From assembly GCA_048937405.1 (NCBI GenBank), contig JBHLNF010000008.1:116725-180724 (forward strand): DNA of 64,000 nucleotides, in the 5' to 3' direction. Source of the stretch: Promethearchaeota archaeon (GTDB lineage: Archaea > Asgardarchaeota > Lokiarchaeia > Sigyniarchaeales > SOKP01). This document shows, piece by piece, positions 1-64,000 of the stretch (position 1 is its first letter; each line of letters opens with the position of its first letter). The translations under genes and the position numbers were made by a program. Below the pieces are notes generated by a model. The model did not search any database. It worked only from the letters and a program-made list of their open reading frames with translations, and was not told the origin of the DNA.

Positions 1-64
1 CAATTAATTCTCTTTACCAAAAATTGAAAAAACTAAAACAAGAATTATTTGATTTATAATAGCT

Positions 65-307
65 TTAGATTATATCTGTAAGATCTAAATCTTGTTCTTC
101 CGCAAGTTCCTTCCATTGTTCTATTGCAACTAATGCATCTTTTTCGTCCATCATCTCAATAGCATAACCAGCATGAACAACTACATACTTTCCTATTTCA
201 GGATTTTGTATTAATGCAATAATTACATTTTGTTTAATCCCATCAAAATCTACTAAGGCAGAATTCTGATCGATTTCTAAGATCTTTCCTGGAATTGCTA
301 AACACAT
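65..307 (-). CDS. hypC: [NiFe] hydrogenase maturation chaperone HypC
   Basis: N-terminal MCLAIPGKI and YVVVHAGYAI motifs; 80 aa. Confidence 0.97.
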   Translation of the reverse strand: MCLAIPGKILEIDQNSALVDFDGIKQNVIIALIQNPEIGKYVVVHAGYAIEMMDEKDALVAIEQWKELAEEQDLDLTDII

Positions 308-411
308 ATGAAATCTCTAAATAGAACGTAATAAGTAATTTCAATAATTGTTTTAAATAATTAAAATTATTCCTTTTCAAAATTAAATATTTTATGATTT
401 TTAAAAAATAA

Positions 412-1218
412 TTAATTTTTTGATGGTTTGCCTGAGTAAAAGTCGATTAAATCATCCAACCAATTGAAAATTTCCTCTTTATTCAAATTGTCAATATTAA
501 ACTTCAATCTCTCTAACTCTCTAACAATATTTTTGACATCTAAAGGAACTGATTTTTGACAGAGTTCAAACATAAACTCATTACTTTTAGATACTATAGA
601 TTTTATTTCAGTATCCATAGGGTCAAACATTGGCGTGTTATCGATTTCATCCACGCTTCTATCAAAATCTACAAGAAGATTTATTAAATCAAAAAGTCTT
701 CCTGTTTCATTTCCCTTAAATGCTTTGTTAAATTGAAAGTAGTATCCTTTGTAATCATCAATTGGGATTAATTCTGAATATTGATTAGCTATTTTAATTA
801 CAGATTTGAAATGTTTATAAAGATTTGATGGAGACCATGAATATATATCAAAACTCGTTTCTACTTCGTTACTTTGTATATCTAAATTAAATATATGTTC
901 ATCTTTAAAATAACCAAAGGGAATAATAACGAAATCTAATGAATTTGTAGGATTGTTTATCAAATTAAAAGTCAAATCATTAATTGTATATGTCTGATCA
1001 ATTGAATGTTTGTATAAATCAAACTTTACTTTTTTAATATCTGATTTGTACATATAGAATAACAATCCTTCAAATCCTTGAAGACTAAATTCTATTGAAA
1101 AATTGATTAGCTTTCTACTCTGCGTATTATTATTATTAAATCTTGCATTAAGAAACAGATGATAATAATTTTCAAGATGTTGAAAAAACCATGGAGCATC
1201 TCGCTTTAAATTAAACAT
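412..1218 (-). CDS. hypothetical protein
   Basis: 268 aa ORF, no recognised motif. Confidence 0.7.
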   Translation of the reverse strand: MFNLKRDAPWFFQHLENYYHLFLNARFNNNNTQSRKLINFSIEFSLQGFEGLLFYMYKSDIKKVKFDLYKHSIDQTYTINDLTFNLINNPTNSLDFVIIPFGYFKDEHIFNLDIQSNEVETSFDIYSWSPSNLYKHFKSVIKIANQYSELIPIDDYKGYYFQFNKAFKGNETGRLFDLINLLVDFDRSVDEIDNTPMFDPMDTEIKSIVSKSNEFMFELCQKSVPLDVKNIVRELERLKFNIDNLNKEEIFNWLDDLIDFYSGKPSKN

Positions 1219-1381
1219 AATTATTATAACTCCATTTTGTTTTTATTCTTTTAGTTAGATAATAAATTCTTAGATAAATACAAATAAAATATTCCAAATA
1301 ATTTAATGACTCTTTATTATATAAATCTTATAGCTATGGTATACTAAAAGAAGAAATACTCAGAAAACTAAATTAACTTAA

Positions 1382-1690
1382 TTAGTTAAAATATTCTTCA
1401 TCATGTTTTTTTTCTTTTTTTTTTTTAGAAGAGTCAAAAAATAAAGATTTTTTGAAATCAAACTCAATTTTTCGAAGGGTATCTTGTAGCTCTAAGGTAT
1501 CATAATCTTTCATAAGTAAATCTATCAGACCATTTTTTAAAGCCTCTAAATTATCGACTCCACATTTATAATAGACGTTATCTGGGTCTAAACTAATATT
1601 CAAAACTTCAAATAACCCATAAAGGGCATCTTTCACTTTATCGTAATAATCCCAAGGATCCTCATTCGAATCATCGTCTGAATCACACAT
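1382..1690 (-). CDS. hypothetical protein (acidic N-terminus, Lys-rich C-terminus)
   Basis: 102 aa ORF. Confidence 0.65.
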   Translation of the reverse strand: MCDSDDDSNEDPWDYYDKVKDALYGLFEVLNISLDPDNVYYKCGVDNLEALKNGLIDLLMKDYDTLELQDTLRKIEFDFKKSLFFDSSKKKKEKKHDEEYFN

Positions 1691-1903
1691 ATTTTATCAA
1701 TAAGGTTGAGTTGTAAATGCTATATAAAAATTTTTCGAAAATATTAAAAGATACATATTTAAATCCTTTTTGAAAAGAAATTTAAATTTACCTTAAATCA
1801 AATTAAAAGTGTAAATTCATGGCTTTTAAATTAAGAAAATTACCTAGATATCAAAATGAAAAGTATAAAATATAAAAAAATAAAAAAAATTTTAGATATT
1901 AGC

Positions 1904-2785
1904 TTAAAGATTTTCAATAGCTGTATTTCTTCTAGTTCGATGGTTTTTTAAACCAATTTCCTCAGAACTTACACCCATTGCTAAAGCTAACAATTCAGTT
2001 ACATATAATACTGGAATATTATATTCAGATTCAAATTTCTTTGAAAGATTTCGCTGTTCACCATCTAATCGTTGAAAACACGCTGGACAGTTTACAACAA
2101 TACAATTAGCGCCAGCTTTTTTAATCGAATCAAGTTTTTGTTTCAATATTGCATCTCCATGTTCTGGATAAGGTCCAGCAACAGCATTTCCACAACAAAG
2201 TCCCAATTCTTCGTAATCAACCACATTAGCTCCCGAAGCAGCGACAATTTCTTTCAAATTTTTTGGACGTAGAGGATCATCAGAATCCATCCATTCAACA
2301 GGTCTCATGTAATGACAACCTGGGTGACAAGCAACCTTTAGATTACTCATTTGCTTTGTAATTCCACCTTTTATTGCATCTAATTTTGATAATAAAACAT
2401 CAACAAAATGCTTTACATCAATGGAACCTTTATATTCCTTTCCAATCTTAGCCAATTCTTTGTTAATGGCTTCTTTTTTATTGGAATCATGCTTTAATTG
2501 ATGCTGTACTCCACGAAGTGTATTAGTACAACCATTGCAGAGTGAAATTATATCTTTACCTTCAGCTTCGGCCAAACATAAATTTCGGGCACCTAAAGCT
2601 AACCAAGTGGTATTATCAAAACTTTTTACTCCAGTAGGATCTGGACAACATGCAAAAGGAGCTTGTGAAGTTTGAACTCCAATTTTATCTAAAACTTTTC
2701 TAGAAGCTGCTTCAATAAATGGAATTCTGTTTCCAATAGTACAACCTTCAAACATTTTATATTCTGCCATTTTGTTTTCCTCCAT
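1904..2785 (-). CDS. hdrB: heterodisulfide reductase subunit B-like (two CCG domains)
   Basis: FEGC...ACCPDP...LCNGC, CHPGCH, LCCG, NCPAC and YVTELLALAMG motifs; follows hdrC. Confidence 0.92.
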   Translation of the reverse strand: MEENKMAEYKMFEGCTIGNRIPFIEAASRKVLDKIGVQTSQAPFACCPDPTGVKSFDNTTWLALGARNLCLAEAEGKDIISLCNGCTNTLRGVQHQLKHDSNKKEAINKELAKIGKEYKGSIDVKHFVDVLLSKLDAIKGGITKQMSNLKVACHPGCHYMRPVEWMDSDDPLRPKNLKEIVAASGANVVDYEELGLCCGNAVAGPYPEHGDAILKQKLDSIKKAGANCIVVNCPACFQRLDGEQRNLSKKFESEYNIPVLYVTELLALAMGVSSEEIGLKNHRTRRNTAIENL

Positions 2786-3318
2786 TATAATTTTTTATCA
2801 GCACCTACTGCTTTTAATAAAGTTTGAATTTCATTAACATCTGGTTCAACAACACTTGGTAAGCCTAATTGCTCACGTCTTCTCTCGATAGCTGGTTGAG
2901 ATGGAATTGCTTTCCCACTTTCAAATACTGTTTTTGCTTGAGCTACAATATTATCAGGTGCCAATCCAGCTCCTGTTGTAACGTTTTTTGCTAATGTTAT
3001 TATTTCCGTAACTTCAATCGCCTGAGGACAAACTGTATCACAAGTATCGCACACTGTACAACCCCATGGTATGATTGCAGATTTTGTACCTGCTAACATC
3101 ATTACTACATCTTTATATCCTAAAAGAGTTCCTAAAACAATTAATCTAGGATCAAAAACATTTTCATAAAAAGGATTAGCTACAGAAGCGACAGGACAGT
3201 TATCCGTACATCTATTACATTGATAGCAGTATTTGATTTTATCAGATCCAATATGAACATCCATTATTAATTTCCTAAATTCAAAATCTATACCTACCGG
3301 TAATGCCATTTTTTTCAC
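2785..3318 (-). CDS. hdrC: heterodisulfide reductase subunit C-like (2x[4Fe-4S])
   Basis: CYQCNRCTDNCP and WGCTVCDTCDTVCP; RREQLGLP C-terminal motif. Confidence 0.9.
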   Translation of the reverse strand: MKKMALPVGIDFEFRKLIMDVHIGSDKIKYCYQCNRCTDNCPVASVANPFYENVFDPRLIVLGTLLGYKDVVMMLAGTKSAIIPWGCTVCDTCDTVCPQAIEVTEIITLAKNVTTGAGLAPDNIVAQAKTVFESGKAIPSQPAIERRREQLGLPSVVEPDVNEIQTLLKAVGADKKL

Positions 3319-3386
3319 GTTTTTTTTTGAGTTATTTTCATTTCATTTTTACTTAATTTTTATTGGTTTTAACCCATGCAAGGGCA

Positions 3387-3423
3387 GTCATATCCAATCT
3401 ATTATTTTTATTGGATAGTTCAT
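3387..3423 (-). promoter_or_regulatory. eukaryote-type SECIS element of vhuU
   Basis: Minus strand reads AUGA-AC-UAUCCAAU-AAAAAUAAUAG-AUUGGAUA-UGAC: AUGA/GA core, 8-bp helix and apical A-run, about 80 nt 3' of the in-frame UGA. Confidence 0.85.
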
Positions 3424-3569
3424 CCTAAACCAACATTTAGCTCACGAGAGTAAATTTCTTTACCCCTCTCATCAACAACAGTGATGTGAGCGGCACATGA
3501 TAGTCAACAATCATAACAACGAACTATCATTTCTAAGACATTTACTACTCCTTCTGGTATATCACTCAT
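3420..3569 (-). CDS. vhuU: selenoprotein VhuU, the separately encoded C-terminal Ni-binding peptide of the [NiFeSe] hydrogenase large subunit (49 aa, Sec22)
   Basis: Hand translation MSDIPEGVVNVLEMIVRCYDC-U(TGA 3506-3504)-LSCAAHITVVDERGKEIYSRELNVGLG*; supplies the L2 motif missing from upstream VhuA; absent from the ORF track. Confidence 0.93.
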
Positions 3570-3606
3570 TTTTTTTATTCACACTCTATATTAATTTTGA
3601 ATTAGT

Positions 3607-4914
3607 CTATTTAATCCATGGATCTGGTAATTTTAATCCATCCAAAGCTTTATCTTCAAATACTTGTTTCGCGGAGTGCATTAAGGACTTTTCGATTCCT
3701 GCGATGTTATGATTAGTAGCTACTAAAAGATTCAGTTTCTTACAAATACCTTGAGCATCGGACCAAATGTTATATAGGAGAAGACCTCGTGGAGCTTCTG
3801 TAACTCCAACACCATTTCCTTCTCTTGGTTGGACATCGAGTGTTTTGCAGTCAGGATTCACAATATCAGGATCTTTGAGTAATGTAGCAATCATCTCAAT
3901 TGATTCTACCATTTCAATTATTCTCGCCCAGTGATATGCAAAAGTATGATGAATTACATTTGTTCCTATCTTTTCTCTCATTGCCTTTAATGCTGCATCA
4001 GCTAATGGCGTAGCCATTTTATCAGCACAATTAATCATTGCTAAAGTATTCGCACGATAAATACCCTCAGGGTATCCTGCTGGCTTATAGTACATATGAG
4101 TAGCATAAGAATGCTTAGGAATGTGTTCTCCAAGTGCTTCCAGATAATTCTGAGGTTTATAATCAAATTTTTCTCCGGTTGGAGATACAATTCTGATATC
4201 ACCGTCATAAATATCATGAACACCATTTTTAGTTAATCCTACATAATAAGTAGGTACCACAGCAACATTAGCTACAACATCCCAATAATCCTCAACTACT
4301 TTTAAAGCTATCTCAACTGTTTTCTTTGTAAATTCTATTTGTTCATCAATTACTTTTAAGAATTTGTCACGCACATCTTCATCTAAAGGCTTTTTCATCC
4401 CTCCAACTATAGCAGCTATTGGATGAACAGCTTTGCCACCAACTGCAGCACATAATTTCTGACCGAAATCCATCATCTTTAATGCCATAGCTCCAACATC
4501 AGGCATTTTATTAATTACATGAACGACATTTCTTAAAGCTGGATCTGCAAAAGGTCCTAATAAGAAATCAGGAGCTGCAAGAGCATAGAAATGAATCACG
4601 TGCGATGAATATTGTTTTGCATTTATTAATAATTGACGCAATTTATATGCGGGAGTAGGAATCTGAACACCCCAAGCATCTTCTACAGCCTTAGTGGGTG
4701 TTAAATGATGTGGAATTGGACAAATACCACAAATTCTTGGAGTAATTCGAGGTACATGTTCGCAATAACGTCCCTCAACAAATTTCTCAAAAAATCTTGT
4801 TGACTGAATATTGAACTGAACATCCTTTACTGTACCATCATCCCCAAGTACTATTCTCAACCCACCATGACCTTCTAATCGAGTAACAGGTTCTACTTCT
4901 ATTTCTTTCACCAT
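3607..4914 (-). CDS. vhuA: F420-non-reducing (group 3c) [NiFe(Se)] hydrogenase large subunit, split form lacking the C-terminal CxxC
   Basis: EPVTRLEGHG, RICGICPIPH (L1), EAPRGLL and ATNHN; ends PDPWIK without DPCxxCxxH. Confidence 0.93.
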   Translation of the reverse strand: MVKEIEVEPVTRLEGHGGLRIVLGDDGTVKDVQFNIQSTRFFEKFVEGRYCEHVPRITPRICGICPIPHHLTPTKAVEDAWGVQIPTPAYKLRQLLINAKQYSSHVIHFYALAAPDFLLGPFADPALRNVVHVINKMPDVGAMALKMMDFGQKLCAAVGGKAVHPIAAIVGGMKKPLDEDVRDKFLKVIDEQIEFTKKTVEIALKVVEDYWDVVANVAVVPTYYVGLTKNGVHDIYDGDIRIVSPTGEKFDYKPQNYLEALGEHIPKHSYATHMYYKPAGYPEGIYRANTLAMINCADKMATPLADAALKAMREKIGTNVIHHTFAYHWARIIEMVESIEMIATLLKDPDIVNPDCKTLDVQPREGNGVGVTEAPRGLLLYNIWSDAQGICKKLNLLVATNHNIAGIEKSLMHSAKQVFEDKALDGLKLPDPWIK

Positions 4915-4916
4915 TA

Positions 4917-6242
4917 TTACATACCTCCTTTTCTTGATGCTAATGTAAATTTTTCAAACGTACCAACAGGATCTTTAACTTGGGAAAGTAATTCCTCTTT
5001 CGATAAACTTACGTTAAATCCCTTTAGTACTGTATCAGCAAACCTCTCTGCTTGATTAACACCCCATTTGGTTTGACCATAACAGCCTGAACATGGAGCA
5101 TTAACTTTAATGCATAAGGCACCACAGCCAGCTTGAGTTACAGGACCCATACAAATATAACCTTGTTCAAGTAAACAATCTTCCATATTTGGTAGTCCTT
5201 CATAATCTCGTTTAACTCTTGTCATTGTAGATTTACTTCCAATGATTCTTGGACATGTATCACAGACATTTGATATTTCATGGAAATCGGGATTATCTCT
5301 TAAAAAGCTCATTAAATTCGAAGCAATTTCCTCAGTTGTAGGGGGAAGATTTGCTAATTGTGTCTCTGGTGCACCACGTTTCTTTATTTGTTTTATAATA
5401 TCACCAGCAAGATCAAAACCAGCCATTAAAGGAAGATTTAAAAACAGGGGTAAAAATTCAAAAATACTCTTTTTATCTCCTGAACTTATGGCTCCAAGAT
5501 TTTTTGTCATACTATTTAATTTTTCAGCTCTGACACCCACAGTTTTAGCTGGTCCCATACAACCTAAACATGGAGATCCATTATTTGGACATTTCATTGA
5601 ACATCCCATGCTTGTAATTGGTCCAAAACACAATTTACCTGCATCTAATAGACATCCAGATTGATTTAACGCACAATCATTACAAAATGCCAAATTATTC
5701 ATAGGGAATGGCTTTTGCCCGAGTAAAAACCCAATTGCACTATATATTTGTTGTGATTTTGGAGGACAACCAGATATATATGCATCCACTTTGATTACCC
5801 TATCTACGGGTACAATCTTAGATTCAAAACCAGGAACATGTTCCGTTGGTTCTCCACCACTTTCATCTGCAATACTCTCTACTTGTGAGAATTTCCTGTC
5901 AATTAATTCTTGTATATCCCATTGGTTAGCTAATCCATGCACATTTCCATAACATGAACAACTACCAAAAGCTACAATAATAGCACATTTTTGACGCATT
6001 AGCTTTGTACCTTCAACATCTTGTTTAGTTCGAAGGCTTCCTTCTATGAATCCAACGACAATTTCACCGTCTTCTCTAGCTTCCAATGAATCATACTTGA
6101 AATCGACTACTGCTGGCCAATAGACAATCTCTAACGCGGGCAAGACTGGCAAAAGGGCTAAATGTAAGTCAACTAAACTCTGATGACAGCCCCAACAGTC
6201 ACTATTTTGCCAAAATGCGACCTTAACAGGTATAGAGATCAC
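4917..6242 (-). CDS. vhuG: F420-non-reducing hydrogenase small subunit VhuG/MvhG, extended with a duplicated Fe-S module
   Basis: DCWGC, FIEGS, AFGSCSCYG and ISGCPP; two copies of CxxC...CLL.QG..C.GP.T..GC...C......C.GC.G; start may be at 6233. Confidence 0.9.
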   Translation of the reverse strand: MISIPVKVAFWQNSDCWGCHQSLVDLHLALLPVLPALEIVYWPAVVDFKYDSLEAREDGEIVVGFIEGSLRTKQDVEGTKLMRQKCAIIVAFGSCSCYGNVHGLANQWDIQELIDRKFSQVESIADESGGEPTEHVPGFESKIVPVDRVIKVDAYISGCPPKSQQIYSAIGFLLGQKPFPMNNLAFCNDCALNQSGCLLDAGKLCFGPITSMGCSMKCPNNGSPCLGCMGPAKTVGVRAEKLNSMTKNLGAISSGDKKSIFEFLPLFLNLPLMAGFDLAGDIIKQIKKRGAPETQLANLPPTTEEIASNLMSFLRDNPDFHEISNVCDTCPRIIGSKSTMTRVKRDYEGLPNMEDCLLEQGYICMGPVTQAGCGALCIKVNAPCSGCYGQTKWGVNQAERFADTVLKGFNVSLSKEELLSQVKDPVGTFEKFTLASRKGGM

Positions 6243-7082
6243 CTCTTTTAATTTTAGCAGTTTTTACAGCCATTTTATTTTTCACTTTTGTTGTTTTTTT
6301 TGATTTTAAACTAGCTAATTTGTAATAAAAATAATTAGTTGAGATAGTTTATTCATAACTTTATTAAAAATTTCTGATTAAGTTTATATTTAGACAGATT
6401 TATTTAAATTCAAGTTTATGAATAAATATTCAAAATACTCAACACGTTAATTTGAATCATTTTTTTAAACACAAAATTGATAGCAGGTTTTATTAAGAAA
6501 ATAATGTTTTTCTGTTAAATTATGATAAAAATATCCACTAATTTTATTATTTTTTAAAAATATATTTCTTATTTTCATTTAATATTGTTTAACTATCAAG
6601 AATTAGCAAAAAATACAGTAGCTTTTTATTATGAAAAGATTTCAAATTTAATTATTCAAAACAGAGATATCAAATTTAATAATAATGAATATTTTAAAAC
6701 TCATTTAGGATTTTCATTTATATTTTAATATCGAATGATTATTCAGAAAACTAAAATATAAAAACAAGTTGGATAAATGTTGTAGATATTATAAATACGT
6801 TGAATTGCTCCGATGATGTCTATCCATATCCAGATGTAAAAAGTAAAAGAAAAAAGATTCAAAATGTAATCCATTTGACATATAGAGCTGTTGTTGTTTT
6901 AAAAAAAGAATTAATCAAACTTATTATGATTAATATTTCTTTTGAAAACGTTGATAGCTGAAATAGCGTTGAAGAATTGAATGATAATGCCACAAATCCT
7001 TTAATTATTAAGAATTAAAGGTTTGGATTCTGAAATTTTTAACATATGATTTAAGAATAAAGATTACTAATAAACTAGGGAC

Positions 7083-7646
7083 TTAAAATGAACCGCAACC
7101 TTTACACTTTCCATCTAAATATGCTGCACAATCATAACATATATTCCCACATTTTTCTTCTTGACTTTCTTGGCTGAATAAATTAATTGGTAAAAACTTA
7201 GGATTGATGAGATCCGATACAAATATTATTGCAGAGTGAAGTATTCCTTTTTTATTCGTAGGGCCGCAATAATTGATATATCGATGTAAAACATCTACAT
7301 TTTGCCCGATTATTCCTAATATCAAATTATATTGACCCGTAACTTGTGCCAGAAGAAAAACTCTTGGACATTCTGAATAAGCTTCAATTATATTTTGTAC
7401 TTCCTCATAGTTTTTCATTTCAATCAAGATAAAAAGAGCTTTAAATTTTAGCTTGTTAATATTTAAGTTAGCTTGAACTTTGAGTACTTCAGATTCTTCT
7501 AATTTAGAAATTCGTTTAGCAATACCGGTATGACTCATAGTTTCATTACCAAATTTATAAATGACTTTTTCTAAAGTTGTTAGGCTTTGACGACCTTCTT
7601 TAAACAATTCAGCTATAATTTGTCTATCAACATTATCTATTAGCAT
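7083..7646 (-). CDS. Lrp/AsnC family transcriptional regulator with C-terminal Cys-rich motif
   Basis: IDNVDRQII HTH, RISKLE, VTGQYNLI RAM domain and CGNICYDC...CKGC tail. Confidence 0.9.
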   Translation of the reverse strand: MLIDNVDRQIIAELFKEGRQSLTTLEKVIYKFGNETMSHTGIAKRISKLEESEVLKVQANLNINKLKFKALFILIEMKNYEEVQNIIEAYSECPRVFLLAQVTGQYNLILGIIGQNVDVLHRYINYCGPTNKKGILHSAIIFVSDLINPKFLPINLFSQESQEEKCGNICYDCAAYLDGKCKGCGSF

Positions 7647-8051
7647 TTTTTCTAATTGATATTAATTTTTTTAATTATAACGTTATTTCTAGTTTTTAAA
7701 ATTTGTCGATTATAAAAATTCAGTTAACCTATATATCTAATAAAAAATTTTACATATTCCACTTTTATATTAACATATCCATCGCTTCTTAAACTTTCTT
7801 GAAATAACTCTGCAATATATTGTTTGTATTGATTACTATTAATGATTAATAATAATTTTCATAACTTCATCTAAAAATTTTGTATTCCATTGTCAATTTC
7901 TATTTTCACACAAAATTTCAGCTTTCAATTTGAAATCTTTTATGGATTTTTGTTGTAGAATGAAACTGGAAAGTAATAAACTGTTTAAACCTTCCTGAAT
8001 CCTTATAAGGAATCAATTTCTATTTATATAATCATTTCTAATAATATAATT

Positions 8052-8615
8052 ATGCCTTTAGATCAAATTGATAAACAGATTCTAAAATTGTTATTTGAAA
8101 ATGGTCGAGAAAGCCTAAGCTCTTTGAGTATAAACGTTTTAAAATCAAACAAAGAATCAATGAGTCATGCAGGTATTGCAAAACGAATTTCAAAATTGGA
8201 AGATGAACTTATACTTAAGATACAAGGTAATATTGGAATTAATAATTTAAACTATTTTGCTGCATTTATCTTGATTGAAATGAAAAATTATGAGGAACTA
8301 CAAAATATAATTGAAGCATATTCAGAATGTCCAAGAGTTTTTCTGCTGGCTCAAGTTACGGGTCAATATAATTTGATATTTGGAATTATCGGGCAAGATA
8401 TGGATATTTTGCATCGATATATCAATTATTGCGGCCCTACGAATAAAAAAGGAATACTTCACTCTGCAATAATATTTGTATCGGATCTCATCAATCCTAA
8501 GTTTTTACCAATTAATTTATTCGGCCAAGAAAGTCAGGAAGAAAAATGTGGGAATATATGTTGTGATTGTGCAGCATTTATCGATGGAAAGTGTAGAGGA
8601 TGTGGTAACTTTTAA
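8052..8615 (+). CDS. Lrp/AsnC family transcriptional regulator with C-terminal Cys-rich motif (paralogue of 7083..7646)
   Basis: LDQIDKQIL HTH; C-terminal half almost identical to the divergent copy; CGNICCDC...CRGC. Confidence 0.9.
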   Translation: MPLDQIDKQILKLLFENGRESLSSLSINVLKSNKESMSHAGIAKRISKLEDELILKIQGNIGINNLNYFAAFILIEMKNYEELQNIIEAYSECPRVFLLAQVTGQYNLIFGIIGQDMDILHRYINYCGPTNKKGILHSAIIFVSDLINPKFLPINLFGQESQEEKCGNICCDCAAFIDGKCRGCGNF

Positions 8616-8939
8616 GGTCAAAACTATATATTAGTTAATATAACATCAACTAACTATATTTGGGTATTTCTTTCTTTAACCTCAATATAAGAATAAGAGT
8701 TAGGATTTTTGTATGTGAGTTCATACTCTTTAGGACAAATTTAATAATAATAAAATTGTGAAATCTTTGTTTCACATTTAAACTTTATTTACTAGATTGT
8801 TATAATTTGAAACAAGACCTATTTCTGAAGTTTAAATTATCCAGTTTAAGTAATGCTTATAAGTAAGCTATTTTTTTTAAGTTTAAACTAATTTATTTAA
8901 AAAAAATAAATACCTTTAAATTTAAAAGTGATTTAGAAC

Positions 8940-9611
8940 ATGAACAAGAAAATTTTACGATTGTTCATTATATTCTTCTTTGTTTTTGCAACTATAGGAA
9001 CTGTTAGTGCTTGGCCTGGTTATATGTCAGAATGGGAAGAAACTGATCATGGATCTTGTCATGCGGGAACCTATACTGAGTCTACAGGTACACTATCTGC
9101 AACAATTACTCCTGTAAATACCACAACTGTTACACTCGATCCTGGAACTACCTTTAATGTTACCCTTGATATTACAGGATTTACTGCGGCAGCAAATATG
9201 AGCGTTTTAGTTGGTATATCCGCTAGAATTAGTGATAATCACGATTTCTTTTTTGGTGTTCATAATGATAGTGGAGAGCTTGGAGCAACTGCCTTTGCGG
9301 TTGAATTAGACGCCTCTGGAAATGCTGATAACACAGTAACTATTATTGCATTCGCTCCCACTACTGGTGGTTCTCATACATTAACAATTGTAGCTGTTGA
9401 AGGAGGAGAATCATACGCTACATCTCATGAATTTAATTACATTAAAACTGAAATAACAGTTACAGTTAAATCTACGGGTGGAGGGAGTATTCCAGGATAT
9501 AGTATATTCTTCATTAGTTCTATTGGAGTTATGACTACTATTCCTATAGTGTTAATTACCCTTCGTAAAAGAAAAAATCATAAGGAGTTGAATTCAATTG
9601 AAGAAGAATAA
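8940..9611 (+). CDS. exported, C-terminally anchored beta-rich protein with single-Cys H-x-x-C-H motif; putative atypical c-type cytochrome
   Basis: Signal peptide (..TVSA/WP), DHGSCHAG (only Cys in the protein), SDNHDF, SIPGY plus TM helix and RKRK tail; upstream of ccmC. Confidence 0.6.
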   Translation: MNKKILRLFIIFFFVFATIGTVSAWPGYMSEWEETDHGSCHAGTYTESTGTLSATITPVNTTTVTLDPGTTFNVTLDITGFTAAANMSVLVGISARISDNHDFFFGVHNDSGELGATAFAVELDASGNADNTVTIIAFAPTTGGSHTLTIVAVEGGESYATSHEFNYIKTEITVTVKSTGGGSIPGYSIFFISSIGVMTTIPIVLITLRKRKNHKELNSIEEE

Positions 9612-10272
9612 AATGATTGTGTTAGCTGTAATTACTACCATGATATTTGGTGTTGTAGGTTATGTAGTTGCTCATCCCTCAGAAATTGTAGATTATACGG
9701 GAGCAGATCATGTTTCAACTGGATGTCATGGTACAAATGGTGTTGCTTCTAGCGGAACTCTTCAAGTATCAACCTCAACTTCTGGTAAGTTGATTACCCT
9801 TACTGTTACAATACAAGGATTTACAGATGCACTTCCGACTAGTAATAATAGATCTGGGACATTTTCTATTGGAATTCCTTATAATCTTGGAGATAATAGG
9901 GAATTTGGGCTAGGTATGACGCAAAATACTGTTAATGGCGAGGCTAATTATTGGGGAATCGGTATATGGGACGTTGAATTAGATTCAAATGGAAATACAG
10001 TTAATCCCTTGAGATTTAGAGTGCTAGCTCCTGAAACTGATGGAACATATGATTTAATTGTTGCTGTTATAAATGGAGTAAATTCAGAGGGAGATTACGA
10101 AAGTATTATTTATATGCACAAAATAATATCTGTTGCAGTAACAGGTGGAAGCATAACAATAGCTTCTCTAACTATGATCTTTCCTCTAAATAATATATTT
10201 CTTTATGCAACTTTTGGATTATTTAGTACTGGGATGATAATTTTCGTGTTTAAGCGTAGAAAAATTAGATAA
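9598..10272 (+). CDS. exported, C-terminally anchored protein with single-Cys H-x4-C-H motif; paralogue of 8940..9611
   Basis: Signal peptide, DHVSTGCHG (only Cys), GDNREF, shared VELD.SGN/SNGN and AP..GG/DG; C-terminal TM plus KRRK. Confidence 0.6.
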   Translation: MKKNKMIVLAVITTMIFGVVGYVVAHPSEIVDYTGADHVSTGCHGTNGVASSGTLQVSTSTSGKLITLTVTIQGFTDALPTSNNRSGTFSIGIPYNLGDNREFGLGMTQNTVNGEANYWGIGIWDVELDSNGNTVNPLRFRVLAPETDGTYDLIVAVINGVNSEGDYESIIYMHKIISVAVTGGSITIASLTMIFPLNNIFLYATFGLFSTGMIIFVFKRRKIR

Positions 10273-10351
10273 AATTAATTAAGTCCAACTATAACAATCA
10301 ATTTTTTTTTTATAAACCTTAAAATTTTAAATGAAAAAACAAATTTTTTAA

Positions 10352-11158
10352 ATGTCTGTTAAAAAATTGCAGGAACGATCTAATTCGAATTTAAAGAGCA
10401 TAATGATACGAAATAAAAAAGATCAATTGGATCTATTGAAAATCGTTAAAGATCATTTATTATTAACAATTTCACTTATGATATTAATTATTAATTTATT
10501 ATTAATTTTAATTTTAACATCAAATAATCTAATTATTTGGAGTTCACCTAATCGAATTGTCTATATTATTTTTTTTTACCATGTATCCGGAGCATGGCTT
10601 TCATATTTCTCCTTTGGAATTAGTTTGATTTTTCATATTCTATTCATAAAGTCTCGTAAAAATATTTGGTTTTACTTTGGTAAAAATAGCATACTAGTTG
10701 GAGTATTTTTTTCTGGATTTACTCTTATAACAGGTTCGCTCTGGTTCAATGCTACATCGGGAGATTATAATAATATTTTTTGGGTATGGGGTGATGCTCG
10801 ACAGACTACAACATTAATATTATTCCTTTCCTATTTATCTTATTTGGTATTTGCTAAAATGATTGAAGATAGGGAAAAAAAGGCTAAATTAACAGCACTA
10901 TTAGGTATTGTGCTATTTCCAACAGTTCCATTAAGTTACATTTCAACAATAGTTTTTACAAGTTTACATCCTTTAATTAACCCAACTCCTGGTGAACCTG
11001 GAAATATTTACTGGGATCCTCTGAAATTATTTATGTTATTTTTCAATTTAATTGCAATGACCATATTATTTGTGTATATTATAAAAGAACTAACTTATTT
11101 AGATAAAAAAAAAGAGGAATTGGATAAAATTAGACAAATTCGTTTATTGAGGGATTAA
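10352..11158 (+). CDS. ccmC: cytochrome c maturation haem-handling protein CcmC
   Basis: IFFYHVSGAW, LITGSLW, FWVWGDARQTT (WWD variant) and SLHP; both conserved His present. Confidence 0.88.
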   Translation: MSVKKLQERSNSNLKSIMIRNKKDQLDLLKIVKDHLLLTISLMILIINLLLILILTSNNLIIWSSPNRIVYIIFFYHVSGAWLSYFSFGISLIFHILFIKSRKNIWFYFGKNSILVGVFFSGFTLITGSLWFNATSGDYNNIFWVWGDARQTTTLILFLSYLSYLVFAKMIEDREKKAKLTALLGIVLFPTVPLSYISTIVFTSLHPLINPTPGEPGNIYWDPLKLFMLFFNLIAMTILFVYIIKELTYLDKKKEELDKIRQIRLLRD

Positions 11159-11164
11159 TTAAAG

Positions 11165-11311
11165 ATGTCAATAGAGTATCTGGACCAAGATTTACTAACA
11201 ATAATTATAAGTTATTTGTTATTCTGGGCTATTTTAATCATCCTAATTTTATATCCAAAACTAAAGTTAAAAAAAGTTTTAAAAAGTATTAAAAGTTTAG
11301 AAAACTCATAA
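11165..11311 (+). CDS. ccmD: CcmD-like small single-TM protein (48 aa)
   Basis: Hand translation MSIEYLDQDLLTIIISYLLFWAILIILILYPKLKLKKVLKSIKSLENS*; SY-led TM plus basic tail, located between ccmC and ccmE; below the ORF-track cutoff. Confidence 0.75.
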   Translation: MSIEYLDQDLLTIIISYLLFWAILIILILYPKLKLKKVLKSIKSLENS

Positions 11312-11325
11312 AATAGGTGTGAAAT

Positions 11326-11664
11326 GTGAAAAAATCTAGAATCATAGCAATTATAGGAGTTGTTGTTTCGATTGGTGTTATAATTGCATTATTATCTATA
11401 AATACACGTCCTTACCTCAAAGTATCTCAAGTTGTATCACATTCCACTCGTTATGATAATAAAGAAATTCAAGTTATTGGTATAGTTGAAGGGTATGTTT
11501 CCAGTGATTTTAATTTAACTGAGGGTGAACATAGTATCTTTATTGATCTTAGTAGCATTTCTCCACCTAGTACACTAAAAAATGGTATTGAAGTTGTTGT
11601 AATTGGAATGTTTAGTTCTAACTTAATTTTAGTAGCTGAACAGATTCTTACTCAATGTAGTTAG
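11326..11664 (+). CDS. ccmE: haem chaperone CcmE, Cys-type, truncated immediately after the haem-binding Cys
   Basis: N-terminal TM, PYLKVSQ, IQVIGIV, GIEVVVIG and AEQILTQCS*. Confidence 0.85.
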   Translation: MKKSRIIAIIGVVVSIGVIIALLSINTRPYLKVSQVVSHSTRYDNKEIQVIGIVEGYVSSDFNLTEGEHSIFIDLSSISPPSTLKNGIEVVVIGMFSSNLILVAEQILTQCS

Positions 11665-11669
11665 AAAAT

Positions 11670-12395
11670 TTAGTCATATAAAAGTAAATGAGAAATTAAA
11701 GTTAAGATTGAGATCATAAGAATTATATGAGCAAACAAAAATCCTATTTCATAAATTAGATCATGTACTAATACTCCTTGTAATAATTTTATATTTAATG
11801 AAATTATTGGAGTTGTTATAGGGATAATTAAAGGGAATAGTATAATTGGTAAGATAAATGACTTGTTTTTAGCATACATTGATAAAGCTGAAACCAGACT
11901 TCCACTTATAGATAAATCAAAAGTAGGCAAAATGATTCCTAAAATGATGTAGGTCAATACTTGAATAGAACTTATTCTACCTATTAATGGTGCAGATAAA
12001 AAGAAACTAAAAAGATATAGAATAATCTCTATTAAAGTCATTAAAATTAAACAATATATAGTTTTACTGAAAAGAATTATATTTGGAAAGATTGGAGATG
12101 AAATTAGACCATTTATCGTACCCGATTCCTTTTCTTTGATGAATAATTTTGCCATAATATAGATAAGAGTAAAAAAAATAATTAACCAAATTTGAATTAC
12201 AAAAATCTCTAAAGGCATATTTTGATATTGAGTTCCAAAATTATAAACTGATGAGAATATGAATATTGAGATAATATCAAAAAGAATTACAGCAAATAAA
12301 TCATTCAATTGCCGAACTTCAGATTTAATATCTTTTATTAGTATTGTTTTAAATTGTTTTAATTTTAATTTTAATGATATATCTTCTGTTTTCAA
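11670..12395 (-). CDS. ccmB: CcmB ABC permease
   Basis: KDIKSEVR, KEKESGTINGL.SP and ILPIILFPLIIP; six TM helices; next to ccmA. Confidence 0.88.
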   Translation of the reverse strand: MKTEDISLKLKLKQFKTILIKDIKSEVRQLNDLFAVILFDIISIFIFSSVYNFGTQYQNMPLEIFVIQIWLIIFFTLIYIMAKLFIKEKESGTINGLISSPIFPNIILFSKTIYCLILMTLIEIILYLFSFFLSAPLIGRISSIQVLTYIILGIILPTFDLSISGSLVSALSMYAKNKSFILPIILFPLIIPITTPIISLNIKLLQGVLVHDLIYEIGFLFAHIILMISILTLISHLLLYD

Positions 12396-12407
12396 AAAAA
12401 CACCCTT

Positions 12408-13115
12408 TTAAAATAATGATTCAATTTCATCAAATTCTTCATCTGTAATCCTTCTTTCGATTTTACCTTTTTTTAGAATAATCAAATCATTACATAATTG
12501 TTGAAATAAGTCTGTTTTATGGGTCGTAAGAATTATTGTAACATTATTTTTTTGATTCATTTCTCTGATAAATTTAATTAGCCTATCTGTTGCTACATAA
12601 TCTAAACCAGAAAAGGGTTCATCTAAAAATAATATTGAGGGACTATGGATGATAGATCTTATCAATTCTACCTTTTGTTTCATTCCATGGGATAGAGTTC
12701 TTACAGGTTCATTAATCCAATCTGTAAGATCAAATCTTTCGACTAATTTGTTAATTTTCCGCTTAATATTTCCTTTTTCAAAAATTAAATGTAAGTTACA
12801 ATAGAATTTTAAATTCTCATAAACAGTTAATTCATCATATAGAAAAGATTCATCAGTAGTTATTCCAATATTCTGATATATAATTCTTGAATGATCTTTA
12901 TAATTCATTCCCCCTATTTCAACATTTCCAAAAGTAGGTTTAATCAATCCTGACAATATTTTAATAAGGGTTGTCTTACCCGCTCCATTCGCTCCAGCTA
13001 TCCCAAATATTCTACAATTTTTAATATTAAAAGAATTATTTTTGAGGGCAAAAAAATATCCATATTGTTTTGAAATGTTATTACAAATTATTAAATTATT
13101 ATCGGATTCAACCAT
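12408..13115 (-). CDS. ccmA: CcmA ABC ATPase
   Basis: GANGAGKTT, LSHGMKQK and LFLDEPFSGLD; located between ccmF and ccmB. Confidence 0.85.
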   Translation of the reverse strand: MVESDNNLIICNNISKQYGYFFALKNNSFNIKNCRIFGIAGANGAGKTTLIKILSGLIKPTFGNVEIGGMNYKDHSRIIYQNIGITTDESFLYDELTVYENLKFYCNLHLIFEKGNIKRKINKLVERFDLTDWINEPVRTLSHGMKQKVELIRSIIHSPSILFLDEPFSGLDYVATDRLIKFIREMNQKNNVTIILTTHKTDLFQQLCNDLIILKKGKIERRITDEEFDEIESLF

Positions 13116-13301
13116 AATCTGAATAATATATATTATGAAAATTAAAAATTACAATAATTTGAAGGAATTAAAAGAAAAAAATAATTGCTATTTAATTTAT
13201 CTTATCGAATTTAATTTTCTTTTTATTAATTTAAATAGGATGGAAATTTCATTAGTTGTTATAATCTATAAACCATCTAAATAAAATTTATGAATTTAAA
13301 C

Positions 13302-14993
13302 TCAATTTTTGTTGAAAAAGGTCGTTAATATTGAAGGAATTATCCCACTCAATAGAAAAATAAAGCCTGTGATAAAAAAAATATCTTGAAAAATCCAAAA
13401 ATTCTTACTTATTAAAAATCCTATTAATATAAATGAGATTCCAGTATGAATTATTGTTTTAGAATTTACCTTGAAAAAATGTTTGATTCCTTTCTTAAAC
13501 TTTAAATTTGTTATAATAGACCAAAAAGATACTATTACTGCTATATAAAATATTGCTATAGCTGGATTAATCCAAATATCAAGAAAAATTAATCCTATGA
13601 CTGAGAATATTGATTGAATAATAAAGACTATAATTATCAAAGATATTATTAATTTTATCTCAATTTTTTCATAAATAATACAAAAGATTAATGATAAAGA
13701 CAAACAAATAGCTAATATTAATGTAGTTAATATAAAATAATCTGTTCCTATATATATTATGTTTATGGGAAAAAATTCTGATAGCAATATTGTTAAAGGT
13801 GTAACAAAAAGCCCGAATATGCATACAAAAGATAAGCTAAATAAAAATATGTAACTTAAGTAATTAAAGAGAAGCTTTATTGTTCTATAATCCTGTAATA
13901 TATAATCAAGAATAATATATATTACGTAGAGAGAAAATATTATTAAAATTAATCCAATTATAGTCAACCAGATAATTAATTCAGTTTCTCCAACATAAGA
14001 ATGAAGTGGAGATATTCCTGCTCTTGTAATTAGTGTAGAAAAAATAATAGCAACAAAGATTAATCCTAGATTTATTTTCACTAGATTTGGATTTTTCTTT
14101 TGAAAAGTCATAGTATGAAAGTAAGCAGTAATGAAAAACCATGGAATGAGAGATACTGTTTCAACCTGATCCCAACCCCAATATCTACCCCAGTTCAGTG
14201 CAATCTTAGCCCAATATGCACCCAATCCAATACCTAAAGTAAGAATTAACCAACCAAACTTTAAAGTAAATTTATAAAAATTTTGTTGAAATGATCCTAA
14301 AAGAGTTGTATTTTTTGTTAAAGTTTCTGCAATCACAATTGTAAATGGAATTAGAAAAATCGCATATGCAATAAATGTAAAAAACGGATGCCAAATCATA
14401 AATGGAGATATTAAAAGTGGATTTAAGCCTAATCCATCAGAAGGAGACGATGATTGGAGTTCAAAAGGATTTAGATAAAATAATATTATAAAAAAAATGG
14501 ATGAAACTATTGATGATATTGTTACAGATCGAATGAAGACAATATCTTTTTTGTTTTTATTTCCCATTCTAAATAGAGTGATCATTATTGCATTAAATAA
14601 CATCCATGTCATGATGGATCCTTCTTCACCGGCCCAAATAGCAACAATTTTATAAATTATAGGAAGTGAATTATTGCTAAAACTCCACACATATATAATT
14701 TTGTAGATGTTATTTAGAAAACTGTAAACCATAATTAAAAATAGAATCACCGATAAACTCATAGATAAAATTGATAAAAAATAAGTATTTTGTTTTTTAA
14801 CAATTAATAGAATAAGATCCAGAATCATGATTATAATTAGAAAAATGATTAAAAAGTTGCCTAGAAAGGATATAAAAATAATTCTATAACTTAATTCTAT
14901 TAAATCTAATACTAAAGGAATTATTAATATAAAGATAAGAATTAAGCTGAAATTAATAATAACCATCTTTTTTATCGACATATTAGTAGACAT
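13302..14993 (-). CDS. ccmF: cytochrome c synthetase CcmF (compact, lacking the large C-terminal extracytoplasmic domain)
   Basis: WAGEEGS, GLGLNPLL..P.M.WHP, LGAYWA...LNWGRYWGWDQVETVSLIPW, LHSY and IHTG. Confidence 0.92.
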   Translation of the reverse strand: MSTNMSIKKMVIINFSLILIFILIIPLVLDLIELSYRIIFISFLGNFLIIFLIIIMILDLILLIVKKQNTYFLSILSMSLSVILFLIMVYSFLNNIYKIIYVWSFSNNSLPIIYKIVAIWAGEEGSIMTWMLFNAIMITLFRMGNKNKKDIVFIRSVTISSIVSSIFFIILFYLNPFELQSSSPSDGLGLNPLLISPFMIWHPFFTFIAYAIFLIPFTIVIAETLTKNTTLLGSFQQNFYKFTLKFGWLILTLGIGLGAYWAKIALNWGRYWGWDQVETVSLIPWFFITAYFHTMTFQKKNPNLVKINLGLIFVAIIFSTLITRAGISPLHSYVGETELIIWLTIIGLILIIFSLYVIYIILDYILQDYRTIKLLFNYLSYIFLFSLSFVCIFGLFVTPLTILLSEFFPINIIYIGTDYFILTTLILAICLSLSLIFCIIYEKIEIKLIISLIIIVFIIQSIFSVIGLIFLDIWINPAIAIFYIAVIVSFWSIITNLKFKKGIKHFFKVNSKTIIHTGISFILIGFLISKNFWIFQDIFFITGFIFLLSGIIPSILTTFFNKN

Positions 14994-15185
14994 TAAAAAA
15001 ACACCTAGAATGTATTATTTAAGAATTTTAATAAAGATTTTTAAAATTAAAACATAATTGCATAATTTAGGTGCAATTTTTGCTATAATTCTTTAAAAAA
15101 ATCTTTATTTTTAAAATATATAAACAAGATATAAAAAACAATGCTCATAGATTAATAATACTTTAGCTTGAGTAAATGATAAATC

Positions 15186-16058
15186 ATGAAAAAGAAAATT
15201 TTTTACTTTTTTACTAGTATTATAGTGTTGATGACTTTCTCACTTTTTATCTTCGGAAGCGCGAGGCCTCCATTTGGAGATACTCATTCTGAGAGTGGAT
15301 GTCATGGATCATCGGGGGGTTATACAATTTCGTATACTACTCCTGTAAGAAGTCTTATAAATAATACTCCTTATTTTATTTTTAACATTTCTGCTAGTGG
15401 ACCTGATTTATTTGTACAAGCTTATCCTGGTGCGAAAGATAATGACAATTTTGGTATTATGCCTTCAAATAATAAAATAGTAGACGATTCGGAAAATGAT
15501 TTAAATCCAAATCACGATGCAATGAATATCATTTTCAATGTGACACCAACTGTAGAGCAAAAATCTTATACATTGTTCATAATTGCAGGTAATAATATAA
15601 CTGGGGGTCGACAATTCGCTTATGTTGAAATTATAATTGGAATTCCACCTGGATTTGATTTATCTTCTGTGATGCTCGATCATTTAGGTTTATATTTAGG
15701 ATTACCAGCCTTGTTATTAGTTTCGATTGCAACTATCCTAGTTTTGGTAAATGAAAATAAATTTGTAAAAGTTCATGGAATACTCGCTGGTGGTGCATGG
15801 ATTTTAACAATCATTAATGTTATTGTTGCTGTAATAAAAATACCTAGAGGAGCTTGGCTTGGGGGTTATAATTTAATTTATCATCTTCCTCATATAATTC
15901 TTGGCTCGATTGGTTTGGTTACTGGTTTTTTAAGTATGTTATTTGGAATTGCGGCAGAGAGAAGACCAGCAAAAATCACAGGATATATTACTTTACTCTG
16001 TTGGTGGGGTGCTTTCTTTTTAGGTTATTTTCTAAACTCTAATTTACTTTTAATTTGA
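15186..16058 (+). CDS. exported single-Cys H-x4-C-H domain fused to a 4-TM His-containing cytochrome-b(561)-like domain
   Basis: Signal peptide, DTHSESGCHG and KDNDNF; C-terminal TMs with LDHLG, KVHGILAGG and YHLPHIILG. Confidence 0.6.
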   Translation: MKKKIFYFFTSIIVLMTFSLFIFGSARPPFGDTHSESGCHGSSGGYTISYTTPVRSLINNTPYFIFNISASGPDLFVQAYPGAKDNDNFGIMPSNNKIVDDSENDLNPNHDAMNIIFNVTPTVEQKSYTLFIIAGNNITGGRQFAYVEIIIGIPPGFDLSSVMLDHLGLYLGLPALLLVSIATILVLVNENKFVKVHGILAGGAWILTIINVIVAVIKIPRGAWLGGYNLIYHLPHIILGSIGLVTGFLSMLFGIAAERRPAKITGYITLLCWWGAFFLGYFLNSNLLLI

Positions 16059-16080
16059 TAATATTAAGTGATATCTCAAG

Positions 16081-17574
16081 ATGGGTCAATCTAAAAATAA
16101 TTCGAAAAATAATTATAGGAAAAGTGAAGAAAAGGATCTTGAAAATCAATTTTTAGAATTTATATCTCCTTATCATGTAAGCACAAATCCTTTTGAACTT
16201 GAATCTGCTTCAGCAGATCTTACTTCTCTACCTGCCTACCATTATAAATTCAAAAAGAAATATTTAGCTAGTTATGTTATCCGTCCAGCCAACATTAATG
16301 AACTATCATTAGCTATAAAAAAGTGTAGAGATCTCCATATTCCCGTAACAATTCGAGCTGCTGGAACATCATGTTTTTCTTCAGCAACACCTTCAATGGG
16401 AGGTGTAATTATAGATATACGTAGATTAAACAAAGTCCATGAAATAAATCAAGAAAAAATGACGGTAAAAGTAGGAAGTGGAATATCTTGGCTAAATTTA
16501 ATAGAAGCATTATCTGATTATGGACTTGAACCAAAAACTTTCCCAACTAGTTTTAAAACTTCATGTGTAGGAGGCTTTATTGCAACTCCAGGTAAAGCTG
16601 GTATTGGTGTATTGAAATATGGAACAATGGAATCCACAATTATTTCTGTAGATCTAGTTAAGCCAGATGGCACTGTAATCAAAATTTCGAGAGATTCTAA
16701 TCAAGAAATAAGTATTAGTGATTTTGTAGGTACATATGGTATCTTTGGAGCAATAGCAAATGTTGAATTATCTATTACTACCCTAAAAACTTCATTAGAG
16801 ATAATAGGTTATGGATTTAACTCAATTGAGCAAGCAATAAATTTTTATTTATTAATAAAAGAGGATTTACCCAATAAACCATTATTTCTTTCAATTTCAG
16901 AAAGAAATTTTGAAAAATATTCACATGTTGCTTTTCCAAAAGAGGAATGGATCGTTTGGGCGGTATATTATGATGAACCTGAACTAACTTCAAAAAGTAT
17001 ATCAGATGTTAAACACCAAGCATCCAAGTTAAATTGTGTAGAAATTGAGAGTTCTTATTTAAAAGAAAAGTGGCGTGATATTAGTGATGCTGAAGTATCG
17101 ATAGGATCTTCGACAAGGAACCTCATTTTCCAAGAATATTGGATCTCTGATAAGAGATTAAAAAAGTTTATAGGAATATATGTTAAAAAAGTTAAGAGTT
17201 ATAAATTTCCTACAGCTTCATACGCAATTTCCGGAGAAAAAGGTTGGACAAGAGTGAAAATTTTTGGTTTAACAGATATCGATAGAACTATAGAATTTTT
17301 CGCAGTTAAAGCTTTCTTACATGATTTAACTATTCAAGCCTTCAGTCAAGAAGATAGACTATATACTATTGGCATTGTCAATACATTTTACTTATTAAAG
17401 TATAAAGCAGAAGAAGTAAAGAAATGGAAGATTCTTAAGGAAAAATTAGATCCTAAACACTTATTCAATTCATATAGATTAACTAATGCGAGAATGAAAT
17501 TTTGGAGAGTATCATTACTTTTTAACATGGCAAAGCTATTGTATAAGATATTTAAAATAAAACGCTCTAAATAA
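16081..17574 (+). CDS. FAD-linked oxidoreductase, GlcD/D-lactate dehydrogenase family
   Basis: VIRP, TIRAAGTS, GGVIID, SCVGGFIAT, GTYGIFGAI and LDPKHLFN. Confidence 0.88.
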   Translation: MGQSKNNSKNNYRKSEEKDLENQFLEFISPYHVSTNPFELESASADLTSLPAYHYKFKKKYLASYVIRPANINELSLAIKKCRDLHIPVTIRAAGTSCFSSATPSMGGVIIDIRRLNKVHEINQEKMTVKVGSGISWLNLIEALSDYGLEPKTFPTSFKTSCVGGFIATPGKAGIGVLKYGTMESTIISVDLVKPDGTVIKISRDSNQEISISDFVGTYGIFGAIANVELSITTLKTSLEIIGYGFNSIEQAINFYLLIKEDLPNKPLFLSISERNFEKYSHVAFPKEEWIVWAVYYDEPELTSKSISDVKHQASKLNCVEIESSYLKEKWRDISDAEVSIGSSTRNLIFQEYWISDKRLKKFIGIYVKKVKSYKFPTASYAISGEKGWTRVKIFGLTDIDRTIEFFAVKAFLHDLTIQAFSQEDRLYTIGIVNTFYLLKYKAEEVKKWKILKEKLDPKHLFNSYRLTNARMKFWRVSLLFNMAKLLYKIFKIKRSK

Positions 17575-17677
17575 TAAAACAAAATCAACATAAAAATGAA
17601 TAATATATAACGATCATATTTAATAAAAATTAATTATATTTTCAATAAGAAAACAATTAAAAAAGAGATAATGCTGA

Positions 17678-19021
17678 ATGAGTGAAGGAAAAGAAAAAGT
17701 TGATTTAAAAAATATAGTAACTTCTGGTCCACCTGTAGCAGGTTTAGTTTCTCCATCAAGAGACAATTTAGTCGAACCTTCAGATAAGTATAAAGATGAA
17801 AAATCTTTTGAACGATGTACTCATTGTGGTTATTGCCGTCATGTTTGTAAAGTTTATAATACCTCTTGGTGTGAAACTGACTATGCTGGAGGTCGGAATA
17901 GAATTATCAAAGCATTGGATCGAAAGGATATTAAATTCGATAAGGAGCAAATAATACCTTCGGTTTTTCGTTGTATGTTATGTGGTAATTGTAAAGTTGT
18001 GTGTCCAGTTCAAGTAGATACGCTAAGTGTTTTCCAGAATTTTAGGAAAAAAGTAGTAAAAAAAGGAGCAATGCCTGAAAAATTAAAAATCCTTAAAAGT
18101 TCGATTATAGAAAATAATAATCCATTTCTAGAAAAACATGGTGATAGATTTAATTGGATAAATGCTTGTGAAGAGGGAGCTGAAGCTTATGAAAGGAGTT
18201 CTCAGAGACTGGAGACCTTAGTAGAAGAGAAAGGAGATTATTCTGTAGGGTATTTTGTCGGGTGTACATCGTCATATCGAAATAAAGAACTTGTATCGGC
18301 TACTAGTCGTGTTTTAAAGAAATTAGGCATTGAGTTCACACTTTTTCCAGAGGAAAGATGTTGTGGTTCTGTGTTGTTTCGAACTGGATTAGAAGATGAA
18401 GCTATTGAACTTATAAAGCATAATTATGAAATAATTCGTAAGAGTGGAGTAAAAGAAGTTGTTTTTTCATGTTCGGGTTGTTTTTCAACGTTTTCACTTG
18501 AATATTCCAAATTTGCTAATTATAATCTTGGATTTGATTTGTATCATATTACTCAATATGCTTTAAAAATTGTAAAGGAAAAAAATCTTAAAATTAGATA
18601 TACAAAACGCACAAAGGATGATCCTTTACTCATAACTTATCATGATCCATGTCATTTAGGCAGATATTGCAACGTTTTTGAAGAACCTAGAGAACTCATT
18701 CGAAGAATTGAAGGAGTTAAATTATTTGAAATGAAACACAATAGAGAAATGTCTTGGTGTTGCGGTGCAGGAGGTGGTGTGAAAGCTCTATATGGGGATA
18801 TGGCACTTGAAGTTGGAAGGGACAGAATTTCGGAAACACGTGCTTGTATGGTTCGAATGCGAGAAGACCGTTTAAAAGAAGCAATTGAGACATCAGCAGA
18901 AGTTCTTGTAAGTTCCTGTGTCTTCTGTAAGAATAATTTATTTCAAGTCGCTACTGAAGATAATTCTCCAATAAAAGTTATGGATATTTCACAACTTTTA
19001 GCTGATTGTGAGTATTATTAA
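17678..19021 (+). CDS. Fe-S oxidoreductase, GlcF/HdrD-like (2x[4Fe-4S] plus two CCG domains)
   Basis: CTHCGYCRHVC, CMLCGNCKVVCP, YFVGC, RCCG, YHDPCHLGR, CCGAGGG and SCVFC. Confidence 0.9.
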   Translation: MSEGKEKVDLKNIVTSGPPVAGLVSPSRDNLVEPSDKYKDEKSFERCTHCGYCRHVCKVYNTSWCETDYAGGRNRIIKALDRKDIKFDKEQIIPSVFRCMLCGNCKVVCPVQVDTLSVFQNFRKKVVKKGAMPEKLKILKSSIIENNNPFLEKHGDRFNWINACEEGAEAYERSSQRLETLVEEKGDYSVGYFVGCTSSYRNKELVSATSRVLKKLGIEFTLFPEERCCGSVLFRTGLEDEAIELIKHNYEIIRKSGVKEVVFSCSGCFSTFSLEYSKFANYNLGFDLYHITQYALKIVKEKNLKIRYTKRTKDDPLLITYHDPCHLGRYCNVFEEPRELIRRIEGVKLFEMKHNREMSWCCGAGGGVKALYGDMALEVGRDRISETRACMVRMREDRLKEAIETSAEVLVSSCVFCKNNLFQVATEDNSPIKVMDISQLLADCEYY

Positions 19022-19098
19022 CTAGATACAGAGTAAGAAATCTCTAAAATATTTTTCCTATTTTTATAACTTTATTGAAAACTGTAGATTAAGTAATA

Positions 19099-21237
19099 TT
19101 AATTTTTTAGAGAATCTGGAAAATCATCAGCATTTTCTAAATTATTCCAATTTAGGGATATTTCTTCTAAAGAAGGTATACTACTCAGATTTTTTGGTAA
19201 TTTCGTAAGGTGGTTATCATTTAGCTTTAATTTTTTAAGAGATTTTAAATTTATAAAAGAATTAGGTAATTTTTTTAATTTATTTCCAATTAACCAAATC
19301 TCTTTAAGAAAACTTAATAATCCTATCGATTCTGGTAGGAATTCAATATTGTTATCAATTAAATACAGCCTTTCCAGTGAATTAAGTGAACCAATTGAAT
19401 CAGGAAGAATTTTAATCTGATTGTCTGTTAATTTTAGCACCTTTAATAGATTAAGTTTACCAAAATCTTCTGGTAAAACAACAAGTTTATTATATGATAA
19501 ATCTAAAAATTCTAAAGATTTAATCAAACAAATTGAACTTGATAATTTATGTAAATTGTTATTATTTAAATAGAAATATTTAAGAGATTTTAAGGTTCCC
19601 AGAGAATCTGGAATACTTTCTAATTTATTCCAACCTAATTTTAAAACTTCAAGAGAATTTAGTATCATTATTGATTCAGGGAGGAAGGAGAGATTATTAT
19701 CTTCTAGGTTAAGAAATCTAAGTGATGACATTGAATTCAATGAGTCTGGAAGTTTTTCTAAATTATTACTACTTAAATTAAGGTATTCGAGTGAATAGAG
19801 TAACCCAATAGAGCCAGGTAAATTTACTAATTTATTTTGAATTAGATTTAGAGTTTGAAGAGATTTTAGCTTCCCTATAGAAGATGGGATTTCTAATAGT
19901 CTATTTCCACTAACATTCAAAAATTTTAATGACGATAGATTTCCGATTGATTTTGGAAGATAAGTTAGACAGTTCATTTCTAAATTTAAATGAAGTAACG
20001 ATGAAAGCTTACCTATTGAATCTGGGAGTTTCTCTATTTTGTTTTTACTTAAATTTAATAATTTTAAAGATGTAAGTGATAAAATTGATTTATTAATATC
20101 TTTAAGATTATTTCCTTCTAGATCTAAAGCTTTTAAGTTTTTTAAGGAAGCTATTGATTTGTTAATTTTATAGAGATTGCATTTTTTTAATAGAAGTGAT
20201 CTTAGTGAACGAAAATACTTTATATAACATGGAAATTTAACAAGAGGTACTTTTTCAATATGAATTGAAATAAGTTCCCCCATTGATACTTTATAATTTA
20301 TGATTGGATATTTTTTTATTAAATATGAGATAGTTAAATAATTTCTAAATATATCTGATAATTTCGAGAGTGATAAATCTTCAAAAGTTCTTGAAAGGTG
20401 TTTAAATGATAATTTAAATTTTTTATCATCAATACTCCTTATTTGATCTATTAATACCTCTCTCGCTGCTTCATTGTTTAATCTTTCTAATGCTATTGTC
20501 AGTGCGATTGAGTTTTTAAAATTGAACTCATCTTTAATTGACCATTCAGTTGAGAAGAATTTAATTTTTTTTAGTCGTTCTAGATTTTCAATACCAAGAA
20601 TTTCAGAATGATCCTGAAAAGCATCTCTATCTCGCCAATAAATAGCTTGGTTATCAACTTCAGAAAAATCTAAATAAGTTATAAATCCCTTTTTTTCTAA
20701 AAATTTAAGTCTATGAAACTTCTTTTTTAGATTTTTAATGGTGAGTTGATTTATGAGTATATTTCCTAATTCATTACTTGAAAATGACGTAGAATTATTA
20801 TTATTAAAGAAAAAATGCTTCTTATCCTCGAAAATTTCAGAACTTATTCTATTCAGTTCATCGATTAATGCTTTTATGATTTCATCATCATTATAATCTT
20901 TTAAAGCTTTAACTATTGTTATTAAACAGTTATAAGAATATTCATGCTTTAGAGCCCAGAGAAATGGAGATATCGCTTTCTTTGGATATTTATCTTTTAA
21001 AACATTTGCTGCAAAATATCTCAAATCATCATTTATTTCAGATATAAGTATATATTCTAAAATTTTGAAAACATTTTTATGTTTTAAATCAATTTTATTT
21101 AAGATTTTAATACAATCTTTTTTAATGATATCATCATTTATGTTTTCGATGAAATCTAGCAATAATCTAACTGTTTCACATTCATTAAATGCTTGACTTC
21201 TAAAATTTTCATAAATTCTACTTGGTGTTAACTCCAT
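19099..21237 (-). CDS. leucine-rich repeat protein with N-terminal HEAT-like/helical repeats
   Basis: About 15 tandem 23-aa LxxLxLxxNxLxxLPxSIGxL repeats in the C-terminal half. Confidence 0.92.
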   Translation of the reverse strand: MELTPSRIYENFRSQAFNECETVRLLLDFIENINDDIIKKDCIKILNKIDLKHKNVFKILEYILISEINDDLRYFAANVLKDKYPKKAISPFLWALKHEYSYNCLITIVKALKDYNDDEIIKALIDELNRISSEIFEDKKHFFFNNNNSTSFSSNELGNILINQLTIKNLKKKFHRLKFLEKKGFITYLDFSEVDNQAIYWRDRDAFQDHSEILGIENLERLKKIKFFSTEWSIKDEFNFKNSIALTIALERLNNEAAREVLIDQIRSIDDKKFKLSFKHLSRTFEDLSLSKLSDIFRNYLTISYLIKKYPIINYKVSMGELISIHIEKVPLVKFPCYIKYFRSLRSLLLKKCNLYKINKSIASLKNLKALDLEGNNLKDINKSILSLTSLKLLNLSKNKIEKLPDSIGKLSSLLHLNLEMNCLTYLPKSIGNLSSLKFLNVSGNRLLEIPSSIGKLKSLQTLNLIQNKLVNLPGSIGLLYSLEYLNLSSNNLEKLPDSLNSMSSLRFLNLEDNNLSFLPESIMILNSLEVLKLGWNKLESIPDSLGTLKSLKYFYLNNNNLHKLSSSICLIKSLEFLDLSYNKLVVLPEDFGKLNLLKVLKLTDNQIKILPDSIGSLNSLERLYLIDNNIEFLPESIGLLSFLKEIWLIGNKLKKLPNSFINLKSLKKLKLNDNHLTKLPKNLSSIPSLEEISLNWNNLENADDFPDSLKN

Positions 21238-21408
21238 ATTAAAATATATTCTTTTCCATGTTTTTTTAAGAATTTCCTAGCTACATTAAATTTAATAAAT
21301 CTTTTAGGAACAATAAAGAATTTTTTAAAAAAAATTTTTAGAGACTTGAATTTATAATTCAACTCTAAATTTTGAATAACTAAATCCTAAATAATCAATA
21401 TAAAATAT

Positions 21409-21603
21409 TTAACGTATTTCGACATTTAATATATTTGAATAAAGAACTTTTCTTTTCTTATCAGTAATTGAAAAGTTTAAACGTGGCGTACAAGCTAACA
21501 GCAATTTAAAATATTGATCAATGTTCTCTTTACCATTCATATCTTGTTCAGGAATAGCTACTCTATCTTTAAACTCTATTTCTTTTTGTATTGCTTCAAC
21601 CAT
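21409..21603 (-). CDS. small hypothetical protein
   Basis: 64 aa ORF with upstream GGAGA and TATA-like element. Confidence 0.55.
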   Translation of the reverse strand: MVEAIQKEIEFKDRVAIPEQDMNGKENIDQYFKLLLACTPRLNFSITDKKRKVLYSNILNVEIR

Positions 21604-21935
21604 AATTTTAATTTCTCCAATTTTTCTTTTTTTATTAAATCTTTTTGCCTAAATATAGATTCTGAATATTAGTATATAAATATATCGGTTATAGATTAAT
21701 TTAAACAACGCAGTGAGTTATAGTTTCAATTTCTTATAATGTTTGCTAAAAAAGTTTCAAATTGAAAATTTTTTTTTTCAATCATTTCTCTTTTCATTCA
21801 TAATGGCTAGAGAATGTGATCGATCCCGATCAAAAGTAAAGTTTCTATGATCATTTGTGAAAATCTTAAAAATAAAGTTTATTATATTTTTATAAAAAAT
21901 AAATCTAAAAATTGATTTTAAAATTAGGTTTTGAT

Positions 21936-22607
21936 TTATTTTTTTATACGATCTAATAGGGAATCCCAAAAAATCGCTTTATAATCCCCTGAATAATGAA
22001 TATTACTAATTTTTAAACTTATGACCTTTTTTGAACATGCATTTACGCATGTTCCACAACTTATACATTTATCTTGATTGAATGATACTTTTTTATTTTT
22101 TGAATGAACTGATTTTAGATTTTTTTTAAGTTTAAAGAAAGCACCAGAAGGACACACTTCGGTACATGACATACATGAAATACATTTATCCCAATCTACA
22201 TAGATTTTTCCATCAAAAAATACTTTTATTTCTTTTTGATTGCTATTGACTAAGTGATATTCTAAATCTGGTACAACTCTTTTTCTTATAATCCCCATTT
22301 CTTTAGTGGGCATTTTTTCTCCATTATACTTCAATGATATTGCTGATAATGGGCAAATATAGGCACAAGTTCCGCAAAAAGAGCATTTAAGAATATCTGG
22401 AGTATCTGGTATTAAATCTTCTGTTTTTATTCTTATTTTACCTTCTAATCTTGGATGAGGGATTGCATTATTTGGACAAGCTTTAATACATAATCCACAA
22501 CCAATACATTTTTCTTTATCTATTTTTATGGAATAATCTTCTGTATAAAAACTAAAATTTATTTCATTAAATTCATAGGTGTTAACTTTGTTTACTCTAG
22601 GATACAC
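21936..22607 (-). CDS. polyferredoxin (4x[4Fe-4S]), FwdF/FwdG/MvhB-like
   Basis: Four CxxCxxCxxxC motifs; last gene of the hdrCBA-mvhD operon. Confidence 0.85.
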   Translation of the reverse strand: MYPRVNKVNTYEFNEINFSFYTEDYSIKIDKEKCIGCGLCIKACPNNAIPHPRLEGKIRIKTEDLIPDTPDILKCSFCGTCAYICPLSAISLKYNGEKMPTKEMGIIRKRVVPDLEYHLVNSNQKEIKVFFDGKIYVDWDKCISCMSCTEVCPSGAFFKLKKNLKSVHSKNKKVSFNQDKCISCGTCVNACSKKVISLKISNIHYSGDYKAIFWDSLLDRIKK

Positions 22608-22644
22608 TTCTCAATCATACTCTAAAATTGATTTTAGAAAGTTA

Positions 22645-23235
22645 TTATAAATTAACTGTTAATATCTTAGATTCTATATTTCGTTCTTTTAGTCGGCTAT
22701 TTATTCCTTTAAACGTACTTTTTTTACCAAAATGTATGAGATTCCAATCTTTAGATTCAGATCCTTTAGTGATGTTTATGATTTTTTTGACAGCTAAATC
22801 AATTCTTATTTTTTGGTTTATATAAGACTTTAATTCTTTAATTTCATTTGAATAATAATTCATTAAATAACTAAGTTCCCGTGCAGCAGGACTATTCTTA
22901 TTAGTTAAAACATTTAAAGTAGATTTTATTTCATTATTTTTATGTTTTAAGTCAATGATTTGATTAACCAAATGTCCTTTTACATAATAAGGTAATTCTA
23001 TAGTAAAATAAGGAATTTCATATTCTTTTAAAACTTCTGATAAAAATGTTTCATTAAATTCCTGTAGATTCATGTATCCTAAATCTATTGTTGCTAAGTC
23101 GACTGAATTTCTCTCTAAAAATTTAAATAAATCTTCAAAATTCTTAACTAATGTTTTTGAATTTTTATCGTTTCTTAATTCCGTAAATATTTTGGAATTT
23201 GCTAAAGTTTCAGAGATTAATGTTTTTATTTTCAA
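22645..23235 (-). CDS. hypothetical protein in the hdr-mvhD operon
   Basis: 196 aa ORF; TTG start preceded by GGAGG; central coiled-coil. Confidence 0.7.
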   Translation of the reverse strand: MKIKTLISETLANSKIFTELRNDKNSKTLVKNFEDLFKFLERNSVDLATIDLGYMNLQEFNETFLSEVLKEYEIPYFTIELPYYVKGHLVNQIIDLKHKNNEIKSTLNVLTNKNSPAARELSYLMNYYSNEIKELKSYINQKIRIDLAVKKIINITKGSESKDWNLIHFGKKSTFKGINSRLKERNIESKILTVNL

Positions 23236-23245
23236 CCCCTCCTTT

Positions 23246-23719
23246 TTATATTATTTTTACTTTATTTTGTAAACTTTTTTCAATAAAATTTGAATTTTGA
23301 TTTTTTATTGGACTAGGTCCTAATATTTTTAATTCTTCGACAAATTTGTTAACAATATTTGTTAATTTTGCTCCCTCAGAAGCAGATACAAAAATATATT
23401 TAACTCTTTTAGGATTAATACCAAATTGCTTTAAATAGAATAAAAACAGTGGTATTCTTCTAATTGTCTTAAGATTTCCGGACACATAATGGCAATCACC
23501 TGGATGGCAATGTGAAATTAAAATTCCATCAATACCATCTTTTAAGGCAGTAGTTATAAATTCGGGAGTAATTCTACCACCACACATTACTCTTATGATT
23601 CTCAGGTTGGCAGATCGCTGCATTCTGGAAGTCCCAGCCTGATCAGCTCCAGCATAAGAACACCAATGGCAGAAAATTCCTAAAATTGATGGATTAAAAT
23701 TTAACACATTTGTTTCCAT
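23246..23719 (-). CDS. mvhD: MvhD [2Fe-2S] subunit (Cys form)
   Basis: FCHWCSYAGAD, IRVMCGGR, CHPGDCHY..GN and VSASEG. Confidence 0.95.
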   Translation of the reverse strand: METNVLNFNPSILGIFCHWCSYAGADQAGTSRMQRSANLRIIRVMCGGRITPEFITTALKDGIDGILISHCHPGDCHYVSGNLKTIRRIPLFLFYLKQFGINPKRVKYIFVSASEGAKLTNIVNKFVEELKILGPSPIKNQNSNFIEKSLQNKVKII

Positions 23720-23721
23720 TA

Positions 23722-25704
23722 TTATCCTCCTACTTTTTCTGATTTTTGAACTGCATTATGTATCATTGGTAATAATTGTGCATTACCAAATTGATTCTGG
23801 ATAATTGCTGAAGTAGGGCATGCAGCAACACAAGTTCCACATCCTTTACAAAGAATCTTATTAATTTCAGCAACTTTTTGAAATTCATTAAAAGATATTG
23901 CATTGAAAGGGCAAACACTAATACAACTTTTACAACCGGCACACCTATGATTTAATACTATTGAAAAAATTGGATCAATTTCCACTTTTCCTTTGGCAAT
24001 TAATAATGCTGATTGCAATGCTGCAGCTTTTGCTTGAGCAATAGCATCAGGAATATCTTTAGGGCCTTGAACTGCTCCCGCTATAAAGATGCCATCAGTT
24101 AATGTTTCTACTGGACGTAATTTAGGATGTGCTTCCATTAAAAACCCATCTTCAGACCGTTGTACATTAAATAGCCTAGTTATCTTATTAGAATCTTGTC
24201 TTGGTTCCAATCCAACGGCTAAAACTAATAAATCGGCCTTAATTCTAATTAGTTTTTGCAAAAGAGTATCTTCCCCACGAACTATGATATTATGGTCTAC
24301 ATCCTCTACTACTTCTGAAATTCTTCCTCTTATAAATTTGATATTAAATTCCCTTCCGGTAGAGTCATAAAATTCTTCATATCCTTTTCCAAATGCCCTT
24401 ATATCTATATAAAAGATAAAAATGTTTGCATTAGGATGTTTTTCTTTAAAAAGTCTAGCCTGTTTCGCTGAATACATACAGCAGACTCTAGAACAATATT
24501 TATTTCCTTTTTCAGTAAAATCTCGACTACCTACGCATTGAAGAAATACTATCGTAGAGGGTTCTTTTAAGTCTGATCTTCTTTTTACTTTACCTTCTGT
24601 TGGACCAAATGAACTCATTAATCGTTCCATTTCTAGCCCAGTAATAACATTTGGATATCTTCCATAGCCATATTGCCTTAAAATTGTTGGATCATAAAGG
24701 TCATATCCAGTTGATAAAATAATAGTTCCAACCTTAATATCTACAAATGTTGGTTTGTCATCATATTTAACAGCATCAACAGGACAAATTTCAGCACAAA
24801 TTCCACACTTGATACAATGGTTCATATCAATCGTATATTTTCCAGGAACGGCTTGAGGAAAAGGAATATATACTGCTTTTCTCTTTTTCATTCCTAAATC
24901 AAATTCGTTAGCAGCAATAACAAAGCATTCCTGAGCACAAGTTCCACATCCGGTGCAAATTTCTTGATCTATATAATGAGGTTTTTTTTTAATAGTAACA
25001 TTAAAATTCCCAACATAACCAGAAATATTTGTAATTTCACTATAAGTCATTAATTCTATATTTTTAGCCTTCATAACTTCAGACATTTTTGGAGTTATTA
25101 CGCAAGAAGAACAATCTAATGTAGGGAAAGTTTTATCAAGTTGAGCCATATGACCTCCAATAGTGGTTGTTTTTTCTACAAGATAGACTTTATATCCAAA
25201 ATTGGAAAGATCTAAAGCAGCATTCATTCCAGCAATTCCTGCACCAACAATTAAACAAGCAGGTTCAACATCTACATTAAATTTTTCCAAAGCTTCTAAC
25301 TTACTAGCTTTTGCTACAGCCATCCTGACATGTGATTTTGCAATTTCATAGGCTCCTTTAGTATCTTGTATGTTTACCCAACTACAATGTTCTCTTATAT
25401 TTGCTGTTTCAAACAAAAATTGGTTTAAACCAGCTTCTTTACAAGCTTTTCTAAAAGTAGTTTCATGCATTCGTGGTGAACATGCAGCCACTACAACCCT
25501 ATTGATTTCACCATTTCGAATCTTTTCCTTTATTAATTCTTGCCCAATTTCAGAACACATAAATTTATAATTATAAGCTTCAGTTACATTTGGAAGAGTT
25601 TTTGCATATTTTGTTAAATTTTCAACATCGATAACACCAGCTATATTATTACCACAGTGACAAATAAATACTCCAATTTTTGGTTTATCCTTCAAGTTTT
25701 TCAC
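23722..25704 (-). CDS. hdrA: heterodisulfide reductase subunit A (Cys form)
   Basis: FICHCG.NI, AACSPRMHE, GAGIAG, LDKTFPTLDC, QCVGSR, CSRVCC and GPKDIPD. Confidence 0.96.
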   Translation of the reverse strand: MKNLKDKPKIGVFICHCGNNIAGVIDVENLTKYAKTLPNVTEAYNYKFMCSEIGQELIKEKIRNGEINRVVVAACSPRMHETTFRKACKEAGLNQFLFETANIREHCSWVNIQDTKGAYEIAKSHVRMAVAKASKLEALEKFNVDVEPACLIVGAGIAGMNAALDLSNFGYKVYLVEKTTTIGGHMAQLDKTFPTLDCSSCVITPKMSEVMKAKNIELMTYSEITNISGYVGNFNVTIKKKPHYIDQEICTGCGTCAQECFVIAANEFDLGMKKRKAVYIPFPQAVPGKYTIDMNHCIKCGICAEICPVDAVKYDDKPTFVDIKVGTIILSTGYDLYDPTILRQYGYGRYPNVITGLEMERLMSSFGPTEGKVKRRSDLKEPSTIVFLQCVGSRDFTEKGNKYCSRVCCMYSAKQARLFKEKHPNANIFIFYIDIRAFGKGYEEFYDSTGREFNIKFIRGRISEVVEDVDHNIIVRGEDTLLQKLIRIKADLLVLAVGLEPRQDSNKITRLFNVQRSEDGFLMEAHPKLRPVETLTDGIFIAGAVQGPKDIPDAIAQAKAAALQSALLIAKGKVEIDPIFSIVLNHRCAGCKSCISVCPFNAISFNEFQKVAEINKILCKGCGTCVAACPTSAIIQNQFGNAQLLPMIHNAVQKSEKVGG

Positions 25705-26641
25705 CTATCTTTGTTAAAAAAGGTTCTATTGAAATAAATGGTGGAACACCAGATAATTCTTTATCTTTAATTAAGCCAACTTCTTCAGGGTTCATACCAA
25801 GAGCAAGTCCTAATAATTGTGTATAATATATTACAGGAATATTAAAAGGAGTTCCAATACTATCTTTAAAAATATTGTTTATTTCTATTTGTCCTAGATC
25901 GAACTGAAGATGACAAAAAGGACATACTGTAATAATAGCTTCAGCGCCAGCAGCTCTTATATTTGTGAGTTTCTCTCTTGTAAAATCTAATGAAATTTCT
26001 TTAAAAGCACTTCTCACTGCTCCTGCCGCACCACAGCATCTATATTTATCCAGATAATCTATACTTTTACACCCTGTTACTTCAACTAAATCATCTAAAA
26101 AGTGTGGTGTTTCAGAATCATTGCCCCATGGTCTTATTTCAGATGGTTTTAAAAGATGACATCCATAATGTACAGCCACTTGTAGGTCTAATTTATTCTT
26201 TCGCCCATATTTTACACGATTTTTTATTTTCTCTAATCCGATATCTTTGTATAAGACTTCTATAATATGTTTAACTTTAATACTTCCTTTATACGATCTA
26301 TTTATTTTTTTAAGATGATAATTTACCATCTTTCGCTTTTCTGTGTCAGATTTTAATTGATGATTAGCTTCAAGTAGACTTCCATAACATCCATTGCACA
26401 TGGTAACTATATTATAATTATTATTCTCCGCAATTGTCAAATTTCTAGCCCCAATGATTAACCATGTATCAATATCAAAACCGCGAAAAACTCCTGGTGC
26501 TGGACAGCATGAAGCCCCCTCCATTTCGATTAGATCAATACCTAATTTTTGAAATACTTTTTTAGTAGCAGCTTCGATAAAAGGATATCTGTTTGGTATT
26601 ACACATCCAAGGAACAATGAATATTTTTTATCTTGTACCAT
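25685..26641 (-). CDS. hdrB: heterodisulfide reductase subunit B
   Basis: FLGCVIPNRYP, SCCPAPG, CNGC, HYGCH, CCGA and CPFCHLQFD. Confidence 0.95.
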   Translation of the reverse strand: MVQDKKYSLFLGCVIPNRYPFIEAATKKVFQKLGIDLIEMEGASCCPAPGVFRGFDIDTWLIIGARNLTIAENNNYNIVTMCNGCYGSLLEANHQLKSDTEKRKMVNYHLKKINRSYKGSIKVKHIIEVLYKDIGLEKIKNRVKYGRKNKLDLQVAVHYGCHLLKPSEIRPWGNDSETPHFLDDLVEVTGCKSIDYLDKYRCCGAAGAVRSAFKEISLDFTREKLTNIRAAGAEAIITVCPFCHLQFDLGQIEINNIFKDSIGTPFNIPVIYYTQLLGLALGMNPEEVGLIKDKELSGVPPFISIEPFLTKIGEKLEG

Positions 26642-26701
26642 TTTTAATTAAACCGTTAAATCTTATTGAGAATTACTAAAAATTTATTTATTTTATACTT
26701 C

Positions 26702-27328
26702 TTATATTTTTGAGATCTTTAACTTTTCTTCTTCTGTAATATATTTCTCAAGTGTTTCCTCAACTAGAGAGACTTTAACTTTCTTTTTAATTCCCAACTC
26801 CTCGGAATCAATATTAATTAACTCATTGAATTTGGAGCTTATTAAGAGCTTTTTTACCTCATCCAAATCTTTTTTATTGGAATGAACAGTAGGAGGAATT
26901 TTTTTTAATCCATAGAATTCTCGTAATACATTCCATTTTTTGTCATCGATTGGAACACCATGTCCAGAAAAACAAAATTTTTTACATAAATCGAGGTGAC
27001 TTTTTAACATGAATCCTTTTTGAACAGCCAAATTTCGTAAAAATATTAACATATCAGTAATAGGTAATTTACGAGGGCATCTTTCAAGACATGTATAACA
27101 AGTTGAACAATACCAAATATCATTTTCTGAAAGAATATCTTCAACCCCTAACTGAACTTTCCTTATAATTGTCCTTACTTTCAAAGCTGTTCTTTCTCCT
27201 GAGGGACAACCTCCGGAGCATGTTCCACATTGAATACAAGCATCAACTTCAGAATAACCTGCTTCTTTTAAAGAATCTACTAATGTATTTGTACAATTAG
27301 TTATAATATCTGGTTCATAATCTAACAT
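26702..27328 (-). CDS. hdrC: heterodisulfide reductase subunit C
   Basis: CIQCGTCSGGCPSG, IWYCSTCYTCLERCPR, GHGVP and PPTVH. Confidence 0.95.
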   Translation of the reverse strand: MLDYEPDIITNCTNTLVDSLKEAGYSEVDACIQCGTCSGGCPSGERTALKVRTIIRKVQLGVEDILSENDIWYCSTCYTCLERCPRKLPITDMLIFLRNLAVQKGFMLKSHLDLCKKFCFSGHGVPIDDKKWNVLREFYGLKKIPPTVHSNKKDLDEVKKLLISSKFNELINIDSEELGIKKKVKVSLVEETLEKYITEEEKLKISKI

Positions 27329-27678
27329 TTTGTTTCTTTCCTTATCTATTATCTATATAAAAGTCATTTTAACCGATTTAGTCCAAACTTTTTTTTAAAG
27401 AATGATTAAAACAGCTAAAAGGTTATTAAGCCTTAGGAGAATAAATGTGAATTTAATATATAAGTTTTCCCTTTACATTTAATAGAATTAGAGATCCTCT
27501 ACTATTTTTCATTAAAGGGTTTCAATTTGCAACAATTACTTTCAAAAAATTTCAATTTTAAAATTCATTATAAATAACCCTCGCTAATTTAAGATTTATA
27601 AGTAGCATTCTTTAATAACTTACATTCATTTAATTATCATACTATTTAAAATAACAAAACTATTTGAGATTTAATAAA

Positions 27679-29082
27679 ATGCCAGTACCAGTAGTTTTTA
27701 TGCAACTTAGTTCTTGCTGGGGTTGTCATCAGAGTCTATTAAATGCACATTTTGAACTGCTTCCTTTTCTTTCAGAATTAGAAATTGTTAATTGGTCTAC
27801 TATTTTCGATATAAAAGATGAAACTTTAATAGAGAAAGAAGCAGGATCAATAAAAGTTGGGTTCATTGAAGGCGTTGTGAGAACAGAAGTAGATACTTTA
27901 AAAGTTAAATTAATAAGGCAAAAATGTGATATTATTATAGCATTTGGGGCATGTGCAAGTTATGGAAGTATACCAGGGTTAGCTAATTTATATGAGATAG
28001 ATAAGTTAGTAGAAAGAAAATTCAAAGATGTTAAATCTATTTTTGAAACTGACTTAGAGGAAACGAAGTTTAACTTGCCAAAATTTGAGGATTTTATTTA
28101 TAATGTTAAGGATTTAATCCATGTAGATTTATTTATCCCTGGATGTCCGCCTAAAACAGAAAATATTACAGCATTGCTATTATATTTGATAACTCAATTA
28201 AATAATAGTTCTAAAAATCGTAATAGTGCTAAAACTGTATGCGACAACTGTAATCTTTATTCTAATGGTTGCCTTTTAGATCAGGGTAGACTCTGTTTTG
28301 GATCCATAACTGCTTCTGGTTGTGAGTTAATGTGCCCTCATAATTCAAATACTTGCTTTGGCTGTTTCAAATGTACACTTAACCCTAATAGAAAAGTTTC
28401 AGAATTGCAAAAATTAATCATAGATATAGATGATTTAAATGATGAATTAATGAAAGTTTTTCAACATTTTTTGATTTCTTACTTAGGGTTATCTAATCTT
28501 ACAAATTTTTATTTCCGTAAGGACTTATTGCAAAGACTTGCTTACGAACCAGAAAGCTTTACTCAAATAGAAAAAGAAACTAAAAATGGTTTATTACAAA
28601 TGTTAAATGTCAAGCCATCAGGAATTCCTATTATTGATGAAATTATTGGTGCAATTTTATTTCTTTTAAAAAATAGTTCAAGGTTTAAATTTAGCACTAA
28701 AACTGTTTGTAGTCATTGCAATAGAATTATAGTAGATAAAGTTCCCACGAGTTTAAAAAGAGATTATGAAGGACTACCTACTCAAGATAAATGCTTTTTA
28801 GAACAAGGATATCTCTGTTTCGGACTTGTTACTCATGCCGGCTGCGGAACCATATGTCCTAATAAAGCGAATGCTCCATGCTTAGGATGTTATGGTCCGC
28901 CGGTGGGAATCAAAGATCAAGGTCCAAAATTCATAAGTACTTTAGGATCTTTATGTGTAGATCTTGATCCTGAAGAAATCATCAACTCTATTAAGGATCC
29001 AGTAGGTTTATTCAATAGATTTACCCTCGCGGATAGTATTTTAAAACATAAATATTCTGATAAGATATATGAATTACAATAA
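27679..29082 (+). CDS. second extended MvhG/VhuG-like hydrogenase small subunit (no adjacent large subunit)
   Basis: SSCWGC, FIEG, GACASYG and PGCPP; duplicated Fe-S module as in 4917..6242; ATG at 27679 (the ORF track starts at TTG 27664). Confidence 0.85.
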   Translation: MPVPVVFMQLSSCWGCHQSLLNAHFELLPFLSELEIVNWSTIFDIKDETLIEKEAGSIKVGFIEGVVRTEVDTLKVKLIRQKCDIIIAFGACASYGSIPGLANLYEIDKLVERKFKDVKSIFETDLEETKFNLPKFEDFIYNVKDLIHVDLFIPGCPPKTENITALLLYLITQLNNSSKNRNSAKTVCDNCNLYSNGCLLDQGRLCFGSITASGCELMCPHNSNTCFGCFKCTLNPNRKVSELQKLIIDIDDLNDELMKVFQHFLISYLGLSNLTNFYFRKDLLQRLAYEPESFTQIEKETKNGLLQMLNVKPSGIPIIDEIIGAILFLLKNSSRFKFSTKTVCSHCNRIIVDKVPTSLKRDYEGLPTQDKCFLEQGYLCFGLVTHAGCGTICPNKANAPCLGCYGPPVGIKDQGPKFISTLGSLCVDLDPEEIINSIKDPVGLFNRFTLADSILKHKYSDKIYELQ

Positions 29083-29102
29083 AGCCGTTGTATAATGTTT
29101 TT

Positions 29103-29435
29103 TTAGTTATAATTATCAGATTTTCCAAATTTTGTAAAAAAATGCCGAAATTCCATAATTGTGTGAGTATATATCATTCTAAGGTTAGAGTTTTGCATAA
29201 CGCTCCCTACTTTTTCTCTCATTTCTGATTTATAACAATGAATAGAGCATTTCTCGCATGTGGGCTTATTTTCACTATAATGGCAATATTCTAATCTTTT
29301 ATTAGTATATTCGAAAAGTTTTAAACAATCATCATAAAATTGTTTATTAGAATATTGAAGATTTTTAAAGTATATCCTAATCATTGTTAATACAGTTTTT
29401 CTTTCTTTCTCAAAGTTATTATTAAAAGGTCTCAT
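29103..29435 (-). CDS. YgbA / nitrous-oxide-stimulated-promoter family protein, possibly degenerate
   Basis: EKERKTV..MI.IY, RLEYC, KPTCEKCSIHCYK.EMREKV; several usually conserved residues altered. Confidence 0.6.
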   Translation of the reverse strand: MRPFNNNFEKERKTVLTMIRIYFKNLQYSNKQFYDDCLKLFEYTNKRLEYCHYSENKPTCEKCSIHCYKSEMREKVGSVMQNSNLRMIYTHTIMEFRHFFTKFGKSDNYN

Positions 29436-29535
29436 AACAATAACATCAATACTTAAGTAGATTTTGTATTTTGGTTATAATTGAATTTATGAATTTTTCT
29501 TTTATAACCTAAATTCTTATAATTTTTGTTTCTAA

Positions 29536-30597
29536 TTGAGAATTATGAGTGTAAAGAATGAGAGTTCAAATATCATCCGTTTGGCACATGGAGCTGGTGG
29601 TGTTTTACAAGAAGAATTAATAAAATTTATTACAAAAAATATTCCTTTTAAAAAGGTTAATAATGGAATTGGTGTTGAGGAATTAGATGATGGTGCTACA
29701 ATTCCTTTAATTAACTATGAAAAAGAAATAGTTATTACGGCAGATGGTCACACGATTTATCCTCTATTTTTTCCAGGAGGAGATTTGGGATCTTTAAGTG
29801 TATGTGGAACAGTTAATGATCTTTTAATGATGGGAGCAGAACCAATAGCTTTAACATCAATAATAACTATTGAGGAGGGATTTGAATTTGATACCCTCGA
29901 AAAAATTGTTAATTCAATGAATAAAAGCGCAAAAGAAGCGAATATAGCGATTATTGCCGGAGATACAAAAGTAATGCCAAGAGGTAGTTTGAATGAAATG
30001 ATTATAGCAACAACGGGTATTGGGTTTAAAGATAAAACTATTCAAATTTTAGATAATAATTTAAAGCCAGGTGACGAGATTATTCTAACTGGGAGTATTG
30101 GAGATCATGGTACAGCATTAATGGCTTCTCGAGAAGGCTTAAATATATCTACTGATTTAGAATCTGATATTTCACTCTTACTTGATATTTATAATGTATT
30201 AACATTAGATATTAAAAATAATTATATTCATGCTATGAAGGATCCCACACGTGGAGGTTTAGCAGCTGCTTTAAATGATTGGGCAAATAAATCAAATGTT
30301 AGTATTTGGATTAATGAGGAAGATATTCCTATCAAAAAACAAGTTAATGCGATATGTGATATGCTAGGGCTAGATCCCTATAATATAGCTTGCGAGGGTA
30401 GAGCTCTGTTATCAGTTGATAGTAAATATTCGCAAAATATCTTGGAGAAAATAAAATCAACTCGAAATGGAAAAGATGCCAAAATTATTGGAAAAGTCAA
30501 AGTAAAGGAGTCTAAAAAAGTGTTTTTAAAAACAATTGTAGGCGGGACCAGATTTCTAGATATGCCTTTAGGTGAACCAATTCCTCGGATTTGTTGA
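29536..30597 (+). CDS. hypE: hydrogenase maturation protein HypE
   Basis: LAHGAGG, LFFPGGDLG, GDTKV, KDPTRGG and C-terminal PRIC. Confidence 0.97.
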   Translation: MRIMSVKNESSNIIRLAHGAGGVLQEELIKFITKNIPFKKVNNGIGVEELDDGATIPLINYEKEIVITADGHTIYPLFFPGGDLGSLSVCGTVNDLLMMGAEPIALTSIITIEEGFEFDTLEKIVNSMNKSAKEANIAIIAGDTKVMPRGSLNEMIIATTGIGFKDKTIQILDNNLKPGDEIILTGSIGDHGTALMASREGLNISTDLESDISLLLDIYNVLTLDIKNNYIHAMKDPTRGGLAAALNDWANKSNVSIWINEEDIPIKKQVNAICDMLGLDPYNIACEGRALLSVDSKYSQNILEKIKSTRNGKDAKIIGKVKVKESKKVFLKTIVGGTRFLDMPLGEPIPRIC

Positions 30598-30610
30598 TGG
30601 GTGGAAAAAA

Positions 30611-31705
30611 ATGGATATACCAGGATTAGAAATATTGAGAAGTAAGAATTTCACAGATAGAGTTTTAAAATCAATAAGAAATGTATTTAAAGAAATTGGA
30701 AAATCCGTTAAATTTATGCATGTTTGTGGAACACATGAACATACTATTTCCAAATATGGACTCAGAACTCTTTTACCAAAGGATATTGAAATATTATCAG
30801 GTCCAGGGTGCCCAGTGTGCATATGTCCCGCTGCTGATATTGATAAAGCAGTTGAACTTGGAAAACGAAATGATACTATAATCGTAACTTTCGGTGATAT
30901 GATACGAGTTCCTGCATCAAATATATCATTAGCCGAACTTAAGGCAAAAGGTGCCGATATAAGGATTGTATATGGTCCTCATGATGCCATTAAAATTGCC
31001 AGAGAAAATCCAGAAAAGCAAACAATTTTTTTCGCAATTGGATTTGAAACTACTGTTCCATTGATTGGTTATGAATTACAATCAGGACCTCCTTCAAATT
31101 TCTCAATAATTTGTGCTCATAAATTAATACCTGCTGCTTTAGAACTTTTAATGAGTCAATCTAAATTAAATATCGATGGTTTTATTTCTCCTGGTCATGT
31201 ATCAGCTATAATAGGAAAAAAACCTTATGAAATTTTTTCCCAAGGTTATAAAATTCCCAATGTGATATCCGGGTTTGAGCCAAATGATGTATTACTCTCA
31301 ATTTTAATGCTTTTGATACAAGTGCGAGACAAAAAATATGACACTTTAAATGAATATTCTAGAGTCGTAAAACCCGAAGGTAATCTAATTGCTCAAAACA
31401 TAATACATGATGTTTTTAGACCTGTTTCATCACCATGGAGAGGAATCGGGAGAGTTAATGAGGGTGGTTTGGTTATCAGAGAAAAATATAGCGATTTTGA
31501 TGCTGATAAAAAGTTTGATATAAAAATTGAAAAGTCTCAAGATATTCCTCCAGGATGTTCTTGTCATCTTATTATGGTTGGAAAATTATATCCTTATGAA
31601 TGTAAATTATTCAGAAAAGAGTGTACTCCTATCAATCCAATAGGACCATGTATGGTTTCAATGGAAGGGACTTGTAGTATCTATTACAAGTATCATGAGA
31701 AATAG
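30611..31705 (+). CDS. hypD: hydrogenase maturation protein HypD
   Basis: MHVCGTHE, GPGCPVC, GFETT, PGHVS and GPCMVSMEGTC; ATG 30611 is the likely start. Confidence 0.97.
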   Translation: MDIPGLEILRSKNFTDRVLKSIRNVFKEIGKSVKFMHVCGTHEHTISKYGLRTLLPKDIEILSGPGCPVCICPAADIDKAVELGKRNDTIIVTFGDMIRVPASNISLAELKAKGADIRIVYGPHDAIKIARENPEKQTIFFAIGFETTVPLIGYELQSGPPSNFSIICAHKLIPAALELLMSQSKLNIDGFISPGHVSAIIGKKPYEIFSQGYKIPNVISGFEPNDVLLSILMLLIQVRDKKYDTLNEYSRVVKPEGNLIAQNIIHDVFRPVSSPWRGIGRVNEGGLVIREKYSDFDADKKFDIKIEKSQDIPPGCSCHLIMVGKLYPYECKLFRKECTPINPIGPCMVSMEGTCSIYYKYHEK

Positions 31706-31901
31706 TTCTAATATCTCATAATAATATCATTTAATTTTTAATTATTTCTTGAATTATTGAATAAAGGCTTATTGGTTTATAATTGTATATATCCACAATA
31801 ATTAGATAAAAAACATGAAATTTATGCCTTTTTCAATTTTTTTCAATCTTTAATTTAAAAATCAGTTGATTTAAATTTCTTTCAAATTTTAATTTATTTG
31901 A

Positions 31902-34292
31902 ATGGCTGAAAAAACTGTTGAAATTAATATTGATGGTATTGTTCAAGGAGTAGGATTCCGTCCATTTTTATTTAATTTAGCAAGATATTTAGAATTAAAA
32001 GGTTTTATTTTAAACCGAGGAAATGCAGGAGTTCGCCTTATACTTCAAGGAAATGAGGATATATTAAATGAATTTATTGAAAATATAAATAAAAAAGCTC
32101 CTAAAATATCTTATATTGAGAATATAAGCACTAGAGATATAGAAAATCAAAGCAAATATAATGATTTAATAATTAAACCAAGTGAACAAGGCAGGGGTAT
32201 AAGTCTTACATTACCACCAGATGTTGCTATTTGTGATAATTGTTTAAATGAAATGATAAATCAAGATAAAAAAAGATTCTATAGATATCCTTTTATAGCA
32301 TGTGCTCAATGTGGTCCACGTTTTACAACTGTAAACGAATTACCTTATGATAGAGAAAGGACTACAATGAAAAGTTTTCCATTTTGTAATTCATGTCAAA
32401 GTGATTATTCAGACTTTAATAATAGAAGATTTCATGCCCAGACTTTTGCATGTTCTGTTTGCGGTCCAAATTATCAATTATATGACAAGAATAAAACGAA
32501 AATTATAAAATCATCAATACAAGATATTTTGATAGAAGTTACAGATAGAATAAATAATGGTGAAGTAATTGCTATTAAAGGAATTGGTGGCGTTCACTTG
32601 GTATGTCTGGCAAATAACGATGATATAATTTTAGAACTTAGGTCAAGGAAAGGTGGAAGAAAATATAAACCGTTTGCATTAATGATTCCAAATTTGAGAC
32701 TAATCGAAAAAGAATTCAATATCTCTCAAGAAGAGAAAGAAATACTATTATCATTTCGTAGACCAATTGTATTATTGGAACGTAAGGAGAAGATAGAAAC
32801 TTCCATAATAAGTGATTGGGTAGCTCCTGGACTAAACAATGTAGGGTTCATGCTTCCATATACGGGGATTCATTATTTATTATTTGATTTAATCGGGAAT
32901 AAACCCTTGGTTTACACAAGTGGTAATAGATCAAATATTCCAATGGGAATTGATAATAATACAATTTTTGAGCAACTAAAAGAACTAGCTGATGTATTTT
33001 TATTGCACAATCGAGAGATTTATCAAAGAGCTGATGATAGTGTTTTAAGAGTTCATGATAATAAGATAAAATTAATTAGAAGATCAAGAGGTTTTGTTCC
33101 AGAATATTTACCTTTACCATTTGAAGTAGATCTAACTGGAGCATTAGCTGTGGGGCCTGAACTAGCAGTTACCGGAGCAATTTTACGCAAAAATCGAATA
33201 TTTCCTACTCAACATATTGGAAATGTTACTCACTTAGAAACTTATAATTTTCTAAAAGATGCTCTGTTTCATATGAAGGATCTCTTACAAGTTAAGAATT
33301 CTGAATTAGAATTTATTGTCTGTGATGCTCATCCTGCTTTTATAACAACAAAATTAGGTAAAGATTTAGCAAGTCAATTTAAAATTCCTTTATACTCAGT
33401 ACAGCATCATTACGCCCATATTTTAAGTCTTATGGTAGAAAATGAAATTGAATTAGATGAAAAAATTATAGGTATAAGTACTGATGGTGTTGGGTATGGA
33501 GATGATGGTAATATTTGGGGTGGAGAAATTTTGCTTTCTTCATATAATGATTATAAACGTCTAGGATCATTACAATATCAACCGATGGTAGGAGGAGATC
33601 GTTGTACAAAATATCCTGCTAGGATGGCAGCTTCTATCATACTTAATACTTTAAGTGTGGATGAATCTTTAAGAATCTTCAAAAAAATAGCGTTGCAAAA
33701 TGATTTAGAATATAAAGGAAAAGAATTGAAAACTTTAGTTTCTCAATTCAATAATGCCAATAAAAAATTTCCATCAGAAAATATTCCTTTATCGAGTTCA
33801 ACGGGGAGAATATTTGATACAGTGTCTTATCTTTTAGGAGCATCGAAAATTAAAACATATAGAGGAGAACCCGCAATGAGACTCGAAAGTTTAGCTTCAA
33901 AAGGAACTCCAAATAATATAAATTTTAAAATTGAATCTTATAAAAAAAATGGATTACATATAATTGATACATCAAAAATAATATTTGATATCCTTACTTT
34001 GCTTGAAAATTCAAAAAATGAACGAAGGGATATTGCAGCAAAATTTCAAATTGAAATAGGAAATGCATTTACAGAAGTTGCCATCGAAGTTGCTAAAGAA
34101 AACCAAATAGAGTATATAGGATTAACTGGCGGTGTAGCATATAATTACTCGTTTTCCGAAATTATTAAAGAAAAAGTGAATAGTGAAGGTTTTATTTTTT
34201 TAGAACATAATTTAATTGCGCCTGGAGATGCTGGTATAAGTACAGGACAATTAATTGGTGGATTATTTCAACATTTCAAGAATGATTATTAA
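31902..34292 (+). CDS. hypF: carbamoyltransferase HypF
   Basis: GIVQGVGFRPF acylphosphatase domain, two Zn fingers, QHHYAH, DGVGYG and PGDAGIS.GQ. Confidence 0.97.
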   Translation: MAEKTVEINIDGIVQGVGFRPFLFNLARYLELKGFILNRGNAGVRLILQGNEDILNEFIENINKKAPKISYIENISTRDIENQSKYNDLIIKPSEQGRGISLTLPPDVAICDNCLNEMINQDKKRFYRYPFIACAQCGPRFTTVNELPYDRERTTMKSFPFCNSCQSDYSDFNNRRFHAQTFACSVCGPNYQLYDKNKTKIIKSSIQDILIEVTDRINNGEVIAIKGIGGVHLVCLANNDDIILELRSRKGGRKYKPFALMIPNLRLIEKEFNISQEEKEILLSFRRPIVLLERKEKIETSIISDWVAPGLNNVGFMLPYTGIHYLLFDLIGNKPLVYTSGNRSNIPMGIDNNTIFEQLKELADVFLLHNREIYQRADDSVLRVHDNKIKLIRRSRGFVPEYLPLPFEVDLTGALAVGPELAVTGAILRKNRIFPTQHIGNVTHLETYNFLKDALFHMKDLLQVKNSELEFIVCDAHPAFITTKLGKDLASQFKIPLYSVQHHYAHILSLMVENEIELDEKIIGISTDGVGYGDDGNIWGGEILLSSYNDYKRLGSLQYQPMVGGDRCTKYPARMAASIILNTLSVDESLRIFKKIALQNDLEYKGKELKTLVSQFNNANKKFPSENIPLSSSTGRIFDTVSYLLGASKIKTYRGEPAMRLESLASKGTPNNINFKIESYKKNGLHIIDTSKIIFDILTLLENSKNERRDIAAKFQIEIGNAFTEVAIEVAKENQIEYIGLTGGVAYNYSFSEIIKEKVNSEGFIFLEHNLIAPGDAGISTGQLIGGLFQHFKNDY

Positions 34293-34480
34293 TCTTACTA
34301 TAAATAAACAAATAAAAAGCCTTTTATCATCTTGATAAAACCATAGAAATCAATAATACATATTTTTGCATTGATTTTGAAATATACTAGAAATTCTAAG
34401 ATCTAATTAAAGCTATTAAATTATCTAAAGAATAATTTTTCTCTTATTGCTGGGTTGGGTTAGAATAGAATGTAAAAAAA

Positions 34481-36004
34481 TTAATTTCTGCTTTTTACAA
34501 TAGAATCTTCTAATTCTGCTAATTTTTGAATAGATTTGAGGGGATATTTACCTGTCAAACATGCTAGGCATAATTCATTTTTAGTTTTTCTAATAGCTTG
34601 AGTTAAATTATCTATTGTTTGATATACCAATGAATCTGATCCGATAACTTGTTGAATCGCTTTTATATAATTATCGCCATGCTGAAATTGAAGCCTTCCC
34701 GCAATTAATTCATTCGTTGTAGGAAAGTCAATTCCCATATAGCATGGGCTAATAATTGGAGGGCAACTTACTCTTAAATGTACATGTTTTGCTCCTCCTT
34801 TTTCTCTTAATAATGATACTATTTGCTGAGTTGTCGTTCCTCTCACAATCGAATCATCTAATAAAATAACGTCTTTATCTTTAACAATATTCTTTATAGG
34901 ATTTAATTTCTCTTTTACTGCAATTTTGCGTCTTGATTGACTAGGCATAATAAATGTTCTATGTACATATCGATTTTTCATTAATCCTTCAATATAAGGA
35001 AGTTTTGCTTCTTTAGCATAACCTACAGCAACACTTCGACCCGAATCCGGAACTGGAACCACAATTGCATTTTTATATATCTCAGGATTTTTCAAAATAG
35101 GATCATTCTTAGCTAAATTCATACCTAATTGTAATCTCGCTTCTGCTACTGAAATTCCATCAATAATAGAATCAGGTCTTGCGAAGTAGACATATTCAAA
35201 TTGACATATAGCTGTTCTGTTAATTTTTATTTCATATTCGGAATGAATATCTTTCTGATGACTCAAATGTACAATTTCTCCTGGTTTTACATCTCTTAAA
35301 AAGAAACCTCCAACCGTATCAATCGCACAAGATTCAGATGCAACAAAGTAGAGATTTCTTTGTTCAGTTTTTAATTCTCCTATACATAAAGGTTTAAATC
35401 CTAATGGATCTCTAATAGCATAAATATCACCCTCTGATGTCATCAATATTAAAGAATAAGAACCATCCAATAATTTACTAGCTAGTTTAAGGACTTCGGG
35501 CCAATTTTCAGTTCCTAATGCAATTGATCCAATTAATTGAGCCAAAACTTCAGTATCAGTATTAGTGATAAAAACACGTCCCATCTCATCCATTTTCTTT
35601 TTAATTTCATCAAAATTAGCTATTGTTCCATTAAAAGCCATAGAAAATTCAATTTCATTGTTTTTAAAATGAAATGGTTGCATATAGAGAGACGATTTAA
35701 ATCCTACAGCACCAGTTGTCGCATATCTGGTATGTCCAATACCTACATTTCCCCAATATTGTGAAATAATTTTTTCATTTAATACCTTAGAAACTAAACC
35801 ATTCTTTTTATACGTAAATATTCTTCCACCAGTTTTTAAGAGAGAGATTCCTGTAGATTCTTGTCCCCGATGCTGTAAGGCGATTAATCCTCTATATAAA
35901 TAATTTGAGACTGAATATCCAAGATCATCACATGTTACACCAAAAATGGCACAATACTCTCTTGGTTTTTCTCTAATTTGTTTTATTCTTTTTTTAAATT
36001 GCAT
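34481..36004 (-). CDS. purF: amidophosphoribosyltransferase
   Basis: REYCAIFG propeptide/Cys, LQHRGQES, CQFEYVYFARPDS, DDSIVRGTT and CLACLTG. Confidence 0.97.
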   Translation of the reverse strand: MQFKKRIKQIREKPREYCAIFGVTCDDLGYSVSNYLYRGLIALQHRGQESTGISLLKTGGRIFTYKKNGLVSKVLNEKIISQYWGNVGIGHTRYATTGAVGFKSSLYMQPFHFKNNEIEFSMAFNGTIANFDEIKKKMDEMGRVFITNTDTEVLAQLIGSIALGTENWPEVLKLASKLLDGSYSLILMTSEGDIYAIRDPLGFKPLCIGELKTEQRNLYFVASESCAIDTVGGFFLRDVKPGEIVHLSHQKDIHSEYEIKINRTAICQFEYVYFARPDSIIDGISVAEARLQLGMNLAKNDPILKNPEIYKNAIVVPVPDSGRSVAVGYAKEAKLPYIEGLMKNRYVHRTFIMPSQSRRKIAVKEKLNPIKNIVKDKDVILLDDSIVRGTTTQQIVSLLREKGGAKHVHLRVSCPPIISPCYMGIDFPTTNELIAGRLQFQHGDNYIKAIQQVIGSDSLVYQTIDNLTQAIRKTKNELCLACLTGKYPLKSIQKLAELEDSIVKSRN

Positions 36005-36112
36005 AATTTTAGATATATTTAGAGAATCAGTTTTAATATCTTCAATTAATTTAAATCATATAAAATTTTTAATTATTAGTTTAATAGTACATTAATTTTT
36101 TTACTGAATAAA

Positions 36113-36781
36113 GTGTCAAAAATAAGTAATTATTCTAAGTCTATAGCAATAACTATTTTAATTGGAGGTAAGAGTACTCGATTTGGGAATGATAAAGGAC
36201 TATTCGAATTTAATAATAAATCTTTAATATCATATCAATTAGACACATTGAAACAAGGGAATTTTGATATTTTTCTGGTTGCTCATTCATCAAAACAAGT
36301 TCAAAATTATATTGATAATATTGATATATCTCAAATTATGGCATTTATTATTGATACTGATTTTTTTATCGCAGATTCAAGTAAGCGAACTCCATTATTA
36401 GGAATTTATTCTGGATTTAAAGAATTACTTAATCTTGGATATCAAAAATCTCTTGTATTACCATGTGATATACCTCTAATTAATCTTGATTTTGTTAAGT
36501 TATTAATAACAGAATCTTTAGAATATGATTGTTGTATTCCTATTTGGGAAAATAATCTTTTAGAGCCATTAATTGCAGTATATTCTATTGAAAAAACCTT
36601 GATAAAAGCAGAAAAGAATCTTAAAGAAGAAAATTTCAAATTGATTAATTTATTGGATGATGAATGGAATATCAAATATCTTTCTATTGAGAGAGTTATC
36701 TCAAGAATAGATAAGGGATTATTCTCATTTATTAATATAAATGAACAATCTGATTTAATAAAATTAAAAAAAAATTTTTAA
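36113..36781 (+). CDS. mobA: molybdenum cofactor guanylyltransferase MobA-like
   Basis: GGKSTRFGNDKG, PLLGIYSG, LPCDIP, EPLIAVY and FININ. Confidence 0.85.
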   Translation: MSKISNYSKSIAITILIGGKSTRFGNDKGLFEFNNKSLISYQLDTLKQGNFDIFLVAHSSKQVQNYIDNIDISQIMAFIIDTDFFIADSSKRTPLLGIYSGFKELLNLGYQKSLVLPCDIPLINLDFVKLLITESLEYDCCIPIWENNLLEPLIAVYSIEKTLIKAEKNLKEENFKLINLLDDEWNIKYLSIERVISRIDKGLFSFININEQSDLIKLKKNF

Positions 36782-36812
36782 AAAAATATATAAAAATTTT
36801 TGAATAACGCTT

Positions 36813-37304
36813 TTAAAATCCTTCTGGACCCATTATTCCTCCAATTAGACCTAAGACTCCACCACCTAGCATAAGATAAGTTCCAAGTGAAATCTCAATA
36901 AAATCTCCACCACCAAGAGGGAGATCAAAAGGAATAATGTTCTCCACTAACGCTTCATCATACGCAAATACTCCAACATATTTGCCAATTTCTGTTATGT
37001 CTAAGATATCAAAGCCAACAAGGATAAAGTATACCGCAAATACAATTGCTAATATACCTCCAATTATACTAGGTACTCGACTCTTTACCCCTAATATAAT
37101 CAAAACTCCTGAAAGCATAACAACAATGAAAACAATTGTTAATATAATAACGTCCATATCAGCATTTTCAAAAATGTCTCCTATATTTTGGAATAATCCA
37201 ATATAATAATAGTAATATATTGCATCCGAGGCAAATGATAGTAGAAATGTGGTTGCAAGTGTTATTATACCTCCAATGATACATAAGATTTTTCCAGCAC
37301 CCAT
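36813..37304 (-). CDS. small 4-TM membrane protein
   Basis: 163 aa hydrophobic, Gly-rich TM helices. Confidence 0.8.
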   Translation of the reverse strand: MGAGKILCIIGGIITLATTFLLSFASDAIYYYYYIGLFQNIGDIFENADMDVIILTIVFIVVMLSGVLIILGVKSRVPSIIGGILAIVFAVYFILVGFDILDITEIGKYVGVFAYDEALVENIIPFDLPLGGGDFIEISLGTYLMLGGGVLGLIGGIMGPEGF

Positions 37305-37457
37305 AATTTTACACTTTTCTTTTATTTTTTTTTTTATTTTTTATTTTTAAATTTTAATTTTTAATAATAAATAGATTAATTTATATATATAATCTTATTC
37401 AGTTTTTTGACATTTCAAGAGTAAAATATAAAGTCATGATTTAATGATTCATTTAAG

Positions 37458-37951
37458 TTAGTACTTAAATGATGTAATTATTCCACCTATAAACCCCATT
37501 ATTCCACCATTCAACATAAAATATATCCCATTAGAAACTTTAATATCAGAAGTTTCCCCCCTAATTGATACATCTAAAGGAATAATATCATCTATTAATG
37601 ACTCTTTAGCAAAAACATTAATATATTGACCAAAATTACTTGATACTATATTATATATAGAAAATATAAAATAAATCGTAAAAGTAATTGCTAAGATTGA
37701 TCCTACTATACAAGCTGTTTGATTTTTTACTCCCATTAGAATTAGAATCCCTGAGAGCATGATTATTATGAAGATTAATATCAAGATTATCAGAAACAAA
37801 TCATCAGATTGAAAAACTAAAGCTAAATCTGAGAATAAAACTAAATAATAAAAATTGAGTGCCACATCATAGCATAGGCAAAGGAGAATAAAAACGTTGC
37901 TGTTATTGCTAGTATTCATCCTAAAACACATAAAATTTTCCCAGTTCCCAT
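37458..37951 (-). pseudogene. disrupted tandem paralogue of 36813..37304
   Basis: From ATG 37951 it reads MGTGKILCVLG*ILAITATFLFSFA (paralogue MGAGKILCIIGGIITLATTFLLSFA), with TGA at 37918-37916; homology then continues in the other frame. Confidence 0.8.
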
Positions 37952-38173
37952 GCATTATCATTATAATAGGATTTTTATTAAACTGAGATTATAATAAGAA
38001 ACATAAATATAAATGAAATTTTCCTATTTTATGAATTATCTGATATATGAATAGCTAAATGAAGGATTGCATTATAAATTTAAAAATTTCAATATTGTAT
38101 AAAAAAGTTAAAAATACAAACCGTTCTAGTTAGGAATTTAAGGCAATTATTAATTAATCCAAAAAATAATTCA

Positions 38174-38551
38174 TTACGACTTAATAACCAACTGATTAAC
38201 AATATTCTGAATAATAATTAATAAATTCTGCATTTTGAAGGGTTTTTCTAGAAATTCACTTGCTCCAAGCGATAAAGCTTTTTGTTTTATAGTTATATCG
38301 GCACTCGCAAAAATTATTTTCTCAGTATTATTAATTTCCAAAATTTCTACCATTGCATCTAATCCATTTTTTATTGGCATTCTATGATCCATTAAAATTA
38401 AATCAGGTTTTATATCAAGTTTCTTGTATTTCTTAATAGCATCTTCTCCATTAATTGCTACATCAATAATCTCAAAACCAGCTTCTTTTAATATGAGAGC
38501 ATATAATCTCTGAAGTGACTGATCATCATCAACAATAAAAATTTTGACCAT
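38174..38551 (-). CDS. stand-alone CheY-like response regulator
   Basis: IVDDD, PDLILMDHRMPIKNG and FLEKPF. Confidence 0.93.
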   Translation of the reverse strand: MVKIFIVDDDQSLQRLYALILKEAGFEIIDVAINGEDAIKKYKKLDIKPDLILMDHRMPIKNGLDAMVEILEINNTEKIIFASADITIKQKALSLGASEFLEKPFKMQNLLIIIQNIVNQLVIKS

Positions 38552-38839
38552 TAATTTATACCTATTTATGATTAGAGGTAATCTAGATACTTAATTTCTT
38601 ATCGTGAACCCTTTACGTAATTATGCTATGAGTTAAAATATTCAAAGAAAAACTTTTATTTAAGTTTAGACATATACAAAAAAGTAGTGAATTTTATAGC
38701 AAATGAACTACCATTATCCCTTAAAATTTATAATAAATCTTTATAAAAATAATAGATTCTTTAAATTATTGGAATTATTTCGAATATTATTAATTGCAAA
38801 ATTGTAAAATACTAATAGATATTAACTAGATGAATTACG

Positions 38840-40561
38840 ATGAAAGATTTAATAATTAAAAATGGCTTAGTATATGATCCACTAAATAATATTGACGGTG
38901 AAAAAAAAGAAATTCATATAAAAAATGGTGTTATAGTGGAAAGTGTTAATGGAGATGCAAAAGTATTAGATGCCTCTGGTATGATCGTTATGCCTGGAGG
39001 GGTTGATATTCATGCGCATATAGCAGGTACTAAAGTTAATGCAGGTCGCTCATTTCGACCAGATGATAAACTCGAAGAATTCAATGAGAAGAGAACGAAA
39101 ATAACTCGAAGTGGAACAGGTTGGTCTGTCCCATCAACATGGACAACAGGATATAGATATGCCAGGATGGGATATACTACAGTTGTAGAACCTGCAATGC
39201 CATTATTGAAAGCACGACATACTCATGAAGAGTTTCTCGATACTCCAATAATAGATACTTGTGCATTTCCATTATTTGGGAATAATTGGTTCGTGATGGA
39301 ATATATAAAAAAAAAAGATTATGAAAAACTCGCAGCTTATATCGCTTGGATTTTAAAAGTAACCAAAGGGTATGCTGTAAAAATAGTAAATCCAGGGGGT
39401 GTTGAAAATTGGGCATGGGGTCAAAATGTAGCATCTCTAGACGACCATGTCTTTCATTTTGAAGTTACACCAAGAGAAATCTTAGAAAGCTTAGCAAAAG
39501 TTAATGAAATCCTTAAATTACCACATACTATTCATGTACATGCTAATAATTTGGGACATCCCGGTAATAAAGAACATACACTTGAAACTTTTAAAGCTGT
39601 TGAGAAGATTAAACCAAAGGATGGAAGAAAATCCGCTTTTCATTTGACTCATTGCCAATTTAATGCATATGGAGGTACTAGTTGGACAGATTTCGAATCT
39701 GGAGCTGCTGATATTGCTGAATATTTGAATTCACATGAGCATTTAACTATTGACGTGGGTCAAGTAATTTTTGGTAAAGCAGCAACAACTACAATGACCG
39801 CGGACGGTCCCTGGGAGTTTGCTTTACATCATATCGGCGGAACAAGTAACTGGGGTTGCCGTCCAGGAATAAAATGGATCAACGGGCAAGTAGAGGGAGA
39901 ATCTGGGTCAGGCATTGTACCTTATCAATTTAGTCCAAAAGTTGCTGTTAACGCCATTCAATGGGCTGTTGGTCTTGAACTCATGCTTCTAACTAAGAAT
40001 CCTTGGCAAGTTTTCATGACTACCGATCATCCAAATGGAGGGCCATTTACATCATATCCTCAAATTATTCGTTGGTTAATGGATAAAAAATCGAGAGATG
40101 ATGTTCTCTTGAATCAATGTTCTAAAAGAGCATCCGAGAGAACAGAATTAAAAGATATAGATCGTGAATTGAATTTATATGAAATTTGTACTATTTCACG
40201 AGCAGGAACTGCTAAATGTTTGGGCATGACTGATAGAGGTCATTTAAGTATTGGAGCAATAGGTGATATTGCTATTTATAATTTGGATCCAAAAAAGATG
40301 GATGGGCATGCTATAGAAAAAGCATTCACATCAGCAGCGTATACGATAAAAGATGGTCAAATTGTTGTTAAAAACGGAGAAATAACGGCAACACCAATGG
40401 GTACTACTCTCTGTGCTGAAGGAAAAATTGAAGAAAATGAGATTGAAGCTTTAATAGCTGATGTTAAAACACACTGGCGCAATCATTATAGTATTAACTT
40501 TAATAATTATGCAATTGGGGACTACTATACTCCAAAAATGAAAATTATAAACAGTACTTAA
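38840..40561 (+). CDS. fwdA: formylmethanofuran dehydrogenase subunit A
   Basis: PGGVDIHAHIAG.KVN.GR, KIVNPGG, HVHANNLGHPGN and TTDHPNGGPF. Confidence 0.95.
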   Translation: MKDLIIKNGLVYDPLNNIDGEKKEIHIKNGVIVESVNGDAKVLDASGMIVMPGGVDIHAHIAGTKVNAGRSFRPDDKLEEFNEKRTKITRSGTGWSVPSTWTTGYRYARMGYTTVVEPAMPLLKARHTHEEFLDTPIIDTCAFPLFGNNWFVMEYIKKKDYEKLAAYIAWILKVTKGYAVKIVNPGGVENWAWGQNVASLDDHVFHFEVTPREILESLAKVNEILKLPHTIHVHANNLGHPGNKEHTLETFKAVEKIKPKDGRKSAFHLTHCQFNAYGGTSWTDFESGAADIAEYLNSHEHLTIDVGQVIFGKAATTTMTADGPWEFALHHIGGTSNWGCRPGIKWINGQVEGESGSGIVPYQFSPKVAVNAIQWAVGLELMLLTKNPWQVFMTTDHPNGGPFTSYPQIIRWLMDKKSRDDVLLNQCSKRASERTELKDIDRELNLYEICTISRAGTAKCLGMTDRGHLSIGAIGDIAIYNLDPKKMDGHAIEKAFTSAAYTIKDGQIVVKNGEITATPMGTTLCAEGKIEENEIEALIADVKTHWRNHYSINFNNYAIGDYYTPKMKIINST

Positions 40562-40686
40562 TTTTTCATTTTAATCAAAAGGAAAAATTAATTCCTAATT
40601 AAAATAATACTCTTTAATTTACTTGAAATTAACCTTATTGAAGGAATAAACTAATTTAAAAAATCAAAGAATTTTCGTTTTAAAAT

Positions 40687-40790
40687 TTATTAAATTTTTA
40701 AAGAATTTTGCATTTTTTTGAAATAATGAGCGATATCTTTTCACTTGAGACTTTATGAGTATCCATTTCTTTAGTAGTATGAATATATAA
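40687..40790. repeat. degenerate direct repeat of about 41634-41735 (3' end of ORF 41637..41888), flanking the QueG-like gene
   Basis: Both copies contain taaattttt.aagaattttgcatttttttgaaataatga...tcacttgaga.tttat. Confidence 0.75.
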
Positions 40791-40830
40791 AAGATTATTT
40801 TTTTAAATTTAACACATAGGAGTTAAACAA

Positions 40831-41622
40831 ATGAGAAGAATATTAAGGAATGAAGAAAAGAAAGCTATTTCAGAATCCAATACGAATGAAATTTTCCACT
40901 ATTTTGATGATTTTCTAAAACAAATTAACTACGACGGTTATTTTGGTATTGCCAAGTTCTCAAATGTATATAATGAATTAATACCTATACAACAGGAAAA
41001 ATTGAATCAATTATTAGATAATCAAATCAATGAATTTAAACAAACAGGTTCTATAATATCAATAGGAATTTGTTATAAACCTGAAATTATTGAATTTATA
41101 AATTTAAAGAATTCTGATGGAATTATGGATAAAAATAAATGGAATATATATGCTCAAGAATATAATAATATTAATAATCTTTTAATTAAAGTTGGGAAAA
41201 AAATAGCAGAAAATTATAATGGTATTTTTATTCAACCCATAACAGGTATTCCAGATGAACAAATTAAGAATGTTCATGATTATTACCCACATACAATATC
41301 ACATAGAGTTGTAGCTGAGCACGCAGGTATTGGTTGGAGAGGTAAAAATGAATTAATAATTACAGAAAAAGATGGTCCTGCATTACGTTTTGCATCAATC
41401 TTAATAAATATTCCATTAATTCAAAATCAAAAACAGATAAGTAAATGCGTTGATTGTACAGATTGCTTGGATGTATGTTCAATTCTTAAGAATAAAGAAA
41501 AGTTATCTGATTATCGTAATTCATGTCGAAAATATATATTATCTTTAGGATTAATAACTGATGTATGTGGAAAATGTATTAAAGTGTGTTTAAAAAAATG
41601 GCAAAAAATACATAATCATTAA
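40831..41622 (+). CDS. epoxyqueuosine reductase (QueG)/reductive-dehalogenase-like cobalamin/Fe-S protein
   Basis: SHRVVAEHAGIGWRGKN.L, GPALRFASIL, CVDCTDCLDVC and CGKCIKVC. Confidence 0.75.
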   Translation: MRRILRNEEKKAISESNTNEIFHYFDDFLKQINYDGYFGIAKFSNVYNELIPIQQEKLNQLLDNQINEFKQTGSIISIGICYKPEIIEFINLKNSDGIMDKNKWNIYAQEYNNINNLLIKVGKKIAENYNGIFIQPITGIPDEQIKNVHDYYPHTISHRVVAEHAGIGWRGKNELIITEKDGPALRFASILINIPLIQNQKQISKCVDCTDCLDVCSILKNKEKLSDYRNSCRKYILSLGLITDVCGKCIKVCLKKWQKIHNH

Positions 41623-41636
41623 GATTTTAGTTATTA

Positions 41637-41888
41637 CTAAATTTTTGAAGAATTTTGCATTTTTTTGAAATAATGATGTATATTTTTATCACTTGAGATT
41701 TTATCAATATCTTCTTTCTCAGTGATATAAATGTTTGAAATATTGATTTTTTGTCTTAAATTTTGACTAACTTCTCTTACAACTTGAGAATATAATCTTA
41801 TATATGAATCTAATGGATTTTTATCTTTTTTATCGTAAATTTGGTTTATTTTTTCTTTCTCTTTTTTAAAATCTTTTTTTTTTGTCAT
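41637..41888 (-). CDS. small basic hypothetical protein
   Basis: 83 aa ORF; a partial copy lies at about 40690. Confidence 0.55.
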   Translation of the reverse strand: MTKKKDFKKEKEKINQIYDKKDKNPLDSYIRLYSQVVREVSQNLRQKINISNIYITEKEDIDKISSDKNIHHYFKKMQNSSKI

Positions 41889-42210
41889 AATATCTAATTG
41901 TGTTTAAATACTCTTATGATATGAAAAAATAATTTAGAATTGTCTAAGTAACTAATTCTCTGAATCATCTTATTAAGGAATCTGGTAAATTTTTGAAATA
42001 CTAATCTTCCACAATTGATTTCTAATGAAAAATATTCATTTTTAAAGATAAAAGGAGCAAAATCCAATTATTTTTTGATTAATATGTGAATGGCATTTTT
42101 TTTTTCCTTATTTACTATTGAAATATATATTAAATTTCCTAAAAATAATTGTTATAATAATTGAGGATGTAAGTCATTTTAATTTAACAGAGAAAATATA
42201 TAATTCTCTA

Positions 42211-42867
42211 TTATATTTCAACAAAATCTTCACTTAGAAAATATAATGACCTTTTAGATACTCTTTTCTCAAAAATAATATGTAATTGTATAAACATTTC
42301 AATATATTTAGTTATAGTACTTATATGCATTTTTAAATCTTTAGATAGTTGAGTTTTTGTAATTCCATAATCAAATTTTCTTAAATAATCGATAATTTTT
42401 CTACTTTTTTCTTTTGAAGTCAAATATCTTATTTTTTTATCTTTGAGATTATATTTTGAGTCAAAATAAATATCATGGTGTTCAATTTTTTCTTTTTTAA
42501 TAAAATTAAATTTTAATAAAATATTAAGATGCCAAACAACGACATGATTGCTTAATTTAAGTTCACGGACGATTCTACTAAAATAGACACCAGGATTATA
42601 TATTATAAAATCATAAATAAGTTTTCTTTTTTGATTTTTTAAAATATCATCTATAGATAATTTTGAACCTTCAACGAGTATATTCTTATTAACTAATGAC
42701 TTTAGAATTTCTTCGATGCCACTAATATTTATATTTTTTGAGGTACTTCTAAAACGAGCAATGATAAAAGGTATTATTTCATTTACATTAAAATATCTAT
42801 TTTTATTTAGATATTCTTTAACAACATCGAAAACCAGCTTTTCTTCTTCTAATAATTCTATAAGCAT
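42211..42867 (-). CDS. multi-winged-helix transcriptional regulator (ArsR-like wHTH tandem)
   Basis: RKLIYDFI..NPG.YFS.IVREL.LS..VVVWHL..L and a second HTH (ITKTQLSKDLKMHISTITKY). Confidence 0.8.
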   Translation of the reverse strand: MLIELLEEEKLVFDVVKEYLNKNRYFNVNEIIPFIIARFRSTSKNINISGIEEILKSLVNKNILVEGSKLSIDDILKNQKRKLIYDFIIYNPGVYFSRIVRELKLSNHVVVWHLNILLKFNFIKKEKIEHHDIYFDSKYNLKDKKIRYLTSKEKSRKIIDYLRKFDYGITKTQLSKDLKMHISTITKYIEMFIQLHIIFEKRVSKRSLYFLSEDFVEI

Positions 42868-42899
42868 ATCTTAGAAATCCTCGATTAGTTTCACCAATT

Positions 42900-44252
42900 C
42901 TATTCAAAACTTAAAGCTGATTTTTTAATCATTTCATCTAAAATAGATTGTCTCTCTTTGGGAGATAAAGCTAGCATTTCCATAATAAATTCACTTTTAT
43001 CAAAACTCTCCCAATCAAATTGATTCAATTTTTCAAAAAATTCTTCCGAAATCACGGTAATATTTATATCGTTCATCAAACTAAGTTTCTCAATAGAATT
43101 ATTTCCCACAAGTATCTGAAGAGCCGATTTACCATCAAATGGTTCCTCATCAAGACCATTTTCAAATATCTCATTAAAATATGCATCTCTATCTCTACCT
43201 AACTTTTTTGCTACTCCTCTATGTTTTACAAAATATCGCACAGCATAAGCGGAGCTAGCTACAACAGCGCCAATTACAGATGCCAAAACTATAAGAGGTA
43301 CTAAAGAATCAGGCTTCTTTAAGGTGATTAATAAGTTTTCAATTCCTATTTTAAAATCATGGGTTATATATTCACCATTAGGGTAATTAAGAAATATACC
43401 TTTTCCATATTCCTCATGCTCATTTTCAACAATTTCATTTATAAAAATATTTTCTATATCCTCATCAATTATCACATCATCCTTCCATGTAAAATATCCT
43501 GTATAACCATTTACTGTAGTAGTTACACCACTTTCTTTTTCAGCATAACCATTTTTCTCGTCATCAGTAGTTTCCTGAATTTTATAATCATCTTCACATT
43601 CTAAACGAGTATATAGAGCAAGTAGAGAATTCTCACTAGCAAACTCAAAATTTGAGATTTCAATTTCAATCTTTGCTTGGGTTGGATTAATTAATGATTG
43701 TTCAATAAAGACAAATTCTTCAACAAAATAAATATGAGCTATAAAGATCTCATCTGAAGTTTGAATTTCAAAAGAATGTATAGAAGTATCGGAAGAAATA
43801 TTTGAAGTTTCATAAACTACAGCTTTGAAATCATTTAATGGAACATTTTTAATTTTATGATCAATTTCAGGATTATACATTCCATTCTTATTAGTATCGT
43901 TAAATTCAATAATTGCTCGAAACAATACACCAAATTCTAATTTCCACTCAGAATCATATTCAGATTTATAACTTAATCCGATATACAATCCATCTTCATC
44001 AAAAAAAATAAGAGCTCTTATTAGATCTTTATCAGTTCCACTTTTCCTAATAGATTCTATACCAATTTCATTTTCATGAATACCGACTTCAATAACTCTT
44101 TTATTTATTTCTTCAAAATCATCATTTATCCCATCATTATCTTCTTCGGCTAAAGTATTTATAAGAGTTAAATTTATGCTAAAAATTATAGTACTTAAAA
44201 GAAGGAAACATACAAAATAATATTGCTTTTTCATTTTCAATACCTCATTCAT
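42900..44252 (-). CDS. single-pass membrane protein with acidic extracellular beta domain and cytoplasmic helical tail
   Basis: Signal peptide, IEFNDTNKNG EF-like loop, K.EIEI.NF.F...S.LAL, YFTW, NYP...HDFKIGI and TM. Confidence 0.75.
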   Translation of the reverse strand: MNEVLKMKKQYYFVCFLLLSTIIFSINLTLINTLAEEDNDGINDDFEEINKRVIEVGIHENEIGIESIRKSGTDKDLIRALIFFDEDGLYIGLSYKSEYDSEWKLEFGVLFRAIIEFNDTNKNGMYNPEIDHKIKNVPLNDFKAVVYETSNISSDTSIHSFEIQTSDEIFIAHIYFVEEFVFIEQSLINPTQAKIEIEISNFEFASENSLLALYTRLECEDDYKIQETTDDEKNGYAEKESGVTTTVNGYTGYFTWKDDVIIDEDIENIFINEIVENEHEEYGKGIFLNYPNGEYITHDFKIGIENLLITLKKPDSLVPLIVLASVIGAVVASSAYAVRYFVKHRGVAKKLGRDRDAYFNEIFENGLDEEPFDGKSALQILVGNNSIEKLSLMNDINITVISEEFFEKLNQFDWESFDKSEFIMEMLALSPKERQSILDEMIKKSALSFE

Positions 44253-44369
44253 TTAAAAAATAATCGTAATTTTAAATCCTATTAATTAGAAATCTTTATT
44301 TTTGGTTTTTTAAAATAATATATAAAAAATAATAGAAATAAATTTTTTTTTTTGGGAACCTTATTAATT

Positions 44370-45569
44370 CTATCTGATTTTCTTCTTTGAGATAAAAACT
44401 CCTAATGCGATAACACTGAGTCCAGCAACGCCAGCAATTGGACCTATAATAATCATCGGAAATTCAGAGTTACTAGGTTCTTCAAGTACAATACCAATTT
44501 TTGGATCATGGTAAATATGAGTTCCTCGTGGATAATTAAAGAATAGTCTCTGGATATCATCATCTTCTTTTTCTAATTCAAGTTCATTTGTTAATACTGG
44601 CATTTCAACTCCATCAATCATAGCTGTTTCTTTCCAACTAAAAATCCCCTTATATCCTTTATTATCTATGAAAACTTCTTTCTCATTAATTGCTTTTCCT
44701 GCTTTTTCATCTTCTGTTTCTTCCTTTTCTTTATAAGGATTCTCAGAAAGGAGACTGGCAAGTAGCGCTAACTGAGAGTCCTCTTCAATATAATCATAAT
44801 CAGTAATCTCAATGTCTATCTTAATTTGAGTGGGAGCAACTATATTCCCATCAAGTATAATGAATTCTTCTGGAAAATAGATATGAGCTGTGAAAACACC
44901 ATCAGTAGTATTAACTAAGAAATAATGTAAAACACTGTCATCTGAAATATTTATTTGATCATATAATATTTCTTGAAATGAATTAATCCAATAATGTTCA
45001 ATAGCCGTATTATTTTCATGCTCAAAAATCCCATTATCATTAAGGTCAACATATTCAATCAATGCAGGAAATTTCACATCAAAATTTAATTTTAATTCAT
45101 GTATCCATTCCTCACAAGTATTCTCAACATCATCTCCATTAGCAGCCTTAAGTCCAGATTCACCTTCATCTTGAACTGGTTCTTCTTCACAATTTACTTT
45201 TCTTATGGTTCGAAATGAGACTCTAATATCTAATCCGCAATCACTATATCCAATCCTTAAATCCATAATGTCTTTCTGATCATCAGATCTTTTAATCGAA
45301 GCTATTTCAACTACGCCTTCCCCAAACCAAATCTCAACATATCTTTTATTTTTTTCTTCAAAGTCATCATCAACACCATCATCATCAGTATCTTTTGGAT
45401 CCTCTCCCTTTTCATCCTTCTGTTCTTCTTCACAGGGTACTTCCTCTTTACAATGTTCTCCTTCTTCATCTTCATCTTCATCAGCATAAGCTATGTTCAT
45501 TCCAAAACAAGCTGAGAATAATAAAATCCCAAAAAAAAACATTCCTACTAAATAATGTGTTTTTTTCAT
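44370..45569 (-). CDS. acidic membrane-anchored surface protein, paralogue of 42900..44252
   Basis: Signal peptide, DTDDDGVDD Ca-binding-like motif, IEYVDLNDNG, NYPRG..IYHDPKIGI, C-terminal TM plus KKKIR. Confidence 0.75.
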   Translation of the reverse strand: MKKTHYLVGMFFFGILLFSACFGMNIAYADEDEDEEGEHCKEEVPCEEEQKDEKGEDPKDTDDDGVDDDFEEKNKRYVEIWFGEGVVEIASIKRSDDQKDIMDLRIGYSDCGLDIRVSFRTIRKVNCEEEPVQDEGESGLKAANGDDVENTCEEWIHELKLNFDVKFPALIEYVDLNDNGIFEHENNTAIEHYWINSFQEILYDQINISDDSVLHYFLVNTTDGVFTAHIYFPEEFIILDGNIVAPTQIKIDIEITDYDYIEEDSQLALLASLLSENPYKEKEETEDEKAGKAINEKEVFIDNKGYKGIFSWKETAMIDGVEMPVLTNELELEKEDDDIQRLFFNYPRGTHIYHDPKIGIVLEEPSNSEFPMIIIGPIAGVAGLSVIALGVFISKKKIR

Positions 45570-45922
45570 GTTTAATCCCGATTCATATAATTTTTCATAA
45601 AATGGTTTACTATCTTAATCTTTATACTGTTATTTAAAATAAAATGGTAAATTTTTGAATATTTTTTAGATGTAGAAAGGAGATTGATTTTTAATTTGTT
45701 TCATTTTTATAAATCTGAACATAAAGTTATCCTAAATCATATATAGGATAAAGTTATAAAAAAAAAGAATTAAAGATATATTAGAATAGATGAAATCTTT
45801 TTTTATCATATATATCTCCTTTCAGATATAATTGGAATTTATTGTTCTATACCTCGAATGAATAACAATCTAAAGGAAAAATTTATTTGATATAAGTATT
45901 AGCGTAATAAAAATAATAAAAG

Positions 45923-46003
45923 AGCCAGCGGTGGGATTTGCACCCACGACGCTAAAAGCAACGGCTCTGCAGGCCGCCTCCTTAACTACTAGGATACGCT
46001 GGC
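45923..46003 (-). tRNA. tRNA-Cys(GCA), 81 nt, long variable arm, no encoded CCA
   Basis: Acceptor GCCAGCG/CGCTGGC plus U73; D-stem TCCT/AGGA; anticodon stem GCGGC/GCCGT with loop CTGCAGA; T-arm GTGGG-TGCAAAT-CCCAC. Confidence 0.92.
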
Positions 46004-46245
46004 TTTAAATTAAATATTAACAGTTCCTATATAGAATTTTCTAACATTATTATATGAAGATTTATCATTGATTTTTATTTAGTTTTTCTATTATATAAAC
46101 TAAAAATCCGAATAATAACATAATCATTTTATAATTTTATCATAAATTATCTATGAAATGAATTTAGAAAATAAAGATGATATTTATAATTCATTTTGTA
46201 ACTGATTAAAGAAAATAATAAATGATTTAGAATTTTAATTAATTC

Positions 46246-47304
46246 TTGAATAGTTTTTTTCTATTTTTAAATACTATGAATGATGAAAGCTTTAAAAAAA
46301 AAGGACGAATAATTGGACTTGGATTAATATCTGGAGGATTAGATAGCCTAGTTGCTTGTTTTTTACTTCAATTACAAAAAATTGAAATTATCGGATTGAA
46401 TTTTACATCCCCTTTTTGTCAATACAATAAAAATGCTAGTCAAAGAGAATGTAATTTAGAATTATTTGAGAATAAACTTGGAATTCAAATGCATTATTTA
46501 CCTTTAGAAGATGATTTTCTGGAAATTATCAAGAATCCAAGGTTTGGTTATGGAAAGCATCTAAATCCTTGTATTGATTGTAGGATTTATATATTAAGAA
46601 AAGCAAAAGAATATAGAAAAAAAATATCCGCCGACTTTATATTTACTGGAGAAGTTCTCAATCAACGCCCAAAATCTCAACATATGAATGCATTAAAGAT
46701 AGTTGAAAAAGAATCGGATTTAGAGGGTAAACTTGTAAGACCTTTATCAGCTCTTCATTTAAAACCAACAATTTATGAACTACAAGGATTAATTGACCGT
46801 ACAAAGTTATTAGGAATAAAAGGAAGGAGTAGAAAGATACAAATGGAAATAGCTAGAAAGCATGGGATATTGAATAATTATTATGCATGTGGTGGTTGCT
46901 TATTAACAGATGAGCATTTTACCAATCGTATGAATGACTATTTTAAATTTAATGACCATCAAAAAATGGATGATATAGCTATTTTAAAAGTTGGTCGTCA
47001 TTTCCGATATAAGGATATTAAAATTATAGTTGGAAGAAATGAATCTGAAAATAATCAATTACTTACCCTAAAAAGATCAAAAGATTTAATTATTGAAGCG
47101 AGTGATGTTCCTGGACCAATAACAATTGTACAAGGAAGAATCAATAAGTTATCATTGAAATATGCTGCAATGTTAACTTTACGCTATTCTGATTTAAACC
47201 AATTAAAAGGTTATGTAAATTATGGAGCTGATTATAATAATTTGAAAAAAAGCATTTGTATCGAAGTCGAGTATGATTTGAATTTAAAAGAATATATCTT
47301 ATAG
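46246..47304 (+). CDS. PP-loop tRNA thiolation-type ATPase (ThiI/MnmA-like, DUF814-type C-terminus)
   Basis: ISGGLDS, NPCIDCR, TGEVLNQRPKSQ, GGCLLTD, GRHFR and IVGRN; the actual start may be ATG 46276. Confidence 0.8.
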   Translation: MNSFFLFLNTMNDESFKKKGRIIGLGLISGGLDSLVACFLLQLQKIEIIGLNFTSPFCQYNKNASQRECNLELFENKLGIQMHYLPLEDDFLEIIKNPRFGYGKHLNPCIDCRIYILRKAKEYRKKISADFIFTGEVLNQRPKSQHMNALKIVEKESDLEGKLVRPLSALHLKPTIYELQGLIDRTKLLGIKGRSRKIQMEIARKHGILNNYYACGGCLLTDEHFTNRMNDYFKFNDHQKMDDIAILKVGRHFRYKDIKIIVGRNESENNQLLTLKRSKDLIIEASDVPGPITIVQGRINKLSLKYAAMLTLRYSDLNQLKGYVNYGADYNNLKKSICIEVEYDLNLKEYIL

Positions 47305-47455
47305 CACAAATAAAATCATTTGTTCTTGTCTATATACCGAAAATATCATAATAAAAGAAGATATAAATAGAACAACTCTTATCTAGGAAGTAGAGTTACC
47401 TTACTTTAATTATTTTATTTAGTTATCAAACTCATAGGAGATTGGTGTTAAATAT

Positions 47456-50400
47456 ATGATTTCCAATAAGAATAATCAAATTACTAATTTTAAAAATATA
47501 TTTCCCTATTTAATGGAAACAATAGATGACTTAATTATCATTGTTTCGATGCATAATTCCTATGAAATTGAATATGTTCATAAAAGTAAATATTCAAAAC
47601 AATTGGGTTATTCAGATGGTACTTTACAAGGGAAGTCTTTATTTGATCTAGTTAATTTCGGAGAAATCACTCCAGAAACCGACATTTTAGGTATATTAGA
47701 CAACAACAGAAATGATTTGGAAGTCAAAGTAATCAATAAAGATGGAAATTTAACTTGGGCATTATTAAAATCATCTATAATCATTGATGAGCGAGAGCAA
47801 CAAAAAATTTTGATCGTTTTGAGAGATATTTCAAGAATTAAAGATTTAGAAATAAAATTAGAAGAATCAGAAAAAATGGTAGAAAGAATTTCAAAAAATG
47901 TTCCAGAAAACAGATATGGGGATAAATTTACACCTGAGAAATATCATAATGCACTTAAAGAAAGTGAAGTCCTCCTTAAAACAGCAATAGAATCTTTACC
48001 ATTTGATGTATTTATGATTGAGAAAAATGGTTTATATGCAATGCAAAACTCAGTTTGTAAGAAACATTGGGGGGATGTTATAGGGAAACGTCCTAATGAA
48101 GTTACTAATAATCAGAAAACTCTTGAAATATGGGAAAATAATAATTCTAGAGCATTTTCTGGGGAACTAGTAACTGGTGAAGAGAGTTTTAATATAAATG
48201 GTAATATTCATCATTTTTACAATATAATAAATCCAGTATATATTAATAACGAAATTCAATATATCTTTGGAATAAATATTGATATTACAGAAAAAAAAGA
48301 TGCGGAACGAAAACTTCAAGAATCTGAAGAAAAGTTCAGAACGATAGCAGAACAATCATTAATGGGAATATGTATTATTCAAGATTTTATTATTAAATAT
48401 TCAAATCAACAAATGGCTGAGATTTATGGATATTCCTCTGAAGAAATTAAACTATGGAAACCGAGAGAACTGTTAAAAGTAATTCACCCCGATTCTAGAG
48501 ATATGGTTGAAAAGCAATTAATAAGAAAACAACAGGGTTCAGAAGAGATAGCAACACATTATATTATGAAAATAATTAGGAAAAATGGCAATATAAGATA
48601 TATAGAAAATTATTCAAAACCAATAAGATATCATGGGAAAATAGCAGATTTAATAATACAGGTTGATATAACTGCCAGAGTGAATGCTGAACGAAAAATA
48701 AATTCTTCTGAGGCAAAATATCAAAACATGCTCGAAAATATGATGGATGGATACTATGAAACGGATCTTGGTGGTAGGTTGCTTTATGCAAATGCAGCAT
48801 TTTGTAAAATTATAGGATATTCAAAGGAAGAAATAATAGGAAAGGATAATCGCTTATTTTATGATGAACATTCAAGAAAGATTTTATTTGATACGTTTTC
48901 TCAAATATATAAAACAGGAATTCCTCGTCCTCCCTCAGGATTAGTTAAACTAGTTACTCTTAAAAAGAAACTCATTTATTTTGAAGGAACTGCCGATTTA
49001 CAATATGATTCTGAAGGAAAAAAGATCGGATTTTTTGGTATTGTTCGTGATATCACACAAAGGAAAATTGCTGAACAAAAATTAAGAGAGTCTGAAATAA
49101 AATATCGACATTTATATGAAAATTCTCCTAATTCGATTCTTTTATTCAATTTGAAAGGAGAAATGTTGGATTGTAATTTAATTACAGAAAATCTTTTAGG
49201 TTTCAAAAGAGAAGAATTAATTGGAAAAAATTATATGAAGGCTAATTTAATTCCTCAAAATTATTTTTTAACTCTATTAGAAGAGTTTAAATCACTTGTA
49301 AAAAAGAAAACTATGGACACAACAGAAATTCAATTCTACACAAGAGAAGGAATTTCGGTATGGGTAAATATCCATGCATCCTTATTTGATTATCAAAATG
49401 AAAAAATAGTTCAAGTTATCATTCAACCTATTGATGATATAAAGAGAGCAGAAGAAAAATTTAGAAATATTACAGAACAATCTTTAATGGGGATATTTGT
49501 ATTACAAGATGGTATTTTTAAATATTTTAATGAAAAATTAATTGAGATATTTGGATATACAGTAGAGGAAATGAAAAAATGGAGTCCTTATGAATTTATG
49601 AAACTTGTCCATCATAAAGATAAAGAATTTGTGAGAGAACAAGCACGTAAGAAGCAGGCGGGTGATACTGATGCCATTGATCAATATAACTTTAGATTAA
49701 TAAGAAAAGATGGGGAAATTAGATGGATTGAGATTTTCTCAAAAACAATTGATTATGAAGGAAATCCTGCAGATTTAGCAATGATTTATGATATTACAGA
49801 TCAAAAAAATATGGAGAAAAAGTTAAAAGAATCAGAAGAAAAATATCATTATTTATTTGAAACTTCTCCAGATGGAGTTATTCTAACAAATTTAGAAGGA
49901 ACCATTATAGAATGCAATTCTGCGATTGAACGTATAACAGGCTATTCTCCAAAAGATCTTATTGGAAAAAAATTCATGAATTTTGATCAATATCTTGAAG
50001 ATGGATTAGAAAAATTACTAAAAGGTTATAAGAATTTATTGAAAGGTAATAAGTTACAACCTGTAGAATTTCCATTTAGAAGTAAAGATAATCAAATTAA
50101 ATGGGTAGGTATTAGATCGACTCTAGTTAATATGAAAGGTCAATCTTATATTCTAGCGGTTATACTTGATATAACAATGCAAAAAGAGGCAGAAGAATCT
50201 ATAAGAAAAAGTGAGAAAAAATTTCGTGACTTATTAGAAACTTCTTCGGTAGGAGTAATTGAATTTAATGTCCTTAAAAATGAAATAAAATATATGAATC
50301 CCAAGCTAGTAGAAATTATTGGATACAATGAAAATGAATTTATTGAGGAGGGATTTTTCAATAAATTAATTCACCCAAAAGACTTTCGTAAAATCCTAGA

Positions 50401-51787
50401 AACTCGTGAGAAATCAGAATTAGAATTTAGAATATTCGACAAATTTGGGAAGTTAAAGTGGTTAGCTGGGAAAACAATACCTAATTATGATGAAACTGGA
50501 CAAATTAATAGTATTAGAGTATGGCTTGAAGATATAACAGAGAAAAAGATGTACGAAAACCTGATATATGAATTAAATATAAATTTTCTAAATTTCACTG
50601 CTGATATTAAAAATAATATTCGGTTACTGCTTGAAACATGCTTAAAATTACTCAATGGAGATTTTATCTTGTATATTAAAAAAACAGAAAATGAAAGACA
50701 GGAATCTTATCAAATATTAACATCTAATAATAGAGCCTTTAATTGTAATAGCGAATTTTTTGCTAGTAACTTGTTTGTTAGTGCATTGTTTTATGAATCA
50801 CATGATTTTCCTCAAACCTTTTTTGATATAGATAGAATGAGTTTTGTAAACACAGATCCATTCATAGCAAAATATAATTTAAAGGGATGTTTTGGAAAAT
50901 TGATCAAATCAGAGAAAGATCTGGATAGTGCTGTATGTGTTTTTTATAGAAAAAATCCTGTTATTAGTAATCAAGATAAACTAGTAATGTTTTTAATATG
51001 CGATGCAATTGAAATTGAACAACGTAGGTGGCAAGTTCAAAGAGGTTTAGAAGAACAAAATATTACTTTAAATAAAATCAATAATCTTAAAACAGAACTT
51101 TTTTCGAGGACTTCACATGAATTAAAAACTCCTTTAATCTCAATCAAAGGTTTTACGGAACTTCTTTTAACACTCCATAAACCTAAGCTCGATAATGACG
51201 TATTATCAATTTTAGGAGAGATTAAGGATGGAAGTAAACGGCTTGAAAAAATTATTAATCTTTTATTAGAAAGTACTAAATTAGAAGCTGGTCAATTAGA
51301 TTTAAATCTGAATAATGAAGATTTAAGTTTCTTGATTAATTTCTGTGTTAAAGAATTAAAAGGATTAGCAAAATTACGGGATCAATCAATTACACTTAAA
51401 TTGCATGAAAAATTAGAAACTCAATTTGATAAAGAAAGAATTTATGAGGTTTTTTCTAACTTACTTGTAAATGCGATTAAATACACCCCTCCAGGAGGAA
51501 ATATTACCATTGAATCAAAAAAAGAAAAAGATTGTTATCTAATATCTGTAAAAGATACTGGAATAGGATTTACAACCGAAGAAAAAGCTCAAGCTTTCAA
51601 ACAATTTGGAAAAATAGAACGATATGGACAAGGTTGGGATGTTTCTATAGAAGGAACAGGACTAGGACTCTATATTACGAATAAGTTAGTAGAATTACAT
51701 GGAGGAAAAATTTGGTTAGAATCTGCAGGAAGAAATAAAGGTAGCACTTTTTATTTCACAATTCCTCATAAAAAAAATGACGAATAA
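47456..51787 (+). CDS. cytoplasmic multi-PAS (about 8) sensor histidine kinase
   Basis: Repeated PAS/PAC units ending DIT; SHELKTPL H-box, NLLVNAIKY, DTGIG and GTGLGL. Confidence 0.95.
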   Translation: MISNKNNQITNFKNIFPYLMETIDDLIIIVSMHNSYEIEYVHKSKYSKQLGYSDGTLQGKSLFDLVNFGEITPETDILGILDNNRNDLEVKVINKDGNLTWALLKSSIIIDEREQQKILIVLRDISRIKDLEIKLEESEKMVERISKNVPENRYGDKFTPEKYHNALKESEVLLKTAIESLPFDVFMIEKNGLYAMQNSVCKKHWGDVIGKRPNEVTNNQKTLEIWENNNSRAFSGELVTGEESFNINGNIHHFYNIINPVYINNEIQYIFGINIDITEKKDAERKLQESEEKFRTIAEQSLMGICIIQDFIIKYSNQQMAEIYGYSSEEIKLWKPRELLKVIHPDSRDMVEKQLIRKQQGSEEIATHYIMKIIRKNGNIRYIENYSKPIRYHGKIADLIIQVDITARVNAERKINSSEAKYQNMLENMMDGYYETDLGGRLLYANAAFCKIIGYSKEEIIGKDNRLFYDEHSRKILFDTFSQIYKTGIPRPPSGLVKLVTLKKKLIYFEGTADLQYDSEGKKIGFFGIVRDITQRKIAEQKLRESEIKYRHLYENSPNSILLFNLKGEMLDCNLITENLLGFKREELIGKNYMKANLIPQNYFLTLLEEFKSLVKKKTMDTTEIQFYTREGISVWVNIHASLFDYQNEKIVQVIIQPIDDIKRAEEKFRNITEQSLMGIFVLQDGIFKYFNEKLIEIFGYTVEEMKKWSPYEFMKLVHHKDKEFVREQARKKQAGDTDAIDQYNFRLIRKDGEIRWIEIFSKTIDYEGNPADLAMIYDITDQKNMEKKLKESEEKYHYLFETSPDGVILTNLEGTIIECNSAIERITGYSPKDLIGKKFMNFDQYLEDGLEKLLKGYKNLLKGNKLQPVEFPFRSKDNQIKWVGIRSTLVNMKGQSYILAVILDITMQKEAEESIRKSEKKFRDLLETSSVGVIEFNVLKNEIKYMNPKLVEIIGYNENEFIEEGFFNKLIHPKDFRKILETREKSELEFRIFDKFGKLKWLAGKTIPNYDETGQINSIRVWLEDITEKKMYENLIYELNINFLNFTADIKNNIRLLLETCLKLLNGDFILYIKKTENERQESYQILTSNNRAFNCNSEFFASNLFVSALFYESHDFPQTFFDIDRMSFVNTDPFIAKYNLKGCFGKLIKSEKDLDSAVCVFYRKNPVISNQDKLVMFLICDAIEIEQRRWQVQRGLEEQNITLNKINNLKTELFSRTSHELKTPLISIKGFTELLLTLHKPKLDNDVLSILGEIKDGSKRLEKIINLLLESTKLEAGQLDLNLNNEDLSFLINFCVKELKGLAKLRDQSITLKLHEKLETQFDKERIYEVFSNLLVNAIKYTPPGGNITIESKKEKDCYLISVKDTGIGFTTEEKAQAFKQFGKIERYGQGWDVSIEGTGLGLYITNKLVELHGGKIWLESAGRNKGSTFYFTIPHKKNDE

Positions 51788-51973
51788 TTTATTTCTATCA
51801 TTATAATTCAAAATTTTTTTTTTTTATGAAAATTATCAAGATTCTGAAATAAGCAATAATTATTCGAAGAATTGGACTCCAAATTTTTTATTATCAATTT
51901 AAGCTATATAATAATTAAAAAAAAAGAAAAAATAAAAACAGATTATCATAAAATTTTTTGAAATCAATCTAAT

Positions 51974-52222
51974 TTGGTGGTAATGATAAATAAAAATCTA
52001 GAAGAAAAAGAATTAGAAGAAATTCCAGAAATAAAAAAATATTTTATGAGAATATTCACTGTTTTAACAAAAGAAGTACGGGAGAAATTAAAACAATTAG
52101 ATTTAGATAAAGAAAAGAAAAAAAAAATAAAAAAAGAATTGGCTTTTTTATCAAAAGAGAAGCAGCTTGAATATTTGGAAGAATTTAATAATAATAATCA
52201 TAATTATAATTCAAAGGATTAA
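51974..52222 (+). CDS. small helical protein resembling the cytoplasmic tail of 42900..44252
   Basis: TVLTKEVREKLKQLD...KELAFLSKEKQLEYLEEF. Confidence 0.6.
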   Translation: MVVMINKNLEEKELEEIPEIKKYFMRIFTVLTKEVREKLKQLDLDKEKKKKIKKELAFLSKEKQLEYLEEFNNNNHNYNSKD

Positions 52223-52490
52223 TTTCTGTTGTATTCTATTAATTATTAAACTATAGCTATTTTTTAGAATATTCTTTTTTTGCTTACTTATAAAAATGAA
52301 AAATATAAGTAATAATAAATAATTAGAATTTTGTTATCAATTATCGATAACAAATTTTTTTAAGTAAATTACTTTTTCCTTTATAAGATTATCAATCGAT
52401 TTGTTTGATCAAACACGTTAAAGAAAACACCTTGTTTTTTTACAAAATCGCAAATCAATTTTTAAAAATGAAAAAAGAATCGGAATAAAT

Positions 52491-53078
52491 ATGAGCGAAA
52501 ATGTAGAAAAATATATAAAAAGAAAAGTCTATAAAGCCACAAGTTCCAGGATTGCACAAAAATTTGTGGATGCGGGATTAGAAAAAATAAGAGCTTGTAT
52601 AAATTGTGGAACCTGCACTGGAAGTTGTCCAAGTGGCCGTAGAACAGCATATAGGACTCGTTCTGCAATCCGTCGTGCATTAACTGGAGATGAATCAGTA
52701 TTAAAAGATGTTGATATTTGGTTATGCAGTACTTGTTATTATTGTTATGAAAGATGCCCTCGAGACATTCCTGTAACTGATATGATTATTAAACTTAGAA
52801 ATATAGCTGTGGAAGAGGGTTTTATTCTAGATCCTCATTTTGGATTGGCTAGAAATATTTTCTATACTACTGGACATGGTGTCCCAGCTAATGGAGAAGG
52901 CAATAAAAGATGGAGAGATTTAAGAGTATCCTATGGGTTACCTCCATTACCTCCAACTGTTCATTCGTATCCTGAAGCTGTTAAGGAGTGCCAGGATTTA
53001 ATGGATGCTGTAGGATTTAAAGAATTATTGGATAATGCAGAAAAATTAAAAGAAGAAAGGAAAAAAAAAGAGGAATAA
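52491..53078 (+). CDS. hdrC: heterodisulfide reductase subunit C
   Basis: CINCGTCTGSCPSG, IWLCSTCYYCYERCPR, TGHGVP and PPTVH. Confidence 0.96.
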   Translation: MSENVEKYIKRKVYKATSSRIAQKFVDAGLEKIRACINCGTCTGSCPSGRRTAYRTRSAIRRALTGDESVLKDVDIWLCSTCYYCYERCPRDIPVTDMIIKLRNIAVEEGFILDPHFGLARNIFYTTGHGVPANGEGNKRWRDLRVSYGLPPLPPTVHSYPEAVKECQDLMDAVGFKELLDNAEKLKEERKKKEE

Positions 53079-53080
53079 AA

Positions 53081-54031
53081 ATGAGTAAGGATTATAAATG
53101 GAGATATGGTCTTTTTTTAGGATGTGTTATTCCCAATCGTTATCCTATGATTGAAGCTTCAATTAGAAGTGTTTTTGACCATCTTGGAGCTGATATTTTA
53201 GACTTACCAGGAGCATCATGTTGTCCTGCTCCAGGTGTTTTTAGGGCTTTTCATATACCAACTTGGTATGTTATTGCTGCTAGAAATATCTCGATCGCTG
53301 AAGAATTAGGAGTAAATCCTCTCACTGGTTGTAATGGATGTTATGGAACTCTTAGAGATGCTTGGTTTGAACTTGAACATGATTATGAAAAAAAAAAAGA
53401 AGTTAATAAATATCTTGCGAAAGTTGGACGGACATATAAAGGAAATCTTGAACCGAAGCATGTTGTTCAAGCATTATATCTCGATATGGGCTTAGATTAT
53501 TTAAGAGATTTCATCAAATTAAAATTCTCAGATTTAAAAGTAGGCGTACATTATGGATGCCATATTGTAAAACCTAGTGAAAAAAGACCATGGAATGGTG
53601 AATATGAAGCTCCAGAATTTCTTGATGAGATTGTTGAAATCACAGGTGCAAAAAGTATAGATTATAAAGATAAATTTATGTGTTGTGGAGCAGGAGGAGC
53701 AGTTAGAACTGCTGTAAGAGAAGTTGCAGCAGATTTTACACGAGAAAAATTAGTGAATATGAGAGATGCTGGGGTAAATATTATAGTGAATTGTTGTCCC
53801 TTCTGCCATCTTCAATTGGACTTAGGTCAAACTGAAGTAAATAATTATTATGGAGATATTATTGGAGAACCATTTCATATACCGGTCATATATATAACTC
53901 AACTATTGGGGGTTGCTTTTGGAATGGATCCTAATTTATTAGGTTTAGTTAAAAACCATGAATTAGAAGGTGTTTCTCCTTTTATTTCTATTGAGCCATT
54001 TTTAAATATAGTCAAAGAACAATTAATATAG
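53081..54031 (+). CDS. hdrB: heterodisulfide reductase subunit B
   Basis: FLGCVIPNRYP, SCCPAPG, HYGCH, CCGAGG and CPFCHLQLD. Confidence 0.96.
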   Translation: MSKDYKWRYGLFLGCVIPNRYPMIEASIRSVFDHLGADILDLPGASCCPAPGVFRAFHIPTWYVIAARNISIAEELGVNPLTGCNGCYGTLRDAWFELEHDYEKKKEVNKYLAKVGRTYKGNLEPKHVVQALYLDMGLDYLRDFIKLKFSDLKVGVHYGCHIVKPSEKRPWNGEYEAPEFLDEIVEITGAKSIDYKDKFMCCGAGGAVRTAVREVAADFTREKLVNMRDAGVNIIVNCCPFCHLQLDLGQTEVNNYYGDIIGEPFHIPVIYITQLLGVAFGMDPNLLGLVKNHELEGVSPFISIEPFLNIVKEQLI

Positions 54032-56038
54032 GTGGAAAAAATGACAGAAACCAAGAAAGAAATTATTGTCACCGGTAATGAAAGACCTAGGATTGGTGTG
54101 TATATATGTCATTGCGGTATAAATATTGGTGGTGTTGTTTCAGTTCCAGATTTGGTAGAATATGCAAAAACTCTTCCAAATGTAGTATTAGCTAAAGAAT
54201 ACAAATTTATGTGTTCTGATAATGGTCAGAAAATGATTAAGGAAGATATTGAAGCAGGATTAGTAAATAGAGTAATAGTTGCAGCATGTTCGCCAAGAAT
54301 GCACGAACCTACTTTTAGAATTGCGTGTAAGGAAGCTGGATTAAATCAGTTCTTATTTGAGATGGCAAATATTCGAGAACATTCTACGTGGGTTCATATG
54401 AGAGAACCAGAGGGTGCATTTGAGACTGCAAAAGACCATATAAGAATGGCTGTAGCAAAAGCACGAGAATTGGTTCCATTAGAAGTTCAGAAGGTAAAAG
54501 TTGAACCAACTTGTTTAATAATTGGAGCAGGTATAGCAGGTATGAATGCTGCTTTAGATCTAGCTACAGAGGGGTATAAAGTATACTTAGTTGAAAAAAG
54601 TCCGACTATTGGTGGTCATATGGCGCAACTTGATAAAACGTTCCCAACTATGGATTGCAGTAGTTGTATTCTTACACCTAAAATGTCTGAAATATCACGA
54701 GAGAATAATATTGAACTTTTAACATATTCTGAAGTTACAGAAGTTTCTGGGTATATAGGAAATTTTGAAGTTACCATAGTAAAGAAGCCTCATTATGTAG
54801 ACCAAGAAAAATGTACTGGATGTGGAGTTTGTGTTGATTTTTGTCCTGTGACTGTTGGAAATGAATTTGATTTAGGAATGGCTACTAGAAAAGCAATATA
54901 TATTCCATTTCCTCAAGCCGTTCCAGGTCAATATACAATAGACATGGATCATTGTATAAAATGTGGAATTTGTGCTAGACAAGACGTATGTGAACCTGAA
55001 GCCATTAAATATGAAGATGAACCGGAATATATTAATATTAAAGTAGGCACAATAATCGTTACGACAGGTTGGGATTTATATGATCCAACAGAACTCAAAC
55101 AATATGGATATGGAAGATATCCAAACGTAATTACAGGACTTCAAATGGAACGTTTATTAAGTTCTTTTGGACCCGTCACAGGTAGACCAGTAAGACCCTC
55201 AGATCTTAAAGAACCTCATAGTATTGCATTTTTGCAATGCGTTGGAAGCAGAAATTTTAGAGAAGGAGGTAATCAATACTGTTCTAGAGTGTGTTGTATG
55301 TATGCAACAAAACAAGCAAGACAATATAAGGAAAAGCATTTAGATGCAGATATTTACATTTTTTATATGGATATTCGAGCTTTTGGTAAAGGATATGAGG
55401 AATTCTACGAATCTGCTGGTAGAAACTATGGAATTAGTTATATGAGAGGTAGAATTGCAGAAGTAACCGAAGATGAAGAACATAATATTATTATTCGATC
55501 GGAAGATACTTTACTTCAGCAACCAATTGAATTAAAAGTTGATTTATTCGTACTATCTTGCGGAATAGAACCACGTGCAGATGCAGATATAATCACTTCT
55601 CTTTTAAGAATTCAAAGATCTGCGGATGGATTCTTTTTAGAAGCACATCCAAAATTAAGACCAGTTGATACTTTAACAGATGGTATTTTTATTGCTGGAG
55701 TCGCCCAAGGTCCGAAGGATATTCCTGATTCTGTAGCTCAAGCTAAAGGAGCCGCATCAAGTGCCGCTACTTTAATGGCTAAAGGAGAGGTTGAAATAGA
55801 ACCTTTCTTTGGTGTTGTACATCCTGAAAGATGTATTGGATGTGGGATGTGTGTTGAAAATTGTGCTTATGGAGCAATTGAACTTATTGAAGACCGACGA
55901 TTTGGTACCGTAGCTAAAATTAATGAAGCACTCTGTAAAGGTTGTGGTGCTTGTTCTGGAAATTGCAGATGTTCAGCAATTGATATTAAAGGATTTACAG
56001 CAGAACAGATTTATTCTATAATCACAGATAGATTATAG
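54032..56038 (+). CDS. hdrA: heterodisulfide reductase subunit A (Cys form)
   Basis: YICHCG.NI, ACSPRMHE, LDKTFPTMDC, CSRVCC, GPKDIPD and C-terminal ferredoxin. Confidence 0.96.
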   Translation: MEKMTETKKEIIVTGNERPRIGVYICHCGINIGGVVSVPDLVEYAKTLPNVVLAKEYKFMCSDNGQKMIKEDIEAGLVNRVIVAACSPRMHEPTFRIACKEAGLNQFLFEMANIREHSTWVHMREPEGAFETAKDHIRMAVAKARELVPLEVQKVKVEPTCLIIGAGIAGMNAALDLATEGYKVYLVEKSPTIGGHMAQLDKTFPTMDCSSCILTPKMSEISRENNIELLTYSEVTEVSGYIGNFEVTIVKKPHYVDQEKCTGCGVCVDFCPVTVGNEFDLGMATRKAIYIPFPQAVPGQYTIDMDHCIKCGICARQDVCEPEAIKYEDEPEYINIKVGTIIVTTGWDLYDPTELKQYGYGRYPNVITGLQMERLLSSFGPVTGRPVRPSDLKEPHSIAFLQCVGSRNFREGGNQYCSRVCCMYATKQARQYKEKHLDADIYIFYMDIRAFGKGYEEFYESAGRNYGISYMRGRIAEVTEDEEHNIIIRSEDTLLQQPIELKVDLFVLSCGIEPRADADIITSLLRIQRSADGFFLEAHPKLRPVDTLTDGIFIAGVAQGPKDIPDSVAQAKGAASSAATLMAKGEVEIEPFFGVVHPERCIGCGMCVENCAYGAIELIEDRRFGTVAKINEALCKGCGACSGNCRCSAIDIKGFTAEQIYSIITDRL

Positions 56039-56539
56039 AATTAAAAAATAAAGCTTTTTTTTAAAATTATACTCATTTTTCATATTTTGAGCCATATATT
56101 TATTAATTAATTCAATTATTGATAACTTTCTTTCGAAAGCCAATTTTAAATCAATAATTGATATATTAATTTTATTTAGAATTCCAAGGAAGAATTGTAA
56201 AATGCTTCACTTTTTTAGAAATATATGATTAAATATAATTCAAATCCTTATTGAAAATCTGTAAATTTTAGAATATTAGGAGGATTTCTTTAAAATATTG
56301 TTGTGCAAGTAATCTTTTTCATATTATATTCCATTAGTTTAATTATTTCTAAAGTTTTTTTCAAATCATTATTTAAGAGTCAGTAAATTAATTAACACAT
56401 GGATATATAAATTAAAAAAATTGTTAATATTTTGAGAGTGTCCTTACCCCACATTTTTGTCCTTTGAATAATTATCTTAGGATATTAGGGGATATACTAA
56501 TAGAATAAATAATTTTTTAGCACGTATTCAATCTAAAAG

Positions 56540-57733
56540 GTGGTGGTTAATATTATAAATAAAAGTATATTTTTCGAAGAAGAACTTGAAAAAAGTTTTA
56601 GAATTGAGATAGCTTGTCCAGTTTGTAAAAAATATGGTCAGGTTGATGTCCCTAAAAATATTTTAAAAAAAGAAGGAATAACAACAATATCAATTCCAAG
56701 CAAATCCTTGTGTGAACATAATTTCCAAGTCTTTTTAGATCCACATTATGCTATTCGTGGATATCAAAGAGTTGATTTTGAAATTGAAGCAAGTAGTTCT
56801 AATTCAACTGAATTCACTTGTTTGATGTGTGGTGCTGAAATTAGATTTAATATTAATGATGAAAACTCATACCTTAAAAAACAAAAAAACGAGAAATTTT
56901 TTGGTAAAGAAACATGTTCATATGAGGTTGCCCATTATTCTAAAGATGAATTACATGTAAATAATGTTCTCGTTGATAATAATAGTCATTTTCAAGATTA
57001 TCTCAATACTTATAAAGTAAAACTTGAAAATTATAAGAATATAGAACAAAAGAGTCAAAAAATTTATAAATTAAGTAATGATGGCCAAAAGCCATTAGAA
57101 TCACATCCCATCTTTAATATCTTTCTAATCTTAAATACATTTAATAATTGGGTATTCGAGCTTGTATCACCATCTCATATTAATATAATGGAATTAATAA
57201 ATCTCCTCGATATTAAAATGCACAAAACTCGAAAGTTGTATTCTTCTTTACCAGAATATTTAAATGTTTCAATCACAGAACAAATTTTTCACATCTGGAA
57301 TTCCGGTGATAATTTCATTTGTATTAATTTAACTAAAGAAGATACAGAGATTACTTGGGTTAAAAAAATACTTTCAAATATGATTAATCAAATTAATTCT
57401 GATGCACAATTAATTTCAAAAAGTCCTAGGATTTTATTGCTATCAGAATTTTTGAATCACTCGAACATAGATAAAAAGAAAGAAGCTTTAATAGATCGGT
57501 TAATTTTTGATGATTTACTTTATTCAAAGTTTGAGATTAAATTTAAAGAATTAGTTCCACAAATTATAGAAAAAGTAAGTCCAATGTTCTCTATTGATCA
57601 AGATTATTTAATTTCATATTTTAATACAAATCTTAATACTATTGAATTTTTAAGAACAACTAAAAGTACTGATTCATTTGAGAAACTTTTAAAAGTAATA
57701 GATTTTATAAATAGAAGAAATCTACTCACGTAA
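56540..57733 (+). CDS. hypothetical protein with two N-terminal Zn-ribbon-like modules
   Basis: CPVC...CEH.FQVFLD...IRGYQRVDFE and CLMC...H....H. Confidence 0.7.
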   Translation: MVVNIINKSIFFEEELEKSFRIEIACPVCKKYGQVDVPKNILKKEGITTISIPSKSLCEHNFQVFLDPHYAIRGYQRVDFEIEASSSNSTEFTCLMCGAEIRFNINDENSYLKKQKNEKFFGKETCSYEVAHYSKDELHVNNVLVDNNSHFQDYLNTYKVKLENYKNIEQKSQKIYKLSNDGQKPLESHPIFNIFLILNTFNNWVFELVSPSHINIMELINLLDIKMHKTRKLYSSLPEYLNVSITEQIFHIWNSGDNFICINLTKEDTEITWVKKILSNMINQINSDAQLISKSPRILLLSEFLNHSNIDKKKEALIDRLIFDDLLYSKFEIKFKELVPQIIEKVSPMFSIDQDYLISYFNTNLNTIEFLRTTKSTDSFEKLLKVIDFINRRNLLT

Positions 57734-57802
57734 AAATGGAATTGCTTGAATTATTAATGAATTATTATTAAAAAAAAGTCAGATCAAAAGGTAGAATTTA
57801 TT

Positions 57803-58846
57803 ATGACAATTTTAATTAATCGGATAAAAGCATGGAAAAATGTATTCAAATTAGGTAAATATGGAAAATTTTCACGTCCAATGAGTGAATATTATAGGAA
57901 TCTTGTCGTTTCAGGATTAAAAGATAATTTTCTTAGCTTTCTTCAGAAACCACATACATTCTCAGAAATTAAACAAGAATTTAAAATACTAGATGATAAT
58001 TATCTTTATATGTTATTAGATACACTTCTAAGTGATAATACCATTGAAAAAACCAGTAATGGATTCTTATTAAATAAATCCCTAGATGTTGAAGCGATAC
58101 CTCCGAACGTAATGGATAAATCTCTTACTCAGTTTTTAGAAAATATGGCAAATTCTGTATTTAATCGATTATTTAATAAATTCCTTGATATAGCATCTGG
58201 ATACAATCTTTTTACCTTTGATGATGCTTTATCTCAGAAAGTGTATGAATATATACGACATGCAACAATATCATACGTTCCTAATTCTATAAAATATCCT
58301 GGAAAATTTCTTGATTTAGGGTGTGGAAGTGGAATTGGCACGGCTGATTTCTGGACACAATTAATGAAAAAGCATAATTTCGAACCTAAAAATAGTTTTA
58401 AATTAATAGGTGTTGATATCAATGAAAATTTAATAAATATAGCAAACAATGAGTTCTATTATACTGTAAAGAGATATTTGGAATTAACAGAGGATGCTTA
58501 TTCAGATCTCAAACCATATCATCCTGAATTTAAAAAAGGAATGACTACCCAGATTCCATATCCCGATAATTATTTTGATTATATTTATATTTCAAATGTA
58601 TTACACTGGACAAACATGAAATCTTCTTTAAATGAAATATATAGATGTTTAAAAATTGGAGGTATCTGTTTTGGATCAAATTTACTATTTCCACACGCAA
58701 ATTCTTATTTAAATATTATGTTAAATACTGTTGAAGGTGTAGGAGGATTTTTTACTAAAGAGGAATTTACAACAGTGGCAAAAAAGGTAGGTTTTTCGAA
58801 ACTCAAGTTCTGTACTCCACTTACAATATTTAAATTCAAAAAATAA
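57803..58846 (+). CDS. class I SAM-dependent methyltransferase with N-terminal wHTH/dimerisation domain
   Basis: FLDLGCGSG, GVDI, IPYPDNYFD, VLHW and RCLKIGG. Confidence 0.9.
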   Translation: MTILINRIKAWKNVFKLGKYGKFSRPMSEYYRNLVVSGLKDNFLSFLQKPHTFSEIKQEFKILDDNYLYMLLDTLLSDNTIEKTSNGFLLNKSLDVEAIPPNVMDKSLTQFLENMANSVFNRLFNKFLDIASGYNLFTFDDALSQKVYEYIRHATISYVPNSIKYPGKFLDLGCGSGIGTADFWTQLMKKHNFEPKNSFKLIGVDINENLINIANNEFYYTVKRYLELTEDAYSDLKPYHPEFKKGMTTQIPYPDNYFDYIYISNVLHWTNMKSSLNEIYRCLKIGGICFGSNLLFPHANSYLNIMLNTVEGVGGFFTKEEFTTVAKKVGFSKLKFCTPLTIFKFKK

Positions 58847-59184
58847 AATTAATTTTTTTTATATACAAAAATCAATTGTTAAGAAAAGTATTACTTAAAA
58901 AGTTCAATTTGCTTTAGGAAAATCAAATTGAGAATAGATAAATTAATTATTACAAAAATTACTATATGTGCATTGAAGCTTTAAAGTTAGAAATCTACAA
59001 GTCTTAATTCTCATTAATTATGAAGAATTACCTTTAATCTTCTCAAAAAGGATTCGTATGACATTCATTTATATATACGAATAATTATGAATTCAAAAGA
59101 CGTAGAAGGATCTTTTTGATTTAATATATTCTGAAAATTAAGTAACATCAAAATTTTTAATTATTTGTAGGGATATTTATCAAT

Positions 59185-60153
59185 TTGAAAGCTAAACCTA
59201 TAATAAGAGATTTAGTTCCAGAAGATGCTAGGCAAATTGTCAATTTAATAAAAAAAGTTTATGGAAAGTTATACTTTGAAAGAGAATATTATAATATTGA
59301 ATTTATACATCATAAATTAAGAGAAAAGCATACATACTGGAAAGGAGCTTTTTTAAATGGAACATTAGTGGGACAGATGCTTTTTACTCTTAGTCATAAT
59401 ACAGGCTATATAAAAGTCACAATGGTCGATCCAGAATTTCGAGTACTGGGGATTATTACACAGATTGGTGTAGAAATGATGAAAATTGAAGAAATTATGA
59501 ATTCTCGAATTCTAAAATGTGTTTATGCAATTATTAATATGGGAAATGAGCCTATTGTCAAATTATTAGATAAATTCAATTTTAAATATTTGGGTCAAAT
59601 TCCTTTTCATGATAACAATAAAGGTTTGATAATTTTTGGTCGTATCTTTTATGATTTTTACTGGAAAATGATCAAACCAAATTTAAAACTTAGTCCTTTA
59701 ATTTATCATTCACTTCAAACAGCAGGGGTAAAAAGGATAATATCTGCTACAAATTTAAACAAAAACTCTAAAGTTATCAAAAATTTTGATATTGAAATTA
59801 CTAGGTCTGATAAAAATTATATTGGAATAAAAAAAATCCTAATTTATCTAAAAAATGGGAAAATAATCGCAGAAATTACCGAAAATCAATATCAAAAATG
59901 TTGGTATGATTTTAAATTCCATATAAATAATATCAATTTAACGAATAAAAAGAAAGTATTTGATCTGATATTGTTGGAGTATTTAAACAATAAAAAAGTA
60001 AATTCAGTCTCTTTTCCCATACCAGTTGATGATAAACTTAGTCAGAACGCACTTCTCAATTTAGGAGCAAAATACTACGCTTATCTTCCCTTTTATTACA
60101 GAGATTATGATTCAGTATTATTAGGATTTTCAAAAATTGAAAGAATGGTGTAA
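59185..60153 (+). CDS. GNAT-family acetyltransferase-like protein (tandem GNAT)
   Basis: IRDLVPEDA, LVGQM, MVDPEFRVLGI acetyl-CoA motif and F.YLG. Confidence 0.75.
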   Translation: MKAKPIIRDLVPEDARQIVNLIKKVYGKLYFEREYYNIEFIHHKLREKHTYWKGAFLNGTLVGQMLFTLSHNTGYIKVTMVDPEFRVLGIITQIGVEMMKIEEIMNSRILKCVYAIINMGNEPIVKLLDKFNFKYLGQIPFHDNNKGLIIFGRIFYDFYWKMIKPNLKLSPLIYHSLQTAGVKRIISATNLNKNSKVIKNFDIEITRSDKNYIGIKKILIYLKNGKIIAEITENQYQKCWYDFKFHINNINLTNKKKVFDLILLEYLNNKKVNSVSFPIPVDDKLSQNALLNLGAKYYAYLPFYYRDYDSVLLGFSKIERMV

Positions 60154-60233
60154 TAGATATCAAAGCTAAAATAATATACATTAAGTCCCTTCCATTAGAA
60201 TTAAGGTCCACAGAAGAATTCGCTTTAGAAGTA

Positions 60234-61685
60234 TTGAATGATTCAAAATATGACAATTACACCCATTATGTAAATAAAAATCAAATTCAAGAAGCCTTTA
60301 ATGAATTTGGGTTTAAATTAAATCCTTATAATTCCACGATTTATTCTAGTAGTTTATATGCCCCAAATATTGAAGGTCATTTTTTATCTGTAAATATCCC
60401 TGAGATCGAATCTATTATTATTAATAAAGCCATTACAGATAAAAATATCAATGAAATAATTGATAAATCAGAAGATATCACACATATTGGTTTAAGTGTT
60501 TATGCTCATAGATTAGATAATGCCATAAAAATAATTGAAATTATTAAAAATGATTATCCTGAAAAAGAACTGTTTATAGGTGGTACAGGTGTTATGTATA
60601 ACCAATTAAATAAACTTGTTCAAAAAAAAAACATTTGCTTTGGAAATGGAGTTGCTTGGTTAAGAAATAAATTTGGCTTGTCTCATTTGAATAAAGAAGA
60701 ATATAAAATTCCTACAATACTCATGGATACTCGAATATTACCTGTAAATATTAAAACAGCCTACATGGTAACTCAAATCGGTTGTCCATATAATTGTGAT
60801 TTCTGTATAACAGCCAAACAATTGAATTATTTTCCCTTTTCAAAGTCAAAAAGTATAATCGAAAGTTTAAAAAATTTATTAGAAATGGATCGAAGAGACA
60901 AATTTTTATATTTATGTGAACCTAATGCTTGTTTTCCTGAACGAGTTTGGAATAAGATCTTTGACTATTTTATTAATTATAAAGGTAGTTATGATAATTA
61001 TCTATATATTTTTTGTCTTATTTCATTAAATCACTTAAAAAAATTCAATCTTAAATTAATACAAGAAAAATGCAGAATCAAATTTATCCTTACGAATTTT
61101 GGTATTGAATCAACGCTTAAAGGGGGTTATGATAAAAATCACGGTATATCTAAGGATTTTGTGAATAATTTATCTGATCTGGGAATAATTACAAATCATA
61201 ATTTTATTCTTGGATTACCTCATCATACTCATAAAAATATTGATTTAGAAATAAAAAGAAATCTTGAGTATAATTCTAATATGTATTTTATTTCAACACT
61301 CAAACCATTACCTCCCACTTATTTATATGAACTCCTTAAACATGAGGGACGTCTTTTTGGAGATGATTTACCTGCTGAATTATTATATGAAGATGGTTTT
61401 TTTCCTTTTAGACATGAAGAACTCGGTGGAGGTTTCTCGGCACTTCATTATGCGTTTAAAGCATATCATGAAGTTGAAAAAAAAGTAATAGATGTCTATT
61501 CAAATATGGCAGAAACATTATCTAAATCCCCTATTGCTGATAGTTCTCCTTATTTAAAGAAAATAATAAAAATTCTGATGGAACTTAGTTATCACAATTT
61601 TAAATTGTTTGAACCTAGAATGTCAAAACCTTTTTCTAATATATACCGTGGAAAAATAAAAATGTTAACCAAGAGCATCCTATAA
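60234..61685 (+). CDS. B12-binding-type radical SAM protein
   Basis: IGLSV...IGG N-terminal cobalamin-binding-like region, GCPYNCDFC, FGIES, FILGLP and PLPPT.LY; the frame is open from 60141. Confidence 0.85.
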   Translation: MNDSKYDNYTHYVNKNQIQEAFNEFGFKLNPYNSTIYSSSLYAPNIEGHFLSVNIPEIESIIINKAITDKNINEIIDKSEDITHIGLSVYAHRLDNAIKIIEIIKNDYPEKELFIGGTGVMYNQLNKLVQKKNICFGNGVAWLRNKFGLSHLNKEEYKIPTILMDTRILPVNIKTAYMVTQIGCPYNCDFCITAKQLNYFPFSKSKSIIESLKNLLEMDRRDKFLYLCEPNACFPERVWNKIFDYFINYKGSYDNYLYIFCLISLNHLKKFNLKLIQEKCRIKFILTNFGIESTLKGGYDKNHGISKDFVNNLSDLGIITNHNFILGLPHHTHKNIDLEIKRNLEYNSNMYFISTLKPLPPTYLYELLKHEGRLFGDDLPAELLYEDGFFPFRHEELGGGFSALHYAFKAYHEVEKKVIDVYSNMAETLSKSPIADSSPYLKKIIKILMELSYHNFKLFEPRMSKPFSNIYRGKIKMLTKSIL

Positions 61686-61695
61686 ACTAATAGTT

Positions 61696-62760
61696 TCATT
61701 TTAAATGAATAAAATCTTTATTCAATTCAAATTTTAATTTTAATTCATTGAAAAGTGTATTCATGATTTTGTATTCTGTAGAAGATTCCTCAATAGTGAG
61801 TTGGAAAGATAACTGATTTTCATCAATATTTTTTATCCATCTCAATTTTTTAAATATCTCCAATACTTTTCCTTTAAATTCTCTGGGTGTTATCCATTTA
61901 TTTAAATCATCAAGTATTTCTTTTATTAGTGCCAAACCTTCTTCAACACTTTTAAAAGAGATTATGGGAGAGTTAGATTGATTAATTCTTAACCAGAAAT
62001 GTACATCATCCTCATCCTCTAAAATTTTATTAAAATTAGTGAAATAATTTGTATTATACTCAAGAAGTTGGGTTCTTTTTTTTAAAACAGGGGCACTTTC
62101 TCCAAATAAATCAGTTTTTTTAAAATCTATTCTAGTATAATTGTTAGAATAGGAGATTTTTTCAACTTTAATCCCTAAAAATCCTAAAATCCCTGCAATC
62201 CACTTAGAAAAATCATAATGCATCTCGGGGTAAATACCAAAATATTGAAAGATATATTTATTTCCACTACGTTCAATCATAACGTCTCTGGTTGTATTAT
62301 TACTTATCATAAAGTTCTTAAACCTATTCAACGTTAGAACAGCATCATCCTCTGCGATAACTTTACCGCCTGTGAAGAAATTCTTATACATCATAAAGAT
62401 ATTTAACATTTTATTTAGCTCAAATTTTTCATATTTGTTTATTTTGATAATAAATTCGTAATAAACTATCAGAGCTCTAAATGTAATTTTCTCATAAAAT
62501 TCCTTCATTTTACTATCAGCAGTAATCTCTAAATCCTCCAAATTTTTACCGTTCAAGAATAGATTCATAACTCTTTCTAATATTTTGGAAATGAATGAAG
62601 AATAAGATTTTAAATTATCATTAATTTCATTTCCTTTTTCTTTCTGTTGTTCTTTTTCATATTTTAAATACCTTTTAATCCAGTCATCAAGATATTCAGG
62701 TAAAGTAATGGATTTTCTTATTTTCTTCTTAGATAATCTTCTTGGTTTTGGAATTGACAT
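61696..62760 (-). CDS. hypothetical protein with N-terminal ribbon-helix-helix-like DNA-binding segment
   Basis: RKSITLPEYLDDWI...SYSSFISKIL. Confidence 0.6.
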   Translation of the reverse strand: MSIPKPRRLSKKKIRKSITLPEYLDDWIKRYLKYEKEQQKEKGNEINDNLKSYSSFISKILERVMNLFLNGKNLEDLEITADSKMKEFYEKITFRALIVYYEFIIKINKYEKFELNKMLNIFMMYKNFFTGGKVIAEDDAVLTLNRFKNFMISNNTTRDVMIERSGNKYIFQYFGIYPEMHYDFSKWIAGILGFLGIKVEKISYSNNYTRIDFKKTDLFGESAPVLKKRTQLLEYNTNYFTNFNKILEDEDDVHFWLRINQSNSPIISFKSVEEGLALIKEILDDLNKWITPREFKGKVLEIFKKLRWIKNIDENQLSFQLTIEESSTEYKIMNTLFNELKLKFELNKDFIHLK

Positions 62761-63090
62761 AACTACTTAATAAAATATAATTATTAAGAAATATATTCTA
62801 TATATTTAATCGATTTAATATTAATAAATAAATCGTGATGAGATTTAATTCCAAAATTGTATGATTATAGTTTTTTAAAATCAAACAGAATAGAAATCTA
62901 TACAGACAACAAAAGTGAGTATAGTATTTAGGAATGAGATCATTTGATATTATTGACTTATAAAAGTGATTGTTCTTGATAATTTAATACATTATCATCG
63001 ATTTATCATCCTTTTCTCTTGTATATTAGAAAAGTCTTACTCTCTGTCATTTTAATTTTTACGATATGTAGTATTATTAGTATATTTATA

Positions 63091-63291
63091 AGCCTCAATG
63101 AAATACGAATGAAAAGGAGAAGTCCCTGCCCACTTCCGCTCAATGTTATCCCTTTGCATTATCATAGTTAGCGGGGCAAATAACGATACTCGTATCGAGA
63201 GAAGCGATGGGAATAAATAAGAGAGGTAAAAGGAAAAACTATTCCCAAACATGAGGGGTGGACGGGATAGAGGCTATCGGACTGTAGCCAC
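63091..63291. ncRNA. candidate structured non-coding RNA or non-autonomous element of unknown family
   Basis: GC-rich island with several nested stems in AT-rich intergenic DNA; TTTATAAG at 63085. Confidence 0.4.
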
Positions 63292-63329
63292 AAATAATAT
63301 AGTTAACAGTATTATTTGAAATAAAATAA

Positions 63330-63613
63330 GTACAATTGTATTCATATTAATGGTCTGATATAATATAGTCTTTCAAATCATCAATAGGAATGAAAAAAAG
63401 TGGAAGTATTTTGTTAAAGACTTTGACATTCCTTTTTAGTTTAAAAAGATGGTTGAATTCGAAATCTTTTATAAAGATGATTTTAATGCGAAATATAATT
63501 TTGCTTATGCGGAGTTTCCTTCTGCTTATCTTTTAGATAAATCAGGATTTGAAATACTAACTCCTCAAGATGGAAAACATACATTAAAATCTATAGATGA
63601 GTATAAAAAATAG
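63330..63613 (+). pseudogene. decayed gene remnant
   Basis: One frame reads EKKWKYFVKDFDIPF*FKKMVEFEIFYKDDFNAKYNFAYAEFPSAYLLDK..., which looks protein-like but has an internal stop and no clear start. Confidence 0.35.
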
Positions 63614-64000
63614 ATCATCAAAAATTCTGGAAATACGATTTATAGATAAATTATTCTAGTTCTTCATTTTTAAATAATAAAAGAGCCAAATATTATTATA
63701 TTTCTTTTTAAATTGTTTTAAATATATATTAAGAATTTTTTGTTTTTGAGATTTTATAATAAAAGCCTGTCTTATTCTCGTAATGACTAATCATATGAGT
63801 TCCTTTTATGGGTTAATGAACAGTCTGCTTCTTTTAGAAATTGATATTATCAGTATCTAATAGAAACATTTAAATAATTGATATTATATTTTCTTTAATT
63901 GATATAATATTGAAATTAAATTAATTTAAAGTATTAATAAAATAGAAATAAAACAAATAAAAATGGAGAAAAATAAAATGGTTAATAAAAAAATTGCAGA

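Follow-up and report, generated by a model that had tools for sequence, protein, structure and literature searches.

A probable divergent System I* cytochrome c maturation cluster and its apparent single-cysteine clients in a Lokiarchaeia-type archaeon

The ccm locus and its exported neighbours

The window, the whole 64,000-nt stretch of DNA analysed here, derives from a Lokiarchaeia-type (Promethearchaeota) genome of 4.47 Mb (completeness 100%, contamination 5.7%) and carries a ccmABCDEF set amid three genes for exported proteins, designated S1, S2 and S3 (Table 1). The open reading frames and H-x(2-4)-C-H motifs were found where the initial annotation had placed them, as was a later DNxxF motif (residue 99 in S1, 99 in S2 and 85 in S3). 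The S1 and S2 reading frames overlapped by 14 nt. Conserved linkage to ccm was borne out by synteny of the cluster in >20 genomes and by a family sample of 61 genomes, in which the domain of the S proteins occurred in 14 (14/61) and ccmE in those same 14. The position of the ccmD-like frame was conserved in relatives. In almost every related locus, also in the CxxCH sister family, S3 was followed by the FAD gene, and the 4Fe-4S/CCG gene after it was likewise part of a conserved gene order.

Table 1 Genes and motifs of the cluster, as positions in the window
Feature	Position	Strand	Remarks
S1	8940..9611	+	signal peptide, H-x2-C-H, Ig/Reeler-like domain, C-terminal membrane anchor
S1 candidate haem-site motif H-x2-C-H	9048..9062	+	residues 37-41, Cys40
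S2 (paralogue of S1)	9598..10272	+	H-x4-C-H, C-terminal anchor, single Cys
S2 motif H-x4-C-H	9709..9729	+	residues 38-44, Cys43
ccmC	10352..11158	+	Pfam/NCBIfam; His77 and His206 kept
ccmD-like ORF, 48 aa, single TM	11165..11311	+	identity from position and size only
ccmE, Cys type, truncated	11326..11664	+	Pfam/NCBIfam; Cys codon 11656-11658
ccmB	11670..12395	-	PF03379, E 5.8e-11
ccmA (ABC ATPase)	12408..13115	-	Pfam/NCBIfam; assignment from position next to ccmB
ccmF, 563 aa	13302..14993	-	Pfam/NCBIfam; WWD motif, His202/293/331/516
S3	15186..16058	+	H-x4-C-H domain fused to multi-TM domain
S3 motif H-x4-C-H	15285..15305	+	residues 34-40, Cys39
FAD-linked oxidoreductase, GlcD-like (below family cut-off)	16081..17574	+	downstream of S3
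4Fe-4S dicluster + CCG-domain protein, GlcF/HdrD-like	17678..19021	+	Pfam/NCBIfam; after FAD gene

All three exported proteins contained a common Ig/Reeler-like domain with a single Cys-His each. Cys40 and Cys43 were the only cysteines of S1 and S2, respectively, and S3 had a second one, Cys272, in its C-terminal membrane part. That membrane domain also carried conserved His166/197/233/236, a candidate haem b anchor, and gave no match above noise in an Atlas search. Pfam yielded nothing useful for S1, S2 or S3, and PDB sequence searches returned weak Ig-like matches only. When the fold of the domain was compared by Foldseek and VIA, the top matches were generic Ig/macroglobulin structures, with Reeler and cytochrome f low in the lists. 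The mature N-terminus of S1 was predicted to be Trp-Pro, and its C-terminus gave a weak Loki-CTERM match below the cut-off.

Among 312 exported-looking ORFs genome-wide, only S1, S2 and S3 had Cys-His at residues 26-65, and the number of H-x(2-4)-C-H matches expected by chance in the same scan was ~0.03. The genome-wide count of exported CxxCH proteins called for by the initial annotation found no cytochrome; a membrane protein with a CxxCH match, the single such case, was rejected as a cytochrome because it was of a four-CxxC zinc-finger type. S1, S2 and S3 thus appear to be the only clients of the host Ccm, in agreement with the earlier proposal of a dedicated Ccm with single-cysteine substrates. 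They are candidate c-type cytochromes in the broad sense, being exported and carrying a Cys-His homologous to the Cys2-His of CxxCH, and they fall outside the canonical definition, which requires CxxCH itself; lacking Cys1, they are, as predicted, invisible to CxxCH scans.

A histidine in the alignment column of Cys1

In an alignment of 150 homologues, the motif Cys and the following His were invariant, with a one-residue insert in two rows. At the upstream position, His occurred in 56/61 family proteins, Cys in 0/61 and neither in 5/61, whereas a sister Asgard family (f12) had Cys1 there in 25/25. Profiles of the His type and the Cys type aligned at 99.65% (hhalign, E 4.5e-25); judged from sequence, the one-Cys domain is homologous to the CxxCH forms of the sister family. 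A single alignment column took both residues (His 68, Cys 33), and across the homologues, which are not independent of one another, upstream His and Cys1 were mutually exclusive (71/60/0, co-occurrence nil), with neither present in 19/150. The His preceded the motif Cys at x2 in 39, x3 in 18 and x4 in 11 cases, and Cys1 at x1 in 19, x2 in 27, x3 in 3 and x4 in 10; the 2-4-residue range of the His was that of Cys1 in relatives. This shared column and the absence of co-occurrence argue that the upstream His stands in place of Cys1, and make a role as second iron ligand unlikely. That role, suggested by the initial annotation, was not supported, on these grounds, on the copied spacing and on the homologues devoid of the His.

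Both deep paralogue clades included His forms and Cys forms in a quick tree; because it was unrooted, a change in the direction from Cys to His is only inferred. In a metagenomic locus, L139, a CxxCH S3 and His-type paralogues surrounded one ccm set with a truncated CcmE. Several Cys1 forms of the sister family adjoined ccmF and a multihaem cytochrome, and CcmE there was of the full CPSKY type. A preponderance of CxxCH among homologues, which had been expected to speak against a one-cysteine system, proved half true: distant homologues did have CxxCH, and within the family the one-Cys form was nearly universal; the haem assignment is therefore strengthened rather than weakened by these relatives. 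What was claimed at the outset as a "new class" is better regarded as a variant, with one Cys, of a CxxCH beta-sandwich family that is uncharacterised and has choice-of-anchor V (NF041895; Reeler-like) as a relative.

The model NF041895 matched 62/150 family members at E<=0.01 (best 7.5e-10), and its proteins resemble the S family in being exported beta-sandwiches whose haem-type motif comes early and whose anchors vary. These matches were weak: no relative tested in that search reached the 42-bit cut-off, and neither S1 nor any other protein in the host genome search was matched. Cytochrome f shares with the S family a mature X-Pro N-terminus, a short first helix, an early CH, a beta-sandwich and a C-terminal anchor, but the S family lacks its small domain and b6f context and has one Cys. 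The structural likeness to cytochrome f was weak (2jxm_B: Z 6.7, rmsd 3.9, 126 residues, residue 1 aligned to residue 1), and sequence comparison gave 59% for the Cys subset and none after removal of the motif, so that homology is not established. Literature searches on HxxCH, choice-of-anchor V and Lokiarchaeal ccm, with subscription journals outside their coverage, found nothing relevant.

Maturation machinery and haem supply

The System I/I* genes ccmA, B, C, E and F were all present. The cluster resembled System I* (Cys-type CcmE; Desulfovibrio, Methanosarcina; PMC3601427, PMC9084895) in its ccmABC(D)EF core, the Cys of CcmE, the lack of linked ccmG/H, and an intact WWD motif and conserved histidines in CcmF. 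It differed from System I* in a ccmD-like ORF, although ccmD is said to be missing in archaea, in a genome without a CxxCH client, and in three of its proteins. CcmF was ~120 aa shorter than sister-family CcmF. CcmC kept both haem-ligand histidines but lacked the WWD loop (WG-x-x-W-x-W-D) that is canonical in f12: the first Trp was replaced, the loop was longer and a residue was inserted before Asp. CcmE ended in Cys-Ser-stop and thus had no Tyr of CxxxY; its Cys was kept and the Tyr absent in 22/22 family genomes read, with Cys-Ser-stop in 20/22, compared with CPS[KR]Y in 27/27 in the sister family. CcmE truncation is not strictly coupled to one-Cys clients, since the L139 locus pairs a CxxCH client with a truncated CcmE.

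The reported lack of ccmG/ccmH in the window held and, for CcmH, extended to the whole host genome, where none was found; classical System I has CcmG and CcmH, whereas here only a membrane-anchored CPPC thioredoxin and CcdA-like pair was found, elsewhere (contig C7) and unlinked to the ccm cluster. System I* usually lacks ccmG/H (PMC3601427, PMC9084895), so their absence is not evidence for one-cysteine chemistry; CcmH was also absent from a CxxCH relative. Neither porphobilinogen synthase, ferrochelatase nor an above-cut-off AhbD was found in the host genome, and haem must therefore be salvaged. Missing haem synthesis was rejected as an argument against haem, as families with ordinary multihaem cytochromes also lacked the genes (f12 1/65, f26 0/18).

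Other systems show parts of this arrangement. Euglenozoan cytochromes c/c1 (A/FxxCH; PMC8262978) have lost Cys1 and kept Cys2-His, with a single thioether predicted, but they are matured by KCCS rather than Ccm, have a class I fold and carry Ala or Phe, not His, in place of Cys1. One thioether likewise holds the haem of SfmD and haem ci/cn of b6f (PMC8179489, PMC5526843), which are cytoplasmic or n-side, have no CH motif in that order and are not Ccm products. Dedicated lyases exist for odd motifs, NrfEFG for CxxCK and another for CX15CH (PMC3601427), and like the host Ccm they are co-located maturases specialised for non-canonical substrates, which, unlike S1, S2 and S3, keep both cysteines.

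Proposed haem attachment and its alternatives

The best explanation of the cluster is a Ccm of a divergent System I* type that serves S1, S2 and S3 specifically. We consider it highly likely that haem is covalently bound through the motif Cys, whether or not the upstream His is bonded as well, and rather likely that this divergent System I* attaches it via one thioether. Its products are probably cytochromes that escape standard motif scans and are poorly handled by textbook Ccm. System I is held to require both cysteines, and single-Cys apocytochromes are very poor substrates of E. coli Ccm, stalling as a CcmE-haem-cytochrome complex (PMC3268396). This tells against the reading, as the host machine must then differ somehow.

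The stalled intermediate would be resolved if the upstream His replaced Cys1 as the nucleophile displacing CcmE, giving two covalent links, from the motif Cys to the 4-vinyl and by an N-C bond from the His to the 2-vinyl. The column, exclusivity and spacing of the His fit this reading, yet we know of no Ccm that forms His-haem bonds in its products, and the homologues with neither upstream residue (5/61 within the family) imply that a second link is dispensable; we regard it as unlikely but credible. His-vinyl bonds do occur in E. coli CcmE (PMC3268396) and GlbN (PMC8179489). The combined scenario of a thioether plus a His-vinyl bond, a Ccm with tail-less CcmE, an N-terminal amine ligand and, in Asgard archaea that salvage haem, a hidden electron-transfer chain at the surface is, taken whole, unlikely. 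A single thioether with the upstream His as distal axial ligand, in its own chain or a neighbouring subunit, has a precedent in the bis-His ligation of SfmD (PMC8179489), and the His was invariant in the S1 orthologue set (His37, Cys40 and His41 in 34 homologues) and in that of S3; no other conserved His/Met/Cys column offered a distal ligand in the 150-row alignment. However, Cys1 relatives without the His showed no substitute ligand, and, on geometric grounds, 2-4 residues plus the Cys would be too short to lead round the porphyrin, making this arrangement very improbable.

A set of His, Cys and His can serve to bind Cu or Zn. The site might accordingly hold metal or non-covalent haem, as in haem capture by a haem auxotroph, with the modified Ccm otherwise employed or only handing haem over. 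The missing haem synthesis genes, the changes in CcmE, CcmC and CcmF and the generic Ig-like sandwich are compatible with such a role; against it stand the domain's direct homology with CxxCH forms, the mixed loci, an occurrence that matches that of ccmE exactly, CcmF motifs that are intact and the linked FAD/Fe-S redox genes, and we find it doubtful. Decay of the ccm genes with loss of Cys1 by drift, to which the patchy presence and the truncated CcmE could point, is largely refuted by conservation and seems scarcely tenable: 24 genomes from two genera had intact frames and shared the motif, the stop of CcmE was at the identical position in 20/22, and the change was common to two ancient paralogue clades.

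On the preferred reading of one thioether made by a divergent System I*, a natural Ccm all of whose clients lack Cys1 would make CcmE release from haem directly testable, with the CxxCH sister family and L139 as ready controls, and would be a prokaryotic counterpart of the old puzzle posed by single thioethers in euglenozoans (PMC8262978). Some Lokiarchaeia that CxxCH counts score as lacking cytochromes would then possess haem proteins at the surface, linked to a flavin/Fe-S dehydrogenase and bearing on Asgard electron disposal. By analogy with System I chemistry, CcmABCD would load haem onto the terminal Cys of CcmE and CcmF would pass it to the exported apoproteins, where the motif Cys would form one thioether with the 4-vinyl and the His after it would ligate the iron on the proximal side. 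Where Cys1 would meet the 2-vinyl, the upstream His would lie, itself unbonded, and it perhaps aids CcmE release. Gene order suggests that S3 may join the cytoplasmic FAD/Fe-S/CCG dehydrogenase to the outer c-type haem by way of haem b in the membrane, and that S1 and S2, like Ig-stalked versions in relatives, may be surface carriers. More tentatively, the free amine of the N-terminus could, as in cytochrome f, be the distal ligand; at heuristic cleavage sites, Tyr occupied +1 in 21/103 cases against a background of 10/254, and Pro +2 in 27/103 against 12/254.

Exported proteins and the residue upstream of Cys-His

The three exported proteins S1, S2 and S3, their motifs and the intervening ccm genes were found where the initial annotation had placed them; S1 and S2 contain one Cys each, as it had stated, and the membrane portion of S3 adds a further Cys to that protein. 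The domain was present in exactly three copies in the genome (100% complete, 5.7% contamination), all at this locus, and among the 312 exported-looking ORFs an early Cys-His occurred only in S1, S2 and S3, the chance expectation for the full motif, H-x(2-4)-C-H, being ~0.03 matches. The proposed genome-wide count of exported CxxCH proteins revealed no such cytochrome and no multihaem protein.

A profile search over 1.84 billion representatives returned 219 matches. Source labels put the relatives in Promethearchaeota and other Asgard groups, and from these labels the window's genome would belong to the Lokiarchaeia. Cys and His of Cys-His were invariant in a 150-row alignment (one-residue insert in two rows), while the positions 2–6 residues upstream held His only in 71 rows, Cys only in 60, both in 0 and neither in 19. 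The commonest upstream His and Cys positions shared one alignment column (68 and 33), and the His-type and Cys-type profiles aligned at 99.65%. The expected conservation of the motif across Asgard genomes held within the window's own family, f1 (of 61 proteins in 24 genomes, 56 had His, none had Cys and 5 had neither), but not in the sister family f12, with the Cys form in 25 of 25, or in family f19, where two members had neither residue. At locus L139, a CxxCH S3 and His-type paralogues surround a single ccm cluster, the most direct sign that the motif is the haem site and that one machine serves both forms.

Other spacings were also observed: a compressed C-x-C-H in 19 of 150 homologues (including protein P0143), a short H-x-C-H at L141, and a form in which a single residue separates Cys from His, in an L030 gene (H-E-H-C-G-H) and in proteins P0046 and P0067. 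Single-Cys f19 members lacking the upstream His occur at L075, L076, L124 and L125; their genomes (80–86% complete) carry a CcmF-like gene and gave no match for CcmC or CcmE, and one also has exported CxxCH proteins by ccmF.

The Ccm machine and its gene linkage

CcmF retained the WWD motif and four histidines and CcmC both ligand histidines; the CcmC WWD loop was remodelled, and CcmF was ~120 aa shorter than its f12 counterpart. CcmE ended Cys-Ser-stop in 20 of the 22 f1 genomes read and lacked the Tyr in all 22; the f12 protein had CPS[KR]Y in 27 of 27, and CxxxY has been described as universal in archaeal CcmE (PMC9084895). Judged from its genes, the window system would work like the pair of c-type cytochromes and System I*, with the CcmF WWD motif and histidines in common, but its clients lack CxxCH and its CcmE lacks CxxxY. 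It would be a variant of that pair. The missing ccmG/H thiol-reduction genes, once taken as support for one-Cys chemistry, carry no weight, since their absence is normal in System I* (PMC3601427, PMC9084895) and the genome contains a thioredoxin/CcdA pair unlinked to ccm. Another genome (G022, L030) has a comparable pair close to ccmF. CcmD, for which the window has a conserved candidate, was reported missing from archaea (PMC9084895).

The order S1/S2-ccmC-D-E, ccmB-A-F, S3-FAD-CCG (oxidoreductase and 4Fe-4S/CCG-domain genes) was kept in related loci, several of which encode an extra fourth family member of 800–1500 aa with Ig repeats. In an even draw of 250 genomes from the phylum, 14 of 61 f1 genomes had the domain and the same 14 had ccmE, bearing out the suggested linkage to ccm; for f12 the figures were 31 and 29 of 65. 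The match holds gene by gene over two genera, whose members, being kin, are not independent. Several f12 Cys-form genes adjoin ccmF and a multihaem cytochrome, and f12 Cys-form genes stand ahead of the same FAD and CCG genes as in the window.

At L030, L031, L131 and L137, S3-type genes that lack the upstream His are followed not by the FAD gene but by an Hdr-like module of a membrane-bound 4Fe-4S protein and a CCG protein; two ccmF genes are present at L031. The divergent regulator pair had no Pfam match at 1e-5, is kept upstream of the ccm cluster in relatives and adjoins the hydrogenase region.

Coordinates of features in the window, on genome contig C7 and in related loci (L numbers)
Feature	Location	Position	Strand
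NiFe hydrogenase and HdrBC-like genes	window	1904-6242	
Lrp/AsnC-looking regulator, C-terminal Cys cluster	window	7083-7646	-
Lrp/AsnC-looking regulator, C-terminal Cys cluster	window	8052-8615	+
S1	window	8940-9611	
S2	window	9598-10272	
ccmD-like ORF	window	11165-11311	
S3	window	15186-16058	
FecCD permease	C7	144237-145190	
Membrane-anchored CPPC thioredoxin and CcdA-like gene	C7 (L123)	443839-445340	
Stand-alone 136-aa S3 membrane domain between FAD-oxidoreductase genes (f12)	L065	498-908	
Same (f12)	L072	2318-2728	
Single-Cys member (f19)	L076	18793-19755	
Single-Cys member (f19)	L075	2125-5826	
C-x-C-H form	L137	10001-11893	
C-x-C-H form	L050	1363-2217	
H-E-H-C-G-H form	L030	8149-8925	

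Probable haem attachment, candidate ligands and haem supply

Single-Cys apocytochromes are very poor substrates of E. coli Ccm, becoming stuck at the stage of CcmE-haem-cytochrome complexes (PMC3268396). This stall would have to be escaped by a cluster none of whose clients has the first Cys of CxxCH, and the changes in CcmE and CcmC are where the escape is likely to lie. None of the known single-thioether haems (euglenozoan, haem ci, SfmD) is a Ccm product, the euglenozoan ones being matured by KCCS (PMC8262978), and the literature library searched yielded no paper on the one-Cys Asgard Ccm system.

We consider it probable that haem is held by one thioether, with the upstream His unbonded. 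An additional His-vinyl bond, for which CcmE and GlbN offer precedents, appears unlikely; haem bound without any covalent link is rather improbable, and axial ligation by the upstream His very improbable. A quick tree separated an S3-type from an S1/S2-type clade (SH-aLRT 99), both containing His and Cys forms; the swap thus concerns both paralogues and not one decaying gene, so that we give practically no credence to decay of the cluster.

The mature S1 model (pLDDT 87.8) has a short helix at its N terminus, besides the motif loop and a sandwich of Ig-like type; an Atlas search hinted at Reeler, and choice-of-anchor V was matched by 62 of 150 members. Cytochrome f, whose N-terminal amine is an axial ligand, aligned structurally from residue 1 over 126 residues (Z 6.7), among generic matches and with weak sequence support. 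Because the 150-row alignment yielded no conserved distal His or Met and X-Pro starts were enriched, an N-terminal amine ligand is plausible by analogy with cytochrome f. Four conserved His of the S3 membrane domain (38, 43, 37 and 43 of 44) suggest a putative haem b, and from gene order alone we infer that S3 would bind the FAD/CCG enzyme.

Haem synthesis genes were not found in the genome, nor was porphobilinogen synthase in 61 f1, 64 of 65 f12 and 18 f26 genomes (this genome plus the phylum sample); these Asgard families appear to be haem auxotrophs. As the enzyme is also missing where the multihaem cytochromes are of the ordinary kind, f12 and f26 both encoding Ccm and such cytochromes, haem salvage is likely.
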